IMG/VR virus record: IMGVR_UViG_3300044701_000569
Span: 62,001-126,000 of that record
Length of the DNA stretch: 64,000 nt
Strand: one strand, 5' to 3'
Positions within the stretch are counted from its first letter, which is position 1, and each line of letters starts with the position of its first letter. The position numbers and the translations under genes are program-made. Shown here one piece after another: positions 1-64,000 of this stretch. Below the pieces are notes generated by a model. That model searched no databases. It saw nothing but the letters and a program-made list of their open reading frames with translations, and was not told the DNA's origin.

Positions 1-179
1 CTGTTTATTATTTTATCTAATGGAGCTGAATATTCAAATACTACATGGTATAAAAATTTAGTTTTAGGACCAAGTGCATGGCCGTGTTCAGTGTATAACT
101 GCATAGCGTGTCTTGCATCTCTTAGATGCAGATCGCTTTGAGTATTAATTAAATAGAGGTCTTGTGTGTTTAGTCCCAT
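1..179 (-). CDS. N-terminal part of a gene running off the window, probably a tail-tube-related or baseplate protein
   Basis: ATG at 179, frame open to base 1 (MGLNTQDLYLINTQSDLHLRDARHAMQLYTEHGHALGPKTKFLYHVVFEY...). A late-type ATAAATA box lies 5 nt upstream. Follows the tail tube gene. Not in the ORF track. Confidence 0.6.
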   Translation of the reverse strand, partial: MGLNTQDLYLINTQSDLHLRDARHAMQLYTEHGHALGPKTKFLYHVVFEYSAPLDKIIN

Positions 180-184
180 ACAAA

Positions 185-192
185 TATTTATC
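185..192 (-). promoter_or_regulatory. Late promoter box (GATAAATA)
   Basis: Variant of the T4 late TATAAATA box; the same motif recurs upstream of most structural genes. Confidence 0.6.
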
Positions 193-217
193 CAACGACA
201 AAAAGTGGGTAGATAAT

Positions 218-250
218 AAAAAAGCGAGAACTAAAATAGTCCTCGCTTCT
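218..250 (-). terminator. Intrinsic terminator after the tail tube gene
   Basis: Stem aagcgag (222-228) / ctcgctt (242-248) with an A-run at 218-223 that reads as a U-tract on the minus strand. Confidence 0.6.
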
Positions 251-278
251 TAACCGAATGCCAATAGTTAGTAGTTTA

Positions 279-950
279 TTAGATACTACCTGCGTTAGTA
301 CCACCAGTGATCTGTGTACCACCATCAGCGTCTTGTGTAGCTCTTGTAGTAATTTCGCCTACGCCAACTGTATCAGCACCTTCAGCACCATACTGTATTG
401 CGTTATCGTAACGAATTGATAGTGTTATTGTTACTGGATCGTTAGTTGCGTATGCTAAGGTATTGTAGTTTACGCTTTCTAGGTAGCAACCAACTAAGTG
501 GAATCTATCTAGAACTGCTGCGCCGCCTGCATTACCGTTACCACCGTCTAGTATTTCAATGCGTAATTGGAACTTGTATGTACCACCTGCAACTGCGCTT
601 GACTGTTCAAAGAAATCAAACTGTCTCTGTAGCTGCTGACCAACAATCTTTTGAACGTTATTGTTAGCATCTTCACGTAGTGTAAGTGTAATTGGTTCCC
701 ATGTATGCTTACCAGCTAGATATGATCTGCTGTTATAAGCATCAATAGTAATCTGTTCAAATGTTAGGTTTGGACGAGTTACGTCTACTACCTGTCTTGA
801 AATTTCTCTGACCCCGTCCGGGCCACCTGTTGTACCAAATCCGTCCAATAGCACTCTAAAGCGATATTGTAGCTTTGGCATTAAAAGCGAACTGTTAGAA
901 CCTGATCCTGAAGTTGGGATCGAAATGTTCTGAAGTGTTGTTATTGGCAT
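279..950 (-). CDS. gp19: Tail tube protein (T4 gp19-like)
   Basis: PKLQYRFRV, RPNLTFEQITI, GKHTWEPITLTLR and YATNDPVTITLSIRYD motifs; directly downstream of the sheath gene. Confidence 0.85.
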   Translation of the reverse strand: MPITTLQNISIPTSGSGSNSSLLMPKLQYRFRVLLDGFGTTGGPDGVREISRQVVDVTRPNLTFEQITIDAYNSRSYLAGKHTWEPITLTLREDANNNVQKIVGQQLQRQFDFFEQSSAVAGGTYKFQLRIEILDGGNGNAGGAAVLDRFHLVGCYLESVNYNTLAYATNDPVTITLSIRYDNAIQYGAEGADTVGVGEITTRATQDADGGTQITGGTNAGSI

Positions 951-973
951 TCTGTAATCTCCTAATACATGTG

Positions 974-981
974 TATTTATC
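974..981 (-). promoter_or_regulatory. Late promoter box (GATAAATA) for the tail tube gene
   Basis: tatttatc on the plus strand, about 24 nt upstream of the ATG, with an SD (GGAG) between. Confidence 0.6.
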
Positions 982-987
982 TATAAT

Positions 988-1012
988 GGCCCCCCATTTC
1001 TGAGGGGCCTTT
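988..1012. terminator. GC-rich hairpin between sheath and tube genes
   Basis: On the minus strand GGCCCCUCA-GAAA-UGGGGGCC; the U-run lies on the plus strand, so the orientation is uncertain. Confidence 0.5.
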
Positions 1013-1016
1013 TATA

Positions 1017-4000
1017 TTAGCCTAGTGCTGCAATTTCACCTGTGTTCTTAATTCTCAATGGAATGTAAATGAACTCAACTGCCTTGACTGGTTCAATAGC
1101 TATATCTAGATATAGCTCATTACGGTCAATTCTGCTTGGTGTATTGTTAGACTCATCACATACTACTAGATAATCATACAATGCACGTAAGCTCACAAGT
1201 TCTAGGCAGAATGCGTCAGCTGCTGCTTTGATTTGATCGCGTGTGATCTTGTCATTTGGTTCAAACAAGTATGGTCTTGCTAGTTTTTCTAGCTGCCCAC
1301 GCATGTAAACAATTAGACGTGCTACGTTTACACGGTCTAGAGCACTTGCATTTCTTGCACGAGTCTTCTGACCAAATACAACTAAGCCTGCACCACTTAA
1401 GAAAGTGATTGGATTAATTGAGTTGCTGTATAGTGTATCACGCTGTCCTGTGTTTAGAGCAATTGAAACAAACTCGCCTTCTGAGTTGATATAACCAGAA
1501 GCGGTTGCGTTTGTAACTCCACCACGACGTGTGCCTGCTGGAGCGAACCAGGGGAATGCTACTTGATCGTTTAGAATGATTGTACGTAGTGCCATATGGC
1601 TTGGAGGAACAACTACGTTGTTTCCTGCGTTATCGCTAGTAAAGCCCCATGGATAGTACATAGCCATGTATTCATCGAAGCTTACTGCACCATCATCGTT
1701 GTCTTCAACTGCACGACGAACGTTTGCACCCCACTCATTTAGACTTGTAGCGTCTGGTGTTAGTCTTGCTGGTGTATCACCTACTACGAACGCTGTTAAT
1801 CTACGATCGTAATTTAGAGTAATCATTTCACCAATCAGTTCAGAATAACCTGGGCAGGCAATTAAGTTAAAGAAGCGTGATTCTTCGTCACGAATATCTT
1901 GATTGCTGTTTACAAGTGCTTGTAGTGCCTGTACAACACTCTTGCGCTGTGCATGACGACCAAATGTTCCTGCACCGTCTTCTCTGTTACCAGAGTCAGT
2001 TACCCAGCGGTGTGGATAGTATGCATCCATTGGTTGATCTAGATAACGTGAGTTAGTCTGATTTACATCAATGTAATTGCGTACAAAACGCTTAACGTTG
2101 AAACCACTGCGACGTAGATTCCATAGTAACATACCTTTTGGATATAGTGCTGGATCTGGAGCGTCTGCGTCTAGGTAGTTAGTGCTGAGTAAGTCAACAA
2201 TGTCACCTGCATCGAGACCAGTGTTAACATCGCCGCCATTAACTCCGTAACGTGCATCAGCGAATAGAACACCGTTTTCTGTAGTTTGATCAGTCTTGTC
2301 TACTAATACCCATTCTTCTAAAATATCATTATACTTGTAGATTGTTGGGAAGTTTTCAATATCAGCTGTATCAATCCATAGATCACCCGTTACTAAAGGA
2401 TCACCATTTGATTGTGTAGTAGGCTCAGTAGCACCTACGATAGGACCATTAGGATCAGTATTACCTGTGCCATCACCGTGATCATAGTTTAGATAGCCTA
2501 CCCATGTAGTACCGTTGTGAATCATAACATCAATTTCGTCCACAACTGAACTGTACCATAATTCGCCGTCTGGTGCTAGTGTTAGTGGCTCGTCATCGTC
2601 AGCCACGTATGATAGAACTCTCCAACCAGATGCTCTGAACTGTGATGGAATTGTAGTATTATCTGTGCCTGGTTCATATGACACTCCAGGTGTACCTTCT
2701 GTAGGATCAACATAAGCACCAAATCCTGCTAGAGCAAGGCCGCCGTCGCTATCAACTAGCTTGATTTCGCCGCCTAGCTTGTGTGTTATTGATACTCTGT
2801 TTAGACCATCAACAGTTGCAAGCACGTTTACTAAACCTGCTGCATTAATTGCACCAGCTAGTGTTGTTGCATCTACCGGAGCACCTGTTGCAGTAAATGT
2901 TACTGTTACAGGCTCAAGAGCGTTTGTTGATGAGTTTCTTGGCCAGAATCTGTTATTACCTGTTCTAGTTTCAGCTATAGTAAAGTCGTATGTACCTGCT
3001 GTGATCTTGCCACTGGTAATTTTCTGACTTACTACTGTTGTTGGGCCGTTAGCTGCACGACGATAAATTGTCCAGTTACCTTTCTTGTTTAGGTCTTCAT
3101 TAATATTAGCCTTAACATAAAGATCACCTAGTACTAGATTGGCGCCGCCGCCTGTTCTGTTTAGTTGATAGATAGCATCCTCAGCTGTCTGATAAACAGG
3201 AGCAATTACTCTTTCCCATAGCTGTGTATCACCGTTGTAACGCTTTACGTTAAACACTGCACCAGCATTTGGCTGTGTCGTCTTTAACCATAGTGAACCA
3301 GTTGGACGATTGTCTTCTAGTGTCTTAAATGTTGGTACACTGGTGTGTGGAGCAATAGCTACTGCTGGTGTATTAAATGTACCTGCTGTTAAACCAAGCT
3401 GTGTTATTAGGGTTGCTGAACCGCCCGTGCCTGGTGCTATTACTAGTGTGTCATTCTCTGAATAAATTTCTAAGAAACCGTCAACGTTGGCACAAGTCAC
3501 TCCGTCAGCAGTCATTGCTAGATTAAATTCAGTTACAAATGCGTTTAAACTAGTTCCATCTTGTGTAATTAGAGTACCGTCAACTGTAATTGTAAGACCA
3601 TCAGTTATAGTTGGATTAGCATTTGTTCCGGTTACGGTTGCCCAAGATGCCTTCCATGCTACTGTTCCTACACCTACCCACTGTCCTTTGCTAGGACCAA
3701 CTACAGCCTTGTACCATAGTTTATTGTCTGTGGCAGTAGTATCAACTGCATAATCACCAACAGCACCTACTGAAGCTTTAGGTGCTTCACCAGGTGTTTC
3801 ATCAACTAACTGTGTAGCGTCAACAATAGCTATTGGACTTACTGATGTGAAAGACTGCCCGCCGGAAACTGTAATTGCTGAGCCATTCCATTCTAGAGCA
3901 CCAAAGGATGTTACTCGTGTATCTAGCCAATATGATCCATCTACAGGCTCGCCGCCAGGAGCAACGGACTTAGCTTGTAATTTAGTTGTATCTAGGTCTG

Positions 4001-4334
4001 CTCTACAAACGTAAACTCTATTGCTTACGCCTAGCAGTGAATATGCAGTGTTCAAGCCGTATTCATTTAGCTCGCCACCGTGTATCATATTTCCGTTTGT
4101 GTCAGAATAGAACAGCGCATCACCAAATGTGTCGCCTAGTTCTCTCTGGCTTGTAATTAAATAAGGCTTGCCAGCATTTGCTTTTAGCGTTCCTACTGCT
4201 GTGCCTGAACCACTTGCGCTGGTCTTGTTCTCAGCAGTGGCTATAAAAATTATTGGTACAGTACCTGCACCGGCCGGAGTATAAAAACTCTCGTCGATTA
4301 CATTTACTTCTACTCCAGGTGATACTAGTGCCAT
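1017..4334 (-). CDS. gp18: Tail sheath protein (gp18-like, about 1105 aa, with large insertion domains)
   Basis: MALVSPGVEV N-terminus and C-terminal WFAPAGTRRG, FGQKT, ALDRVNVARL, FEPND, CDESNN, PVKAVEFI. Start moved to 4334 because a GGAGAAG SD precedes it. Confidence 0.95.
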   Translation of the reverse strand: MALVSPGVEVNVIDESFYTPAGAGTVPIIFIATAENKTSASGSGTAVGTLKANAGKPYLITSQRELGDTFGDALFYSDTNGNMIHGGELNEYGLNTAYSLLGVSNRVYVCRADLDTTKLQAKSVAPGGEPVDGSYWLDTRVTSFGALEWNGSAITVSGGQSFTSVSPIAIVDATQLVDETPGEAPKASVGAVGDYAVDTTATDNKLWYKAVVGPSKGQWVGVGTVAWKASWATVTGTNANPTITDGLTITVDGTLITQDGTSLNAFVTEFNLAMTADGVTCANVDGFLEIYSENDTLVIAPGTGGSATLITQLGLTAGTFNTPAVAIAPHTSVPTFKTLEDNRPTGSLWLKTTQPNAGAVFNVKRYNGDTQLWERVIAPVYQTAEDAIYQLNRTGGGANLVLGDLYVKANINEDLNKKGNWTIYRRAANGPTTVVSQKITSGKITAGTYDFTIAETRTGNNRFWPRNSSTNALEPVTVTFTATGAPVDATTLAGAINAAGLVNVLATVDGLNRVSITHKLGGEIKLVDSDGGLALAGFGAYVDPTEGTPGVSYEPGTDNTTIPSQFRASGWRVLSYVADDDEPLTLAPDGELWYSSVVDEIDVMIHNGTTWVGYLNYDHGDGTGNTDPNGPIVGATEPTTQSNGDPLVTGDLWIDTADIENFPTIYKYNDILEEWVLVDKTDQTTENGVLFADARYGVNGGDVNTGLDAGDIVDLLSTNYLDADAPDPALYPKGMLLWNLRRSGFNVKRFVRNYIDVNQTNSRYLDQPMDAYYPHRWVTDSGNREDGAGTFGRHAQRKSVVQALQALVNSNQDIRDEESRFFNLIACPGYSELIGEMITLNYDRRLTAFVVGDTPARLTPDATSLNEWGANVRRAVEDNDDGAVSFDEYMAMYYPWGFTSDNAGNNVVVPPSHMALRTIILNDQVAFPWFAPAGTRRGGVTNATASGYINSEGEFVSIALNTGQRDTLYSNSINPITFLSGAGLVVFGQKTRARNASALDRVNVARLIVYMRGQLEKLARPYLFEPNDKITRDQIKAAADAFCLELVSLRALYDYLVVCDESNNTPSRIDRNELYLDIAIEPVKAVEFIYIPLRIKNTGEIAALG

Positions 4335-4365
4335 GTTATCTTCTCCTATTGGACTATGTTGCATG

Positions 4366-4373
4366 TATTTATT
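4366..4373 (-). promoter_or_regulatory. Late promoter box (AATAAATA) for the sheath gene
   Basis: tatttatt on the plus strand upstream of the SD and ATG at 4334. Confidence 0.6.
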
Positions 4374-4440
4374 ATAATCAAAGCAAAAAGGGCTATAATA
4401 CAGTCCAAAAAAGGGGCAGAAAAGGTGAGGTAAATACAAT

Positions 4441-4776
4441 ATGAGACCACTTTGCCTCTGCGGACAGAGACCTGCAGCCGTTAATTATAAAAAAGGAAAG
4501 AAAACCTACTATCGCAAACTATGCGAAGTGTGTCTTCGTAGTGGCGTGGGACATGGCATTCCTAAATGGAAGCAGAGCGGATATGCAAAAAAGGATGTTT
4601 GCGAGAAGTGTGGCTTCAAAAGCAAACATCCTGAACAGTTTAATGTATTTCACGTTGATGGCGACCTAAACAACTGTCGACCAAACAATTTAAAAACAGT
4701 ATGTGCTAACTGTCAACGTATTATACAGAAAGAAGGTGTACGTTGGAAGCAAGGAGATCTGAGACCTGATTTCTAA
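4441..4776 (+). CDS. Small Zn-binding HNH-like protein
   Basis: Several CxxC pairs plus FHVDGDLNNCRPNNLKTVCANC, an HNH beta-beta-alpha-metal-like segment. Confidence 0.65.
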   Translation: MRPLCLCGQRPAAVNYKKGKKTYYRKLCEVCLRSGVGHGIPKWKQSGYAKKDVCEKCGFKSKHPEQFNVFHVDGDLNNCRPNNLKTVCANCQRIIQKEGVRWKQGDLRPDF

Positions 4777-5332
4777 GGTCGTCTAACGAGCCGTCATTGG
4801 CTATTTCTTCATTGAAGCTAGTTTGCCCCCAGGCCCATTCGCTTGCATGAATATCCTTAGGTATAATACCCTGTTCTCTATAGTCACTGAACCAGCTAGG
4901 CGTTTCACCTCTTGTAACACACCAAACTTGTCCGCCAATAGTTTGTAGCATCTTAATTTCGTTAGGGAATCGAGTATCTGGAATTACCCAGTCTGTGTAA
5001 GGATCTGCTGTGATTTGCTGTTTAACAATGCTGACCCATATACCGTCAAAGAATCCTTGGCGCATGCACTCTGTGCCAAATTCTTGTAGTACTAGTCTAG
5101 GGGTAATTATTCTGCCAGTTTCAGCAGTCCAAAAATCATCCTGCTGCTCTCTCCAGGATCTGCTTTCTGTTGTATCACCTTCTAGCAAATGTCTAGGCCA
5201 ACCAAACAATTCTGCTACAGAATCTTTAAGTTTATCAGCAAACGAAATTTTCTTAAAATTATGTTCTTCAACAAGTATGTCAGCAACGGTGCCTTTGCCG
5301 CTGCCGATTAGTCCGCAAACTCCAACAATCAT
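4721..5332 (-). CDS. Deoxynucleoside monophosphate kinase (T4 gp1-like)
   Basis: P-loop GLIGSGKGT, SFADKLK, PRLVLQEFGTE, DTRFPNE and HASEW motifs. Confidence 0.9.
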   Translation of the reverse strand: MIVGVCGLIGSGKGTVADILVEEHNFKKISFADKLKDSVAELFGWPRHLLEGDTTESRSWREQQDDFWTAETGRIITPRLVLQEFGTECMRQGFFDGIWVSIVKQQITADPYTDWVIPDTRFPNEIKMLQTIGGQVWCVTRGETPSWFSDYREQGIIPKDIHASEWAWGQTSFNEEIANDGSLDDLRNQVSDLLASNVHLLSV

Positions 5333-5356
5333 TGTACGCTCCTAAGGTATATCTAT

Positions 5357-5385
5357 ACTATAACTTAGAACTAAAGATTTGTCAA
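5357..5385 (-). promoter_or_regulatory. Sigma70-type promoter for the dNMP kinase gene
   Basis: TTGACA, 17-nt spacer, TATAGT, followed by an AGGAG SD. Confidence 0.8.
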
Positions 5386-5388
5386 CAG

Positions 5389-6147
5389 TTATCCAATTAC
5401 GAATGTATAACCAACGCCGCCTGCAACAGCTTGTTCTGCGTCTTTTTCTAGCTTTTCTAGTTCTTGCTGTGCTTCGCTCTTTAGTGCGTCGCCGTTGAGT
5501 GAGCCGCCGCCTTGTGGCCCTGCAATAGTTGCAAACTTGCTACGAGCTTCACCCAGCATGTATTTGCAAGTGGCTAGGGTGTAGTCTTTGATCCACTGTT
5601 TAGCAAGATAGTCCTCTAACAACTGTGTGTCTGGTCTATAGTTATAGCACCATAACATTAGCTGTTCTTCTGCTCTCATTCTCTGTAGTAAAGTGAGTTT
5701 TCTTGAAGCACTGTTCCATTTAAATTCAATAAAAGAACCAAACATACGTCCTACAAGTTCTTGATATTGACTAAAAAAATCATAAGTTGCTAGTCCGCCC
5801 ATGTTTGAGCTCGATAATAGATATGTGTTTGTATAGGCTAAATTAAAAGGCTCAAACAGTGTGCCGCCTGATCCCATGCCGCTTCGACTGCCTATACTTC
5901 TACGGAAAACTTGTCGTACTTCAATTACTTCTGCAGGAAGTATATATTCATTTTGATCCACTACTGTTTCTAAGAAGATGTAGCTTTCTTCAACAGACCC
6001 GCTGCCTTTTTGTCGCAGTTTTGCTAATGCTTTTGATAGTGCAGTTTCATAGTGTATAGGATCTAGTTCTACGTCAATCATGCCGCCGCCCAGCATGGCA
6101 TGCACATAGTCAAAAATCTCTTGTTTTTGGTCCTTTAAATTTGCCAT
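5389..6147 (-). CDS. gp13: Neck / head-tail adaptor protein (gp13-like)
   Basis: LGGGMIDVEL, WIKDYTLATCKYMLGEARSKF and GGGSLNGDAL motifs; divergent from the gp14-like gene. Confidence 0.75.
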   Translation of the reverse strand: MANLKDQKQEIFDYVHAMLGGGMIDVELDPIHYETALSKALAKLRQKGSGSVEESYIFLETVVDQNEYILPAEVIEVRQVFRRSIGSRSGMGSGGTLFEPFNLAYTNTYLLSSSNMGGLATYDFFSQYQELVGRMFGSFIEFKWNSASRKLTLLQRMRAEEQLMLWCYNYRPDTQLLEDYLAKQWIKDYTLATCKYMLGEARSKFATIAGPQGGGSLNGDALKSEAQQELEKLEKDAEQAVAGGVGYTFVIG

Positions 6148-6165
6148 CTATAGTTCTCCGTAGTG

Positions 6166-6185
6166 TATTTATCGCAGCATAAATA
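6166..6185. promoter_or_regulatory. Back-to-back late promoter boxes
   Basis: tatttatc at 6166-6173 (minus strand GATAAATA) and ATAAATA at 6179-6185 (plus strand). Confidence 0.65.
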
Positions 6186-6190
6186 TAAAC

Positions 6191-7354
6191 ATGCCAAGAA
6201 TATCTCTATTTAAACCTGAACGCGGCAATGATTACGAATTCTTAGATCGACAGATCTCAGAAATGTTCACTGTTGGCGGTACAGACATAAACATACACAA
6301 GTACATGGGTCCTGTAAATCCTGCTGATGGTGATGCTACAGCAGACAAGCCCCAATATGACGCTGTTAAGGAAACTAACATACAAGATCTGCTATTTTTA
6401 GAAAATAGAGATAGAAAATATGATACCAGCGTTTACACTATGCGTGGTATCTATAACATACAAGACATAGACTTTAATCTAAGCCAATTTGGCTTATTTT
6501 TAAGTAACGACACACTATTCTTAACTATACACATTAGAGACAGTGTAAAAACACTAGGTAGAAAAATTATATCAGGTGATGTAATTGAACTTCCTCACTT
6601 AAAAGACGAGTATGCGCTGAACGACTATAGTATGGCCTTAAAACGTTTTTATGTAGTAGAAGATGTAAACAGAGCAGCTGAAGGATTTAGTCAAACTTGG
6701 TGGCCTCATTTGTATAGACTAAAACTTAAACAAATTTACGACGGACAGGAATACAGCGAAATACTAGATCTACCGGCATCAGAAGACAGTAATCAAACAC
6801 TAAGAGATGTGCTTAGTACCTATGAAAAAGAAATGCAGATTAATAGTGCTGTAATTGCACAAGCAGAAGCTGATGCTCCTAAGAGCGGTTTTACAACTAG
6901 TCATTTCTATACTGTAGCAACTAATGAAGACGGAACTGTTGCACTGCAAACTGCTGACGAAACAGATATAGATGCTAGCAACATTAGTACCAGTGCTGAT
7001 GAAATTGTTAACAGGCCTGCTAGAGAAGGCTATTCAGGTTATCTATTAAATTACGGTGACGGGTCAACACCTAATGCTGCACCTTACGGTTTTGGTATAC
7101 AATTTCCTCGCAGTCCTGTAGAAGGTGATTTCTTTCTTAGAACGGATTACATGCCCAATAGAATGTTCCACTATGATGGCGCTCGTTGGGTCAAATACAA
7201 AGATGATGTTAGAATGACACTAACAAATACTCTAGAAAGATATACTCACAGAACTTCGTTTATCAATAATACTAACACTAATACTATTAACGGTGAAGTA
7301 GTTGAAGAACGCCAAGCACTATCAAAAGCACTTAGACCTAAGGCGGACAACTAA
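6191..7354 (+). CDS. gp14: Neck protein (gp14-like) with C-terminal extension
   Basis: LSQFGLFLSNDTLFLTIH and GDVIELP resemble gp14; position between the gp13- and gp15-like genes. Confidence 0.6.
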   Translation: MPRISLFKPERGNDYEFLDRQISEMFTVGGTDINIHKYMGPVNPADGDATADKPQYDAVKETNIQDLLFLENRDRKYDTSVYTMRGIYNIQDIDFNLSQFGLFLSNDTLFLTIHIRDSVKTLGRKIISGDVIELPHLKDEYALNDYSMALKRFYVVEDVNRAAEGFSQTWWPHLYRLKLKQIYDGQEYSEILDLPASEDSNQTLRDVLSTYEKEMQINSAVIAQAEADAPKSGFTTSHFYTVATNEDGTVALQTADETDIDASNISTSADEIVNRPAREGYSGYLLNYGDGSTPNAAPYGFGIQFPRSPVEGDFFLRTDYMPNRMFHYDGARWVKYKDDVRMTLTNTLERYTHRTSFINNTNTNTINGEVVEERQALSKALRPKADN

Positions 7355-8778
7355 TGTTACATTTTTATGATGGACAAATAAGACGGTATGTTACCCAATT
7401 GATGAGATTGGTTAGTAACTTTCCTGTTAAGGACGGCAAAGGTCAAGAAAAAATAGTTCCTGTTATGTATGGAGATTTAACACGACAGGTTGCTAATGTT
7501 ATAAGAGATAACTCAGAGAATAAGTTACCTAGTGCTCCTAGAATGAGTGTGTATATTACAGCATTAGAATTAGACAAAGATAGATTAACTGATGCTACTT
7601 ATACACGTTCTGTAAACATACGCGAACGTGAATTTGACGAAGAATCAGGAGAATACCTAAATACTAAAGGTCCTAACTATACTGTTGAACGACTAATACC
7701 TACACCCTACATGATGAGAACTAACGTAGATATATGGAGTTCGAATACAGATCAAAAGTTACAAATACTAGAACAGTTATTGGTATTATTTAATCCTAGT
7801 CTTGAAATACAGACTACAGATAATTTTGTTGATTGGACTAGTATTACAGTAGTTAATTTAGAAAGTGTACAATTTACAAACAGAAGTATACCTGTAGGTG
7901 TTGACACAGAAATAGACATTGCTACACTAACGTTTAGTATTCCTATCTATATTAGTCCGCCCAGCAAAGTTAAGAAAATGGGTGTTATTACTAATATCAT
8001 TACTAGTATGTTTGACGAAACTAGGGGAACAATCGAAACGGGTGTATCTGCGCCTGAAACTAATGCTTATGATGATTTTGCAGTACCTGGTTCTATTGAA
8101 AATGAATTTGGCAAGAGACCTGCTACTGCACTAACCAGTCAAATGGCAAATGTAAACTACAACACCTATGGTGTTTACATTGACGGTACAACAGCACAGT
8201 TAATTTCTAGAGGTACTGTAGGTAATAAAAATTGGAGAGATATTTTTGAAGCACTGCCTGGTAACTATGTTGCCGATGTTAGTAGAATTTATCTATCTAA
8301 TCTAGACAGTAACGTAACAGTTACCGGTACTATTAGCTTAAATCCGTTTGACGAAGGCAAAGTTTCAATCAACTGGGACGCAGACAGCTTTCCGCAGGAT
8401 GACATTATAACCAGTCCTATTGCTAGTAGAACCAGTATAGATTATATCATAGATCCTACACGCTTTAACCCTTCTGGGATCAAAGCTATAGGTGTGCGAT
8501 TGCTGCTATTAGAAGATGTTGGTAACGAAGATGCTGTAGAAAATCCTGTTGCTTGGAGAAATGCTGATAACTCAGGTTTAGTAGCAGGTGCTAATGACAT
8601 AGTAGAATGGAACGGCACAGCCTGGACTATAATCTTTGATGCTAGTGAAACTACCAATACAGTATACACTACAAACTTAAATACTGGCGTACAGTATAGA
8701 TTTACTGACAGTAGCTGGTACAAGAGTGTTGACGGTGAGTATCCAATAGGCACATGGAGGATTGATCTCTACGGCTAA
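7354..8778 (+). CDS. gp15: Tail terminator / sheath stabiliser (gp15-like) with C-terminal extension
   Basis: HFYDGQIRRY, VPVMYGD, LPSAPRMS, PTPY and QILEQLLVLFNPS motifs. Confidence 0.75.
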   Translation: MLHFYDGQIRRYVTQLMRLVSNFPVKDGKGQEKIVPVMYGDLTRQVANVIRDNSENKLPSAPRMSVYITALELDKDRLTDATYTRSVNIREREFDEESGEYLNTKGPNYTVERLIPTPYMMRTNVDIWSSNTDQKLQILEQLLVLFNPSLEIQTTDNFVDWTSITVVNLESVQFTNRSIPVGVDTEIDIATLTFSIPIYISPPSKVKKMGVITNIITSMFDETRGTIETGVSAPETNAYDDFAVPGSIENEFGKRPATALTSQMANVNYNTYGVYIDGTTAQLISRGTVGNKNWRDIFEALPGNYVADVSRIYLSNLDSNVTVTGTISLNPFDEGKVSINWDADSFPQDDIITSPIASRTSIDYIIDPTRFNPSGIKAIGVRLLLLEDVGNEDAVENPVAWRNADNSGLVAGANDIVEWNGTAWTIIFDASETTNTVYTTNLNTGVQYRFTDSSWYKSVDGEYPIGTWRIDLYG

Positions 8779-8786
8779 TTATTAGT

Positions 8787-9227
8787 ATGACTAATATTAA
8801 CTGTAGCGGCGCCTTATTTTATACTTTAGAAACCAAAAGATTCCTGTTCTTATACCGCAAGAACGGTAAACGTTCTAATCAGTGGGGGATAGTTGGTGGA
8901 ACTAACGAAGGTGCGGAAACTCCTTGGGAAGGACTTCAACGTGAAATAGTTGAAGAAATTGGATCTATACCTTCTATTATCAAAACTATTCCGTTAGAAA
9001 CATTCATATCATCTGATCAGCAGTTTCATTTTCACACCTATCTTTGTGTAATCCGTTCAGAATTTATTCCTCAGCTTAACAACGAACATGACGGTTATGC
9101 TTGGGTAGGTTACGAAAATTGGCCAAGACCTCTGCATCACGGACTGCGCAATACCTTACAAAGCAAGATAAACAGAGCCAAGCTAGAAACAGTTTTTCGT
9201 ATGAGCGATTTACTTGACGAGCAGTAA
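8787..9227 (+). CDS. Nudix hydrolase
   Basis: Complete Nudix box GTNEGAETPWEGLQREIVEEIG (Gx5Ex7REUxEExG). Confidence 0.9.
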   Translation: MTNINCSGALFYTLETKRFLFLYRKNGKRSNQWGIVGGTNEGAETPWEGLQREIVEEIGSIPSIIKTIPLETFISSDQQFHFHTYLCVIRSEFIPQLNNEHDGYAWVGYENWPRPLHHGLRNTLQSKINRAKLETVFRMSDLLDEQ

Positions 9228-9242
9228 AAAATCGTGTATATT
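9214..9242 (+). promoter_or_regulatory. Sigma70-type promoter of the heptose operon
   Basis: TTGACG (9214-9219), 17-nt spacer, TATATT (9237-9242); the ATG at 9248 falls at the expected +1. Confidence 0.65.
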
Positions 9243-9247
9243 ATAGT

Positions 9248-9646
9248 ATGAAAAAAATCTTTGTCAACGGATCTTTTGATGTTTTGCATAGAGGACACAT
9301 AGAGTTACTCAAGTATGCACGGCGTCAGGGTGATTTTTTAGTAGTTGCCATAGACACTGATGAAAGGATACGCTATCTTAAAGGTACATTGCGTCCAATA
9401 AACAATCAATGGGATAGAAAATTTGTGCTAGAAAATTTACGTGCTGTTGACGACGTATGTTTATTTTCGTCAGATGCCGAATTAGTTGCACTAATAAAAG
9501 AATACGCTCCAGACGTAATGGTTAAAGGCAGTGACTATATAGGTAAAAATATTATTGGAGCAGAATACTGTAAAGAAATTAAGTTTTATGACAGAACAGA
9601 ACACTCAACAACAAAAACAATTCAGGATATTATTACTCGGGGATAA
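9248..9646 (+). CDS. rfaE2: Heptose-1-phosphate nucleotidyltransferase (HldE C-terminal domain / RfaE2-like)
   Basis: GSFDVLHRGH (HxGH), LKGTLRPINN and VKGSDY motifs; operon context. Confidence 0.85.
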   Translation: MKKIFVNGSFDVLHRGHIELLKYARRQGDFLVVAIDTDERIRYLKGTLRPINNQWDRKFVLENLRAVDDVCLFSSDAELVALIKEYAPDVMVKGSDYIGKNIIGAEYCKEIKFYDRTEHSTTKTIQDIITRG

Positions 9647-10361
9647 TTGTATTGATGTGTATCAGTATGGTACTGTTGATAGATTAAGCCCTGAGGCGCC
9701 GGTTCCTATCTTTAAATATAGTCACAAAGAACAACGACCCGGCATGGCCGGCAATGTTAATAACAATTTAAAAGCATTAGGTTGCAGTGTAAACTACCTG
9801 CATACGGAAACTAGTATGAAGACTAGGCTAATTGATAGCCGTAGTAAACAGCAGATGATTAGAATTGACGACGATGTTACAGCAACACCTATTACGTTTG
9901 AAACAGACATCCCTAACATTTACGATGCTGTTGTTATCAGCGACTATAATAAAGGAACAATAACATACGAGTTGATGGAAGAAATTATTCAATGGTCTAA
10001 CCACTCAACTAAAATTCCTGTTTTTATTGATACAAAGAAAACGGACCTAGCAAGACTGCAGGGTGCGTGGGTTAAAATTAACGAATTAGAATACAGTAAA
10101 ATTAAATCTTCTTGTTCAGGATTAATTGTAACTAGAGGAGAGAAAGGTGCTGTAATTCCGCACCATGAAATTAAATTAGATGCGCCGCGTGTTGAAGTTG
10201 TTGATGTAACAGGTGCTGGCGACACGTTTCTAGCTGCTCTTGCATACAAATGGCTAGAGACAGGAAGTATAAATGCAGCATTATTTTTTGCGGTAGAAGC
10301 GTCATCAATAACTGTACAGCATGTTGGATGCTATGCGCCAACAGTGGAGGAAATAGGATGA
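9588..10361 (+). CDS. rfaE1: Heptose-7-phosphate kinase (HldE N-terminal PfkB domain / RfaE1-like)
   Basis: RLSPEAPVP, PGMAGNV, ISDYNKG and DVTGAGDTF motifs. Start taken at the ATG at 9588. Confidence 0.9.
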   Translation: MTEQNTQQQKQFRILLLGDNCIDVYQYGTVDRLSPEAPVPIFKYSHKEQRPGMAGNVNNNLKALGCSVNYLHTETSMKTRLIDSRSKQQMIRIDDDVTATPITFETDIPNIYDAVVISDYNKGTITYELMEEIIQWSNHSTKIPVFIDTKKTDLARLQGAWVKINELEYSKIKSSCSGLIVTRGEKGAVIPHHEIKLDAPRVEVVDVTGAGDTFLAALAYKWLETGSINAALFFAVEASSITVQHVGCYAPTVEEIG

Positions 10362-11179
10362 AAATACTAGTAACAGGGCACAACGGATTTATTGGTAAAA
10401 ATCTTGCCATGTATCTTACATCAAAGGGTCACGAGGTATCTGGATGGGACTATGAACCTAACACTATACCTAATCCTGAAGGGTATGACTGGGTGGTACA
10501 TCTTGGTGCTATAACATCTACAACCTGCACAGATGTAGATCAAATAATGGAACAAAATTTTGAAAACTCTGTTAGATTAATTCAAGCCTGTGATATGATG
10601 GGAGTTAATTTTCAGTACGCTTCTAGTGCAAGTGTGTACGGATCTCATCAACATTTTAAAGAAAACGGACCTTTACTACCGCAAAGTCCGTATGCATGGA
10701 GCAAATATCTATTTGATAGATTTGTTAATCAACTTAAAGACGAATTTCAAATAACTGTTCAAGGTTTTAGATACTTTAATGTATACGGTATTGGAGAAGA
10801 ACACAAAGGTGATCAGGCTAGTCCTTACACTAAATTTAGAGAACAAGCAATTTCTAACAAAAAAATAAAATTGTTTGAAGGCAGTGAAAACTACAAGAGA
10901 GATTTTGTTTGGGTAGGTGACGTATGCCGTGTGCATGAATTAATGTTGGAAAAGTCTGAGCGTGGTATTTTCAATGTAGGCACAGGATCTCCAGTTAGTT
11001 TTGACACTATAGCAAGAACCATAGCACAGCGTTATTCAGCTGAACTAGAACACATACCTATGCCTGAAAATTTACGGTCTCAGTACCAAACCTATACCTG
11101 TGCAAATTTAGAAAAATTAAACAGTGTAATTGATATGCAATGGACTAGAATAGAGGATTATATAAATGGAACAGACTAA
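10358..11179 (+). CDS. hldD: ADP-L-glycero-D-manno-heptose 6-epimerase
   Basis: TGHNGFIG, YASSASVYG, YAWSK (YxxxK), RYFNVYG, RDFVWV and QYQTYTCA motifs. Start at the ATGA overlap with the kinase stop. Confidence 0.9.
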   Translation: MKILVTGHNGFIGKNLAMYLTSKGHEVSGWDYEPNTIPNPEGYDWVVHLGAITSTTCTDVDQIMEQNFENSVRLIQACDMMGVNFQYASSASVYGSHQHFKENGPLLPQSPYAWSKYLFDRFVNQLKDEFQITVQGFRYFNVYGIGEEHKGDQASPYTKFREQAISNKKIKLFEGSENYKRDFVWVGDVCRVHELMLEKSERGIFNVGTGSPVSFDTIARTIAQRYSAELEHIPMPENLRSQYQTYTCANLEKLNSVIDMQWTRIEDYINGTD

Positions 11180-11591
11180 TCTACAACCGCAACGACTGTC
11201 AGGAGTTGTTAAAAAAGGCTGGGGCTATGAACTTATATGGGCAACTAACGAAAAGTATGCAGGCAAAATTCTTGCATTTGATCATGCAGGATCTAAAATG
11301 AGTATGCATTTCCATAGGCAAAAAGACGAAACATGGTTTGTTAACAGCGGAAAATTTCTAGTACGTTGGATTGATACAAACACTGCTAAGGTGAATGAAA
11401 AAGAATTAAATGAAGGCGATATTTGGCACAATCCTCCACTTCAACCTCACCAACTGATTGCTCTTGTTGACGGTGCCAGTATAACTGAAGTAAGTACTCC
11501 TGATTCTGTAGAAGACAATTATAGAATTTCTCCAGGTGACAGTCAAAAGGAACAAACTAAAGATGTCAAACCGGTACCTCCACAGTATTGA
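11166..11591 (+). CDS. Cupin-fold putative sugar(-phosphate) isomerase
   Basis: KGWGYELIW, SMHFHRQKDETW, PPLQPHQL and EVSTPD cupin metal-binding motifs. Confidence 0.75.
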   Translation: MEQTNLQPQRLSGVVKKGWGYELIWATNEKYAGKILAFDHAGSKMSMHFHRQKDETWFVNSGKFLVRWIDTNTAKVNEKELNEGDIWHNPPLQPHQLIALVDGASITEVSTPDSVEDNYRISPGDSQKEQTKDVKPVPPQY

Positions 11592-12183
11592 TGTGTCTTC
11601 TGATCCTATAGCAACACGATGTGTGATAGGATTAGATCGAGACGGAGTTATAAATCGTGATCTAGGAACTTATGTAACTGATCCTGATCAATTTGAACCT
11701 ATACCAGGTAGTATAGAAGCTATTGCTAAAATACGACGCTTAGGTCATAAAATAGTTATCATTACCAATCAAGGTGGTATTGAAAAAGGTATTATGACCG
11801 AACAAGACGTTGATAGAGTTCATGCAAGAATGTTTGACATGCTGGGTGCTGCAGGATGCAGCAGTTTAGATGCTCTTTACTACAGTGCCAGTAGTAGGAA
11901 AGAAGATCCGTTTGCAAAACCAAACGTAGGCATGTTCAAACGTTGCGAAAATGAGCATCGTCAGATAAAGTTTTCTGAAGGATTTTATGTAGGGGATAAA
12001 ATAACTGATTTAAAAGCAGCCTTAAAGATTGGTGCTAGACCAGTACTGGTAAGAACTGGTTACGGAAAAGAAACTGAAGAACTATTAAATCGTTTCACTT
12101 ATAAAAGAATAAAGCAGCAAACTCAAATATTTGATGATCTTGCTGCTTTTTCTCTTTGGTTAGAATCAAACAATTACGCCTGA
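11563..12183 (+). CDS. gmhB: Heptose-1,7-bisphosphate phosphatase (HAD family)
   Basis: LDRDGVIN, ITNQGGI, KPNVGM and VGDKITD motifs. Start taken at the ATG at 11563. Confidence 0.9.
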   Translation: MSNRYLHSIDVSSDPIATRCVIGLDRDGVINRDLGTYVTDPDQFEPIPGSIEAIAKIRRLGHKIVIITNQGGIEKGIMTEQDVDRVHARMFDMLGAAGCSSLDALYYSASSRKEDPFAKPNVGMFKRCENEHRQIKFSEGFYVGDKITDLKAALKIGARPVLVRTGYGKETEELLNRFTYKRIKQQTQIFDDLAAFSLWLESNNYA

Positions 12184-15100
12184 GCTTCACCCCATTTAAT
12201 AATAATGTTTGCTGTTGTGTTTGCACCACTAACCTTATAGATATTAATAGCTAGTACGTCAGGACCATTAGGGAATGTACCCCTACCGCCTAATGGTGTA
12301 TTTGTAAGTTCTTTCAATTCTTTAAGTTCTAGTGTAGAACGTTCACCAGGTGTAGCAATAAACGAGAATACAGTTTCGCCTGGTTGTGCATACGGTGGTT
12401 CAATAAATTCAACCTGTACAGTGCCTGATCCAGCAGTTAATGTACCTGAATACGAGTTGTTAAATGACACTTGATAGAACTGTGTAGTTCCATGTCGTTG
12501 TGCTGACACTGCATTTATTTGGGTGTTAGCAGGAAACGATACTGAACCGCCCGATGTGGACACAGCAGTACCTGCTCTAGCACCTGCTGCGTCAAAACTT
12601 GCTTTAGTTATGTATGCAAAGTTTCTGTTGATCAAGTTACTGCCGTATGTAAATCTTACAACACTACCTGGACCAATATACCAATAGTTATTAGTGCTTA
12701 AAGATATACGATAGCTGCTGCCATCCTGTCTAACTCTTGTAACAGTAGTATTTGGATAGAAATATGCACCGTTAGCTCCGGCACTATTTGTAACTAGTGT
12801 AACAACAGAACCAACTGCAATTGGCCCAAGTGACTCATATACACTTTCAGATATTCTAAGCTCTGAACTGTAATATGCGCCGTCTAAAATTGTAAGATCA
12901 ACAGTTAAAATATTTACTGCTGTTAACGAAGCAGTAGTTAAACTAGAACCAGTACTCCAACTTACAGAGCCACCGGAAGCAATCTGAGCAAAACTAGGTT
13001 GTCCTCCTTGAGCAAGACCACTCAGTCCTGACCAACCAATTAAGTTAGGATCTGTAGGATAGTTGTTAGGATTTAATACGCCTTCAACAATAATACCGCC
13101 TTTGATTAACGCATCGCTACTATCAACTCCGTCTGATGTAATTTCAAGACCTTGCAATAGTAGCTGCGCACGATTTAACAATTCTCTTTCGCCTAAATCT
13201 CCAACAATAGCATTAGACACTGACGGTGCTAGACGTATTAAGAACGCTGTTTGTTTTGTAGTAGATACATCAATACCTGTTTCTGAGTATGAAAAGATAT
13301 AACCACGATCTTCATCAAACCCGCCATCTGTTAGGAAAGCACTACCCCAGTGACTAATTAACGGAGTAATTGTATTACTAATCAGTATTACACCTGTGTT
13401 TCTATCGTGTGCATCAGCACTGCCCGCAGTATAAGTTCTAGTTGCGCCTGCTTGGAAGTTACTAAATGTAGTACCTCTATCGCAGTTGATTAAAGAATTT
13501 CCGCTCTTACCACTATAGCTGACAATTTCATTGTTTATGTAAACAGTGCCACTTTCAGGAAAGAAACTAGCATCTCTTAGAGGAATAGTAGTTTGTGATG
13601 ATGTGATATTTTCTGAAAGTTGGCCTGGAGGACCTTCGTTAGTAACTTCATAACGAACCGGCAAGTTACCAGAACGCATAAATGCTTCGGTATTAATGTT
13701 GCTGTTACGCATTCTATGAGCAAAGACAAAATTACCATTTGATCCTCTCAGCATGAAGTCAATAAATCCAGCACCATACCAACTGTACTGGATACCAATC
13801 ATCTGCATCTTTGCTGGGTCAATATTATATCCGCTAGGCCCAGTACCGTCAAGTTTATCTAAGTTAAAATCTGACTGTTTGGTTTTTTTATCTGTTACTA
13901 ACATCATCTTAGCACCAGTAACGCTCCTAGTACCTCTAAAATCAGGAGTAACACTTATACTTGTATCACTAATAACGTGTGAAACAACATGTGTCATACC
14001 TCTAATAATGACTCTGTCGCCGGCTTTTAGCTGCTCAGTAAATCTAGTATTAGTGCCAACAACAGAGTTACTATCAGCGTCAATGGCTATTGTTCCCGCA
14101 CACTGGAATGTACCTGTTCTCTGCGCTACAGATATCTGTGTTCCGTCATACTCCCAATAAATTCCATTTTGATCGTCAAAAATTCCAGAACGCACAGTTG
14201 CACCGTGCCATGATACTACGCTCATTTGAGCACCAAAGCCCAGTTCAGCTGTAGTAGATCCTAGTCTTCGTTGAGCACGAACTTTGAATGTACGCTCATC
14301 ATCAATATCAACAACTTCATAATCAAACCACGGTGGCGTACTGTTTCCTTCACCGCTGTTATATCCAGGTGTTACTACTCCTAGTAATCTAATAACACCT
14401 CCTACCTGTACACCGTGATCGTTGTCATCAGTTACAATAGTAATCAATGAGTTAACTTCTACACCGTCTGCTGTCACACTTCTTAAATCGTAGCTGGGAG
14501 CAAATAGAGCACCTGTGGTATACATAATACCTTTACCAGACTGATAACGAATATACTTTTTACTTTGACGTATAGCCTGTGCACCGTGCTGCGGGCCGCC
14601 AGTGCCTAACTGTACGCCGCCATCAAATGGTCTATGTACAAAGAACGAATCTGGTCTAGGATAAATTGTCCCTGTAATATTTAAAGAGCTAGTGTCAATT
14701 GCACCAGGCGCTCTAGCTTGATAGCGTAAACTTGAGATTGTTGGGATTTCAGTAGCTATAAACGAGCCAGATGCTAAGCCATGGTTGTTTGTACCGTTAT
14801 CACTACCTGCTACAGCAAAAAATGTATCGCCAGGCACTAATCCGTGCGGTGATACAAAATCAACTCTTATAGTAGATAAAGCATCAAACAGTATACTATT
14901 ACCTCTACTAATTGTACCAGTAGTGTCATCAGACATAGTAAAGGTACAGATCAGTGGCATAATAGACCCTTCTACAGCAGGCCCTGCTGTGTAAGAAATT
15001 GCGTCTATAGTTGATCCTAATACTGATGTTACCCTTACTAAAATATCATTAGCTGGTGAAGCACCATCTAGATCACTGCCCTCTAATATAATTCTATCAC

Positions 15101-18100
15101 CAACTTTGTAATTTGTTCCGCCGCTGGTTAACCCTACAGTAGTATAAGTTCCGTTACTTCTACCAACTTCAAAAATTGCTAAACTTCCTATAGGATCATC
15201 ATTAGTGCCTGAAACACTGGTATAAGTTGCTGAGCCGCTCGCGCCGGTGCCGCTTGAAGAAATAGTTGAAATAGTACCACTAGCATTTACACCAGTTACT
15301 GTAATTGTTATATCGTTAGTTGGGGTCGTTCCACCTACAGCTAATCCTGGTATTTTTATCTGTTGATTTACTGCATACTGTAAACCACCTGTAGCAACAC
15401 TAACAGAATATACACCACTAGTTAATGTAACATCAAATGTTGCGCCATTACCATTTAACGGAACTGCTAGTACAGGAAAAATTGTTTGTGTGTTAGATCC
15501 TGTTCCTGCAACGGTAAACGTAGTAGGAGCACCGAATGCGTCCACACCAGTAATAGTTATAACACAGTTATTAGCAGGAGATGAACCATTTAAAAGTGTA
15601 CCCTGTACTGTAATTGTATCTGTAGGAACAAAATTAATACCGCCTGTTATTACAGCAGAATAAACTGTTCCTATCATTGTTATATCTACAGTAGCAGCAG
15701 TACCGGCACCAGAAGTAGCATATGTTAGGTTATTAAATGTTATATTAGCATTTGGAGCAGGCTGACTACCTGCGTTGGTAGTAAATGTTGTTACACTGCC
15801 ACCTAGTCCTACACCAGTAACGCTGACAGTTATGTCGTTAGTCCCGCTTCCACCAAGAGCAGATCCTGCTATAAGTGCTCTATCGTATTGCACCCAGTCT
15901 TCTGAAAGGTCAGGTGATAAATTCTGAACAGACGTATATACATTGTTTGAAAATGTAACGGCCATTCTTAAGCCAACACCAGAACCGTGTTGATAAACTC
16001 CGCTTAGACCAGTAAATGTCCCATCGCCGCCAAATGCTGTGCCAGTTGCTACTGTGGTTAAAATACCACCCAAGGCATTTACAGTAGCTACTCTAATTAA
16101 TAAATCATTATCGGGTGTTGATCCGCCTAATGATGTACCAGATATTAAAATTCTATCACCAACTTGATAGTTTATACCAGCAGTAGTGATAGCATCTATC
16201 GTGTATGAACCTGCACTTCTACTAATTGTAAAAATTGCGCCAGAACCTATGTTAGGATCATTAGTACCAACTACGTTAGTGTGTGAGCGTATACCTGCTA
16301 TTAAAGGTTTGGTAAATGCTGAGCTAAAGTTAAGAGTACTGCCGTCAATTCCTGTAATGAAAGTTGCAGTGCCATCACCTCTGTCAGCAGCTAGTCCTAC
16401 TTCTATACCAATAGCACTTGCTACAGACACTTCAGTTGTTCCTATAGAATAGGTCTGTGTAATTATAGGAGTTAAAAATTCGCCACCGCCTGCACTAGTT
16501 GTTCTAACACCTGTAACCTGAGCGCCTAAAGGTATATTTACGTTAGTTACCGGAGATCCAATTTCCGGTGCTATTCCGTCAAACGGAATTATATCACTAC
16601 CCGTAGAAACATTTAATTCTGCAAACATTGTTCCAGACGAACCATTACTTTCAACAGTGAATGTTGGTTGGCCAATTGAAGCACCGGTATAAAATCCTGC
16701 CTGTCTAAGCTGTGTATAGTTAGTTGACAGTACTTGCCCGTTACTTGTACCAACCTTGGCTTTGGCAAAATAGTTGAAAGTTGTTGGAGTAGGTACTCTA
16801 TTAATTATAAATGAACCTTCGGCTCTAGCTGCACCAGTAACGCTATTTTCTAAAGCCTTAAGTGTTATAGGCGTACCTGCAGTAAATCCATGAGGAGTTA
16901 CTGTAGTTACAGTAATTAAGGATTGACCAACACCTGTGCCTGCTATTCCTGCTAGTACTATTATCTGACCCGACATTGAAAGGTGATTACTACACTGATA
17001 GAAATATGTTCCTGCTTGTCCAGGATTTGGTGTCCATGTTACTGTTCCTGAGCCTTGGCCTGTTACACCTGACACTTGATTTCCTGTACCAGTTGATGCT
17101 ACTGTTTTAATATAGAGAGGATGTGTACTTGATACGCTATTTGTAAATGTTATTGTATCGCCTTCTCTAATTGTGATAGCAGGATCGTTTCCAGATATTA
17201 CTCCGTTTCTATCTATGCCGCTTATAGTATAGTTGGATGTACCGCTGTTTGTAGCAGTAAACTCAAAAGATCTTACTAAGAAACCTAAGCTAGAATCTGT
17301 TGTAACTGATACTACTTGTGTGTCAGTACCCGGTAATTCGTAAACCGACGGATAACCTCGCATAGTACCTATTGCACTCCACTTAGTAGGCTGTAATCCA
17401 TACTCGAAGTCAGCGTCAAGCATTGACAATGGAGGTGCAATACGCATACGCTCAATTGCATCTGTGCCAAAATCATGTGGTCGTGTAGTTACTACACTTT
17501 TACCATTTTCAATGTATTCAACAAAAATCTGTAAATCGTCAGTTTCATTATGACCACTGGTATCATAGTTCAGTGTAATTTTTGTAATAGCATCAGTAGT
17601 TTGTAGATACGTTGGAAAATCATCACTTGATCCGTAATACTGTATTTCTACTGCGCCGCCTGTAGTATTGTTGGCAAAATTATAAATTATTTCATTTGCT
17701 GTAGTATTAGTGATCAATAAGAAGTCTTCGGAATCGTATCTACCCTGTATTAGAATTGATCCTACACCTGCATCAACTGCTGTTGGCATTGCTGATAAAC
17801 CGCCAGTAATTACATTTACTGTTCCAGTAACTAGGGCATCGATTACAGCAGCAGCGCCTGCTTCTGCGTTTGATGTGCCAATTACTTGAGTTTCAATACC
17901 CTGTTCATCGTATGCTGTATTTGTAAAAATATAATCAGTGATAAGATCACCAATAAATGCATGAGTATCAATCTCAGGAATTCTGTTACCGTCAACTTGA
18001 GCAACATCTTCATCCCAATAATACTTAATAGTTTTTCTTAATTGCTCATTACCACCATATCTTAAATCATGAAGGTATGCATCTAAAACATAACCTAAAT

Positions 18101-19154
18101 CTCGCTGACACTTTGTAGAATTATAAGTGTAGGTAGGTGACCAAGTAACAGCTTCTACCATAGTTGTTTTGTTTGTTGTAATAGCAGTTTGCGCGGCCTG
18201 TAACCCTGCAGTTGCCCATCCTACACTCGGTAGTGTTCTTGATCCGGGTAATGCACCTGTACCATTTTCAACAACATCTGCAACTATATCAATTAGCGAA
18301 GCTACAGTAGCAGCATCACCAGTGCTAGCATTATCTCCTGAAATTACTTGAGTCTGAGTATTGCCAACAGACGGAGTAATTGCTATGCCTCTAACAATAC
18401 TACTGATAAACGTTTGTAGATATCTGTAGGCCGCTACTGTTTGTGCTTGATGTTCAGCAGTAATACCTGTTGCACCAGAAGCAGCATAGTTATTAAAAAA
18501 CTTAGCACTATCATAACTTGCGCTGTTACCGCCATATAGACTGTCATAGACAGCAGCATAGATAGCATATTTTACATCTCGTGTACACTTATCTACATTA
18601 TGATTGTGTGCTGGAAAGTTTACATTAACCCAAGCATTAACTTCGGCTGTAATAAAATCTAAGTTTGCTAATAATTTTGTTTTAGTAGCAATCTTACTTG
18701 CAGTAGCAGTTGTAGGATTTGGATAAACATGAGTACTAGCAGCAGTTCTGCCATTAGCTACAATATTTAAAAGTTCATCAAAGTAATCGTCATTGCGAGA
18801 TAGAGCAGTAGCATCAGAGCTAACTGCTGATAGGGCAGCTATTTGACTTTTAGCTCTTAGAATGGTTCTTGTTACAGTATTTGATAGATCAAGACTATTA
18901 GTTTCAGCGATACCTAAAAATATAGCATTATAGTTTGTACCTAATAATATATCCCATGCTGCGCCGTCAACTATGTATCCAATATCTCTTCTACACTTAG
19001 TTGCATCAATTATTTCTTGATCTATATATGCAACAGATTCTGCAAGCAAAAAATCTCTGTTTTGCTCTATGAGGTCATAGGCATTAGGGAATAGATTATC
19101 TAAGGCACCTATACCTGGTTTAAATACGTAATTTTTAATTTGTCTTTTTGCCAT
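12174..19154 (-). CDS. Giant Gly/Ser/Thr-rich virion fibre-like protein (2326 aa)
   Basis: Repeated KCxRD(I/L/V)GY helical units, repeated G(T/S)xY..GD.I.I.G..LGG..P.ND beta units, one cupredoxin-like domain and an LDADFEYGLQPTKW domain. Confidence 0.7.
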   Translation of the reverse strand: MAKRQIKNYVFKPGIGALDNLFPNAYDLIEQNRDFLLAESVAYIDQEIIDATKCRRDIGYIVDGAAWDILLGTNYNAIFLGIAETNSLDLSNTVTRTILRAKSQIAALSAVSSDATALSRNDDYFDELLNIVANGRTAASTHVYPNPTTATASKIATKTKLLANLDFITAEVNAWVNVNFPAHNHNVDKCTRDVKYAIYAAVYDSLYGGNSASYDSAKFFNNYAASGATGITAEHQAQTVAAYRYLQTFISSIVRGIAITPSVGNTQTQVISGDNASTGDAATVASLIDIVADVVENGTGALPGSRTLPSVGWATAGLQAAQTAITTNKTTMVEAVTWSPTYTYNSTKCQRDLGYVLDAYLHDLRYGGNEQLRKTIKYYWDEDVAQVDGNRIPEIDTHAFIGDLITDYIFTNTAYDEQGIETQVIGTSNAEAGAAAVIDALVTGTVNVITGGLSAMPTAVDAGVGSILIQGRYDSEDFLLITNTTANEIIYNFANNTTGGAVEIQYYGSSDDFPTYLQTTDAITKITLNYDTSGHNETDDLQIFVEYIENGKSVVTTRPHDFGTDAIERMRIAPPLSMLDADFEYGLQPTKWSAIGTMRGYPSVYELPGTDTQVVSVTTDSSLGFLVRSFEFTATNSGTSNYTISGIDRNGVISGNDPAITIREGDTITFTNSVSSTHPLYIKTVASTGTGNQVSGVTGQGSGTVTWTPNPGQAGTYFYQCSNHLSMSGQIIVLAGIAGTGVGQSLITVTTVTPHGFTAGTPITLKALENSVTGAARAEGSFIINRVPTPTTFNYFAKAKVGTSNGQVLSTNYTQLRQAGFYTGASIGQPTFTVESNGSSGTMFAELNVSTGSDIIPFDGIAPEIGSPVTNVNIPLGAQVTGVRTTSAGGGEFLTPIITQTYSIGTTEVSVASAIGIEVGLAADRGDGTATFITGIDGSTLNFSSAFTKPLIAGIRSHTNVVGTNDPNIGSGAIFTISRSAGSYTIDAITTAGINYQVGDRILISGTSLGGSTPDNDLLIRVATVNALGGILTTVATGTAFGGDGTFTGLSGVYQHGSGVGLRMAVTFSNNVYTSVQNLSPDLSEDWVQYDRALIAGSALGGSGTNDITVSVTGVGLGGSVTTFTTNAGSQPAPNANITFNNLTYATSGAGTAATVDITMIGTVYSAVITGGINFVPTDTITVQGTLLNGSSPANNCVITITGVDAFGAPTTFTVAGTGSNTQTIFPVLAVPLNGNGATFDVTLTSGVYSVSVATGGLQYAVNQQIKIPGLAVGGTTPTNDITITVTGVNASGTISTISSSGTGASGSATYTSVSGTNDDPIGSLAIFEVGRSNGTYTTVGLTSGGTNYKVGDRIILEGSDLDGASPANDILVRVTSVLGSTIDAISYTAGPAVEGSIMPLICTFTMSDDTTGTISRGNSILFDALSTIRVDFVSPHGLVPGDTFFAVAGSDNGTNNHGLASGSFIATEIPTISSLRYQARAPGAIDTSSLNITGTIYPRPDSFFVHRPFDGGVQLGTGGPQHGAQAIRQSKKYIRYQSGKGIMYTTGALFAPSYDLRSVTADGVEVNSLITIVTDDNDHGVQVGGVIRLLGVVTPGYNSGEGNSTPPWFDYEVVDIDDERTFKVRAQRRLGSTTAELGFGAQMSVVSWHGATVRSGIFDDQNGIYWEYDGTQISVAQRTGTFQCAGTIAIDADSNSVVGTNTRFTEQLKAGDRVIIRGMTHVVSHVISDTSISVTPDFRGTRSVTGAKMMLVTDKKTKQSDFNLDKLDGTGPSGYNIDPAKMQMIGIQYSWYGAGFIDFMLRGSNGNFVFAHRMRNSNINTEAFMRSGNLPVRYEVTNEGPPGQLSENITSSQTTIPLRDASFFPESGTVYINNEIVSYSGKSGNSLINCDRGTTFSNFQAGATRTYTAGSADAHDRNTGVILISNTITPLISHWGSAFLTDGGFDEDRGYIFSYSETGIDVSTTKQTAFLIRLAPSVSNAIVGDLGERELLNRAQLLLQGLEITSDGVDSSDALIKGGIIVEGVLNPNNYPTDPNLIGWSGLSGLAQGGQPSFAQIASGGSVSWSTGSSLTTASLTAVNILTVDLTILDGAYYSSELRISESVYESLGPIAVGSVVTLVTNSAGANGAYFYPNTTVTRVRQDGSSYRISLSTNNYWYIGPGSVVRFTYGSNLINRNFAYITKASFDAAGARAGTAVSTSGGSVSFPANTQINAVSAQRHGTTQFYQVSFNNSYSGTLTAGSGTVQVEFIEPPYAQPGETVFSFIATPGERSTLELKELKELTNTPLGGRGTFPNGPDVLAINIYKVSGANTTANIIIKWGEAQA

Positions 19155-19159
19155 GTCTT

Positions 19160-20122
19160 TTATAATCCAAATGCTATTGCTAGAGCAGTAGTTGTTGTAT
19201 CAACATATACTTTATTTACAACACTTGTGTTGATTGTTGGAGTACCTGTGATTGTAGCAGCCGTCATTGCTACTGTAGTTAATGTTGACGAATTTGCTGT
19301 AAGATTTGTAAATGCTGCTGCTGCTGGTGTTGTTAAACCTATACTAGAACTATTTATAGTACTGCTAGTAATAATTGAACTAGCTATATCAGAATTTTGT
19401 ATGGTTATATTAAGAGCATCTTCATCAACAAACCCTATAGGAAAGTCGCCTATCTTAAAAATTATTCTATTAGCTGCATCTAGCTCTAAGTTTGTTGATG
19501 ACGCTAGTGCTGGAACACCAACGCCATTAAAATTAAGACCAGTAGCTGTTACAGTGCCGCCAACATTTAAATTCTTTTCTATTCCAACACCGCCAGCAAC
19601 TGTTAACGCACCAGTAGTAGTACTAGTTGACTCGTCGGCTGTTGTTATTTCAACAGTACCAAATTTTCCAGCAGGATCAACTACATTAATAATACCATAG
19701 ATTGTTCCTATTTGGTTTCCGTAATATAATAAATCAGGAGCATCTATTGGTACTGTAAATCCTAATACACCTCCTGTTTGGCCTTGTGCAGCTTCGTCTG
19801 TACCTTCAGTGCTGTGCGCTAGGCCGTCATTATATAGGGTTTCTAGATCTGATTCGTAAATATAAAATTTTAATACAGGTACATCTAGATGTATTAGATA
19901 TCTTCTTGTTCTAGATAATGTAAGTGTTGGATTAGGTCCTGCTACTTCGCCGAATCTATAAGTATTGTCAATCCCCTCGCTAACTGTAAAATCAACAACG
20001 CCTTCGCCGCCGCCAGTGCCGAGCGTAATAGATGAGGCTACAATGTTACCTTCTGCGTCAACAGTAAAGTTAGGGCTTCTAAAACCATATTTTGACTCAA
20101 ATGCATCGTAGCTTACAGGCAT
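19160..20122 (-). CDS. Virion structural protein with a degenerate cupredoxin-like domain and hydrophobic C-terminus
   Basis: NPTLTLSRTRRY...APDLLYY segment, NKVYVD coil motif and C-terminal TALAIAFGL. Confidence 0.6.
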   Translation of the reverse strand: MPVSYDAFESKYGFRSPNFTVDAEGNIVASSITLGTGGGEGVVDFTVSEGIDNTYRFGEVAGPNPTLTLSRTRRYLIHLDVPVLKFYIYESDLETLYNDGLAHSTEGTDEAAQGQTGGVLGFTVPIDAPDLLYYGNQIGTIYGIINVVDPAGKFGTVEITTADESTSTTTGALTVAGGVGIEKNLNVGGTVTATGLNFNGVGVPALASSTNLELDAANRIIFKIGDFPIGFVDEDALNITIQNSDIASSIITSSTINSSSIGLTTPAAAAFTNLTANSSTLTTVAMTAATITGTPTINTSVVNKVYVDTTTTALAIAFGL

Positions 20123-20140
20123 CGTTTCCTCCAGTTACTA

Positions 20141-20148
20141 TATTTATT
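20141..20148 (-). promoter_or_regulatory. Late promoter box (AATAAATA)
   Basis: tatttatt upstream of the GGAGG SD of the gene starting at 20122. Confidence 0.55.
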
Positions 20149-20153
20149 CTTTA

Positions 20154-20546
20154 TTAGGTATCCAGATTACAGTAGTAATTAGCACTAAAAATTACTTTAG
20201 AACCAGCTGTAGCAGGTGAAACTGGATTTGCTATAATTCTAACTCTAGCACTGTCTACTTCGGCTGTGATTGTTATTAAGGGAGTTCCTAAATCAGATCG
20301 GCCAATCACTTGGGCCTTAGCTAGATCGGGTGAAGCTATCACTACTACTTTTAAAATCTCTTTACTTGTTTGATCTAAACTAGCTGTAATAGTATACTCT
20401 GCACTGGCAAAATCGCCAACAAACCATTCATCTAGAAGTGTGTTTGTATAAACAGGCTTCCAGTGATTTTTGTAAGAAAACTGTGTTTGATTTGACAATC
20501 TTACAGTATTGTGCAAACCCTTTGTGAAATAATCTCTAAAATTCAT
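20154..20546 (-). CDS. Hypothetical virion-associated protein
   Basis: 130-aa ORF in the fibre cluster with a CTAAATA box upstream. Confidence 0.6.
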   Translation of the reverse strand: MNFRDYFTKGLHNTVRLSNQTQFSYKNHWKPVYTNTLLDEWFVGDFASAEYTITASLDQTSKEILKVVVIASPDLAKAQVIGRSDLGTPLITITAEVDSARVRIIANPVSPATAGSKVIFSANYYCNLDT

Positions 20547-20615
20547 AGCCTTGATCCATTTATAGTAGTATTTAGTAATTTTGAGGCATAAGTAAAACTA
20601 TACCAGGAATTGCAC

Positions 20616-21314
20616 ATGTTTTCAAAAAAGATAAATTTAACAGCCTACACACTAGATAAAAATATATACGACTTTTGTAAACCTGTTTATAAAAGCAAAG
20701 CTAAACCTTCATGGTTAGAGCAGCTAAAGAGTGTAATAGTAAGTTGGGACGAACGTACACAGATGCCTGCTAAGAGCGGAACTTTGTTAACTTGTCCAGG
20801 CGTTAGAGATTTTTTATCAACACCAATACAAGTACCTATGTGGGGAGATATAGATATTCTTATCAAACCTGATGGTTCTTGGACATACAATACTAGACCA
20901 GAATGGGGACTAACAGTAACTCATCACAACGAAGCTCAGTTTAAAGGAGCATATAATAATCGTCTAGCACTAAAATTATCTAACCCTTGGATTTTTAAAA
21001 CAGATTCTAAAGTAAATTTTATGGTAACAGAATCACATTATAGTACCAGTTACTTTAGAGATCTAGGTGTGTTATTTTCTCCAGGAGTAACAAATTATTA
21101 TAAGCAACATTCGTTAAATGTTCATTTAAATTGTCCCATAAAAGATGAAGCATATATTATTAATTTAAAACACGGAATGCCATTGATATCAATTTTTCCT
21201 ATGACTGAAAGAGAAATAGAGTTTGATTCACAATTAATAAGTGTTGAAGAATGGAATAATATTTCAAACCATTTTCCTTACACATTTGTAGGTAGGTATT
21301 TTAAAAAGGACTAG
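20616..21314 (+). CDS. Hypothetical protein, possibly dUTPase-like beta fold (DUF6065-like)
   Basis: TCPGVRDF, KLSNPW and PLISIFP segments. AGGA SD 7 nt before the ATG at 20616. Confidence 0.5.
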   Translation: MFSKKINLTAYTLDKNIYDFCKPVYKSKAKPSWLEQLKSVIVSWDERTQMPAKSGTLLTCPGVRDFLSTPIQVPMWGDIDILIKPDGSWTYNTRPEWGLTVTHHNEAQFKGAYNNRLALKLSNPWIFKTDSKVNFMVTESHYSTSYFRDLGVLFSPGVTNYYKQHSLNVHLNCPIKDEAYIINLKHGMPLISIFPMTEREIEFDSQLISVEEWNNISNHFPYTFVGRYFKKD

Positions 21315-21315
21315 T

Positions 21316-22041
21316 ATGGCAAAGACTGTTTATTGGGCTCCGTGGGGGCCGCCACAAAAATATAGTGAGTCTTTTTTAGGATACACAGATCCTGTAAATG
21401 TTTTTACAGATACAATGAGATTTACTAATAAGGAAAACAAATTAGATAATTTCTTTAGCTGTCCAGCATTTGTTAATTCTGTAAAAAATACATTTTTATT
21501 TAAAAGTCCTGCAAATTGTGATGTAGAGTTTAAAGAAGAATATATTATTAATAAAGCTAGTCCTAATATAATATACGATCGCGATGTTCTAGTCTTTAAA
21601 AATCCATCAATGTTAGATTCATATACAATTAGATTTGCAGCTAATTGGATTTTTTTTAGTGACGATGACTTAGATATAGAATCAAGACATCCGTATCTTC
21701 ATCAAACTCAGGTATCTAAATACGGTTATTACGTTCCGGGTACTATGAATATAGGCGCTTGGTTTAGGCCGCTGGAATATGCATTTCAATGTTGGCCGGG
21801 TGTTACTGAGTTTAAAGTAGATCAAGAAGATCCTTTAATGTATCTTAAAGTTAATACTAATGATCCAGTTGTTTTTAAAAAGTTTTATTTAACACCTGAA
21901 TTATTTGATCTTTCTATGAGCTGTGTAAGATTAAAAAATTATTGGCGAGAAAGAAATTTAAAAAGGTTGTACAATATTTTTAATGCATCTAAAATACGCA
22001 ATAAAATTCTTAATGAAATTAAAAAGAATCTAATGGATTAA
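21316..22041 (+). CDS. Hypothetical protein, distant paralogue-like of the preceding gene
   Basis: SCPAF, PGTMNIGAWFRP and DPLMYL segments; translationally coupled to the upstream gene. Confidence 0.5.
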   Translation: MAKTVYWAPWGPPQKYSESFLGYTDPVNVFTDTMRFTNKENKLDNFFSCPAFVNSVKNTFLFKSPANCDVEFKEEYIINKASPNIIYDRDVLVFKNPSMLDSYTIRFAANWIFFSDDDLDIESRHPYLHQTQVSKYGYYVPGTMNIGAWFRPLEYAFQCWPGVTEFKVDQEDPLMYLKVNTNDPVVFKKFYLTPELFDLSMSCVRLKNYWRERNLKRLYNIFNASKIRNKILNEIKKNLMD

Positions 22042-22043
22042 CA

Positions 22044-22625
22044 ATGCAATTTGACGAAATATTTCCTACCTATCTAGTTAAAGACATTAATTTAAAATTA
22101 GCAGAAAAACTATTACCTCTCTGCAATAGATACACAGATGAAACAAAAACTAATTGCCTTCATATAGAAAATTTTCCAAGTACGCTGTATGATAGAGATT
22201 TAGAACGTAAGGTTATGGATGAACCTGAGGTTAAAGAAGCGTTTGATATTATCATTGAGTCTTACTTGAAGCCGTTTTTAAATCATCGAGGTATAAATTT
22301 GCCACAGCCTTTAAAACCTTTTGGGTTTTTTAGTTCAATGAAAAAGCATGCTTATCTTAGAAAGCACTGTCATTTAGATTCTTTATTTGCTGGAATAATC
22401 TATTTAGAAGTAGGTAAAGAAGTGCCACCGTTAATTCTGTATGATCCTAAACCAATGAGATCGTTCATAAACTGGCCGTTGTTACCCAACAATACTAAAG
22501 ATACCCCTCTATTGGTTATACCCCCTCAACAAGGTTTAGTATTATTGTGGGACTCGTATTTAGAACACGAGGTTCCTCAAAAATTAAATGACGAACCTCG
22601 TAAAACTTTTGTCTTTAATCTTTAA
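22044..22625 (+). CDS. Putative 2OG-Fe(II) oxygenase
   Basis: HCHLDSLFAGIIYL, LILYDP, LEHEVP and RKTFVFN give the double-stranded beta-helix His/His/Arg pattern. Confidence 0.75.
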   Translation: MQFDEIFPTYLVKDINLKLAEKLLPLCNRYTDETKTNCLHIENFPSTLYDRDLERKVMDEPEVKEAFDIIIESYLKPFLNHRGINLPQPLKPFGFFSSMKKHAYLRKHCHLDSLFAGIIYLEVGKEVPPLILYDPKPMRSFINWPLLPNNTKDTPLLVIPPQQGLVLLWDSYLEHEVPQKLNDEPRKTFVFNL

Positions 22626-24421
22626 TTTTTAATCTGCACTAACTTTCCGTATTCTGGCAAATATAGATATTCTATATCACTTCTTGCCAGTGTGTCTAAT
22701 GCGTCGTCTAGTGTTTCAACTAACGGATCTCCGCCAAGATTAAAACTTGTATTAAACAATATAGGAACTCCAGTTTTTTTGTAAAACTCGTTTATTAGAC
22801 CGTAATAGTGAAGATTTTGTTCTTCTGTTACAGTCTGTATACGGCAAGTTCCGTCAATGTGAATAATGCTTGGAATTTTTTCTTCTATTCCTGGTTGACA
22901 ATTAACAGCATACATCATATATGGGGTATCTTCCATACCTCGTAAATCAAACCATTCGTGTACGTGCTCTTTTAAAATACTTCCAGCGAACGGTCTAAAA
23001 TATTCTCGTCTCTTAACATTATTTACAAATTCTTTACCATCTTTAAATCTAGGATCAAATAGAATACTTCTGTTTCCTAATGCTCTAGGTCCGTTTTCTG
23101 ATTTTCCTTGAAAAATAGCAACAATATTTTTTTCTTCTAGCAAACTAACTATTTTTAAATAGTCGGCTTCTACAATTTTACCGTTAACTTTTTCTACAGC
23201 TTGTTCTAACTCGTTATTGCTGTAAGTGTATTCAAATCCAAGATAAAGGCCATCTTTAGTGTAATCAACACAAGAGTCTGGTTGTAGATCATAATATACC
23301 AACATTGCTGCACCTATAGCAGTGCCTGCATCGTTGCTGATTGGTTCTACATACATCTTAATACCCAAGTCGTTTAATTTATTTAGATAATAGTAATTTG
23401 CAACGCAATTTAATCCGTAGCCGCCGCTTACTACTACATTCTTTTCACCTGTTAGTTCACAGGCCTTAATAATTAAATCTAAAACAAGGTCTTGTGTCTG
23501 TGTTTGAACAGCATAGGCAAGATCTCTTCTGTTTTCTAATAGCGTTACATCGTAATCATCTGTATTGCCGTGATCATTTAAAAATTTAAATATTCCGTAA
23601 TTAACTACACTACCGTTTGGATATGTAGGCACTATTAAGTTTCTATTAGAAAGAGGCAGGTCACTAGTAGAATCAAACAGTTCTGGAATCTTGTCGTTTG
23701 GTTTACCGTACGGAAATAAACCCATAGTCTTTCCTGCTTCGATGCCGGGCCAACCGCAGTATTGTGTTACTGCTTCGTATACTTTTACTATTCCAGCTCT
23801 ATCGCTTACAATAGCTTGGTGTGTCTGACCTTTTTCACCGTACATCGTACCGTCTGCATCATTTACAACAAAACAATTTTGTATGCCTCGCATTCCAACA
23901 TTTTTATAGAGTGTTTTAAAATTATTTGGATACCCGCAAGAAAAAATTGATTCTGTTTCCCATCCTATAGACTGCTCTCCATAGATATCTTTCATAGGAA
24001 TAAATGTGCCTGCTCCATCTACTATAACTGCTGCTGCACTTTTAAAACCTGATCTATAAAATGCACAGGCTGCATGTAGCTTATGGTGCATTGTGCTAAG
24101 ATCAATTACTTGAGGGTGATTAATCATATCACCCTTTCTGTCAATAAGATTTAATTTTCTAGCGAGACCAGTATAAACATCTTCGCCCATAAAATCAACT
24201 TTGCCTGCTGTATCTTTTAAAGATTGAGTGTGTGCTACTACAAGATAATCAAGTTTGTCAGTATATTCTTTTATTTTCATCATAGCAGCGTAGGGGCCGC
24301 CATCGTACTTGGCTCTTGTTAAACGTTCTTCTTCAATGCTAAAAACAATTTTTCCATTTTTTAGAAGACAAACGCTAGCATTATGTCCTCTTGCTATTCC
24401 TGCTATCCAAATATCTTTCAT
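22622..24421 (-). CDS. O-carbamoyltransferase (NodU/CmcH family)
   Basis: HNASVCL, EEERLTRAK, HHKLHAACAF, GKTMGLFPYG, NDAGTAIG, GPRALGNRS, REYFRPFA, HIDGTCRIQTV and NTSFN motifs. Confidence 0.95.
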   Translation of the reverse strand: MKDIWIAGIARGHNASVCLLKNGKIVFSIEEERLTRAKYDGGPYAAMMKIKEYTDKLDYLVVAHTQSLKDTAGKVDFMGEDVYTGLARKLNLIDRKGDMINHPQVIDLSTMHHKLHAACAFYRSGFKSAAAVIVDGAGTFIPMKDIYGEQSIGWETESIFSCGYPNNFKTLYKNVGMRGIQNCFVVNDADGTMYGEKGQTHQAIVSDRAGIVKVYEAVTQYCGWPGIEAGKTMGLFPYGKPNDKIPELFDSTSDLPLSNRNLIVPTYPNGSVVNYGIFKFLNDHGNTDDYDVTLLENRRDLAYAVQTQTQDLVLDLIIKACELTGEKNVVVSGGYGLNCVANYYYLNKLNDLGIKMYVEPISNDAGTAIGAAMLVYYDLQPDSCVDYTKDGLYLGFEYTYSNNELEQAVEKVNGKIVEADYLKIVSLLEEKNIVAIFQGKSENGPRALGNRSILFDPRFKDGKEFVNNVKRREYFRPFAGSILKEHVHEWFDLRGMEDTPYMMYAVNCQPGIEEKIPSIIHIDGTCRIQTVTEEQNLHYYGLINEFYKKTGVPILFNTSFNLGGDPLVETLDDALDTLARSDIEYLYLPEYGKLVQIKN

Positions 24422-24424
24422 ATA

Positions 24425-25345
24425 TTAAACCTTTTTCTTTATGTGTTCTCTAATTTTTTCAATTAACTCGTTGGTTTCTTTTTCTGTAAAATCCATACAA
24501 GAATCATTATATCTATTAGCTATATCAGCATCTATACCATTTTCAGAAATTCTAATAGGAAAGTATCGTATATCAACTGGGGTTTTTTGTAATATTTGAA
24601 AATGATCAGAATATGTTATATTTTCAGCAAACGTGCTGCCAAGTATCACAGTTCCGGGCTTATCAAATGCGTAAGCCATATGTTGTCCTACGCTGTCACA
24701 GCCTATAAAATAATCAGATGCTTCAACAATAGCTGCCCATTGTCTTAGACTAGTTTGTATTTTAAACGACTTATTTTCAACATCAAGATGCTCGCCAAAA
24801 TAAATTACATTGTAATCTTTCATTAAATTATCTAAAATTTGATTGTAGGCTTTCTTTGTGAGAGATCTACTCATTGGATCAATTACTTCGCTGTGCATTA
24901 CAGTTGATGATCTACCAAACGGTTGAATAACTATAGTCTTTTCTCTGTTTTGAGCTTTCTTAGCGTTAATGAGAGCATCAACAGCATTCATTTCTTCTTG
25001 TTTAGATAATACTATTTTTGGTTTTTCTAAATCTGAATGATCTTCGGTGTCATTGATCAAATAGTCAAATGACTCGATTAAATTTCTTTTTTGATTATAA
25101 TATCCGTGATCTCTATAAGGTTCAGGAGTAACTATAACATTTGGTTTAATTATAGTTTCAAAAAGATTTTTTGTTTCAGGACCATAAGCAAGGTCCTGCA
25201 ATTCTTTAATACCTACAAAGAATTCAAGACCGCTCTCTGCTAGAATGTAAAAATTTGGGCCGTGTTTCTTATAATACTTTAGCAGTGCTGGAATAGCACA
25301 TATTACTCTGCCAGCGCCTCCGCCAATAGCAAAAATTTTTTTCAT
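24425..25345 (-). CDS. GT9-like (ADP-heptose-type) glycosyltransferase
   Basis: N-terminal GGGAGRVICAIPAL; C-terminal LRQWAAIVEASDYFIGCDSVGQHMAYAFDKPGTVILGST matches the GT9 pattern IGNDSGPMHLAAALGxPTVALFG. Confidence 0.75.
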   Translation of the reverse strand: MKKIFAIGGGAGRVICAIPALLKYYKKHGPNFYILAESGLEFFVGIKELQDLAYGPETKNLFETIIKPNVIVTPEPYRDHGYYNQKRNLIESFDYLINDTEDHSDLEKPKIVLSKQEEMNAVDALINAKKAQNREKTIVIQPFGRSSTVMHSEVIDPMSRSLTKKAYNQILDNLMKDYNVIYFGEHLDVENKSFKIQTSLRQWAAIVEASDYFIGCDSVGQHMAYAFDKPGTVILGSTFAENITYSDHFQILQKTPVDIRYFPIRISENGIDADIANRYNDSCMDFTEKETNELIEKIREHIKKKV

Positions 25346-25399
25346 AAAAAATCCCTAGTTGTTGAATACAATATTAGTTATTCAAATCAACTAGGGATT
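25346..25399 (-). terminator. Long hairpin plus U6 that overlaps the SD of the GT9-like gene
   Basis: aatccctagttg (25350-25361) / caactagggatt (25388-25399) plus ttgaata / tattcaa; the minus strand continues UUUU into the AUG. Confidence 0.65.
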
Positions 25400-25415
25400 A
25401 TGTGTAAATTAGAGT

Positions 25416-26162
25416 TTATTCAGGATCTGGGCCGCCATCGTCTGTGGCAGTTTCATCTGCTGTCCAATTTAGTTCTGTTTTTAAATAATCAATAAACTGT
25501 TGTTGATCTGCCTCAACTTTTTTCCAGTGTGCTAAGAACGTACTTAACTCAGTGTCTGGTATAGGAAGAGATTCAACTGTGTGTTCAAATTCTGTTCCTT
25601 CAGCAAAAACTATAGGATTAGAAAAAACACAAAGATTTGGATTATTATCTGTAGCACCTTCAATACCCGCTATCATTTTCTTTGTATCAACTAATTTTGT
25701 TTTATACTCGTTAAGCGTATCCATAGTTACTGGTGGTAGAGGTTGGCTAAGAATAGACACAAAGACTGGTAGTGGGAATTTTTTTACTACTTCTACTCGT
25801 TCTTCTAAGGGAGGAACAGGAACAGGAGGCAGAACAGTTGTACCAAGCACTACTGGCTCTCCACTAGCTTCTGCTTCCTCTATGAGACGCAATAATCTTT
25901 CTCTTTCTGCTGTTTCTTCTGCTTCTCTAGCAAGTATTACAACATTCTCTTCTTCTCGTTTAGCAAAAATATAATCTTCAATTTCCTTGTATCCATCGCC
26001 GCCTAATTTAATTACTTTATTATTAAAATAAAAATCACCCGGCTGTACGTCAACATCAGTTTCAACCCAGGGTTGACCTGTTATTTCAACAAAGTGACGA
26101 TCATCAGTAACAGCCATTACAATTTCTAAATTATATTGTTTAGTTTCAGTTCTAAAAAACAT
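25416..26162 (-). CDS. Hypothetical protein downstream of the Cys-rich fibre gene
   Basis: 248-aa acidic/Pro-rich ORF; the position would fit a fibre chaperone, but this is unproven. Confidence 0.6.
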   Translation of the reverse strand: MFFRTETKQYNLEIVMAVTDDRHFVEITGQPWVETDVDVQPGDFYFNNKVIKLGGDGYKEIEDYIFAKREEENVVILAREAEETAERERLLRLIEEAEASGEPVVLGTTVLPPVPVPPLEERVEVVKKFPLPVFVSILSQPLPPVTMDTLNEYKTKLVDTKKMIAGIEGATDNNPNLCVFSNPIVFAEGTEFEHTVESLPIPDTELSTFLAHWKKVEADQQQFIDYLKTELNWTADETATDDGGPDPE

Positions 26163-26172
26163 ATTTTTTTCC

Positions 26173-27642
26173 TTAATATACTATAACAACTGCACCGCCA
26201 CCACCAGCAGTATTAAGTCTATTGCCGCCACCGCCGTATCCTGGTGCAGCAACACTTGCACCGTTACCAAATTTAAAGTCAGTTAGATTTCCGCCAGTTT
26301 CACTCTTAAGAGTTGATAACGGAATAACTGCACTGTCTTCTGCGTTTGATAGGACGGTGTCATCTCTTACATAACCTAAGTTGTAGCAAGTGGTTGCACC
26401 TGCTGCGCCTGCTAGGTGTGTTATACATGAACATGGCCAGTTTGAAATACCGCTACCAAACACAAATGTAAAGTGATCTTGGCTAAATCCAATGTAGCAA
26501 ACATAAGTTGAAGTTGCGCCGCTGCCGCCGCCACCGGCGCTGCCTGCCATTGTTGAAACAACCTGTTCACTGTGTGCATTACTGCCGTCGGCGCTACTGT
26601 TTCCTGCCTGAGCTCCAAGACCTACTGGACATGACTTAAATAGGTAGCTGTCACTTGTTCCCCAATCACCGGAGCTTGCACGTTGAGTTGCGCCGGCCCA
26701 AACGTGTCTGTTAGTGCCGCCGCCGCTGCCGCCTATGCATAGGCATGCACAGCAGAAACGTTGGCACATACAGCTAGCCCAAGGCATATTGGTGTAGCAC
26801 TGTCCACCAAATACGTTGTGATAGGATATTAAACAGTTACAGCCCATGTTAGTGTATGAACTAAAAAATCCGCAGCCGCATGAAGATGATGGGCAAGCAG
26901 TTGGACAAGCACAAATTACTGTACAAATACAGTTGTAGCGTGTTCCGCCAAAGCTGTAGTCATAACCTGTTGAGTAAGATGAGCTATTTGTACAAGTGTA
27001 AGGGGTGCCGCCTCCAGTCGCTGCTCCAGCGCCGTCGTAACAGCTATCCTGTTCCCAATACGGAATAAAAACTCCTCTACCGCCAGTTCTGTTTACATCA
27101 CCACCTGTAGCTGTACCACCTGTATTAAAATATCCGCTGATGCAGTTTGCATAACCGCAAACTGGCAGCGTAAATCCTACAGATGTAGGATTGTCATTAG
27201 AACTTGTTCTAGCAGTACTATTGCTTAAACAGGTCCAAGATATTGCTGTTTCTGTAGCATTGTTAGCTGTTACCGTAGTAGCACCAGATGAAACTACACT
27301 TGCAGTTAAGCCTCCAATTGATCCTACACTAACTGAAACACTTGATCCAGGTGATAAGTCAGTAACTGTTTTTTCTGCGTAGCCGCCACCTGCGCCAGGA
27401 AGTATGCCTTTAAATCTCATACAGTAGTTTTGCGAAGGTGTTGTAACACCCGAACAGCAGTTACTACTGCAAAAGAAAAATGAGGTTTCTCTATAGCAAG
27501 ATCCTGCACCTATTACAAAAACTTTTGCTTGATTAACGCCTGCAGGAACAGTCCATGTGGTTGTACCAGGAGTCGTAAATACTTTAGCGTATTTGTATCC
27601 TGTAGCTGTATTACTTTCAGTAATGTTTACAAATCTTCCCAT
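26173..27642 (-). CDS. Gly-rich, Cys-rich fibre-tip / receptor-binding candidate
   Basis: FTTPGTTTWTVPAGV...VIGAG, GAGGGYAEK and GGGGAVVIVY glycine-rich-domain frame with about 31 Cys inserted. Confidence 0.7.
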   Translation of the reverse strand: MGRFVNITESNTATGYKYAKVFTTPGTTTWTVPAGVNQAKVFVIGAGSCYRETSFFFCSSNCCSGVTTPSQNYCMRFKGILPGAGGGYAEKTVTDLSPGSSVSVSVGSIGGLTASVVSSGATTVTANNATETAISWTCLSNSTARTSSNDNPTSVGFTLPVCGYANCISGYFNTGGTATGGDVNRTGGRGVFIPYWEQDSCYDGAGAATGGGTPYTCTNSSSYSTGYDYSFGGTRYNCICTVICACPTACPSSSCGCGFFSSYTNMGCNCLISYHNVFGGQCYTNMPWASCMCQRFCCACLCIGGSGGGTNRHVWAGATQRASSGDWGTSDSYLFKSCPVGLGAQAGNSSADGSNAHSEQVVSTMAGSAGGGGSGATSTYVCYIGFSQDHFTFVFGSGISNWPCSCITHLAGAAGATTCYNLGYVRDDTVLSNAEDSAVIPLSTLKSETGGNLTDFKFGNGASVAAPGYGGGGNRLNTAGGGGAVVIVY

Positions 27643-27653
27643 TTTTTAGTTCC

Positions 27654-27974
27654 TTACACCGTAGATGTTTCGATACCGTAGGCAACGGCACTAACACTGG
27701 TTGCACTTGCACGAACTACTAGTAGTTTACCTGCATCAATAACTATACCAGTGCGTTCAAGTACACCTTTAGGTGCAATCGCTGCTTCGTATTCTAAATA
27801 TTCACTATCACTAGGAGTAGCTGAACTAGCCATTGCTAATCTAACAGTTACCGTACTAGAACCTCTATTGCAAAATGATACAGATGCAATAGCAAATGTG
27901 CTAGATGGGCAAGTATACAACGTAGTATTCGTTGTAGCTGCTAAATCAAGGGCTCCTAATCTTCCTGTTGCCAT
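27654..27974 (-). CDS. Small beta-sandwich virion adaptor protein
   Basis: 106 aa; TTLYTCP, SVSFCNR and TGIVIDAG resemble the ORFs at 37880 and 45212. Confidence 0.6.
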   Translation of the reverse strand: MATGRLGALDLAATTNTTLYTCPSSTFAIASVSFCNRGSSTVTVRLAMASSATPSDSEYLEYEAAIAPKGVLERTGIVIDAGKLLVVRASATSVSAVAYGIETSTV

Positions 27975-27987
27975 AATATGTTCTCCA

Positions 27988-30900
27988 TTAACTTGATGCT
28001 AAGAAGTAGTTTAGGGCCAATGGTGAACCGTCTACTCCTTGTTTAAAATTCATTCTCTTGTTTATATTAATCGGACCACCACTAGTAGTAGTTATCTGAT
28101 TTGTTGAAATTACAACATCTCCCGCTGTAACTGTATTTACATTTAATATGGCACCACCGCCACCAATTTGCGATTCAATGTAAGTTCTAATAGCTCTCTG
28201 AGTTGGAACAATACTATCGCTGTTGGCTGCAAATGTTCCGTCTGTTGAAAACTCGTTAACAGCAGTGTTTGAGCTTCCTAGTGTTACTGAACCTAACTGT
28301 AGTTCCTGTAGACCGCTTAGGTTAAAGGCATTAGCATTTAGCGTTGATCTACCAGTTGACTGTTCAACTGAGAACAAATCACCTACTCTAAAGTTACCAT
28401 CTTGGTCAGTGCTGGTAAAGAACACACGACCGCCGCCAAATTCTTTAGTTTCTTTAGTTTGATCTGGTGCTATTAAAGGTGTTCCAGGATAGTTTGTATT
28501 TGCAAAATTACCTGTACCAATATCTAAGAAGTCATGACCTGTTAAGCGTACTTGGCTGTATCTAATTCTAATAGTAGCTGTAGTTAAATGTTCTGGTGCT
28601 AGAGCAATAGTAACTTCTGGGCTCAACTGTAATCTAGCTGTATAAGGTCCTGAACCTAACAGTTCAGTTACTGATACTAATTTGTATACAGATGAATTAC
28701 CATCAAAGACTACGTTAGAGCCAGCAGTTGGTACAGAAGTTAGTCCTGACATGTTAACATAGAAACCGTTTTGGTATTGATCTCTATAACCTTCACCAGT
28801 CATAAACGCACCAGTAGCTGAATAGCCAACTCCGCCTGATACTATTGACGGACTGCCTAGCGCACCGTTTCCTGTTCTTACAGTATAAGTTGCTTCACTG
28901 GTATTCACAGGATCTGTTATTGTTATAGTTGGTACTGAAGCATATCCGCTGCCTGGTTCCCACAAATTAATTGCTGATATCTGTCCACTAGCAACTACTG
29001 CTCTGCCTTGAGTGCGTGTTATGTTTGGTATAGATAATGCACTAGATGCTCCTGTAGCAATAATAGTCCATATTGGGTTGCTGCTTGGATTACCAAAACC
29101 AACAGTTGTCCACGTATCTGAACTTACTGCTCTTGATGTCCATGTAATGCCGTCTGTGCTTGTTGCAATAGCAACTGATGTACCACCGCCATAGCCGGCT
29201 ATAGCAATGAACGTTCCTTGACCGTAGTGTATTTCTTTCCATGTGCTGGACGCTGGCAGTGTTGCAGATACCCAGGTTATACCATCAAAGGAATAAGCTG
29301 CGTCTGCACTGCCTGTGGCTACTGCTACGAATCTTCCATTGCCGTAGGTTACACTGGTCCAGTTAGCACTAGCTGGTAGTGTTGCTGCTAACCAAGTTGT
29401 GCCGTTAGTACTATAAGCAGCAGCAGTACTTGCTCCACTTGCACCTGATATTGCAACAAACTTGTTTTTACCATAAGTTACACTGTTCCATGTAGTGCTT
29501 GAGGGCAATGCGCCGCCTGCTGTCCAACTAGTACCGTTAGTGCTGTATGCTGTATCAGTTCCGCCACTGGCTACTGCTACAAATCTGCTTCCGCCAAATG
29601 CAACACTAGTCCATGTAACTGATGCAGGAAGTGTTGCAGCAGTCCATGATGTACCACCGTTTGTAGAGTACGCTGCATTTGTGCCGCCGCTGGCTACAGC
29701 AACATGATAAGTTGTACTACTAATAACACCGCTATCAACAGAGCTCCATGTAGCACTTGCTGGTAATGCGCCACCAGCAGTCCACGAAGTACCATTTGAC
29801 GAATAAGCAGAATCTGTTCCGCCGCTGGCTACTGCTACAAACTGGCCGCCTCCATATGCTACAGAAGTCCAATTAGACGGTGAAGGCATCGTTCTAGATG
29901 AAGCTGTATATGTTGGTGCTGTAAATTCAATTCTTGGTTCTATCTGATATACTGTAGTTAAATCTAATGTTGATTCAATAGTAGTACCAGGTACAACATG
30001 ATCCCATCCAGCTGTTCCTGTTGATTCTTTGTAGATAGTAGCTACCTTAGTACCCGAATCGTATGCTTGTACGTAGCCGTATTGACCTACACCTTTACCG
30101 CTAGCAACGACTACTCTCATTCCTAAGTATTGTGTGCTAATACCTGTGTCAGCGCCTGACAATGTAATACTAGTTGTGTTACCTGTTTGAGCTATTCCTG
30201 ATGGATAGCCGTAATCAGCGCCGGCAGTTAACATTCTTACTTCAAAGACAGCACCGTCTCTAATTTCATCTCCAACGACAGTCGCGCCAAAGCCATTACC
30301 AGTAAAGGTAAATGCATTATTTGAAGTTGTGTACTCGCTACCTGCATTCTTGTATTCAAGTCTTAGAATGCTGTTACCGTTAGTGAACACATTACCAATT
30401 TCTGCTTCATAAGCTCTGTTGTTTACTGTTCCGGTAATAGGAGTTTCTGAAACATCAAAACCTTCTGCTACGCAACCAAACGAGCCATATGATGAGTTTC
30501 CGTTTGTTGCACGAATTTTTCCGCCGTGTTCTGCTAGGTAACCTATGTGTCCATAATAAGAGAACACAGAAACAAGTTCTGATCTGCCTAACTCTGTACA
30601 CCATACGCCAATACCGTCACTTAGTACTTGTGTAAAGTCGTTAGCAACAATAGAATCATTACCACCGTTGTGCAAGCTGCCGTCTATTTTTAGACCAACG
30701 CAGGCTGTACCAAATGTAGTAACGTTCTGAACATATGGGGACTTGTTAATAATCCATGCCTTAGTATCGTTGGGACCCCAACCTGGATCTAAACTAACAA
30801 ACGCACCTGCACTTGGTCTACGTGTTCCAAACGCATTTGGTGATCCTAGCGTACCTGTTAGACCTTGAACAGTACAGTTACGAAGACCTGTACCATTTCT

Positions 30901-33462
30901 CATGTAGAACATGTCTTCTTCTAAGCAACCATTAACTGCATTTACGTAATAACGAGCAGCTAACAGTGATTTGTAATTGCCTGTATAAATTAAATCGTAT
31001 TTGATAGCATCTAAGTACCTATCAACGTCTCGTGCGCACTTAGCTGAATCATATACATATGATGGATAGGTAACTGCAATATATGCTAAAATTTCAGCTT
31101 TAATAAATGCTCTGTTAGCTTCAATAGATTCAACAGCATAGGTATAACCAGTTGATGTTTCAGGCGTATTACTACCTGCTGAAAGCGGAACAGTTGAGTC
31201 ACCTGTTGCTCCGTTTACACCCCAATTAATGTAGTCCTGCATCTGTTGCACTAGTTCAGCTGCAACAGTTCCTGCACCTGCTGAACCAGCTGGTCTAGTT
31301 GTAACTTGTGTTTCAGTATTGCCTACCGAAGGAGTAACAGCTATATTTTGTGATATGTTACCAATAATAGCTTCTAATCTTGCTAGTCCTGCTAGACTGT
31401 AAGGCGTGTCTGCTGAATCAACTAAACTTCCTGCTGGTAAAATTCGTGTGCTTCTTAGTTCGTCACCTACTACTGCGGTGTTCTCTGGAACAATGATCGG
31501 GGTAACTTCGTAGAATTCACCTGTTTTAACAAATATAGTATGTGTTGGCTTTCTTTCTACAACAATGTTTGCGAATAGTCCACTGTCTACAGGATCACTG
31601 ATTACATCTAGAAGTGTTTCTAGTGCTGCTTGAGCGCCTGTTTCTTCAACCAGTGCTGTATTAATAACTTGTGTTATAGGACTTGGCACACTGTTTAGTG
31701 TTTGGTAATTAGCTGCTGGCGCAACATTTGATATAACAGCATCAATCAATGTAGCCATATATCCCAATGCTGCTGCAAACTGATCAGCTTCGTCAGTCAT
31801 TGCTGCAATAAGTGTGCCGCCACTAAAATAGCTTGCAACCATACTTCTACTGCGAGCATTTCCGCCATGAGAGATATCCCATACCAGTGCATCTACTATT
31901 TTACCAAATTCTACTTCAGTAAGATATTCATTGTCATTAACAAATCCTGACCAGATACCAGCGCCTCCGGTGATCTGATATGTTACCCAATTAAATATTT
32001 CTGCTTGGATAAAGCTTCTATTTTTTTCTAACGATGTTTTAACATTAGGATTTCTATGTCCTGCTTCAACTCTTTCCGCAGCATATCTTACTGTTTTAAA
32101 AGGTTTATCTAGAGTGTAACCGTAATCTAATTCATCTGTTCCGTTTGGTTCTACGTAGTAGACTCCGTCAATTTGACCCCATGTGTCCCATGATAAATTT
32201 CCTGCTGTAACTTTTAGTACTTGACCATCTGTTCCTATAGGCAGTCTTGCAGGGCCTGAACCACTGTAGTAAACAATATCACCTTGTGTGGTCATTACAG
32301 TAGTTTCAACACCACCTGTTAATAGATTCCAATATGTTCCAAGTGTATCAACATCTGGTCTATTAGTAGCTGTTGCAGATGTGTGTGACAATACGCAGAC
32401 ATATGTAAAATTGTTATACTTTACTGAATCACCTAGCTCATAATCTGTAGCGTCTGCCCATGCGCTTCTCCACTTATAACCATAATTAAGTCTTTGCCAG
32501 TAGGTTGTAAGAGGTGGCTTGTTGCCTGATGAAGATGTATGATCTCCTGTGCATAGATAAGTGTAACCATTTAATCTAACAACATCACCTACCTTATAGT
32601 CTGTAGCTAGAGCAAAATCACCTATAAACTTAAATCCTGTTGAGAACAAATCCCAATTAGTTGAAGAAGATGTTGGTGTTTGATTAGAATGGTTTGTTTT
32701 TGCTACGTACTGATATCCGCCGTAAGTAACAACGTCACCTGGCTGATAAACAGTAACTGAACTCCAACTATCTTCAAATTCTAAACCTTCTACAAATTGG
32801 CCCCACCTGCCGTTATCTTCATCAGTTTCAAAGGTTACTGCAACGTTTGACGTGTGGTACAAGGTGCATATCCAAAGGCCGCCGCCGTACTTTACAACAT
32901 CATTTTTCTTGTATCTTACTGTTGAATTACTCCAAGTTCCTTTATAATCAAAACTCTGGGTGACAATATCCCACTTAAGGATATCGTCTTCTAAACCCAA
33001 CGTTGCTGTAGCAGCACTAGTGTGACTGTCGTTACATCTATAAACAGTAGCACCGTAACGAACTACATCGCCTAATTTATAATAAGTTGCTGTAGACCAG
33101 TTACCTTTCCAATCAAACGAAGCTGTTGCAAAAGTTTCCCATTTGGATTGATCATCTTCAAGATAAGTTTGAGAAGTATGCCCTGTTGAACATATATAGA
33201 CTAAACTACCCCATGTAACTAGATCGCCTAGCTTATAGTATGTGGATCCTGTCCAATTACCTTTGTATTCTTGGCCATCACTGGCTAAGTTCCATTTTGC
33301 TGCATCGAGGTCAATGTAAAAATCGCCTGCTGAAGTATGTCCTTCGATACATATATACGTTTTTCCGCCATAACGAATTACGTCATCTCTATAGTAGGTA
33401 GTAGAAGAATTCCATAGGTTTTTCCAAACAAATCTAATTCTACCTAATTTAAACTCAGCCAT
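27988..33462 (-). CDS. Giant fibre protein (1824 aa)
   Basis: N-terminal WxxxxxYxxGDVVxYGG (CBM5/12-like) repeats, NKSPYVQNVTTFG beta-helix-like region, propeller repeats and a C-terminal QVRLTGHDFLDIGTG domain. Confidence 0.75.
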   Translation of the reverse strand: MAEFKLGRIRFVWKNLWNSSTTYYRDDVIRYGGKTYICIEGHTSAGDFYIDLDAAKWNLASDGQEYKGNWTGSTYYKLGDLVTWGSLVYICSTGHTSQTYLEDDQSKWETFATASFDWKGNWSTATYYKLGDVVRYGATVYRCNDSHTSAATATLGLEDDILKWDIVTQSFDYKGTWSNSTVRYKKNDVVKYGGGLWICTLYHTSNVAVTFETDEDNGRWGQFVEGLEFEDSWSSVTVYQPGDVVTYGGYQYVAKTNHSNQTPTSSSTNWDLFSTGFKFIGDFALATDYKVGDVVRLNGYTYLCTGDHTSSSGNKPPLTTYWQRLNYGYKWRSAWADATDYELGDSVKYNNFTYVCVLSHTSATATNRPDVDTLGTYWNLLTGGVETTVMTTQGDIVYYSGSGPARLPIGTDGQVLKVTAGNLSWDTWGQIDGVYYVEPNGTDELDYGYTLDKPFKTVRYAAERVEAGHRNPNVKTSLEKNRSFIQAEIFNWVTYQITGGAGIWSGFVNDNEYLTEVEFGKIVDALVWDISHGGNARSRSMVASYFSGGTLIAAMTDEADQFAAALGYMATLIDAVISNVAPAANYQTLNSVPSPITQVINTALVEETGAQAALETLLDVISDPVDSGLFANIVVERKPTHTIFVKTGEFYEVTPIIVPENTAVVGDELRSTRILPAGSLVDSADTPYSLAGLARLEAIIGNISQNIAVTPSVGNTETQVTTRPAGSAGAGTVAAELVQQMQDYINWGVNGATGDSTVPLSAGSNTPETSTGYTYAVESIEANRAFIKAEILAYIAVTYPSYVYDSAKCARDVDRYLDAIKYDLIYTGNYKSLLAARYYVNAVNGCLEEDMFYMRNGTGLRNCTVQGLTGTLGSPNAFGTRRPSAGAFVSLDPGWGPNDTKAWIINKSPYVQNVTTFGTACVGLKIDGSLHNGGNDSIVANDFTQVLSDGIGVWCTELGRSELVSVFSYYGHIGYLAEHGGKIRATNGNSSYGSFGCVAEGFDVSETPITGTVNNRAYEAEIGNVFTNGNSILRLEYKNAGSEYTTSNNAFTFTGNGFGATVVGDEIRDGAVFEVRMLTAGADYGYPSGIAQTGNTTSITLSGADTGISTQYLGMRVVVASGKGVGQYGYVQAYDSGTKVATIYKESTGTAGWDHVVPGTTIESTLDLTTVYQIEPRIEFTAPTYTASSRTMPSPSNWTSVAYGGGQFVAVASGGTDSAYSSNGTSWTAGGALPASATWSSVDSGVISSTTYHVAVASGGTNAAYSTNGGTSWTAATLPASVTWTSVAFGGSRFVAVASGGTDTAYSTNGTSWTAGGALPSSTTWNSVTYGKNKFVAISGASGASTAAAYSTNGTTWLAATLPASANWTSVTYGNGRFVAVATGSADAAYSFDGITWVSATLPASSTWKEIHYGQGTFIAIAGYGGGTSVAIATSTDGITWTSRAVSSDTWTTVGFGNPSSNPIWTIIATGASSALSIPNITRTQGRAVVASGQISAINLWEPGSGYASVPTITITDPVNTSEATYTVRTGNGALGSPSIVSGGVGYSATGAFMTGEGYRDQYQNGFYVNMSGLTSVPTAGSNVVFDGNSSVYKLVSVTELLGSGPYTARLQLSPEVTIALAPEHLTTATIRIRYSQVRLTGHDFLDIGTGNFANTNYPGTPLIAPDQTKETKEFGGGRVFFTSTDQDGNFRVGDLFSVEQSTGRSTLNANAFNLSGLQELQLGSVTLGSSNTAVNEFSTDGTFAANSDSIVPTQRAIRTYIESQIGGGGAILNVNTVTAGDVVISTNQITTTSGGPININKRMNFKQGVDGSPLALNYFLASS
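29090..29885 (-). repeat. Tandem coding repeats of about 42 aa (beta-propeller-like)
   Basis: W(T/S/N)SV(A/T)YGxGxFVAVASGGTxxAYSxNGxxW units, about 6-7 copies. Confidence 0.8.
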
Positions 33463-33490
33463 CTTATACTCCAGTATCCTTAGTTATTAA

Positions 33491-33498
33491 TATTTATC
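33491..33498 (-). promoter_or_regulatory. Late promoter box (GATAAATA)
   Basis: tatttatc upstream of the GGAG SD of the gene starting at 33462. Confidence 0.6.
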
Positions 33499-33500
33499 CA

Positions 33501-36500
33501 TTATCGCTTAAAGTAAGCAAGTGCTAGTAAACTACCTTCAACACCACCAGTAAAACGTGCTACTGCATCAAAATCTATACTCCCTGTTGCCGAAGTAATT
33601 TGATTGTTGTTAATAATTATCTGTCCAGCACGTAATTGGCTAACGTTGAGATCCTCACCACCACCACCAATTTGAGCAGCTATGTAAGTTTTTAAAGCTC
33701 TTTGCGTAGGCACAATATTGTTAGAATTTGCACCTAACGTTGCATCAGTGCTGAATTCTCTAATTACAGCACCTGTTCCTCCCAGTACAACACCGCCTAA
33801 TCTTAACTCAGTTAAACCTGTTAGGTCAAAAGCGTCAGCATTTAGTGTAATAATACCTGTGGCCTGTTCAACTTTAAACAATTCGCCTACACGGAAGTTA
33901 CCGTCTTGGTCGGTTGAAGTATAGAATACTCGTCCGCCGCCTGCGTCATTTGTTTCTCTAAAAGCTTCAGGTTCATTTTGAGGAAGTCCTGGATAATTTG
34001 TTTCTACAAAATTACCTGTGCCAATATCTAAGAAGTCATGACCTGTTAGTCGTACTTGACTATAGTTTTCTCTAACAGTAATTGCAGAAGAGTGTGCGGG
34101 TGATTCATACGTATCTATTCTAGGACTTACTCTAAGTTTAGCACTTTGATTTCCTAAACTACCGGTTATATCTTCTATAGTTACTAGTCTATAAACGGTA
34201 GAATTTCCATTAAATTGTACGTTAGCACCGGGTCCTGGTTGTCCAGTTAAACCAGTTACCCATATGTAACTTCCTGTTTGGAATGCATCTTGTAGACCAA
34301 CACCAGTAACTGTTGCATTAGCCGTAACATATCCGGTTCCTCTATTAGAAAAAGTAGGCTGTGCTAGTACACCACTTCCTATTCTTGCTGTCCAAGTACC
34401 TGTAGAAGTAGCATTAGGATCAACTACAGTAATAGTAGGTTGATTCAAATATCCTGAACCGGGATTTATAATCCTAAAACTTCCTATTCTACCAGAAGCT
34501 ATTGCTACTCTAGCTGTTGCTCTAGTACCAGTTCCTACAGAAATAATAACTCTTGGTTCAATCTGATATCTGCTGGTGCTAGCTGGATCAACAATAGGTG
34601 TGCCGGATAACATGTGATCCCATCCAGATGTATCATCTGATTCTTTAGATATAGAAGCTATCTTAGTAAGAGGATCGTATGCAGATATATAACCATATTG
34701 TCCTACGCCTGCGCCTGATATAATAACTAACTTCATACCAAGATAAACAGATTCTTCACTCTCATCACTATTCGCTAGAGTTATAGTACCTGATGAACCG
34801 CTGCCCCCTTGTGCATAGTTTTGTCTTATTAGATAACCAGTGCCGCCCACAGTTCCCGAATCGTACGGGTCTGTTATTCTAATTTCATAAATTCCGTTTG
34901 TTACTACGTTTGCACTGCTAACTGCTGCGTTAAGACCTGCACCCGTAAATGTATAAGCTGCGGCAGAGTCGTAGTTAATACCAGCGTTAGTGTATTCTAA
35001 ACTTAGTATTTGATCTCCATCTGTGAACACATAACCAATTTGTGCTTCAAAATTTCTATTGTTTACACTACCAGTAATAGGAGTCTCTGTAGCATCAATT
35101 CCTTCTGCTATAGAACCGTAGTCTCCATAAGAATTATTTCCGTTAGTAGCACGAATTTTTCCGCCAGCAGTTGCAAGATAGCCAACATGACAGTAGTAGG
35201 TAAACACAGAAACAAGTTCTGCTCTTCCTAGATCTGTAATCCAACAACCTATACCGTCACTTATGACTTGTGTAAAGTCGTTGGCAACTATAGAATCATT
35301 GCCGCCGGCATGTAGAGAGCCATCAACCTTTAACCCTACGCATCCTGTACCAAATGTAGTAACGTTTTGAATATACGGAGATTTATTAGTAATCCATACT
35401 GTTGAGTCGCCTGTTCCTGTGCCAGGATCTAGCGAAACAAATTTTACATCATTTAATGGTCGCTGAGTAAAATATTCGTTAGGTGATGACAATGTATCAA
35501 ATAATCCCTGTAGAGTCATGTTTCTTATGCCTGTGGCATTTCTAACATAAAACATGTCAGTACTTTCATATCCAGCTGCTGGTTGTACTATAGTACTTCT
35601 TAACTCGTCACCAACTAATGCTACACCTGCAGGTATACTAATAGGTAACTCTTCTTCGTATACACCTGTTTTTATAAAAATAGTTGCAGGGCCTGTTATG
35701 TTTGCACAGGCATACTTAATTGTTCTCCACGGCTCGTTAAGAGTAGTTCCTCTTCCAGCTGCGTCAACACCGTCTGTTGCTACATAGTACACTTTTGAAA
35801 CGTTGCCAAATAAATCCCAATCAAATGTAGTTCCGTTAGATACTTTAATTAATTCATTTTCGCTACCCTTTGGAAACCTATCCTTTGCTCCACTGTTATA
35901 CCATAGAATATCACCCTGTGCTGCTAGAACGTTAGATGAATGTCCTTCTACATATACATCCCAATATGTTCCCGAACCTGCTATGTCTGTGTCTGGGCGT
36001 GTAGGTGATGACCCTGTGTGTGCTAATTTACAAACATAAGTAGTTGAACCGTATGTTGCTAAGTCGCCTAGTTTATAGGATATACCAGTTATCCATAGAC
36101 CTCGCCATGCTTCGCTGGGAGAAACTATTTCCCAATAAGATAAGTTTGGTGGTTCTTCATTAGTGTTGTCTGCTACTGCAACATAAAGATAGCCTCTGTG
36201 TCTTACAACATTGCCAACTTCGTACGCTGGACCTACTGCCCAATCACCGTCAAACGTGTATCTTTCAGAGACTGGTTGCCAATATGCACTAGCAGTTACA
36301 GGATTTTGATTAGTGTTGTTTTGTTTTGCTCTATAATTATAACCGCCGTACCAAACAACATCACCTTGTTGATAGTATGTAGAACTATCGTAAATACTTT
36401 CAAATTCTAAACCTTCAAGGTAAACTGTCCAGTTAGCTAGATTAGCAGCAAAACCTGTAGATGTATGTTCTGTATTTGCTACCCAAAGGGTAGAACCGTA

Positions 36501-37481
36501 CTTAACTATGTCGCCAACTTTATAGCGTACAGCTTGTGCCCAGTCACCGATAAAATGTGTACCGTCATACACAGTGTCCCATTTTTCAATGTCAGCTTCT
36601 AATCCGCTTGACACTGTAGATGCACTGGTATGTCCTGTGTTGCATCTATAAACTATGCCACCGTATACTACTAGATCTCCTACTTTATATCTCGTACTAG
36701 TTAGCCAAACATTTTTCCAGTCTTCAGATTCAGTTACTTCTCTCCAGAAACGTTGATTGACTTCTAATCCTAGTGAAGCTAATATTGTTGAGGTATGGAT
36801 AGTTAAGCACTCGTATATTTTACCGCCATAACGTACTTTATCTCTTTCGTTGTAAAGTGTATTAAGTTGCCATGTGCCGCGCCAATGTGATCCTTCAAAC
36901 ATCAGCTCCCAAGTTGAACTTGTTGATGCAGCTATTGAGTTTCCGTAGCCTGTAGCAGCCTGTGACCAATAGTATAATGTGTTTGGAGTATCATCTTTAA
37001 TTTCAATCCTAACCTCTCTAAGACCAGCAGAAGAAAATCCTGAAACATATCCAGTAGCACTTACTTCAACATTGTCTAGATAATAAGTTACGTTTTTTGT
37101 ATAGTTACTGCCGCCGCCGTAAAATCCATTGGCTGTAGATGAAAAGTATAAAGGATGTTGACTTGCTGAAAAAGAAACGTTAGATGCATCATTTTGATTA
37201 AAAATATAAGGTCTACCCTTTTTAAGTGTTAAGTCAGGTCTTTCAACACCATTAATAAAAAACACATCAGCTGTGTCTGCTGTATTTCTAGCAACAGTTA
37301 CTACTAGATCTCTCGGTGTGCTACCAAAGTCAGTATAAAAAGCACTGCTCGAAGTATGCGAATCTAATGCTACATAGGCTTTGCCTGCATAATACACTAC
37401 ATCGTCTTTGGTATAGTCTGTAGCAGGTGCCCAGTTACCTGTCCATCTAAATTTAAGTCTATCTATTTTAAAATTAGCCAT
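33501..37481 (-). CDS. Giant fibre protein (1326 aa), paralogue of the 1824-aa protein
   Basis: Same N-terminal F(K)xxRxxFxW start, W-Y repeats, NKSPYIQNVTTFG and QVRLTGHDFLDIGTG domains. Confidence 0.75.
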   Translation of the reverse strand: MANFKIDRLKFRWTGNWAPATDYTKDDVVYYAGKAYVALDSHTSSSAFYTDFGSTPRDLVVTVARNTADTADVFFINGVERPDLTLKKGRPYIFNQNDASNVSFSASQHPLYFSSTANGFYGGGSNYTKNVTYYLDNVEVSATGYVSGFSSAGLREVRIEIKDDTPNTLYYWSQAATGYGNSIAASTSSTWELMFEGSHWRGTWQLNTLYNERDKVRYGGKIYECLTIHTSTILASLGLEVNQRFWREVTESEDWKNVWLTSTRYKVGDLVVYGGIVYRCNTGHTSASTVSSGLEADIEKWDTVYDGTHFIGDWAQAVRYKVGDIVKYGSTLWVANTEHTSTGFAANLANWTVYLEGLEFESIYDSSTYYQQGDVVWYGGYNYRAKQNNTNQNPVTASAYWQPVSERYTFDGDWAVGPAYEVGNVVRHRGYLYVAVADNTNEEPPNLSYWEIVSPSEAWRGLWITGISYKLGDLATYGSTTYVCKLAHTGSSPTRPDTDIAGSGTYWDVYVEGHSSNVLAAQGDILWYNSGAKDRFPKGSENELIKVSNGTTFDWDLFGNVSKVYYVATDGVDAAGRGTTLNEPWRTIKYACANITGPATIFIKTGVYEEELPISIPAGVALVGDELRSTIVQPAAGYESTDMFYVRNATGIRNMTLQGLFDTLSSPNEYFTQRPLNDVKFVSLDPGTGTGDSTVWITNKSPYIQNVTTFGTGCVGLKVDGSLHAGGNDSIVANDFTQVISDGIGCWITDLGRAELVSVFTYYCHVGYLATAGGKIRATNGNNSYGDYGSIAEGIDATETPITGSVNNRNFEAQIGYVFTDGDQILSLEYTNAGINYDSAAAYTFTGAGLNAAVSSANVVTNGIYEIRITDPYDSGTVGGTGYLIRQNYAQGGSGSSGTITLANSDESEESVYLGMKLVIISGAGVGQYGYISAYDPLTKIASISKESDDTSGWDHMLSGTPIVDPASTSRYQIEPRVIISVGTGTRATARVAIASGRIGSFRIINPGSGYLNQPTITVVDPNATSTGTWTARIGSGVLAQPTFSNRGTGYVTANATVTGVGLQDAFQTGSYIWVTGLTGQPGPGANVQFNGNSTVYRLVTIEDITGSLGNQSAKLRVSPRIDTYESPAHSSAITVRENYSQVRLTGHDFLDIGTGNFVETNYPGLPQNEPEAFRETNDAGGGRVFYTSTDQDGNFRVGELFKVEQATGIITLNADAFDLTGLTELRLGGVVLGGTGAVIREFSTDATLGANSNNIVPTQRALKTYIAAQIGGGGEDLNVSQLRAGQIIINNNQITSATGSIDFDAVARFTGGVEGSLLALAYFKR

Positions 37482-37492
37482 AGTTGTAACCT

Positions 37493-37870
37493 TTATTCTG
37501 TTCCGTCAGAGCTTATACCAGAAGGATATGTGTAAGCTGTATTCAATCTCATAACTAGATCACCGTCATCATTTATGTAGTAAAGAGCGTTTCTATCATC
37601 CCATCTGTACTGTTCATATACTAAGTTTTGATAAAGTAGGTCTCTGTCTTGATTTCGTCCTTCGAAGAAATCTTGACCTATTTCAAAATAAGGATAGTTG
37701 TCTTCTTCTGCACCGGGCTTGTTTACGCTAATTGAATCAGAATTATTTAATTGATCAACTTTACCAAAAAACAATTCTCCCTTGTCTGTTCTTCTAAATC
37801 CGTAGAAAAATCTGCTGCTGAGAGTAGCTGCTACAGAATCCGGAGTAAACCCAATATAATTTAATGACAT
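37493..37870 (-). CDS. Hypothetical virion-cluster protein
   Basis: 125-aa ORF tightly packed in the operon. Confidence 0.6.
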   Translation of the reverse strand: MSLNYIGFTPDSVAATLSSRFFYGFRRTDKGELFFGKVDQLNNSDSISVNKPGAEEDNYPYFEIGQDFFEGRNQDRDLLYQNLVYEQYRWDDRNALYYINDDGDLVMRLNTAYTYPSGISSDGTE

Positions 37871-37879
37871 AATTTTTCC

Positions 37880-38209
37880 TTATACGATATCTACGTAGCT
37901 TATCACAGCATCTAGCGCACTGTCTTGATCAGCCACCAACAACAATTGATTTAGCGGTGCTAGTATTAATTTTTCACCTGCACTTAATGCTCTTAAACTT
38001 GAGTGTGCTGGTATCATTACATCTCTAAGATAATAACCTTCAACACTGGTATCATCATGCACTAGAACACTTGCATAGACAATTCCAGAAGTTAAGTTAG
38101 CAAGACTTAGTCCAATTACAGTTGATCTTGTACCAGCATTAGTTTCAAGTGCAAGTATAGGTACTGTTCCTATTTCTTTAATTACTTTATTTTTAAACGT
38201 TGTTGCCAT
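37880..38209 (-). CDS. Small beta-sandwich virion adaptor protein
   Basis: MATTFKN, VIGLSLANL, AGEKLIL and VISYVDIV; similar to the ORFs at 27654 and 45212. Confidence 0.6.
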   Translation of the reverse strand: MATTFKNKVIKEIGTVPILALETNAGTRSTVIGLSLANLTSGIVYASVLVHDDTSVEGYYLRDVMIPAHSSLRALSAGEKLILAPLNQLLLVADQDSALDAVISYVDIV

Positions 38210-38213
38210 TCTT

Positions 38214-41200
38214 TTATCCTAATGTCAAAATATATTCAACTGCTAAATTTTCAGCGGCAGTAAAAGTAATAGCACCAGAACTACCTGCTACAGATACCCA
38301 ACTTACTCCGTCCCAGATTTCTAAATAGCTTTGATCAGTATTATATCTAACCATACCTAATTCTCTATACGGAGGAATAGGTCTTTCAGTATCTAAACCA
38401 ACTGGGACAACAAAACCTTTATTGCCCTCTATTTTAAAATAACCGGTACCACTGTTTCTAAAGTATGTTATACCGTTGTTAGTTCTATTTATAATAGATG
38501 AATCTTTAAATCCTAGTTCGTCAATAACAACTGAACCAATTCCATTAGCATTTAATAACAGATCTTGATTAAGTGTTGTAATACTAATAGTGTTATCGTC
38601 TATTGATATATCATCTACTTCAAATCTATCTGCTCTAAATCTAGCCGAAGTCATATCAGCAACTAAAGAGCCATCAGCATAAAATCTAATAGTATTATCA
38701 TTTGCACCAGGAGTTAATTCAGCAGTGATATAGGTGTTTAGATCTAAGTCGTAAACACCATTAAGTGCTATCCAATTTCCATCATACCCTTCAAACAGGT
38801 TAGTGTCAGTGTTGTATCTTATCATACCAACACTAGGTGTTCCTGGTCGTTCTGCTATAGATCCTGTGGGTAAATTAAATGCGCCCGTGGCATTTAATCT
38901 TACAGTTCCGCTAGCTGCATCTAGTATAATATCGCCTGTGGTGCTTGATATTGTATTGCCACTAATTACTAAATTACCAGTATTAATTTGTTCGCCAGTA
39001 ATTGTTGTTGTGCTAGCACCAGTTGTAATAGATATACCAGTACTAGTTTCAATATTAAATGTTGCACTAGTAAAGTTTACTGTACCCGTCTGTTGATCTA
39101 CAAAGAATAAATCACCAACTCTAAAATCACCATCATGATCAACTGAGCTATATCTTATTCTTGCATTGTTTAGTTCTATAACTTCGTTAGTTTGTATAAC
39201 AGTTAACGGATCGTTTGACGTTTCTTTTCCGTTACCTATATAAGCAAAGTTTTGACTAATTAGGTACATCAATACGCCCGGACCGTTTCCGTAAGCACCG
39301 TAATTTCCGTATACACAAGCACTGGCAATAGAACGAACCTCGCCACCAAAGTCAGTAAAGTCAACCAGTGTTATTGCTGTAGCAGTTGCGCCGCCACTAA
39401 ATCTAACATCCTGCACCTGTTGAGCATCGTCGTCAATAGTAATAGAGCTGTCTGTGCCGTTAAAATGTAGTAGCAGTACAGTGTATTGATCGCTTAGATA
39501 TTCTGCTGTAGGAACAGTAAAAGTACCTGAACTGCGGCCGCTACCTTTTGAAATTCTTACTTCGTCAATGCGTCCAGCAAATGCAAAACTTCCATTAGGG
39601 TCTGCACCTATTCTCACAGGGCGAGCTGCATAGCTATTAGCATCAACATAAGTAGAACCGACCTGTACGCCATTTATAAATGCTCGTGTATTGCCACTTA
39701 CTCTAGATAAACGCACATGTGTCCAAGTGCTAATAGGAACTGTTCCAACAGGGCCTATTCTAAAATTAAAATTGTAGTAGAAATAAAGCTGATTAGCATC
39801 TGTAAGACCTAAGACAATGCCGCCGCCATCACCGGGACTAGCAGTTCTTAGGTCAAAGATAGTTCTATACGTACCTGTTGTAGTTGGATACAACCATGCT
39901 TCTAAGCAAAAATCACCTGTACCAAATCCAAAATCAGCATGGGATGGATAAGAAATATAATCCCCTGTGCCATCAAGTTCTAAACTTGCTGTGCCAAACT
40001 TCTTAAGAGAAGTATCTAATCTAGCTTCATTTGCAATAGTTGCAGTCTTACCGGCTCTTTCAAGATAAGTTTCAAATCCCGTCTGCTTACCAGTTATATA
40101 AAATTTACCGTCAACGTCTTTACTTGCAATAGTACCTGTTGCTAGAACAGTTACTCCGTCAGTATCATAGTAGGTTACAGTTTCACCTGAATTAAATGTG
40201 CCTGTTACATTATCAACTCTTAGTGCTGTTTTACCTTGACCTTGTAGTCCTGTTGCACCATCAAAAGCGTACATGCCTCTGTTGGCAAAATATGTAAAGC
40301 AGTTGAGCCATTCAACTCTTGCACCGTTTGTAATTACCAGTGCATCTACACCGGGTGTGATAAAAGTTACTGAGTGAAATAAACAACTTGCTTCGCGTGA
40401 GCTTACACTAGCCACTGCACCATCAATGTACGCACCTTTGCCTGCATCACCCGCTGCAAATCCTCTAGGATCACTGCCGCTGGTTACAGAGCCTGATGTA
40501 ATAACTGATACGTTTCTAACATAAGGTGAACGACTGGTTACTGTAAATCCGGGCGCAAATTTAAACGCATATCCTGTAAAGAAATCTTTTACAGTTATGT
40601 CTTCAACTGTTACTTCACCGTTAAGTAGGAATGCGTCATTATTTTGTGTGGCAATGCTAGGCTTAATATTAACGCTTCTTAAACTGTGTCCTTTGACAGT
40701 TACGCCAGCTGGAACTGTAATTGGAAATGTTTCTGTATATGTTCCTGGATAAATGTGAATAGTATCACCAGCACCTGCTACTGTTACAGCGTGTGTTAGA
40801 CTAGCAAACGGAGCACTTGGATGATCACCGTCAAGCGAATCGCTTCCGTTTTCCGCAACATAGTAAATGTTACCCTGTCTTAGAGCTAGTTCTACTCCAT
40901 CAACTGTTAAGTTAGCGGTATTGATAGTTGCAGTGTCTGCATAGATATTATCTACATAGGCATTGCGCCATTGTTTGCCGCCTGTTGCTGGATCAGAACC
41001 TAGATCATAAGCATTTGAACTATCAGGAATTATGTTTGATACTATTTCAGCATTAAAGACTACATTATCAGTGTCTTGATTACCAATAGTAATGTTCCCG
41101 TCAGCAGTAATAGATCCTGTAGCTACTATGTTACCGTAAACATTTGTATCTGCAAATATCTCTACAGTACCTGTACCGTTTGGACGAAATTCTAAATTTT

Positions 41201-41552
41201 CATTGGATGTGTTTGTACTGATTATGTTATCTTCAATACTAACACTGTCAACAGTTAATTTGTTTTGATATACAACAGTATCAGCTGTACCTAACTCTAG
41301 TGTAGGCTGTGTTGTACTGATTGTGTTGCCTGAGAATGTAACATCAGCAATATTAGCTAATGTACTTACTGTTAGATTTGTACTGTAAACTGAACCGTTT
41401 ACATCTAGATCGTATTGAGGTGATGCTGTTCGTATACCGATACGGCTGTTGTTAACATCAAGATATAATAGATCAGTCTCAAAGGCCAGATTTACTCCCT
41501 CGCGAAGGAGGTTAGCCTTTAAGAGCGGACCACTAATACGACCAATAGCCAT
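38214..41552 (-). CDS. Fibre protein with beta-helix-like and LamG/ConA-like domains (1112 aa)
   Basis: GRISGPLL start, IYYVAENG, RSPYVRNVSV, FGTGDFCLEAW...GRIDEVRISKG and PxGxxxERP/GMIRYNTD motifs. Confidence 0.7.
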   Translation of the reverse strand: MAIGRISGPLLKANLLREGVNLAFETDLLYLDVNNSRIGIRTASPQYDLDVNGSVYSTNLTVSTLANIADVTFSGNTISTTQPTLELGTADTVVYQNKLTVDSVSIEDNIISTNTSNENLEFRPNGTGTVEIFADTNVYGNIVATGSITADGNITIGNQDTDNVVFNAEIVSNIIPDSSNAYDLGSDPATGGKQWRNAYVDNIYADTATINTANLTVDGVELALRQGNIYYVAENGSDSLDGDHPSAPFASLTHAVTVAGAGDTIHIYPGTYTETFPITVPAGVTVKGHSLRSVNIKPSIATQNNDAFLLNGEVTVEDITVKDFFTGYAFKFAPGFTVTSRSPYVRNVSVITSGSVTSGSDPRGFAAGDAGKGAYIDGAVASVSSREASCLFHSVTFITPGVDALVITNGARVEWLNCFTYFANRGMYAFDGATGLQGQGKTALRVDNVTGTFNSGETVTYYDTDGVTVLATGTIASKDVDGKFYITGKQTGFETYLERAGKTATIANEARLDTSLKKFGTASLELDGTGDYISYPSHADFGFGTGDFCLEAWLYPTTTGTYRTIFDLRTASPGDGGGIVLGLTDANQLYFYYNFNFRIGPVGTVPISTWTHVRLSRVSGNTRAFINGVQVGSTYVDANSYAARPVRIGADPNGSFAFAGRIDEVRISKGSGRSSGTFTVPTAEYLSDQYTVLLLHFNGTDSSITIDDDAQQVQDVRFSGGATATAITLVDFTDFGGEVRSIASACVYGNYGAYGNGPGVLMYLISQNFAYIGNGKETSNDPLTVIQTNEVIELNNARIRYSSVDHDGDFRVGDLFFVDQQTGTVNFTSATFNIETSTGISITTGASTTTITGEQINTGNLVISGNTISSTTGDIILDAASGTVRLNATGAFNLPTGSIAERPGTPSVGMIRYNTDTNLFEGYDGNWIALNGVYDLDLNTYITAELTPGANDNTIRFYADGSLVADMTSARFRADRFEVDDISIDDNTISITTLNQDLLLNANGIGSVVIDELGFKDSSIINRTNNGITYFRNSGTGYFKIEGNKGFVVPVGLDTERPIPPYRELGMVRYNTDQSYLEIWDGVSWVSVAGSSGAITFTAAENLAVEYILTLG

Positions 41553-41563
41553 CTCTTCTCCTC

Positions 41564-41660
41564 AATACGGGGATCCTGTCCCTCCAACCAAATTCTCATC
41601 CTTACGGCTCTTTGCTGGTTGACCACAGTTTGGTCCTGCGAGAGTTGGTCGCTCCTGCAT
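41564..41660 (-). promoter_or_regulatory. Structured 5' leader of about 100 nt (candidate cis-regulatory RNA)
   Basis: GC-rich non-coding stretch between a late box (41667-41674) and the SD, with several hairpins. Confidence 0.45.
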
Positions 41661-41666
41661 TAGTAG

Positions 41667-41674
41667 TATTTATC
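41667..41674 (-). promoter_or_regulatory. Late promoter box (GATAAATA)
   Basis: tatttatc on the plus strand just after the stop of the 996-aa gene. Confidence 0.6.
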
Positions 41675-41685
41675 GATTTTTGGAT

Positions 41686-44676
41686 TTAACCTAAGACAAG
41701 GGTGTAAATATCAAGAATTTCACCCATAAGTTCTGCAGTAACAATTTCGCCTTCGCCTGCTGATCTCTGCCACTCGCTGCCGTTCCAAGTTTCAAGATAG
41801 TCTCTGTCAGTATTCCAGCGTGTAGTTCCTTGTGGTGGAACTGAGGGACGTTCTACATCTGTACCTGTAGGAATTACTAGTCCCCGAACATTATCAAACA
41901 CTAGATAACCATTATTAGTATGACTAACACTTAGATTATTATTACTAGTATTATCTATAACATTATCGTATACAGCTAAATCATCAAAATATACAACTCC
42001 AGTTCCGTTAGCTTCTAGTTCTAAATTTGAATTAGAAGTTGATGTTGTAATTAGGTTATTCTGAATTAAAATATCTCCGGTATACAATCCAGTTAACTGT
42101 ATTGCACCTGGTATTACTCTACCTGCTTCTATGCTATTTGCAGTAAAAATAATGTGTCCTTGAAGGTTGTTAGCATTAATACTTGTATTTCTATTTTCAC
42201 TGAATACTCCATTAAAAGTAGTTGTAGTAGTACTATATCCTTCAAATCGTTGCGAAGTTGTATTATAACGTATATCCGACTGTTCAGATATACGCTGTGC
42301 TGTAGTTCCTCTAGGAAGTATTATATTTGAATTACTAGATACATTTAAAAAACCAGATCCAGGATTCCATATTAGGTCACCGTTTACTGTTACTACAGAA
42401 TTTCCGCTGAATCTAATATTACCTATATCAATGCGTTCGCCGTCAATGTAAGTAATTTCTCCGCCAGTGTTTATAACTATTGCACTTACGCCACTAAAGT
42501 CAATACTGCTAGCATCAATACTAGTTTCACCTGTATCAAAGTCTACGTAGAATACGTTCCCAACTCTAAATGTCCCTCTAGCATCTGTTGACACATAATA
42601 GATTTTTCCGCTGTTTAGTTCTACAGCTTCTTGATCTCTTAGCGTTAGCGTTGAATCGTTATTTGCTTCTGTGCCGGCGCCTATGTATGCAAAGTTTTGT
42701 CCTATTAGATACATCAGCGTGTCTGCACCGTCTGCTACAGCACCGTAATTTCCGTATACACTGGCCGATCCAATAGAACGAATTTCTGCTCCAAACTCTG
42801 TGCCTAAATTTGCAAAGCCTGCTGATCCCTGTAGTGCATACAATCCTCTGTTTGCAAAATATGTAAATGAGTTAAGCCATTCTACCCTCACGCCATTTGT
42901 CATAGTAATACAATCAACACCTGGAGTTATAAATGTAGCACTGTGAAACAGCATACTTGCTTGTGTGCTGGCACTGTTTAATTCACTACCGTCAATCCAT
43001 GCTCCGGCTCCTGCTGGAATCGCAGACGTTGTTGCAGGAGAAGAAAAAATTGGAATTCCTGAAGCAGGAACTAAAGACGTAGTTACATATATTCTCCACA
43101 TGTTAGTATTAATAGGATCTTCAATTACGTAATCTACAACATAAAGAACACCGTTATTATTAATAGACCAATCTGCGCCAACTACAGTATTAAAATCTGA
43201 AGGTAAGTTAGTTTTATAATAAGCTACCCAAGGTTCTCCAACAGAAGCTCCTGTAGTATCATAGTCATTAGGTGGAAGAATAAAAGTTGTTCCGCTAGGA
43301 TATATGGAAAAAGAATAACCTTGCTGCAAGGAATCGAACGGTTCAGCTAAAATAAGATTCCATAACGTTGTTGGATCTGCCGGTGACGGTTCGTATCCTG
43401 TGATTGTATAAAACGTAACAGGAGATAAAGGACCAAAATGAGTTGCCATTGTTTTTCCAACCCAGCTTTGCACTAGTGCTTCGCTATGTCCAGATTTAGT
43501 TACAGTTATTCCATATGTGTCGAAAGATAGGCCGAGGCCTTCTGGATCAACATAAACTTCTCCAGGCGCAGTTGACGCTGCTGTTTCTGCTGTTATAACA
43601 CTTACGTTTCTTACATACGGGCTACGTTCATTAATAATTGCTCCAGAAGCAAATCTAAATGCATAGCCTGTGTTATTTCCGCTATCAAACGTAAAATCTC
43701 TAACAGTTATATTTTCAACTAGAGTATTTTGATTTAAATGAAATATGTCTTCGCCCTGACTAGCAGTGTTTGGACTTATTATTGTATTCCTTAAATCTTC
43801 GCCAGTGATAGTTGTATTCTGTGGAACTATTAGAGGAGTAGTTTCTTCATACTCTCCGGGATAGATATGTATTGTTACAGGGCCTGCTGTGCTGCCGTCT
43901 GCGACTGCAAGAGCATGGGCTATTGTTCTAAACGGACCTTGAGGATGATCACCTACATTTGTGTCATCACCATTTACGGCAACAAAAAAAGTGTTGCCTG
44001 GTCTAGTTGCTAGACTAGCATCTTCAACAACTACAACATTAGATACTAAGTTATTACCAATTAAATTGTTGGTATATAAATTTCTCCAACGTTTTACACT
44101 AGTACCTAAGTCGTAGGTTGACGTAGCATCTGGTATAATGTGGCTGTTAATATCTGCATTAAAATCTACACTGTCAGTATTGTCATTACCTAAAGTTAAT
44201 GTTCCGCCAAAAGTTATATCGCCTGTTGCGTGTAAACTTCCAGTAACATTTGTATTAGCATGTATTTCTAATGTACCAGTACCGTCGGGTCTAATTTCTA
44301 CATTAGAATTAGGTACAGTGGTACCAATAGAATTAAAATTTATATCAAGATCGTCTGTGCGAAGATTAGATAATTTAATTTGATTAGCTGCATTTAAAAA
44401 CATGTTGCCTGGTGCAACATTAATTGCTCCAGACTGTATTGTAAAATTAGCAACTTTTAAGTCTACGTCTTGTATTAGATGACTGGCGCCCAGCGTAGTT
44501 GCTACTTCAAGAACATCTATAGGACTTTCAGTATTAACACCAATTCTAGCTGTGTTTACTTTGAGCTGTAGTAATGCAGTGTCTAGTGTTTCGTTTTTAA
44601 AATTTAAATCAACACCGTTTCTTACAAGGTTGTCTTGTAAAACTCCACCACTGATTCTACCTATTTGCCCTGCCAT
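41686..44676 (-). CDS. Fibre protein (996 aa), paralogue of the 1112-aa protein
   Basis: GRISGGVL start, RSPYVRNVSV, SMLFHSATFITPGVD and RVEWLNSFTYFANRG shared with the downstream paralogue. Confidence 0.7.
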   Translation of the reverse strand: MAGQIGRISGGVLQDNLVRNGVDLNFKNETLDTALLQLKVNTARIGVNTESPIDVLEVATTLGASHLIQDVDLKVANFTIQSGAINVAPGNMFLNAANQIKLSNLRTDDLDINFNSIGTTVPNSNVEIRPDGTGTLEIHANTNVTGSLHATGDITFGGTLTLGNDNTDSVDFNADINSHIIPDATSTYDLGTSVKRWRNLYTNNLIGNNLVSNVVVVEDASLATRPGNTFFVAVNGDDTNVGDHPQGPFRTIAHALAVADGSTAGPVTIHIYPGEYEETTPLIVPQNTTITGEDLRNTIISPNTASQGEDIFHLNQNTLVENITVRDFTFDSGNNTGYAFRFASGAIINERSPYVRNVSVITAETAASTAPGEVYVDPEGLGLSFDTYGITVTKSGHSEALVQSWVGKTMATHFGPLSPVTFYTITGYEPSPADPTTLWNLILAEPFDSLQQGYSFSIYPSGTTFILPPNDYDTTGASVGEPWVAYYKTNLPSDFNTVVGADWSINNNGVLYVVDYVIEDPINTNMWRIYVTTSLVPASGIPIFSSPATTSAIPAGAGAWIDGSELNSASTQASMLFHSATFITPGVDCITMTNGVRVEWLNSFTYFANRGLYALQGSAGFANLGTEFGAEIRSIGSASVYGNYGAVADGADTLMYLIGQNFAYIGAGTEANNDSTLTLRDQEAVELNSGKIYYVSTDARGTFRVGNVFYVDFDTGETSIDASSIDFSGVSAIVINTGGEITYIDGERIDIGNIRFSGNSVVTVNGDLIWNPGSGFLNVSSNSNIILPRGTTAQRISEQSDIRYNTTSQRFEGYSTTTTTFNGVFSENRNTSINANNLQGHIIFTANSIEAGRVIPGAIQLTGLYTGDILIQNNLITTSTSNSNLELEANGTGVVYFDDLAVYDNVIDNTSNNNLSVSHTNNGYLVFDNVRGLVIPTGTDVERPSVPPQGTTRWNTDRDYLETWNGSEWQRSAGEGEIVTAELMGEILDIYTLVLG

Positions 44677-44700
44677 TTAGGTCTCCTTTGACAGTAGTAT

Positions 44701-45210
44701 TTATTTGTCAAAGTTGTGGATTACAGTTACGTCTTTTCCGAATGGAACTGCTGTACCAAACTCGATATACCATCCTTCTGCTTTTCCTGGAGGATTCTGC
44801 GCTAAGGAATAGTTTGTTCCTGGAATTTGATAAACGTTTTCTACAAATACTAAAATATTTCTTTCTGTAGCAGGTATAGGATAATCTGCATCGCCTGAAT
44901 TTAGTATACCAAATACAGTTTCAATTGCGTCACCTGGGCCAAATGTTTGCTGCACTATACCTGGATTTCTGTTTGGTTCTTTAAATCTTAGTTTTCTCCA
45001 AGCACCGTCTTGATAAGCTTCTACTTCATCTGTAGTTGTATTATATCTTAGATGTCCGTCAGTTGGGTAAAATGGTCGTTCAGATGTTGAACCTTTAGGA
45101 AGTCTAATAGAATTATTAGAATCCATAATTATTTGATCATTAGTGTCAAAGTGAACACCCTTGCCTGATAGGCTTCTTAAATTTGTACTTTGACGCTTTA
45201 AAAATCTCAT
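44701..45210 (-). CDS. Virion structural protein
   Basis: LPKGSTSERP / GHLRYNTT fibre motif and VFVENVYQIPG beta domain. Confidence 0.6.
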   Translation of the reverse strand: MRFLKRQSTNLRSLSGKGVHFDTNDQIIMDSNNSIRLPKGSTSERPFYPTDGHLRYNTTTDEVEAYQDGAWRKLRFKEPNRNPGIVQQTFGPGDAIETVFGILNSGDADYPIPATERNILVFVENVYQIPGTNYSLAQNPPGKAEGWYIEFGTAVPFGKDVTVIHNFDK

Positions 45211-45211
45211 G

Positions 45212-45550
45212 TTATACTTCCAAATAACTCACAGTTGCAGAAAGATTTGTAGGTGATTCACCTAAAAGAATTATACGGTCACCTTCTTCTAAAATAATTT
45301 TTTCAGAATCAAATGTGAAAGTTTCTCCTGCGGGTAGAAGCAAATTTCTAACTACCATGTTTACATTACCTTTGGCTTGTCCGTTAGGTACTAAGTGCAT
45401 ATCAAAACTAGTCAATCCGTCTTCTTCGTGTCCTGGATTTGGTGTCCAAGTATTGCAGACTAGGATTGTTGTGATAGCATATCGTTTGCCTACAGGAACT
45501 TCTAAAAGTTCTGTGTCAATATTTGTTACTAATACGTTTGCTATTGCCAT
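45212..45550 (-). CDS. Small beta-sandwich virion adaptor protein
   Basis: AITTILVCN, LPAGETFTFDSEKIILEEGD and ATVSYLEV. Confidence 0.6.
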   Translation of the reverse strand: MAIANVLVTNIDTELLEVPVGKRYAITTILVCNTWTPNPGHEEDGLTSFDMHLVPNGQAKGNVNMVVRNLLLPAGETFTFDSEKIILEEGDRIILLGESPTNLSATVSYLEV

Positions 45551-45559
45551 TGTCTGTCC

Positions 45560-46534
45560 TTAAAATATCATACTGTAAATAAGAGATCTGTTGTTACTTA
45601 TAATTTCGTCTCTTCTTAATTCTGCATTTACAAAAAATAATCCTGTTCCTCCGGTGGATTCATTTTTAACATAAAGTTTTAAACCGTCTGTTGAAATTGG
45701 AGGAACAACTGAAGGATCATCAGGACTAGGCAAATAATTTATCTGCAAAGTGTCGTCAACTACTATATGACCTAACCCGGGAGCAGATAGAACTAAATTT
45801 TCATCTGACGCTGTGGTTTCAATCCTAGTACCAACAATTCTAATATTTCCTAACTCAAATCTATCAGCATAGATATTAGCTACTACATTAGTATCAATAG
45901 CAATTTCTATTCTGCTAGCAGTTCCTGTAGTTTCACTGTCAAGTGCTTTTACAGTCGTTGGATCTATAACACCATCACCAATCTGTGTTAATAGTGTACT
46001 AGCAAAAGCTAAAGTAATTGCATCATCAACATATTTTTTATTTGTTATATGATCATCATCGGTAACATTTGTTTCGTAGTTATTAGTGCCTTCTACGCTA
46101 ATAACTCCTGAACCTGCATTAATTAAAAATAAATCACCGCCACCTGTGCTAATGCTGTTTGTTCTAATGCCTACTAGCGTTGATAGATCATTCCTAAAAA
46201 TAAATCCGCCAGTTACTGTTGTATCTGATACAGGGTCTCTCCAAGTTACATTTTCATCAAACAAAATGTAAGCATCTGGTTGTACTCCTCTATCAATCCT
46301 TATACCTGATGTGTCTAAAGTTATTCCTGATCCTGTTTCACCAGCGTTAAGAAGGATAATGTTATCAGTGACAGACATATCAGTTGACTCAACCGTAGTT
46401 GTAGTTCCTTCAACTAATAAATTACCTGTGATTATCACAGTGCCTTCACCTGAACCTGTATTCAAAACGATTTCATCACCAGGTTCAACTGATATCTTAT
46501 AACCGCCTTCTGTAACTCTTAAAAATTTAGACAT
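45560..46534 (-). CDS. Virion structural / fibre-root protein
   Basis: GNLLVEGTTTTVES...DNIILLN, NKKYVDD coil motif and hydrophobic C-terminus RSLIYSMIF. Confidence 0.6.
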   Translation of the reverse strand: MSKFLRVTEGGYKISVEPGDEIVLNTGSGEGTVIITGNLLVEGTTTTVESTDMSVTDNIILLNAGETGSGITLDTSGIRIDRGVQPDAYILFDENVTWRDPVSDTTVTGGFIFRNDLSTLVGIRTNSISTGGGDLFLINAGSGVISVEGTNNYETNVTDDDHITNKKYVDDAITLAFASTLLTQIGDGVIDPTTVKALDSETTGTASRIEIAIDTNVVANIYADRFELGNIRIVGTRIETTASDENLVLSAPGLGHIVVDDTLQINYLPSPDDPSVVPPISTDGLKLYVKNESTGGTGLFFVNAELRRDEIISNNRSLIYSMIF

Positions 46535-46550
46535 TCATTGTTCCTATAAG

Positions 46551-46572
46551 GTAAGGGGATTTCTCCCCTTAC
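46551..46572 (-). terminator. Hairpin after the 147-aa gene
   Basis: GUAAGGGGA-GAAA-UCCCCUUAC on the minus strand; no clear U-tract. Confidence 0.45.
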
Positions 46573-46574
46573 TA

Positions 46575-47018
46575 TTAGATAGCTGTTAATCGCATTACAG
46601 TTTCTGTCGAGTCGTTCTCAATAGTCCACTTGTATCTTGCGTTGTTGAAATCTCTACAAGTACGATTGAATAGTTTCTTAATACGAACCTGTGTACCACC
46701 AGTACCAACAATAGTACCTTGTATTGACATTTCATTAGCTGCTAAAGAACCAACAGCTTTGTCAACTAGTGTGCAAATTCCTACGTTACCTGTACCAGAA
46801 CCGCTTGGTGTTACCTTAGTACCTGCTTTAGTATCGTTTACTAAAAACTTGTTTGAACTACGCTGTCTTAAAATGTAGCCTTCGTCGCTAGCAGAGTTGC
46901 TGGCAACTTTTACGTTTACTGTGATGTTAAAAAAAGTTTCGTTTGATGCTGGTGCATAACGTGTATCGTCAGCGTCTGCTAACCAACCAAAGAATTTCTT
47001 ATTTACTGGACGTCCCAT
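46575..47018 (-). CDS. Hypothetical late protein
   Basis: MGRPVNKKFFG start, strong AAGGAG SD and its own late box at 47086. Confidence 0.7.
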   Translation of the reverse strand: MGRPVNKKFFGWLADADDTRYAPASNETFFNITVNVKVASNSASDEGYILRQRSSNKFLVNDTKAGTKVTPSGSGTGNVGICTLVDKAVGSLAANEMSIQGTIVGTGGTQVRIKKLFNRTCRDFNNARYKWTIENDSTETVMRLTAI

Positions 47019-47085
47019 TTGTTTTCTCCTTTATGTTGACGTTCTAGGTCTACGCAGTGGGTAACTGCATAAGTCTTAGACAAAG

Positions 47086-47093
47086 TATTTATC
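47086..47093 (-). promoter_or_regulatory. Late promoter box (GATAAATA)
   Basis: tatttatc immediately downstream (minus sense) of the pqqA terminator. Confidence 0.6.
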
Positions 47094-47102
47094 ATAAAAG
47101 AT

Positions 47103-47128
47103 AAAAGCCCAACAATGTTGGGCTTTTT
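47103..47128 (-). terminator. Bidirectional intrinsic terminator after pqqA
   Basis: aaaagcccaac-aat-gttgggctttt perfect stem with U-tracts on both strands. Confidence 0.85.
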
Positions 47129-47142
47129 AAAAGAACTATAGT

Positions 47143-47214
47143 TTATCTGTTAGCAATATACATTGTAACTTCAAAACCATAGCGCATTTCTGTTGCTACT
47201 GGTTTGGTCCACAT
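47143..47214 (-). CDS. pqqA: Pyrroloquinoline quinone precursor peptide PqqA (23 aa)
   Basis: Manual translation [23 protein letters not shown] has the MWxKP start and the GFEVTxY core with the E-x3-Y cross-link residues. AGGAGG SD at 47223-47228, 8 nt before the ATG. Too short for the ORF track. Confidence 0.93.
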
Positions 47215-47237
47215 AATGTTTTCCTCCTTTGCACTAT

Positions 47238-47245
47238 TAATTATA
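47238..47245 (-). promoter_or_regulatory. Promoter box for pqqA (TATAATTA)
   Basis: Perfect TATAAT -10 at 47240-47245 that also reads as a late-box variant; no good -35 seen. Confidence 0.5.
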
Positions 47246-47299
47246 CACAGTTATAGTAGGAAAAACATACGTAAAATCATTAAAATATCATCAGTCAAA

Positions 47300-47325
47300 G
47301 AAATAGGGCCTTTCGGCCCTATTTC
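47300..47325 (-). terminator. Intrinsic terminator after the major capsid gene
   Basis: GAAAUAGGGCC-GAAA-GGCCCUAUUUC-UUU on the minus strand. Confidence 0.85.
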
Positions 47326-47349
47326 AATTTGCTTACCTAACAGGTAGTA

Positions 47350-48525
47350 TTATCTGAAGCTTACGCTTGAAGAAGTAATACCAACAGTTGCTAGGTAGTC
47401 TGCTGCGTTACCAAGTGACGAAGCTGTGTTGGTTAGCTCAACATAACCATAACGTGTCATAAAGCTGACAGTTGGTTCGAATGTTGATGGATCTAGTACA
47501 ACACCGCTGCTCATCAATGGAATGTATGGGCAGTAGAATGCTGGAGCATCAGATTCTGAAGTTCCCTTGTAACCAATGATAACGTTAGCATTGTCAGCAG
47601 CATAAGTGTTGACATATACCTTCATTGCATTGTTTAGAGTACCAACTAGCTTTGTGTTAGTTGGAGCTTCAAACGTACCTTCTGTAGTACGTGCAAATGC
47701 TGATGTTGTTGCGCTCTGTAGAATTGTTAGTGCAAATGGTGAAACTACAGCGTAGTTACCAGCACCACGACGTGTACGCTGAGCGATTAGGTTTGCTGCA
47801 CGGTTGATTTGAACAGCTAGTGCAGCATGCTCGTCACCAACAAATGTAGCAGTACCGCTAACAGCAGTCTGGTCGTATGTTTCTACAGCAGCACCAGCTA
47901 GAGTGTTTAGCGAAGCTAACACTTCCTGGTCGATTTCAGCTGTAATTTCTTGAGCAAGAGCAGCCATAATTTCTGCTTCTACGTCGATGCCATGCATAGA
48001 CTGTGCGTCTTGTGCAGCTTCGAAAGTCCAACGTGCGCTGAGCTTACGAGTCTTGGCTTCAACTGTTTGCTTCAAGATTTGAATGCTTAGTCTGTTACCA
48101 GCAACACCTTCTAGCGCAGCAGTTGCGTCTGCCTTAGCTGTTGAAGTATTGCCTGAATAGGCTTCAGCAATCTTAAATGGGCTTAGAGCTTCTTCACCTG
48201 CAACTGCACCTGAAGCGCCTGAGCCTGCTGTGTCCGCATAGCGAACACGTAGAGTGTGGATTTGACCCACGGGTCCTGTCATTGGCTGAACACCAACTAA
48301 CTCGTTAGCAATAACGGTTGGCATCACACGACGGATGACTGGTAGGATAACACGGTTTAGTGTTGCGACATTACCGGCAGAAGTAGCACCAGCAGTAGCA
48401 CTTTCTGCAAGATACCTACGGGTATTTTCCAGTGTAGTGGCCATTACTGACTTTTTGTTGCCTTGAAGGCCTTCAAGAAGTGCTGCTTTTGTATCCTGCC
48501 AGCGACTTTCTAGTAGTTCTGACAT
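47350..48525 (-). CDS. gp23: Major capsid protein (gp23-like, 391 aa)
   Basis: VRRVMP-like segment, GVQPMTGPVGQI, VEAKTRKLSARWTFEAAQD, EIDQEV, FYCPYIPL and MTRYG motifs. Confidence 0.97.
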   Translation of the reverse strand: MSELLESRWQDTKAALLEGLQGNKKSVMATTLENTRRYLAESATAGATSAGNVATLNRVILPVIRRVMPTVIANELVGVQPMTGPVGQIHTLRVRYADTAGSGASGAVAGEEALSPFKIAEAYSGNTSTAKADATAALEGVAGNRLSIQILKQTVEAKTRKLSARWTFEAAQDAQSMHGIDVEAEIMAALAQEITAEIDQEVLASLNTLAGAAVETYDQTAVSGTATFVGDEHAALAVQINRAANLIAQRTRRGAGNYAVVSPFALTILQSATTSAFARTTEGTFEAPTNTKLVGTLNNAMKVYVNTYAADNANVIIGYKGTSESDAPAFYCPYIPLMSSGVVLDPSTFEPTVSFMTRYGYVELTNTASSLGNAADYLATVGITSSSVSFR

Positions 48526-48535
48526 TATTATCTCC

Positions 48536-49630
48536 TTAATTTAATCCAGCTAGACGCTTAATTGCGATAACATTATCGGCGTCTGCTTTACTACTAATTG
48601 TAATTTGATCTCTGTTGCCTGTTACTTCTTTGCCTTCTGTTAATGTTGCCTTCTGCTTTGCTGGAGATTTACCGTCTATTACTGCCGGTAGGTATCTTTC
48701 AAACTGTGAGCGTAGCTTGTTTGTTTGAACACTTTCCAGTAAGTCTGTCATAATTTCGCGCTGATCCTTGCTTAGTGGGGCAAGTAATTCGCTAACTATT
48801 TCTTTGCGCTGTGCAGATTCAATTAGGCGTTGCTTTTCAGCTTCCTTTGATTCTGCCAACTGTTTTGCCTTTGCAGCAAATGCTTTTGCTTCTGATAGTT
48901 GCTTGTCCTTAACGGCAAGAACTTTTAGAAGTTTAGCAGTTTCTGACTTCTCATTTAGGTATGATGTGCCAAACTCTGCTGCAAATGCTTCAAATATCTT
49001 ACGACCAAAATCGTTCTCACGTGCTGCATCAATGTCTTCCTTGAGTGCGCCAATTTCCTTAGTTAAGGCTTTAGCAACGGTCTCTTGTACTAATGCGGCA
49101 CTTCTTTCGATAAAGTTTTGTTTAACCTTAGCGAAGTGTGTCTTAGCTTCACGTACTAAACGTACTTTTGTTTCAGCTAAATCTTTCTTATCTTCATAAA
49201 ACTCTGCGATTTCAGATGATAAAGCTTCTACTACAAACTCTTCTAGCTTAGAGTACTGTGACTCCATAGCTTTCTTGTCTGTACGAAGTTCCTGGATTTC
49301 GTTTTGTAGTTGTTCAACTACGAAATTACGTAGTAGACCTGCATTCTCACGCATAGCAACAGCATACTTTGCTTTTGCTTCTGCTAGTGACTTACGATCT
49401 TCTGCAAATTCTGCGATTTCTTCTGCTAGGCGTTCTGACAATAGCGAGTCAATAGCTTCTACCATTGAATTCTTATCGTGCTCGTACTTCTGAGCGAACT
49501 CTTCACGAAGTTCAGCAACTGCTTGTTGCTTATTCTCGTTTACCTTTGCAGTCCAAGCTGCTTCAATATCTGCTCTGATTTCTTCTGAAATTACATTGTT
49601 TTCGAAGAGTTTTTTCAGTGCATCCAACAT
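48536..49630 (-). CDS. gp22: Prohead core scaffold protein (gp22-like)
   Basis: Long coiled-coil between the protease and capsid genes. Confidence 0.8.
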   Translation of the reverse strand: MLDALKKLFENNVISEEIRADIEAAWTAKVNENKQQAVAELREEFAQKYEHDKNSMVEAIDSLLSERLAEEIAEFAEDRKSLAEAKAKYAVAMRENAGLLRNFVVEQLQNEIQELRTDKKAMESQYSKLEEFVVEALSSEIAEFYEDKKDLAETKVRLVREAKTHFAKVKQNFIERSAALVQETVAKALTKEIGALKEDIDAARENDFGRKIFEAFAAEFGTSYLNEKSETAKLLKVLAVKDKQLSEAKAFAAKAKQLAESKEAEKQRLIESAQRKEIVSELLAPLSKDQREIMTDLLESVQTNKLRSQFERYLPAVIDGKSPAKQKATLTEGKEVTGNRDQITISSKADADNVIAIKRLAGLN

Positions 49631-49644
49631 ATTCTTCTCCTAGT

Positions 49645-50268
49645 TTACTGGAGCTTGTTGATGATATTCATCAACGATTCCTTGAGGTACTTCTGAGCCT
49701 TTGTATCGCCTCTAACTTCTTGTGCTATTTTATATGCCTGATACCCGCCACGATTATTCATTAAGTGTTCATAAATGGGTGTTGGGTATGCACCGGGTGC
49801 GCTAGGTTGAGCTACTACATCCACAGTGATTATTTCAAAGTCGGAAACTTCACCGCTTCCGTCTTCTTTAACATTTCCGCTACCACGTGATGAGACACCT
49901 AGCTTAACTCCGCTTTCAAGCATTGTCTTTACTAGGTTTCCCATCGGTGTTGGTAGGATTTTTAGTTTTCCGTAACCGTTTGGACCATCCATCCACATTT
50001 CTGAAATCATGTGGCTAACACGGTCTAGGTTAATATTAAGGCCTTCTGGATGATCAACTTCGCCGAGAACTGAGTAACCGCCGCTGACTTGATCATTGAG
50101 AGTTTTGACAGCCCTGCCAATTTCATTTACAGGATACACTCGCTGATTTGCGTTTCGAACGCCACCTTGAATGCAAATACCCTTCATGTAAAGGTTCTTA
50201 CCTTCATCGGTGGATTCTACTACAATCCTTGCCTGGTCAAAGCTCAAATTCTCTCGTAAGTTTATCAT
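49645..50268 (-). CDS. gp21: Prohead protease (gp21-like)
   Basis: NANQRVYP, LGEVDHP, GVSSRGSG and VAQPSAPGA motifs. Confidence 0.95.
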   Translation of the reverse strand: MINLRENLSFDQARIVVESTDEGKNLYMKGICIQGGVRNANQRVYPVNEIGRAVKTLNDQVSGGYSVLGEVDHPEGLNINLDRVSHMISEMWMDGPNGYGKLKILPTPMGNLVKTMLESGVKLGVSSRGSGNVKEDGSGEVSDFEIITVDVVAQPSAPGAYPTPIYEHLMNNRGGYQAYKIAQEVRGDTKAQKYLKESLMNIINKLQ

Positions 50269-50281
50269 CTAAACTTCCTTA

Positions 50282-51250
50282 TTATCTGCTGCCAATAGTT
50301 GACTTCTTATTGTCAGCTTGCTCGCCTGCGCCTTTCTTTTCAGCGCCGTGGCCTTTTGACATTGCCTTTAGAGACTTAGCTGCTTTACCGCCTGGTACAT
50401 TTACGTTACCTGCGTTGTCTTCCTTTTCAGTGCCCTTAAATAGGCTGCTGCCCTTTAGCTGTCCCTTGTTAGCTTCAACAGGAGACTTTTCAGTGTCAGC
50501 TTGATTTAGGTTCTTTACAGTGCCGCCCATGTCGTTCTTGCTAGCAACTGTTGACTTGGTGTTTACACCGTTGTCGCCCATTGTAGCACTAACTTTTTCT
50601 ACGTATTCACGCATCTGTTCAGCTGATGACTTCTTTTCGGCTTTCTTATCAGCCTTCTTGTCATCCTTCTTCTCTTTAGCTTCGCCAAAGTTAAAGGCTT
50701 CTTTTTCTTCGTCGCCTTCGTCTTCTTCGCCCTCGTCGTCGCCCATGTCCATATCCATGTCATCAGCGCCTTCTTCGCCGCCTTCGTCAGCCATTAGCTT
50801 TTCAAATTCAGCTTTTAGATCTTCAAGAGCATCTTCAAGGTCTTCAACACGATCTTCTACATCGCCTTCTGGACCTTCTTCTTCACCTTCTTCGTCACCG
50901 CCCATATCAATGTCACCCATCATATCATCTGTTGGGTCACCGCCCATAGCGGCCATTGGGTCAGCTTCTACTTCAAACTCGTCTAGATTAAAATCTTCGT
51001 TAGTTTCTTCATCAGTGTCCTCATCAGAAGCTTCGTCTACTTTATCTTCGTCTTCATCTTCGTCTTTTGAGGCTTCATCTACTTCTTCATCGTCTGATGC
51101 TTCTTCAATGTCTTCATCATCTTCTAGTAGATTTTCATAAATTTCACGTGACTTTTCCACAACTAACTCGTGGAATATGGCTTGTGCGCCTTCCTTATCT
51201 TCATTGATAAGACGCTCTAGCATTTCTTCAAATTTCTTACGATCGGCCAT
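50282..51250 (-). CDS. Highly acidic prohead core / internal protein
   Basis: Asp/Glu-rich low-complexity ORF between portal and protease, the position of gp67/gp68 in T4. Confidence 0.65.
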   Translation of the reverse strand: MADRKKFEEMLERLINEDKEGAQAIFHELVVEKSREIYENLLEDDEDIEEASDDEEVDEASKDEDEDEDKVDEASDEDTDEETNEDFNLDEFEVEADPMAAMGGDPTDDMMGDIDMGGDEEGEEEGPEGDVEDRVEDLEDALEDLKAEFEKLMADEGGEEGADDMDMDMGDDEGEEDEGDEEKEAFNFGEAKEKKDDKKADKKAEKKSSAEQMREYVEKVSATMGDNGVNTKSTVASKNDMGGTVKNLNQADTEKSPVEANKGQLKGSSLFKGTEKEDNAGNVNVPGGKAAKSLKAMSKGHGAEKKGAGEQADNKKSTIGSR

Positions 51251-51341
51251 TTGTTTCTCCTATAAATGTATAATACCATACGAAATGGTAAGGCTGTCAT
51301 TTTTATTTAGTTGGAATGGGAAAATATGCGTAGAAATAGAG

Positions 51342-51959
51342 TCAAAACGACTCGTTTTGAATCGCAACAGTGTTTTCGTTGAACTTTTTATTAAACTCAA
51401 CTACTGTCATATGCTGTAAATTAGTTAAACTTTGCAGTTCTCTAGGTATAAGAGTGTCCTCTTCTACTACTCTTATATATCTTTTTTTATTAAATTGATG
51501 TATTGTAGATGTAGTTTGTTTTAACCAATTGCCGTAATAAGTAGCACGTTCATCAACTCTTTTGTAGTTAAAAGACCCTGAATAGATGTTGTTTACTTGT
51601 TGTTTATCGTCACCTATACCTGCATAATCAAAACCTAAAATATAGATTTCTTCATTGTCATGCTCAGACGCCATCCACAATGCTGTTGGGCCACTACTCC
51701 AGCCTTTAGCAGGATTAAAAAAATTTAATCCTGGTATTTTTAGAAAAGTTTTATTTGAATTGGTCCACACAGGTATTTTATGCTGATATCTAGCTTCTGC
51801 TAGTTCAAGTACCATCTTTATGTCTACTGCAATTAGATAATCAGGATCAAAGTCTCTGTACAAAGCATTACAGCCGTAGATTTTTCCGTGTGTTCTAAGT
51901 GATTCTAAAGAAATAGATTTGCGACTAACGCCGTTACCTATAACAAATGCTCTGTTCAA
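51342..51959 (-). CDS. Maf/MptE (DUF115)-like Rossmann-fold protein, possible glycosyltransferase
   Basis: FVIGNGVSR, YGCNALY, YLIAVD, SSGPTALWMA and IYILGFDY motifs. TTG start. Confidence 0.55.
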   Translation of the reverse strand: MNRAFVIGNGVSRKSISLESLRTHGKIYGCNALYRDFDPDYLIAVDIKMVLELAEARYQHKIPVWTNSNKTFLKIPGLNFFNPAKGWSSGPTALWMASEHDNEEIYILGFDYAGIGDDKQQVNNIYSGSFNYKRVDERATYYGNWLKQTTSTIHQFNKKRYIRVVEEDTLIPRELQSLTNLQHMTVVEFNKKFNENTVAIQNESF

Positions 51960-51962
51960 TTA

Positions 51963-52211
51963 TCATGCTCCGCCTGCTGCTGCGTTGGCTGCAATGCCAT
52001 ACATCTGCTTAATAAAGTCAAGTTCTGACTGCTTGTCTTTTTTATGTAGCTCAGAAGCTTTGCGGATACGATTAATTTGAGAAAGTGATAATCTAGTTCT
52101 GCGTGTATCGTCAAAGTCAATAGGACTTTGATCGTGTTCAGGCTCGTAGCGATTATCTTCTACGGGCTCAACAGTCTCTTTATCAAAATAAAATAATTCA
52201 CGCAGTATCAT
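51963..52211 (-). CDS. Small protein downstream of the portal gene
   Basis: 82 aa, with a late box at 52219-52226 just upstream. Confidence 0.65.
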   Translation of the reverse strand: MILRELFYFDKETVEPVEDNRYEPEHDQSPIDFDDTRRTRLSLSQINRIRKASELHKKDKQSELDFIKQMYGIAANAAAGGA

Positions 52212-52230
52212 AGCAAAGTATTTATTCTAT

Positions 52231-53964
52231 TTAGGCAATTGGAGCAGCAGTTGGTGCAGTAGGTTCAACTCCGGTTGTTTCAGGAGCTAATTCAGCGCCT
52301 GCTGCTGCTTCTGTTCCTTCTTCAGGAGCAGTATCTTCCATAGATCCTGCATCAGCACTAATACCAGCAGAGCTAATACCTGCACTTCTCAATTCTGCAC
52401 TTGCATCAGTTGGTAGTGTAAGGTTTTCTGCGTTTTCTTCTTTCCACAGACGTTCATTTTCAGCTAGTTCTTCTTCAGTCATTCCTAAGAATCGTTTTAG
52501 AGCAAACCTGTTAGACATGTAAGGGATCTGTGCCATCTGTGTATAAGTTGGTACTCTCGCATTATCAATTTCTGCTTGACGATAGCTAGCAAAGTTCTGT
52601 GGTGGTTGAAATTTAATATCAAACATGTTAGTATCAATGTTGACACCTTTTTCTAACAAGTATCTTTTAAATTCTGTATCAAATGCTTCAGTTACTAATC
52701 CCTGAAGTCTTTCGCAATAGGTATTAAAACGCAGTTCTTGTATATAAGCTGTACCTACTCTACCGTCATTGTACTGTGCTGCTGAGTCATCTGCACCTGT
52801 TGGTAAGTAGCTGCTTGGGATTCTTAAACCTCTAACCAGTTTGTTAGTAAAATATCTTAAATCGTCAATTTCACCTAAGTTAGTACCGCCGGGTAATGTT
52901 TCAACTTTACTTCCACGACCTTCTGCTGTCTGCGGAAAGAAGTAGTCTTCGTTAATACTTAGAGGATTATACGAACTGTCAATTACATTTGCTCCGCCTC
53001 CTGTAGAAGAAGGAATACGTCGTTGATGTATTTCTGTTTTTACTCGCTCAACAAACTGCATAGCTAAGTGACTAGGCATATTGCCAACATCAACGTAAAA
53101 AACACGGCGTTCAGGAGCTCGCTGCACACGGTAGATAATGATGGCATCTTCTAACAGTTCCTTCTGCTTGTATACTTTGAAAATAGTTTCAAGTAGTGAA
53201 TTGCCAAATGGATAGTTATTATCCAAACCTTCTGATAGACTTAGATGCACAACATGTTTAGCATCAACTGTAATTTCATTTTGATCATTTTGAAAACGTG
53301 TGCCAGTTGACTGTGAACTAGATAAACCAACCATGCCACGAACACCGCCAGTTAAGTAACCACTACCTCCACCGGTAACGTTGCCGTTAGTTTGATACGG
53401 AGTTGTTGCTACACCTTCAACAAAATTTAAATTGAAGTTTTTAACAACGTATTGTTCTGGAACTTTGCCTTCTGACTCATTAACAATAATTTTTGTAATA
53501 TTTGCAGGATCTACATGAAACCAACGTTTTGTTTCAGGATCTCTTACAAAGAACTGATCCCCATATTTGAATGTATTACGAAACAGTCTAAACATTTTAG
53601 TTTCAAAGTCTTGCAGTTTACACCACTGCTGCAAATATTTTTGAATAACTGTTATTTCGCTATTAGTAGCATCAGTTTTATAATTTATAATAAAGTGTGT
53701 ATTATTTTGTTTGTTAGTTTGTGTACAAAATTCTGCTAGAATATCTAGTGCAGCGTTTACTTCAGAATCAAGATCCATTACATTATATTGACCATAACGC
53801 TCAACTCTGTTAGGACTGCCTGTATAGACATCAGGTAAAAAGGAACTATAGTTGGTTCTCGCAGGACCAGCTTGACCTCCATATCTTCTACCGCTCAGAG
53901 GCGAGTAGCTACCTTCTGGATTATCACCTGTTCTTACTGGAGTAAAAAATTTCTTCCAACTCAT
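52231..53964 (-). CDS. gp20: Portal protein (gp20-like)
   Basis: EDAIIIYRVQRAPERRVFYVDVGNMP, EDYFFP, ETLPGGTNLGEIDD and ELRF motifs. Confidence 0.97.
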   Translation of the reverse strand: MSWKKFFTPVRTGDNPEGSYSPLSGRRYGGQAGPARTNYSSFLPDVYTGSPNRVERYGQYNVMDLDSEVNAALDILAEFCTQTNKQNNTHFIINYKTDATNSEITVIQKYLQQWCKLQDFETKMFRLFRNTFKYGDQFFVRDPETKRWFHVDPANITKIIVNESEGKVPEQYVVKNFNLNFVEGVATTPYQTNGNVTGGGSGYLTGGVRGMVGLSSSQSTGTRFQNDQNEITVDAKHVVHLSLSEGLDNNYPFGNSLLETIFKVYKQKELLEDAIIIYRVQRAPERRVFYVDVGNMPSHLAMQFVERVKTEIHQRRIPSSTGGGANVIDSSYNPLSINEDYFFPQTAEGRGSKVETLPGGTNLGEIDDLRYFTNKLVRGLRIPSSYLPTGADDSAAQYNDGRVGTAYIQELRFNTYCERLQGLVTEAFDTEFKRYLLEKGVNIDTNMFDIKFQPPQNFASYRQAEIDNARVPTYTQMAQIPYMSNRFALKRFLGMTEEELAENERLWKEENAENLTLPTDASAELRSAGISSAGISADAGSMEDTAPEEGTEAAAGAELAPETTGVEPTAPTAAPIA

Positions 53965-53974
53965 TTATTTTTCC

Positions 53975-56900
53975 TTAGAATGACGTAACGTCTCTATTTG
54001 CAACATCTACACCAGTGCCGCGTTTGGTGTTCTTTTCAATCTTATCACTGATTTCTTTCATTTGTTGCAGTAGTTCAACCATTCTCGTCATTGTACCATT
54101 TAATTGTTCTGTATTGCCGGCACCTGTACTTGTATTTACACTAATGTTCTTTAATATGTCCCCAGCATTGGCTTTAGAATCGCCCATACCAAATAACCCG
54201 CCTCTGTTTTCATTAGCTAATTCTTTGTTAAGATCTGCTAGAGTTCTTGTTAAATCTCTCAATGCTGTATTGTAGGATGATAGTTTAGTTGCATCAAGTC
54301 CATTTAGAGCTGTTAGTGTAGTTTGTAGATTTTGAACATTTGCAATTGATTGTAAGCCGGCAGCAGTTTGTTGTAGTCCACCATTACTACCAATAGTTGC
54401 TAGTCTGCCCAAGCTAGCTACTGAATCAGGCGGTATTGAAAGATTAGCAGTGCCTTGGCCACCACCTTTAAAAGCATTTAGTGCATTTCCAAACGCTGCC
54501 ATTGCTTCTGCATTTGCTTTTATTCGCTGTGCGTCAATGCGCAACTCGCCAAACTGTCTCATACTGTCCCATGGCATCTGTTGACTGCCACCAAAGAAAC
54601 TTCTTAACCCTTCAAGTAATCCTCCGCTTCGTGTTCCATCTATTTGCGGAACTTTACTCAAAGCATCACCGAATGCTGCCATTGCTTCAGCATTAGTCTT
54701 AATTTTATCAACTGGTAATGTAAGCTGACCAAATGCAACTGCTTGTGCCCATGGTACTTGTTGAGAACCCATAAAGAAGTTTGCTACAGCACCAATTAAT
54801 CCGCCAGTGCGTTCACCATTCACAGTAGGAATATTACTCATAGCTTCAGCAAATGCTTTTACTGCAAGACTGTTTTGCTGCATCTTAGTAGCATCTAGAT
54901 TGTAAGATTGAAATTCTACCATCTTAGCGTATGGTAATTTTACTTCGCCGCCGAAGAAACCAACTAAACCGTTAACAGCATTAGCAACTAAATTACCTAG
55001 TGCTCCTGTTGCGCCACCAGAACCCATTGATGACATTGCCTTTGAATAAGCTACAACAGCATTTGCATTAGCTTCAACTCTTGCTGCATCAATATTAAGT
55101 TGAGAAAATTCTTGCAGTTTATCAAACGGAGTTTTACCGCCAAACAAACTTGTAATGCCTTCTGCAAGGCCTCCTAGCATTCCGCCAAGACCAGACACAA
55201 CGCTTGAAGCACCCATAGCAGCCATTGCTAAACTGATTGCTCCAATACCTTTACCAACCTGTATTAAATTGTTGCCATCAAGCTCGGCAAATTTCTGCAT
55301 ACCTTCTGCAAAGGTTGGAAGAGCTTTTCCTACTAGCCATGTAGCGCCAGCAATGCCTGCACCTATTACAACTATAGCACCACTTAGTATACCAGCGCCT
55401 ATTAGTATTTGCGGATTAGCAAATGCACCAAGACCCTTAGCTAATCCTTCTAGTATTCCGCCAAGACCTTTGCCGATTCCCTTACCAATTTCACCTACTG
55501 TTTTTCCAAATTCAGCAAAACCTCTAGCAACTCCTGTTAATAGTTTTTGTATTCCAGCACCAACAGATTTTAGTGCTTGACTTGCTGATACTGCTGCGTT
55601 GCCTGCGCCTGCTGCTGCACCACCTGCGGCATTAGCTGCTGCACCACCTGCAATATTTGCGCCTGCTGTTGGGGCGGCTCTAGCACCAAAGCCGCCCATC
55701 ATTTTACTTGCTATATTATCAGTTACTCCGCTCAGACCTCTACCAAGAGCTCCTATTACAGATTTCGCTAGGAACAGAGCACCAATACCTGCTACCATTG
55801 CAGCTACTACAGTACCGTTAGTAAATATTCCTTTAATAGCATCGCCAACTAATCCTAGTACTGCTGGTAAAAATCCGTCTACTTTTACTGATTCAGTAAA
55901 TGCTTTTATAGAGTCTGCCATGCCTGATATTAAGTCAGCGGCCCTGTTTATGCCTATAGCAAATAATTCTATTAATCCACTGTCAATAAAAGCTGTTTGA
56001 ATAGCTGAACTTAGTTTTCTAATTGAATCTTGAAATGTAGTTAATGCTGTAGTAGTTTCGTTTTCTTTCTTTGCTTCTTCCTCAGCTGCGGTAATATTTA
56101 GATTACTTACCTCTAACATAGATCTGTTGTTGTCGATAAGACCTCTTAGTACAGGATCAACTTGCCCTAATGCTCCAAGGAAAGCAGCGTCTCGCGCACC
56201 GCCTTTTGTAAATCGATTTTCTAATGTTTCGCTGGTTCTTCTTAGAGCGTCTTGCAGAATTCTTGGATCAGCACCTTGACCAACCTTCATCATTGCATCT
56301 CTTAATTCAGGACCAGCTTGAGCTAAAAGTTTTTGTGCTGCTTCAGTATTAGCTACGCCGTCGGCTAGATCTTTTAGAGCATCGCCAGTTTCTTTTGGCA
56401 GCTTGTTTATCATATCCATGCTTCTTTGAAAGTTTTGAGCTTGTATACTTCCTTCTTCAAACTGATTTGCCAGTGCTCTAAACGATGCGTCGGCGGCTTG
56501 CGCGGCTCGTTGATCCATTAATTCTTTACGACTCTGGCCTGTTAGTTTAGCCATCATATCAAGTTCTTTAAGATAGCTTGCCGAGCCAGCTGCTAGTTCC
56601 TGTGTACTTTTGCCTTGAAGCCTTCCTAGTCTACTCTGTAATTCAACATAGCTAGCCATACCTTCATTAATTTCTGATATACTAAATCCCATACCTTTGA
56701 GTTGTTCAAAAGTACCTGTATCCTTTAAAGCATTGTTCATAGCGGTAAATCGCTGAACACCTTGAGTAACAGTACCTCCAAATTTAGCAAACGTCTGTGA
56801 GTTATTACGTACCAAGGTTGAAAATTCTTCTAGAGTAAGACCGTTCTGTGCTGCTGCACGACGCATGGCTACGATGTCGTTGTTAAACCCTGCACCTACA

Positions 56901-57349
56901 GAACTTAATTCTCTAAATGCGTCAACAGACTTATCTAAGTACCCTGCCATTGCTCCTAGCAAAGATCCAACAATAGGAACCTGCGAAGCATAAGCTGCCA
57001 TTGAATCTTCACCTGCTAGTAATGAACGAGTCATACCTGCAAGGCTGGCCATTACTTGGCCAACGCCACGCATGGCCAGCGCACCAAAGCCTTTAGCTAA
57101 ATTAGATGCTGCTTCTGTTGTCTTATTAGTAGCTGCGGTTTGTGCTGTAGTAGCTGCGGTTTGTGTTGTAGTAGCTGTTGTTCCTGCTTGTTGAGCTTTG
57201 TTGTACATTTCTTGTACTTTGGAACCAGAACCACGTTGGCCTTTCTGTCCTCCCATTCGTTCAATAGCACGAACTAGAGCCAACAGAGTGGCTTCGCTGG
57301 CTACGCCACTTTCACCACCTACATTACCAATAATTACTTCATCAGCCAA
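53975..57349 (-). CDS. Tail tape measure protein
   Basis: 1124 aa, Ala/Gly-rich and helical, with hydrophobic stretches and imperfect internal repeats. Confidence 0.75.
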   Translation of the reverse strand: MADEVIIGNVGGESGVASEATLLALVRAIERMGGQKGQRGSGSKVQEMYNKAQQAGTTATTTQTAATTAQTAATNKTTEAASNLAKGFGALAMRGVGQVMASLAGMTRSLLAGEDSMAAYASQVPIVGSLLGAMAGYLDKSVDAFRELSSVGAGFNNDIVAMRRAAAQNGLTLEEFSTLVRNNSQTFAKFGGTVTQGVQRFTAMNNALKDTGTFEQLKGMGFSISEINEGMASYVELQSRLGRLQGKSTQELAAGSASYLKELDMMAKLTGQSRKELMDQRAAQAADASFRALANQFEEGSIQAQNFQRSMDMINKLPKETGDALKDLADGVANTEAAQKLLAQAGPELRDAMMKVGQGADPRILQDALRRTSETLENRFTKGGARDAAFLGALGQVDPVLRGLIDNNRSMLEVSNLNITAAEEEAKKENETTTALTTFQDSIRKLSSAIQTAFIDSGLIELFAIGINRAADLISGMADSIKAFTESVKVDGFLPAVLGLVGDAIKGIFTNGTVVAAMVAGIGALFLAKSVIGALGRGLSGVTDNIASKMMGGFGARAAPTAGANIAGGAAANAAGGAAAGAGNAAVSASQALKSVGAGIQKLLTGVARGFAEFGKTVGEIGKGIGKGLGGILEGLAKGLGAFANPQILIGAGILSGAIVVIGAGIAGATWLVGKALPTFAEGMQKFAELDGNNLIQVGKGIGAISLAMAAMGASSVVSGLGGMLGGLAEGITSLFGGKTPFDKLQEFSQLNIDAARVEANANAVVAYSKAMSSMGSGGATGALGNLVANAVNGLVGFFGGEVKLPYAKMVEFQSYNLDATKMQQNSLAVKAFAEAMSNIPTVNGERTGGLIGAVANFFMGSQQVPWAQAVAFGQLTLPVDKIKTNAEAMAAFGDALSKVPQIDGTRSGGLLEGLRSFFGGSQQMPWDSMRQFGELRIDAQRIKANAEAMAAFGNALNAFKGGGQGTANLSIPPDSVASLGRLATIGSNGGLQQTAAGLQSIANVQNLQTTLTALNGLDATKLSSYNTALRDLTRTLADLNKELANENRGGLFGMGDSKANAGDILKNISVNTSTGAGNTEQLNGTMTRMVELLQQMKEISDKIEKNTKRGTGVDVANRDVTSF
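57128..57177. repeat. 21-bp tandem coding repeat, about 2.4 copies
   Basis: agtagctgcggtttgtg(c/t)tgt units encoding T(T/A)QTAAT in the tape measure N-terminus. Confidence 0.7.
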
Positions 57350-57376
57350 TTTTGTTCAACCTGAATAATGTGCGTA

Positions 57377-57416
57377 TATAAATAGAATAGATACATACTT
57401 ATACATTGTATTTATT
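57377..57416. promoter_or_regulatory. Opposed late promoter boxes
   Basis: TATAAATA at 57377-57384 (plus strand) and AATAAATA at 57409-57416 (minus strand). Confidence 0.6.
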
Positions 57417-57427
57417 CGGAGACAGAA

Positions 57428-58306
57428 ATGGCAGATTTTAACCCGCTAATGGCAGGCAAGCAACAGTCAAACCCACTACAGAAGTATTTTAGACAACCTA
57501 AAGTTTATATTACTTTACCCAGCAAGGGTAAATTTTATAAACCCGGCGCTGTTGATCTTCCGGAGAACGGAGAACTACCAGTCTTTCCTATGACTGCTAA
57601 GGATGAACTAACGCTAAAGACACCCGATGCTTTATTAAATGGACAAGCTACTGTTGATGTAATACAAAGCTGTATTCCTGCTATTAAAGATGCGTGGCAG
57701 ATGCCATCAATTGATCTTGATGCAGCATTAATTGGTATAAGAATTGCTACCTATGGCGATAAATTAGATCTTACAACAAAAATTCCTGGTCTTAATGAAG
57801 AAAGAGAATTTAGTGTTGATTGTAAGACACTGCTTAACAAGTTAGTTACTAAAGAATTTGTTGATACTATTGAATACAACAATATGGTTGTTAAGATACG
57901 TCCATTAAATTATAGAGAATTTACTACTAACAGCATTAAAACTTTTGAAGAACAAAGAATTTTCGCTCTAGTTAATGACGGTAAGATGAGTGAAGAAGAA
58001 AAGTTATCTAAATTTAATGAAAGTTTTAAAAAGCTAACAGAGCTTACTGTAGATACAATGGGTAAAACTATTGTAAGTATAACAGTTGACGATGTTATAG
58101 TAACTGATAGAAATCATATTCAAGAATTTCTAACTAATACAGATAAAAACTTTTATAGTGCAATTTTAGAACACATTGAACAGCAGAAAGAACTGTTTAG
58201 TATTGAACCGCTCAAAGTTGAATGTTCAGACGAAGACGTTGAACGTGGTGCTCCTGAAAGATTTGAAGTTCCTATTACATTTGATCAATCAAATTTTTTC
58301 GGATAA
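57428..58306 (+). CDS. gp26: Baseplate hub / tail assembly protein (gp26-like)
   Basis: VYITLPSKGKFY, PMTAKDE and IDLDAALIGIRIATYG motifs. Confidence 0.75.
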   Translation: MADFNPLMAGKQQSNPLQKYFRQPKVYITLPSKGKFYKPGAVDLPENGELPVFPMTAKDELTLKTPDALLNGQATVDVIQSCIPAIKDAWQMPSIDLDAALIGIRIATYGDKLDLTTKIPGLNEEREFSVDCKTLLNKLVTKEFVDTIEYNNMVVKIRPLNYREFTTNSIKTFEEQRIFALVNDGKMSEEEKLSKFNESFKKLTELTVDTMGKTIVSITVDDVIVTDRNHIQEFLTNTDKNFYSAILEHIEQQKELFSIEPLKVECSDEDVERGAPERFEVPITFDQSNFFG

Positions 58307-58311
58307 GGATC

Positions 58312-58530
58312 TTGCCCTGGTCTCTTGACGAGATTCTAGACGAGGTCCGTAATTTTGAAAATCAACAAAAAGAATTAAAGCACGATCTGTTTAAGGTCTG
58401 CTGGTACATGCGCGGCGGCATAACTCTTGAAGAGGCTTACAACTTGTGTGCCGAAGATAAAGAAATTATTGGAAAAATAATTAAGGAAAACCTAAACACT
58501 ACTAAAGAGTCAGGTCTTCCTTTCTTTTAA
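58312..58530 (+). CDS. gp51-like ORF, probably the -1 frameshift extension of the upstream gene
   Basis: WYMRGGITLEEAYNL segment; poor TTG start; the frame is open back to the T TTT TTC heptamer at 58294-58300. Confidence 0.6.
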   Translation: MPWSLDEILDEVRNFENQQKELKHDLFKVCWYMRGGITLEEAYNLCAEDKEIIGKIIKENLNTTKESGLPFF

Positions 58531-59354
58531 ATGTAGTTTATGCCGACAACTTCGTTGGTGTTTTCGACTAAACGAATACGTAATCCTAGATCAGCCCAAC
58601 CTAAGTTGTACTCTCTAAGCATCTTAGTAATAGCATAATACACGCTCTGTGTTAAGAAACGCTCGCCCTGCTTGGCATTTGCTGTCCAAGCTGGCTGAAG
58701 TTTAGAAATATCATATCCTGCTTTAGCAAAATTCATAATCTTTTGAGCAGCAAACACACCACTCTCCTTGTCGCCCTTGGCTAGTTTAGCTAGATCAGCT
58801 TGTATGCCTTGTGACATCTTGTCAGGCAGTGGTTTTGTTCCACTTTGAACTGTACGTATGTTGCTTTTAGCCTTTTCAAACGAATCACTACCAGCTTTAT
58901 TAGCTGGATTAGCAGAGGCAGCTGGATCGTTAAGTGTAGGTTCTACTCTACTGCCAGTAGGTGCAGTAGCTTTAGCTGGTGCTGCTGTAGCAGCAGCTGG
59001 CTTAGCAGGAGCCGCAGCAGTTGTTGGAGCACTAGCTGGCTTAGCAGGAGTTTGTAGTGCTGTAACTACAGATTTTTGATCCTGTGGTGAAAGAGATTTT
59101 AGAACATCAAGGGCTTTTTGTGCAGCTGGCGGAAGTTGAACATTACCTTGTTCGTCATCACCAGCACCTGCTACAGTTGATTTACCAGCTTGATAGCCTT
59201 TTTTAAGGGCACTACCTAAACCAGCTACTCCTCCAGCAACAGCACCAGCAGCTTTAGCAGCAGTTCCTACGCCTTTACCGATAGCAGAACCTATTTTATT
59301 TAAAACCGGTCCTTCTACTAGTTCAGATTCATTTGTAATATCAGAAATTTTCAT
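58527..59354 (-). CDS. Ala/Pro-rich candidate internal head protein
   Basis: MKISDITNESELVEG N-terminus with an L-x-E site, a low-complexity linker and a late box at 59383-59390. Confidence 0.5.
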   Translation of the reverse strand: MKISDITNESELVEGPVLNKIGSAIGKGVGTAAKAAGAVAGGVAGLGSALKKGYQAGKSTVAGAGDDEQGNVQLPPAAQKALDVLKSLSPQDQKSVVTALQTPAKPASAPTTAAAPAKPAAATAAPAKATAPTGSRVEPTLNDPAASANPANKAGSDSFEKAKSNIRTVQSGTKPLPDKMSQGIQADLAKLAKGDKESGVFAAQKIMNFAKAGYDISKLQPAWTANAKQGERFLTQSVYYAITKMLREYNLGWADLGLRIRLVENTNEVVGINYI

Positions 59355-59517
59355 TTGTTCAAGTCCTAAGCTCTATATGATTTATTTATTCAAAGTCTTT
59401 TTGATTTACTATTTAAGTATCAACTACGTTGATACGTGTTTTCGCTATCGCTCAAACACATATTTTTCTTTTTAATAGTGATATAAGAGCAATATCACGA
59501 AGTGATATTGTTTAAAC

Positions 59518-59877
59518 TTCATGTAGATTGTTTCAGTCAGACGGAACCTACTACGGTTCCATCCTATCTCTGGTTTTCATGTGAGTAGTCACAGCCGAGA
59601 CATGGAAGTAGGTGTTTGTGCGCTGCTCAATGGGCTCTGACCTTTCCCAACCTACGCCGACATTACAGTATTTCTACTGCTACCCTCCGCTTCGTTCCTA
59701 GTGCAAGAGGTTTTTATGAGCAATATGCGTTTTTCGACTGCCAACAGTCAATCTACATCAACCAGTAGCCCAATTTGTCTGATGGCCTGCCTCCCATAGG
59801 GGGTTGATCAATGTGTTACGTGTCCGGATATCACCCCGGTTTTTCCACAGCGGTATTACTAAACTGGCCCGCCAACC
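59518..59877 (-). ncRNA. Large, highly structured non-coding RNA (family unassigned)
   Basis: No ORF. Helices at 59521-30/59749-58 (10 bp perfect), 59540-63, 59581-92, 59608-13/59650-55, 59666-79 (GAAA loop), 59736-49 and 59824-39. More GC-rich than the flanking intergenic DNA. Confidence 0.7.
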
Positions 59878-60318
59878 TTAAGTGTTGGTATGATTTGCCT
59901 GTTCTAGAAGTGCCTTACGCAATTTATCGGAACCGCCCACTCTACAATTAATAATTCCGTTATAATATTCATCCGTCTCTAACACACGGCGGTCAAATTG
60001 CTCTCTTGCCTCGATATATGACATTTCTGCCTTGGAAGTGCAGTAGTAAAGTATTTCTCTAGTGAAGTTTTCTGGACCTAATTGTGCAACGTCAGCGTTG
60101 AGTCTATCGGATGAACCCCAATAATCACGCCAGTCGCTTTCTACAGTGGAACGCCTTTTGAGTTTTTTGCCTTTTAGCGGAGGTTTTGTACGTTTGAATT
60201 GTGCAAGTTTTTTGCCTATGTACTTTTGTCCAGTTTTTAGATTGGTTATAAGGTAAACAAAGCCTATTTTGCCTTCTGGTATTTGTTCAACGATGTTACC
60301 TTGATAAGTCCACTGCAT
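59878..60318 (-). CDS. GIY-YIG (Seg-like) nuclease
   Basis: GFVYLITNLKTGQKYIGKK, YWGSS, FTREIL, EAREQF and YYNG motifs. Confidence 0.85.
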   Translation of the reverse strand: MQWTYQGNIVEQIPEGKIGFVYLITNLKTGQKYIGKKLAQFKRTKPPLKGKKLKRRSTVESDWRDYWGSSDRLNADVAQLGPENFTREILYYCTSKAEMSYIEAREQFDRRVLETDEYYNGIINCRVGGSDKLRKALLEQANHTNT

Positions 60319-60326
60319 GAGTGTAC

Positions 60327-60548
60327 TTACCGAGGCTCGTTTTTAGCTGCCTCTCTCTTGAGTTGTTTAACTTCATTGTGTGATTTGTGTATTTCTTCCA
60401 TGCGTAGTTTAGCGAGCCTGCGTATTTCTCTTAAATGCCTTCGTGCAGCTACATGGTTACGCACCGAATTACTCAGCTTAAAGCGATCGTGAGTCTTAAA
60501 ATACTCAAGGTATGCTTGAATCAGTAATTCGTGCGTGTCTTTTTCCAT
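60327..60548 (-). CDS. Hypothetical basic helical protein
   Basis: 73-aa ORF coupled to gp46. Confidence 0.6.
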   Translation of the reverse strand: MEKDTHELLIQAYLEYFKTHDRFKLSNSVRNHVAARRHLREIRRLAKLRMEEIHKSHNEVKQLKREAAKNEPR

Positions 60549-62323
60549 TAGTCTACGTAGTCAATGTCATTGGCGTAACTGGTAAAGCCGTTTTCCTTAA
60601 TAACCTTAAGGACATTGTTAACTCTTCCAATTAATTCATCCTTGTGGCTGATTAGATAGATATTCTTTTGACGTTCTCTACCCATTTTCTTAAGGACACC
60701 TAGTGAATTTTCAACTCCCGCAGTATCCATACCACTGTCAATTAGCTCATCAATGAATAGTAAGTTGATATTTTGATATAAACTTTCCCATACATCACGG
60801 AATGCAAAGCTGAGACCTAAAATAAGTCTATTTCGTTCACCGCGGCTTAGGTTATCAAAGTCTAGGTCCTGTCCTAGCTGTGTGATTTCAACATTTAGGT
60901 CGTTTAAGAACACAACTTGATGTGGAAGTCCTAGTTTGTCTAGATAGTACGTTAGTCTATTGTTTAGATAGGCTAGATTTTGATCAATAATCTTCTTGCG
61001 GATAAAGCTATCCTTGTTAGTCAGTAGTTTTAACAAGAACTCTTGATGTTCCCTGTAAGAAGTTAGATCGTTAACAGTTCCCCAAGTTATTTCTTGGATA
61101 GCAGTCTTGTTTAACTCGTCAATCTGCGCCTGATAAGGATCGTCTTCGTTAAGTTTTTGTTCAAGTGCCTTCTTAAGATTCTCAACATTGTTGCGATGAT
61201 CGTAGGCTTCCTTAGCAGTTTCATAGAAAGTGTTTGGCTTGCCGTTGATATTTCCTATTTGAGCAAGAGCCATTACAGTATCGCTCAACTTTGTGCTAAC
61301 TTCCTGATAGTAAGTATCTGCATCACGCAGTTCCTTGCTCTTTTTAGCTAGAATTTCCTGCTTCTTGTCAGCATGCAAGGGCTGATTACATGCATAGCAA
61401 ACAGCTTCTTCTAAATCTTCAATGTCTTTTTCGACCTTTTTAACAGTCTTTTCTGCTTGCAGTAGAGCACTGTCCAATGTGCTTTTTTCTTTATTAAGAG
61501 CCGTAATTTGCTTGTTAAGTTCCGACCAATTAGCCAGCTTTTCGTGATTTTCAAGCTCTTGATCAATGTCAAGTTGCTCTAATTCTTGTATAGCTTGCTG
61601 TAATTTTGCCGCATCTTGTGCTGTTTTTGACTGCCAAGCCTTCTGTGTAGACTTTAAACTTTCAATAGTTGTCTGTATTTTAGCATTAGCTGCTTGCAGA
61701 GCATTGATTTTCAGTGTCTCTTCTGTGATTGCATCTTTGGTTAGTTTTACTTGTTCTTTTAGAGACTCTGCCTTCTCAGAAAGTATAGTAATACCTAACA
61801 GTTGCTCAATAATAGCTCTTTGATCGTTCTGCTTCATAGCTAGGAACGGTTCAGTATAGGTGTTTAGTGCAAGGATATGTTTAAACATATCATGGCTCAT
61901 GCCTAACAGTGTGTCAATAGTGTTCTGCGTATCTCTACTGTCACCTTGGCTTTCGTCTGTGAGTTCTTGTTCTTCGTCGTTTATATAAAATTTAAGAAGA
62001 TTAGGAGAGCGTCCGCGCTCAATCCTATAATCAACACCACTTTTTTCAAAGTGCAGTGTAACTAACATGCCTTTGTTGTTGGTTTTGTTAATTAAGTTAT
62101 TCTTCTTAATGTTAGTTAATGCTTGGCCGTACAGTGCATAACTGAGTGCATTAATAATAGTAGTTTTGCCTGTACCGTTACGAGAACCAGTATCGTCACC
62201 TCCTTGATCTAAGTTTTCGCCAAGCACTAGAGTTAGCTGTTCCTTGTTAAAGTTAACAGCTTGAGTTTGGTTGCCCACACTCATAAAGTTTTTTACAGTA
62301 AGATCTTTAATTTTTATTGTCAT
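60548..62323 (-). CDS. gp46: Recombination endonuclease ATPase subunit (Rad50/SbcC-like)
   Basis: KNFMSVGN, NGTGKTT, CYAC zinc hook, LSRGERNR signature and LLFIDELIDSG. Confidence 0.95.
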   Translation of the reverse strand: MTIKIKDLTVKNFMSVGNQTQAVNFNKEQLTLVLGENLDQGGDDTGSRNGTGKTTIINALSYALYGQALTNIKKNNLINKTNNKGMLVTLHFEKSGVDYRIERGRSPNLLKFYINDEEQELTDESQGDSRDTQNTIDTLLGMSHDMFKHILALNTYTEPFLAMKQNDQRAIIEQLLGITILSEKAESLKEQVKLTKDAITEETLKINALQAANAKIQTTIESLKSTQKAWQSKTAQDAAKLQQAIQELEQLDIDQELENHEKLANWSELNKQITALNKEKSTLDSALLQAEKTVKKVEKDIEDLEEAVCYACNQPLHADKKQEILAKKSKELRDADTYYQEVSTKLSDTVMALAQIGNINGKPNTFYETAKEAYDHRNNVENLKKALEQKLNEDDPYQAQIDELNKTAIQEITWGTVNDLTSYREHQEFLLKLLTNKDSFIRKKIIDQNLAYLNNRLTYYLDKLGLPHQVVFLNDLNVEITQLGQDLDFDNLSRGERNRLILGLSFAFRDVWESLYQNINLLFIDELIDSGMDTAGVENSLGVLKKMGRERQKNIYLISHKDELIGRVNNVLKVIKENGFTSYANDIDYVD

Positions 62324-63333
62324 TATAACCCGTGATATATTTCTAGCAGTGTTTTCTTGTCAAAATTATCAGTATCAAGTTCTGATATTTCGCCCGCAAC
62401 AATTTGATCTACGGATTCAAATCCGCTGATATCTAAATTAGTTGAAATTTCTTCAATCTGTTTCTGCGGTATCAGTGTAATTTCTCTACAGTCATATGTA
62501 GACATAAATGTTTCTTTGATAAAATTTGCTTCTTCGTAGCTGATTGGAATGTCCAGAGTAACACGCAGATACATCTTTGATTTGATTATTTCTTCTGTCT
62601 TATCCAATAGCTTTGACAATGATACAGTCCTATACTTAGGACAATTATCCCAATTAATATACTCTGGTTCACCGTCATTTTCTTTATCAAGAATCATCAT
62701 ACCTCGTGCATCGTCCCATGCATCTGCATAGTTGTGCGGAAATGCATTGCCAATGTAGTGTATTGCGCCCTGTTGTTGACGCTTATGAAAGTGTCCTGAG
62801 AACACATACTTTTGATGTTTGAAGTGTTCTGCTTTGAGATCGCCGTGATCAGGCATCTGTACCATAGCATTCATATAAAAGTAAGGAAGTTCAAAATGTC
62901 CAAACATATATTTTGTTTTGATCTTTTCGATATTCTTCCATTCGTCTCCAACAAGCCACGGAATTAGTGCAACATCTTCACTAACCATAATCTTGTCTAC
63001 AAATGTGATGCCTGGTATGTGTCTACCAAATGCAGTTGATGAAACATCACGCTTATCTTTGTAGTACATGTCGTGGTTTCCAACAAACATGTAGAAGTTT
63101 TCAAAGGCAGCACCTAGCTTTTCCATGCTGCGAATAGTTGCATCCATAGTTGCTAGATTGAGGCTGTTTCTATTGTGATGCCAGTCTCCACAAAAAATGC
63201 CTGTTTCACAACCCTGCTCCTTAGCAGTGGCAATGAACCAGTCTACGAATTCTTCGCAGTCATTGTTGTGTACTGTAGAGTTACCTTTCAATCCAAAGTG
63301 GATATCAGTAAATACTGCTGCCTTTTTAAACAA
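62323..63333 (-). CDS. gp47: Recombination endonuclease nuclease subunit (Mre11/SbcD-like)
   Basis: DIHFG, GDWHH, GNHD and SGHFH metallophosphoesterase motifs. TTG start. Confidence 0.95.
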   Translation of the reverse strand: MFKKAAVFTDIHFGLKGNSTVHNNDCEEFVDWFIATAKEQGCETGIFCGDWHHNRNSLNLATMDATIRSMEKLGAAFENFYMFVGNHDMYYKDKRDVSSTAFGRHIPGITFVDKIMVSEDVALIPWLVGDEWKNIEKIKTKYMFGHFELPYFYMNAMVQMPDHGDLKAEHFKHQKYVFSGHFHKRQQQGAIHYIGNAFPHNYADAWDDARGMMILDKENDGEPEYINWDNCPKYRTVSLSKLLDKTEEIIKSKMYLRVTLDIPISYEEANFIKETFMSTYDCREITLIPQKQIEEISTNLDISGFESVDQIVAGEISELDTDNFDKKTLLEIYHGL

Positions 63334-63356
63334 AGTTATACTCCAATTGTTTTACT

Positions 63357-63385
63357 AGTGTAAGATAAGATGTAATAAAAGTCAA
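63357..63385 (-). promoter_or_regulatory. Sigma70-type promoter for gp47-gp46
   Basis: TTGACT, 17-nt spacer, TACACT, then a GGAG SD. Confidence 0.7.
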
Positions 63386-63393
63386 GACTAATT

Positions 63394-64000
63394 TTACGAA
63401 TCGCCGTTGCTGTCATTGTATCTTTTTTGAGCTGCTTCAAATTCGCCTTGATGCTGTCTTGTAAATGACGGATTCAAATCATTCATTTCTAAGATGTCGT
63501 CGCGAATATTTTGATTACGCTTTTCAATATTAATAACTCGCACGAAACTGTTAGTAACGGCAGCAGTATAATAAGCAAAAGGATTGTTAGACTTACTTTC
63601 ATCGAATTGTAATCCTATCTGTGTGAGTTGTAAAATGGCTTGCCCGCGCATTTCATCGTTGTAAGTATAACCTCGAACGTTGCCTCTAGTAGCGTATCTT
63701 TCGCATAGCTTCATCCACATCATTGCAAGGGTTCTTGTAGCTTGTCCGTGATCTTTTGAAAATTGTCCGTTCTGCATACCGCCAGTCCAATGACTTTTTC
63801 CTACGCAGACTAACTCGTCGTTGTCGTCAAATTTCCAATGTTGGAACGGTGGAAAGTTTAATTTGGTTTTGCTGTCTGCAATACTTTTGGGGTTTTTCTT
63901 TCGCCCACTTTCGTCCGGTATATGATCAAATGTCATTATACGAAATACAAGATCAGTCTTGTTTATTTTCTTATAATCAACTTCGCAATCACTTTGCTTA
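63394..64000 (-). CDS. gp55: Late-transcription sigma factor (gp55-like), 5' end outside the window
   Basis: RGYTYNDEM and FDESKSNNPFAYYT...EKRNQNIRD motifs; the frame stays open from 63936 to the window edge. Confidence 0.85.
   Translation of the reverse strand, partial: KQSDCEVDYKKINKTDLVFRIMTFDHIPDESGRKKNPKSIADSKTKLNFPPFQHWKFDDNDELVCVGKSHWTGGMQNGQFSKDHGQATRTLAMMWMKLCERYATRGNVRGYTYNDEMRGQAILQLTQIGLQFDESKSNNPFAYYTAAVTNSFVRVINIEKRNQNIRDDILEMNDLNPSFTRQHQGEFEAAQKRYNDSNGDS

What the first reader, a model, noticed from the sequence alone, without database searches (positions are those of the whole stretch)
59518..60330. GIY-YIG nuclease followed immediately by an ornate RNA of about 360 nt: a candidate nuclease-RNA system
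Seen: structure starts directly after the nuclease TAA (59878-59880), with no promoter or terminator in between. There are two abutting domains. A 5' domain is closed by GCCAG-UU-UAGU pairing with GCUA-CUGGU (about 59869 to 59761). A 3' domain is closed by a perfect 10-bp long-range helix (59749-58 with 59521-30) and holds at least five nested helices, one with a GAAA loop. A GTAAGTA late-type box (60324-60330) precedes the nuclease, so both are probably one transcript. Known: large ornate ncRNAs (GOLLD, ROOL) occur in phages, and nucleases with cis-encoded RNAs exist (IscB/HEARO, TnpB). Inference: this is either a member of a large phage ncRNA class or an RNA partner, guide scaffold or regulator of a small GIY-YIG nuclease. 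Family membership cannot be established by eye.
Basis: partly seen in the sequence, partly recalled or inferred. Interest (0 to 1): 0.78.

Follow-up and report, generated by a model that had tools for sequence, protein, structure and literature searches.

The report
Modular phage RNA trailing a nuclease gene
The stretch after the small GIY-YIG nuclease gene of this T4-like jumbo phage is a real pseudoknotted RNA of about 370 nt, one type of a large and mostly undescribed family of phage RNAs, whose function is unknown and which carries two copies of a lineage-specific 7-base word that always match each other.

Summary
The support is comparative. More than 330 related viral contigs carry it and more than ten helices show compensatory changes. 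The single sequence folds no better than shuffles (z = -0.13).

New findings:
- The last codons of the upstream ORF pair with a hairpin loop 140 nt downstream, and three positions covary.
- There is a long-range helix that crosses two other core helices (pseudoknot).
- Two 7-mers, 59582-59576 and 59524-59518, are identical to each other in nearly every relative while differing between lineages. No complementary partner was found.

No Rfam family matches the window. Sister loci carry other RNA types with the same 3' module, and one of these types begins with the Rfam orphan motif Polynucleobacter-1.

The upstream gene is usually GIY-YIG, sometimes a PD-(D/E)XK nuclease or a 95-aa ORF. Three copies have no nuclease directly upstream, and the GIY-YIG family occurs without the RNA in other phages.

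Best reading (0.45): an autonomous non-coding RNA transcribed as the tail of the nuclease mRNA. A nuclease-RNA partnership is unproven (0.25).

The parts
60548..62323 (-). gp46-like SbcC/Rad50 recombination nuclease subunit, upstream gene of the operon
   Evidence: Pfam AAA_23, SMC_N. 48% identical to gp46 homologues of jumbo phages Phosso and PA5oct.
60327..60548 (-). orf73: small basic helical protein with an Arg-rich stretch. Conserved neighbour, fast-evolving, no family match.
59878..60318 (-). 146-aa single-domain GIY-YIG nuclease (SegE-type domain, phrog_447). Its last codons and stop codon lie inside the RNA.
59517..59888 (-). Type-A structured RNA, full conserved extent (about 372 nt)
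   Evidence: Conservation and covariation in relatives. No Rfam match.
59883..59888 (-). P1, 5' strand: CCAACA, codons -3 to -1 of the nuclease ORF. It lies 2 nt before the UAA of the conserved UAAGG.
   Evidence: Pairs with 59746-59741. Variants CUAACA/UGUUAG, ACAGCA/UGCUGU and GCAACA/UGUUGC are all compensatory. 93% of cells are standard pairs against 21-29% when slid.
59755..59877 (-). 5' domain. Pa is 59873-69/59853-49 with a conserved GCCAG loop. Pb and the Pb' hairpin are 59839-36/59827-24. Pc is 59814-06/59763-55 and encloses a variable arm. The whole domain is replaced by other sequence in some subgroups.
59736..59753 (-). Pd hairpin (GAUUG/CAGUC). Its loop, 59746-59741 (UGUUGG), is the 3' strand of P1.
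   Evidence: 93% of cells paired, 4 compensatory pairs
59717..59722 (-). Long-range helix, 5' strand. It pairs with 59629-59624 and encloses Pe, Pf and the 5' strands of Palpha and Pbeta, giving a pseudoknot topology.
   Evidence: All 6 pairs have compensatory changes. Examples: 59720/59626 UA:74 CG:44 GC:11; 59719/59627 AU:60 UA:46 CG:19.
59684..59710 (-). Pe helix (CCUC/GAGG plus GC/GC) closing the conserved 12-nt loop ACUAGGAACGAA (59702-59691)
   Evidence: 59708/59686 CG:90 GC:31 UA:4, all standard pairs. The loop is near-invariant.
59665..59680 (-). Pf: variable-length hairpin (GAAA loop in the window), insertion hot spot of 10-120 nt in relatives
59630..59663 (-). Invariant core block. 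It contains GUAGG (Palpha 5' strand, 59655-51, pairing with CCUAC 59612-08) and GGUCAGA (Pbeta 5' strand, 59642-36, candidate partner UCUGACU 59541-35).
   Evidence: Invariant in 32 of 32 sequences. Palpha: U-A changes to C-G in the L213 group, 100% paired. Pbeta never varies informatively.
59576..59586 (-). Unit 1: invariant ACUC followed by 7-mer copy 1 (ACAUGAA, 59582-59576)
59540..59563 (-). Pdelta/H1: 9-bp hairpin between the two units. Its sequence differs in types B and C, but a stable hairpin is always present.
59518..59528 (-). Unit 2: invariant AUCU followed by 7-mer copy 2 (ACAUGAA, 59524-59518)
   Evidence: Identical to copy 1 in 144 of 148 type-A sequences and in 44 of 48 with a non-consensus word
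59490..59510 (-). H2: 9-bp hairpin with UUC loop and weak U tract, terminator-like, probable 3' end of the transcript
   Evidence: Terminator scan. All 9 pairs show compensatory changes.
58527..59354 (-). Next gene downstream: hypervariable, with an N-terminus resembling the T4 internal-protein capsid-targeting sequence. Relatives have an ATAAATA box between the RNA and this gene. Not part of the RNA.
   Evidence: by eye; not tested further

Best explanation
The window carries one type (type A) of a modular family of phage non-coding RNAs about 350-450 nt long. The RNA works as its own unit. It is normally made as the 3' tail of the mRNA of a small nuclease gene, at the end of the gp47-gp46-orf73 operon of an uncultured clade of aquatic T4-like jumbo phages.

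Shown. The RNA begins inside the last three codons of whatever ORF lies upstream, with the stop codon sitting in a conserved UAAGG. It folds into a 5' domain, a pseudoknotted invariant core and a 3' module. It ends at a hairpin that looks like an intrinsic terminator. The 3' module has two equivalent units, ACUC-N7 and AUCU-N7, each followed by a stable hairpin. N7 varies between lineages but is the same in both units of one RNA.

Inferred. The native fold can form only once ribosomes have left the ORF end, because P1 uses those codons. The two single-stranded N7 words are read by one trans-acting partner that changes with the lineage. That partner could be a nucleic acid with a 7-nt complement or a dimeric sequence-specific factor. 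On this reading the RNA acts as a scaffold, decoy or sensor. The nuclease gene would then be a habitual neighbour that supplies transcription, not an obligate subunit.

The biochemical function remains unknown.
For: RNA reality and architecture.

Autonomy:
- L439 is a free-standing copy behind a TATAAT-like box, next to a divergently transcribed gene, with twin GGAUAAU words.
- L116 sits in an unrelated phage context, 300 nt after the nearest ORF; an HNH-endonuclease ORF lies about 1.3 kb upstream. It keeps P1 (ACAGAA/UUCUGU) and the twin words.
- L395 also lacks an upstream nuclease.

Three unrelated ORFs end on the RNA's own UAA: GIY-YIG, PDDEXK_15 (PF24608, E 2e-27) and a 95-aa CxxC ORF.

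The GIY-YIG family occurs without the RNA in 339 Synechococcus-phage records and in Melnitz, Moby and Felix-like phages.

Family and modularity: loci first scored as 'nuclease only' carry other RNA types with the same 3' module. Type B starts with Rfam RF01718 at 40-86 bits and was found in 120 or more contigs.

RNA type does not follow nuclease phylogeny. The window's nuclease is 88-90% identical to those of type-C loci but 75-79% identical to most type-A loci.

Twin words.

Co-transcription: no signals between ORF and RNA, and an RNA-library contig spans both.
Against: Adjacency to a nuclease gene is far more constant than expected for a mere neighbour. About 96 of 98 type-B loci and nearly all type-A loci have a nuclease directly upstream. 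Adjacency survives insertion of 2-3 genes between gp46 and the nuclease.

When GIY-YIG is replaced, the replacement is another small single-domain nuclease.

No trans partner for the 7-mers was found. No discrete processed RNA species has been shown. In the one RNA library holding the exact strain, the nuclease ORF was assembled but the RNA was not (low depth).
Confidence: 0.45

Rival explanations
1. Nuclease-RNA system. The RNA is a functional partner of the small nuclease, which has no nucleic-acid-binding domain of its own. It would act as targeting scaffold, inhibitor (antitoxin-like) or activator. In the boldest form the two identical 7-mers are a pair of guides that position a dimeric nuclease on both strands of a target.
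For: Near-constant adjacency over more than 330 loci, down to 55% nuclease identity and despite gene insertions upstream. The ORF end is a strand of RNA helix P1. GIY-YIG is replaced non-orthologously by a PD-(D/E)XK nuclease of similar size. Both folds are catalytic-domain-only. The 7-mers are variable but matched inside an invariant scaffold. No partner was found in cis.
Against: The RNA exists without a nuclease directly upstream. The nuclease family exists without the RNA. In L206-type loci a 95-aa ORF separates nuclease and RNA. RNA types are swapped between phages with near-identical nucleases. The phage genomes are not depleted of their own 7-mer: 39 observed against 47 expected, 69 against 63, and 23 against 16.5. 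The complex prediction tool did not fold this kind of complex, so it gives no evidence either way.
Confidence: 0.25
2. Cis-acting 3' element of the operon. The structure controls the fate of the nuclease or operon mRNA. It could protect against 3' exonucleases or Rho, set read-through of hairpin H2 into the downstream late gene, or couple ORF translation to RNA refolding through P1.
For: Position at the 3' end of the operon, ending in a terminator-like hairpin. Ribosomes finishing the ORF must open P1. Rfam's source paper listed the sister motif Polynucleobacter-1 as probably cis-regulatory (PMC2864571).
Against: About 370 nt with 34-nt invariant blocks and pseudoknots is far more than known 3' stabilisers or terminators need. 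Free-standing copies have no upstream ORF. In relatives an ATAAATA late-promoter-like box lies between the RNA and the next gene, so that gene probably has its own promoter.
Confidence: 0.15
3. Ribozyme or intron relic. The RNA is a self-processing RNA derived from an intron-like mobile element that travelled with a homing-type nuclease. The two identical 7-mers would mark two reaction sites recognised by the same guide.
For: The helix order resembles P3-[P4-P6]-P7-P3'-P8-P7' of group I introns (comparison from memory). An in-frame UAA at the 5' boundary and an end in ...AUG resemble the T4 td intron (from memory). It is associated with nuclease families typical of mobile introns.
Against: No group I or II model matches two divergent members at E <= 10. 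There are no exons: the flanks are an ORF end and a terminator hairpin. The P1 helix has no G-U pair at a candidate splice site. No guide complementary to the 7-mers exists in cis. No skipping joints were seen in RNA-library contigs, although they did not cover the 3' module.
Confidence: 0.08
4. Not an RNA at all: a decayed coding region or a DNA-level element such as an origin or recombination site.
For: The two identical 7-bp direct repeats next to conserved boxes resemble the matched crossover cores of recombination sites. The locus sits next to recombination genes. Many assemblies break here.
Against: No frame is open in relatives. Indels are confined to hairpin tips. More than 40 base pairs show strand-specific compensatory changes including G-U. 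The boxes flanking the 7-mers are not inverted repeats.
Confidence: 0.02

Closest known systems
Polynucleobacter-1 RNA (Rfam RF01718; Weinberg et al. 2010, PMC2864571), an orphan motif of unknown function from Burkholderiales and freshwater/estuary metagenomes
   Same: It occupies the same slot, directly after the orthologous nuclease gene, in sister phage contigs. By eye, its first hairpin (GGYURGCG stem, GCYARUUU loop) and its ACUA...GGACGAAG motif have counterparts in the window RNA. Type-B RNAs that start with it continue into the same core and the same twin-7-mer 3' module as the window RNA.
   Different: The Rfam model does not match the window (no hit at E <= 10; the best hit in the whole genome is elsewhere at 8.8 bits). 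The model covers only the first 141 nt of an RNA of about 430 nt. The window's 5' domain has a different helix layout.
omega/reRNAs of IscB, IsrB and TnpB (HEARO RNA): nuclease genes with a large cis-encoded structured RNA
   Same: A compact nuclease gene with an ornate RNA abutting or overlapping the ORF end, transcribed together.
   Different: No HEARO match. The nuclease folds are different (GIY-YIG or PD-(D/E)XK). There is no 16-20-nt variable guide at an RNA end. The RNA and the nuclease each occur alone.
Group I introns carrying GIY-YIG homing endonucleases (T4 td / I-TevI)
   Same: T4-like phage, GIY-YIG gene next to a pseudoknotted RNA of 250-400 nt, stop codon at the RNA's 5' boundary.
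   Different: No intron model match, no exons, and the nuclease ORF lies upstream of the RNA rather than inside a loop. The nuclease lacks a DNA-binding domain and is conserved like a core gene of the clade.
T4 gene 60 bypass element with MobA (matching take-off and landing codons); also matched crossover cores of site-specific recombination and leader/body TRS of nidoviruses
   Same: These are the known cases where two short sequences in cis must be identical, not complementary, because one third party pairs with both.
   Different: Here 7 nt match, the region is untranslated, and no recombinase or reverse transcriptase is present. This is an analogy only.
Type III toxin-antitoxin RNAs (ToxI/ToxN)
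   Same: A protein toxin gene and a repeat-containing structured RNA in one transcription unit separated or ended by a terminator.
   Different: ToxI is upstream of the toxin and is made of full 34-40-nt tandem repeats cut by an endoRNase toxin. Here only 11 nt are repeated, the RNA is downstream, and the proteins are DNA-nuclease folds.
GOLLD / ROOL large ornate phage-associated RNAs
   Same: Large, ornate, phage-borne, function unknown.
   Different: No model match. Smaller in size and with different motifs.

Membership tests
GIY-YIG nuclease, SegE-type domain (PF19835) | Profile match above the curated cut-off over the whole domain | tested here: met
   120.1 bits against a cut-off of 25; residues 3-123 match profile positions 1-123 of 123
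GIY-YIG nuclease, SegE-type domain (PF19835) | Conserved GIY, YIG, Arg, Glu and Asn catalytic positions | tested here: met
   G19 F20 Y22, Y33 I34 G35, R56, E88 and N120 are invariant in 9 sequences down to 41% identity. Assignment to catalytic roles is by knowledge of the family.
Free-standing homing endonuclease (Seg/Mob type) | Separate DNA-binding domain and sporadic presence among close relatives | tested here: not met
   The protein is 146 aa, catalytic domain only. It is present in 39 of 43 closest gp46 relatives with enough sequence and diverges in step with gp46.
Polynucleobacter-1 RNA (RF01718) | Covariance-model score at or above 37 bits | tested here: not met
   No hit in the window locus at E <= 10. 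The best hit in the genome is 8.8 bits, elsewhere. The criterion is met by sister loci L005, L008, L013 and L022 at 40-86 bits.
GOLLD, ROOL, HEARO, RNase P, tmRNA, riboswitches (all Rfam 15) | Covariance-model match | tested here: not met
   Gathering threshold on the whole window and E <= 10 on the locus and on L116 gave only chance hits. ARAGORN found no tRNA or tmRNA in the window.
Group I intron | Model match; exons that join into one gene; U-G pair at the 5' splice site in P1 | tested here: not met
   No match. The flanks are an ORF end and a terminator hairpin. P1 has six Watson-Crick pairs and no G-U. The sensitivity of the models to atypical introns was not checked with a control.
Group I intron | Self-splicing activity, guanosine binding site in P7 | not testable with these tools
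   The helix order is P3/P7-like, but the candidate P7 (Pbeta) never varies.
Group II intron | Domain V and GUGYG 5' end; IBS1 directly at the splice site | tested here: not met
   No RF00029 or D1-D4 match. No domain-V-like hairpin was seen. An IBS/EBS-like 6-bp pairing is present, but it is also formed as a local hairpin in the L255 type (by eye).
RNA-guided nuclease system (IscB/TnpB-like logic) | Obligate co-occurrence of nuclease and RNA | tested here: not met
   RNA without nuclease: L116, L395, L439. Nuclease family without RNA.
RNA-guided nuclease system (IscB/TnpB-like logic) | Variable guide segment whose targets are avoided in the own genome | tested here: inconclusive
   Variable matched 7-mers exist. 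Own-genome counts are not depleted in three genomes. Seven nt may be too short for this test if two sites are required.
RNA-guided nuclease system (IscB/TnpB-like logic) | Physical nuclease-RNA complex | not testable with these tools
Type III toxin-antitoxin | Tandem full-length RNA repeats upstream of an endoRNase toxin | tested here: not met
   Only box plus 7-mer (11 nt) is repeated, and the RNA is downstream of a DNA-nuclease fold.

The most novel reading that the evidence does not exclude
The RNA is the programmable part of a new kind of phage nuclease system. An invariant scaffold presents two identical, rapidly evolving 7-nt words that place two copies of a domain-less nuclease (GIY-YIG, interchangeable with PD-(D/E)XK) on matching sites of a target. 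This would be an RNA-specified restriction-like enzyme used against hosts or competing phages. A weaker form: the twin words are read by some other lineage-specific trans nucleic acid, which would define a new 'sameness-constrained' RNA recognition mode.
Probability: 0.1. Interest if true: 0.95.

Novelty: new variant of a known kind. Interest (0 to 1): 0.72.

Why it matters
The family is abundant. Only the first 141 nt of one sister type are catalogued, as an orphan motif.

Three features are unusual for a bacterial or phage RNA:
- a helix built from the last codons of a protein gene;
- exchangeable 5' domains on a common core;
- two 7-nt words kept identical to each other through at least twenty lineage-specific versions with no complementary partner in cis.

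The third feature is a clean, testable handle on function, because whatever reads the words must change with them. If not, it is still a large ribozyme-sized RNA of unknown role that is near-universal in a clade of jumbo phages. The result also corrects the genomic context of Polynucleobacter-1: in the phage contigs read here it sits at the tail of a nuclease gene.

Tried and rejected
1. Rfam at the gathering threshold and at E <= 10 on the locus and on L116 gave only chance hits.
2. Decayed C-terminal domain or hidden ORF: no frame is conserved, and the 146-aa length is normal for the family.
3. blastn against 50,697 cultured phage records: only the nuclease ORF of Melnitz phages matched, and the RNA did not.
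4. The downstream flanks of gp46 in PA5oct and Phosso do not carry this RNA. One twin-repeat hit in Phosso is at chance level.
5. Complement of the 7-mers in cis: none at a consistent place within +-700 or +-1500 nt. The best MI partner of each column is its twin.
6. Trans partner by comparing three large genomes: the flanks are too diverged and nothing was found.
7. Promoter-like genome-wide motif: the 7-mer is not enriched (39 observed against 47-72 expected).
8. Self-avoidance of the own 7-mer: none.
9. Template-jumping reverse transcription: no RT gene in the 357-kb genome, and the 58-nt unit has stops in all frames (by eye).
10. tRNA anticodon-loop pairing: no loop complementary beyond codon plus U33.
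11. Association of orf73 with 7-mer type: orf73 identity falls more than gp46 or nuclease identity between different-word pairs (0.56 to 0.41), but orf73 evolves fastest anyway, so this is not interpretable.
12. Nuclease + orf73 + RNA complex prediction: not folded by the tool, so no evidence.
13. My early inference of a compensatory GUAGGUUG/CAAUCUAC helix from L116 was wrong. L116 has a hairpin insertion there, and the L213 group instead supports GUAGG/CCUAC.
14. PDB sequence search for the nuclease and orf73: no relatives.
Full report
**Setting.** The window is part of a 357.6-kb virus record from IMG/VR. On the minus strand the locus reads gp47-like (62323-63333), gp46-like (60548-62323), orf73 (60327-60548), a 146-aa ORF (59878-60318), about 520 nt without an ORF, then a 275-aa ORF (58527-59354). 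The 146-aa protein is a complete single-domain GIY-YIG nuclease (PF19835, E 8e-35; phrog_447), and its catalytic positions are invariant in relatives. The closest cultured gp46 homologues, at 48% identity, belong to the jumbo phages Phosso, PA5oct and Atu_ph07. The genome has 27 tRNA genes and a permuted tmRNA.

**Is the RNA real?** The single sequence gives no evidence: its folding energy equals that of shuffles (z = -0.13), and no Rfam family matches. The evidence is comparative.
- A scan with the nuclease protein returned the 80 best of about 600 related viral contigs, all with the order gp46, orf73, nuclease.
- In about 60 of them the sequence that starts at the stop codon is 68-80% identical to the window, and no reading frame is conserved.
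- An alignment of 32 copies shows invariant blocks up to 34 nt long, indels confined to hairpin tips, and 18 predicted pairs with double compensatory changes.
- An alignment of 148 distinct copies, analysed by mutual information and by pair counts with slid controls, supports the helices listed under 'parts'. For example, Pc has 90% standard pairs with 5 compensatory pairs. Pd has 93% with 4. The long-range helix 59722-17/59629-24 has 87% with 6 of 6. Pe has 94.5% with 3. Slid controls give 15-66%.

Correct:
- The structure begins at the stop codon; in fact it begins 8 nt before it.
- No promoter or terminator intervenes.
- The overall size estimate.

Not supported:
- The 5'-domain closure GCCAG/CUGGU: 71% paired, no compensation.
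- The 10-bp closure 59749-58/59521-30: 80% paired, no compensation. Its 5' strand is claimed by the covarying helices Pc and Pd.

The GTAAGTA heptamer is conserved 5-6 nt before the ATG in many relatives and replaced by TACATAA in others. Whether it is a promoter, a ribosome signal or something else was not tested.

**Feature 1: the ORF end is part of the RNA.** The six bases CCAACA (59888-59883, the last codons of the nuclease) pair with the loop UGUUGG (59746-59741) of hairpin Pd. Relatives carry CUAACA with UGUUAG, ACAGCA with UGCUGU, and GCAACA with UGUUGC. In total 93% of cells are standard pairs against 21-29% for slid controls. The stop codon lies in a conserved UAAGG.

The same boundary is used by three unrelated upstream ORFs:
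- GIY-YIG;
- a PD-(D/E)XK nuclease (PF24608) that replaces it in one subclade;
- a 95-aa CxxC ORF inserted in another subclade.

In L116, which has no ORF there, the pairing is kept (ACAGAA with UUCUGU). The helix is therefore a feature of the RNA, and the upstream genes run into it.

**Feature 2: pseudoknotted core.** The long-range helix encloses Pe, Pf and the 5' strands of two further helices whose 3' strands lie outside it. GUAGG/CCUAC is supported by a U-A to C-G change. GGUCAGA/UCUGACU is invariant and so untestable. From memory, the order resembles the P3/P7 arrangement of group I introns. However, no intron model matches and there are no exons.

**Feature 3: twin 7-mers.** The 3' module reads ACUC-N7, a stable hairpin, UGAC, AUCU-N7, then a terminator-like hairpin. 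In the window N7 is ACAUGAA, at 59582-59576 and at 59524-59518.
- Across 148 type-A sequences the two copies are identical in 144.
- Among the 48 sequences with a non-consensus word, 44 have both copies changed in the same way. In 10,000 shuffles the mean was 7.7 and the maximum 18.
- Six of the seven positions change in concert, position 6 is always A, and the flanking positions vary independently.
- The strongest covariation partner of every N7 column is its twin.
- No complementary 7-mer occurs at a consistent place within 1.5 kb.

Further tests came out negative:
- The word is not enriched genome-wide.
- It is not avoided in the phage's own genome, in three genomes tested.
- No reverse transcriptase gene was found.
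- No matching tRNA anticodon loop was found.

Two sequences that must be the same, rather than complementary, imply a third party that reads both, or a strand-exchange between them. I could not identify either.

**A family, not a single RNA.** Loci that first looked like 'nuclease without RNA' carry other GC-rich non-coding stretches of 400-450 nt.
- Type B begins with a full match to the Rfam orphan motif Polynucleobacter-1 (RF01718, 40-86 bits). It continues into a related core and the same 3' module, with its own twin words such as AGAUAAU, GGAUAAU, GGAUGAA and GCAUAAU.
- Type C (L003, L012, L044, L049, L054) shares its 5' part with the RNA of the PD-(D/E)XK subclade and again has the 3' module.
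- RNA type does not follow nuclease phylogeny, so modules are exchanged between related phages.

The source paper lists Polynucleobacter-1 only as a probable cis-regulatory motif of unknown function (PMC2864571). No other paper in the library mentions it.

**Linkage to the nuclease.** For:
- Nearly every copy with enough upstream sequence follows a nuclease gene.
- This holds in a distant clade where radical-SAM-like genes separate gp46 from the nuclease.
- An RNA-library contig spans orf73, the nuclease and the RNA down to 59615. DNA carry-over is not excluded.

Against an obligate partnership:
- L439 is free-standing behind a TATAAT-like box, and L116 and L395 lack an upstream nuclease.
- The nuclease family is common in cyanophages and other phages without this RNA.
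- Records of 161 and 131 kb first flagged as lacking the RNA do lack type A elsewhere, but they have types B and C at the locus.

**Conclusion.** The finding is real and more interesting than a generic structured intergenic region, but its helices had to be redrawn. My best reading is an autonomous, modular non-coding RNA expressed as the tail of the nuclease message (0.45). A true nuclease-RNA system remains possible (0.25). A cis-acting 3' element (0.15) and an intron or ribozyme relic (0.08) are less likely. Function is unknown. The twin 7-mers are the best experimental handle on it.

Noticed in passing
window 47016-47094 (-): Match to the Rfam freshwater-2 RNA (RF02980): 55.7 bits against a gathering score of 49.9. 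This is the only gathering-level Rfam hit in the window.
   Followed up: no
window 58527-59354 (-); L003, L005, L008, L010, L012, L017, L049, L054 downstream genes: The gene after the RNA and its counterparts begin MK(I/L)xD(I/L)xxE, which resembles the capsid-targeting sequence of T4 internal proteins. The rest is hypervariable (195-707 aa). This may be an injected anti-defence protein locus.
   Followed up: no
window about 59455-59417 (-) and the same place in relatives: Two conserved hairpins (GUGUUUGAGCGAUAGCGAAAACAC and GUAUCAACGUAGUUGAUAC in the window) lie between the RNA and the next gene. They are present with all RNA types. In relatives they are followed by an ATAAATA box like a T4 late promoter.
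   Followed up: partly
window 60324-60330 (-) and relatives: A UAAGUA box 5-6 nt before the nuclease ATG is conserved in many type-A loci. A TACATAA box takes its place in most type-B and type-C loci. It overlaps the orf73 stop codon.
   Followed up: partly
L226-L301 and L003-L082 (contig ends): A large share of IMG/VR contigs stop 0.3-1.5 kb after gp46, inside the nuclease/RNA region. This fits invariant RNA blocks shared by co-occurring strains breaking assemblies, or real microdiversity at the locus.
   Followed up: no
L340, L341, L353, L357, L364, L365, L369: In a more distant clade, two or three radical-SAM-like genes (CxxxCxxC) and other ORFs are inserted between gp46 and the nuclease. 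The nuclease-RNA adjacency is kept.
   Followed up: partly
L255, L302-L314 (e.g. L303 5250-5765): A subclade has a 171-aa PDDEXK_15 endonuclease (also phrog_244, RusA-like resolvase) in place of GIY-YIG. It ends on the RNA's UAAGG. In these RNAs the P1-like helix appears to be a local hairpin.
   Followed up: partly
G000 C1 335163-335596 and tRNA clusters at 16.5 kb and 282-292 kb: The phage genome encodes a permuted (two-piece) tmRNA with tag VAVNDNNFALAA and 27 tRNAs, including three with anticodon CAU.
   Followed up: no
L337 (Sinorhizobium phage Phosso) 6908-7921: A 1-kb GC-rich non-coding stretch lies next to a Holliday-junction-resolvase gene near gp46. It has a sub-threshold match to EGFOA RNA (29 bits, E 0.005).
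   Followed up: partly
L083-L085 (genome contigs): The RNA with gp46, orf73 and the nuclease also occurs on contigs binned into Crocinitomicaceae and Neomarinimicrobiota MAGs. These are most likely phage contigs mis-binned into bacterial genomes.
   Followed up: no
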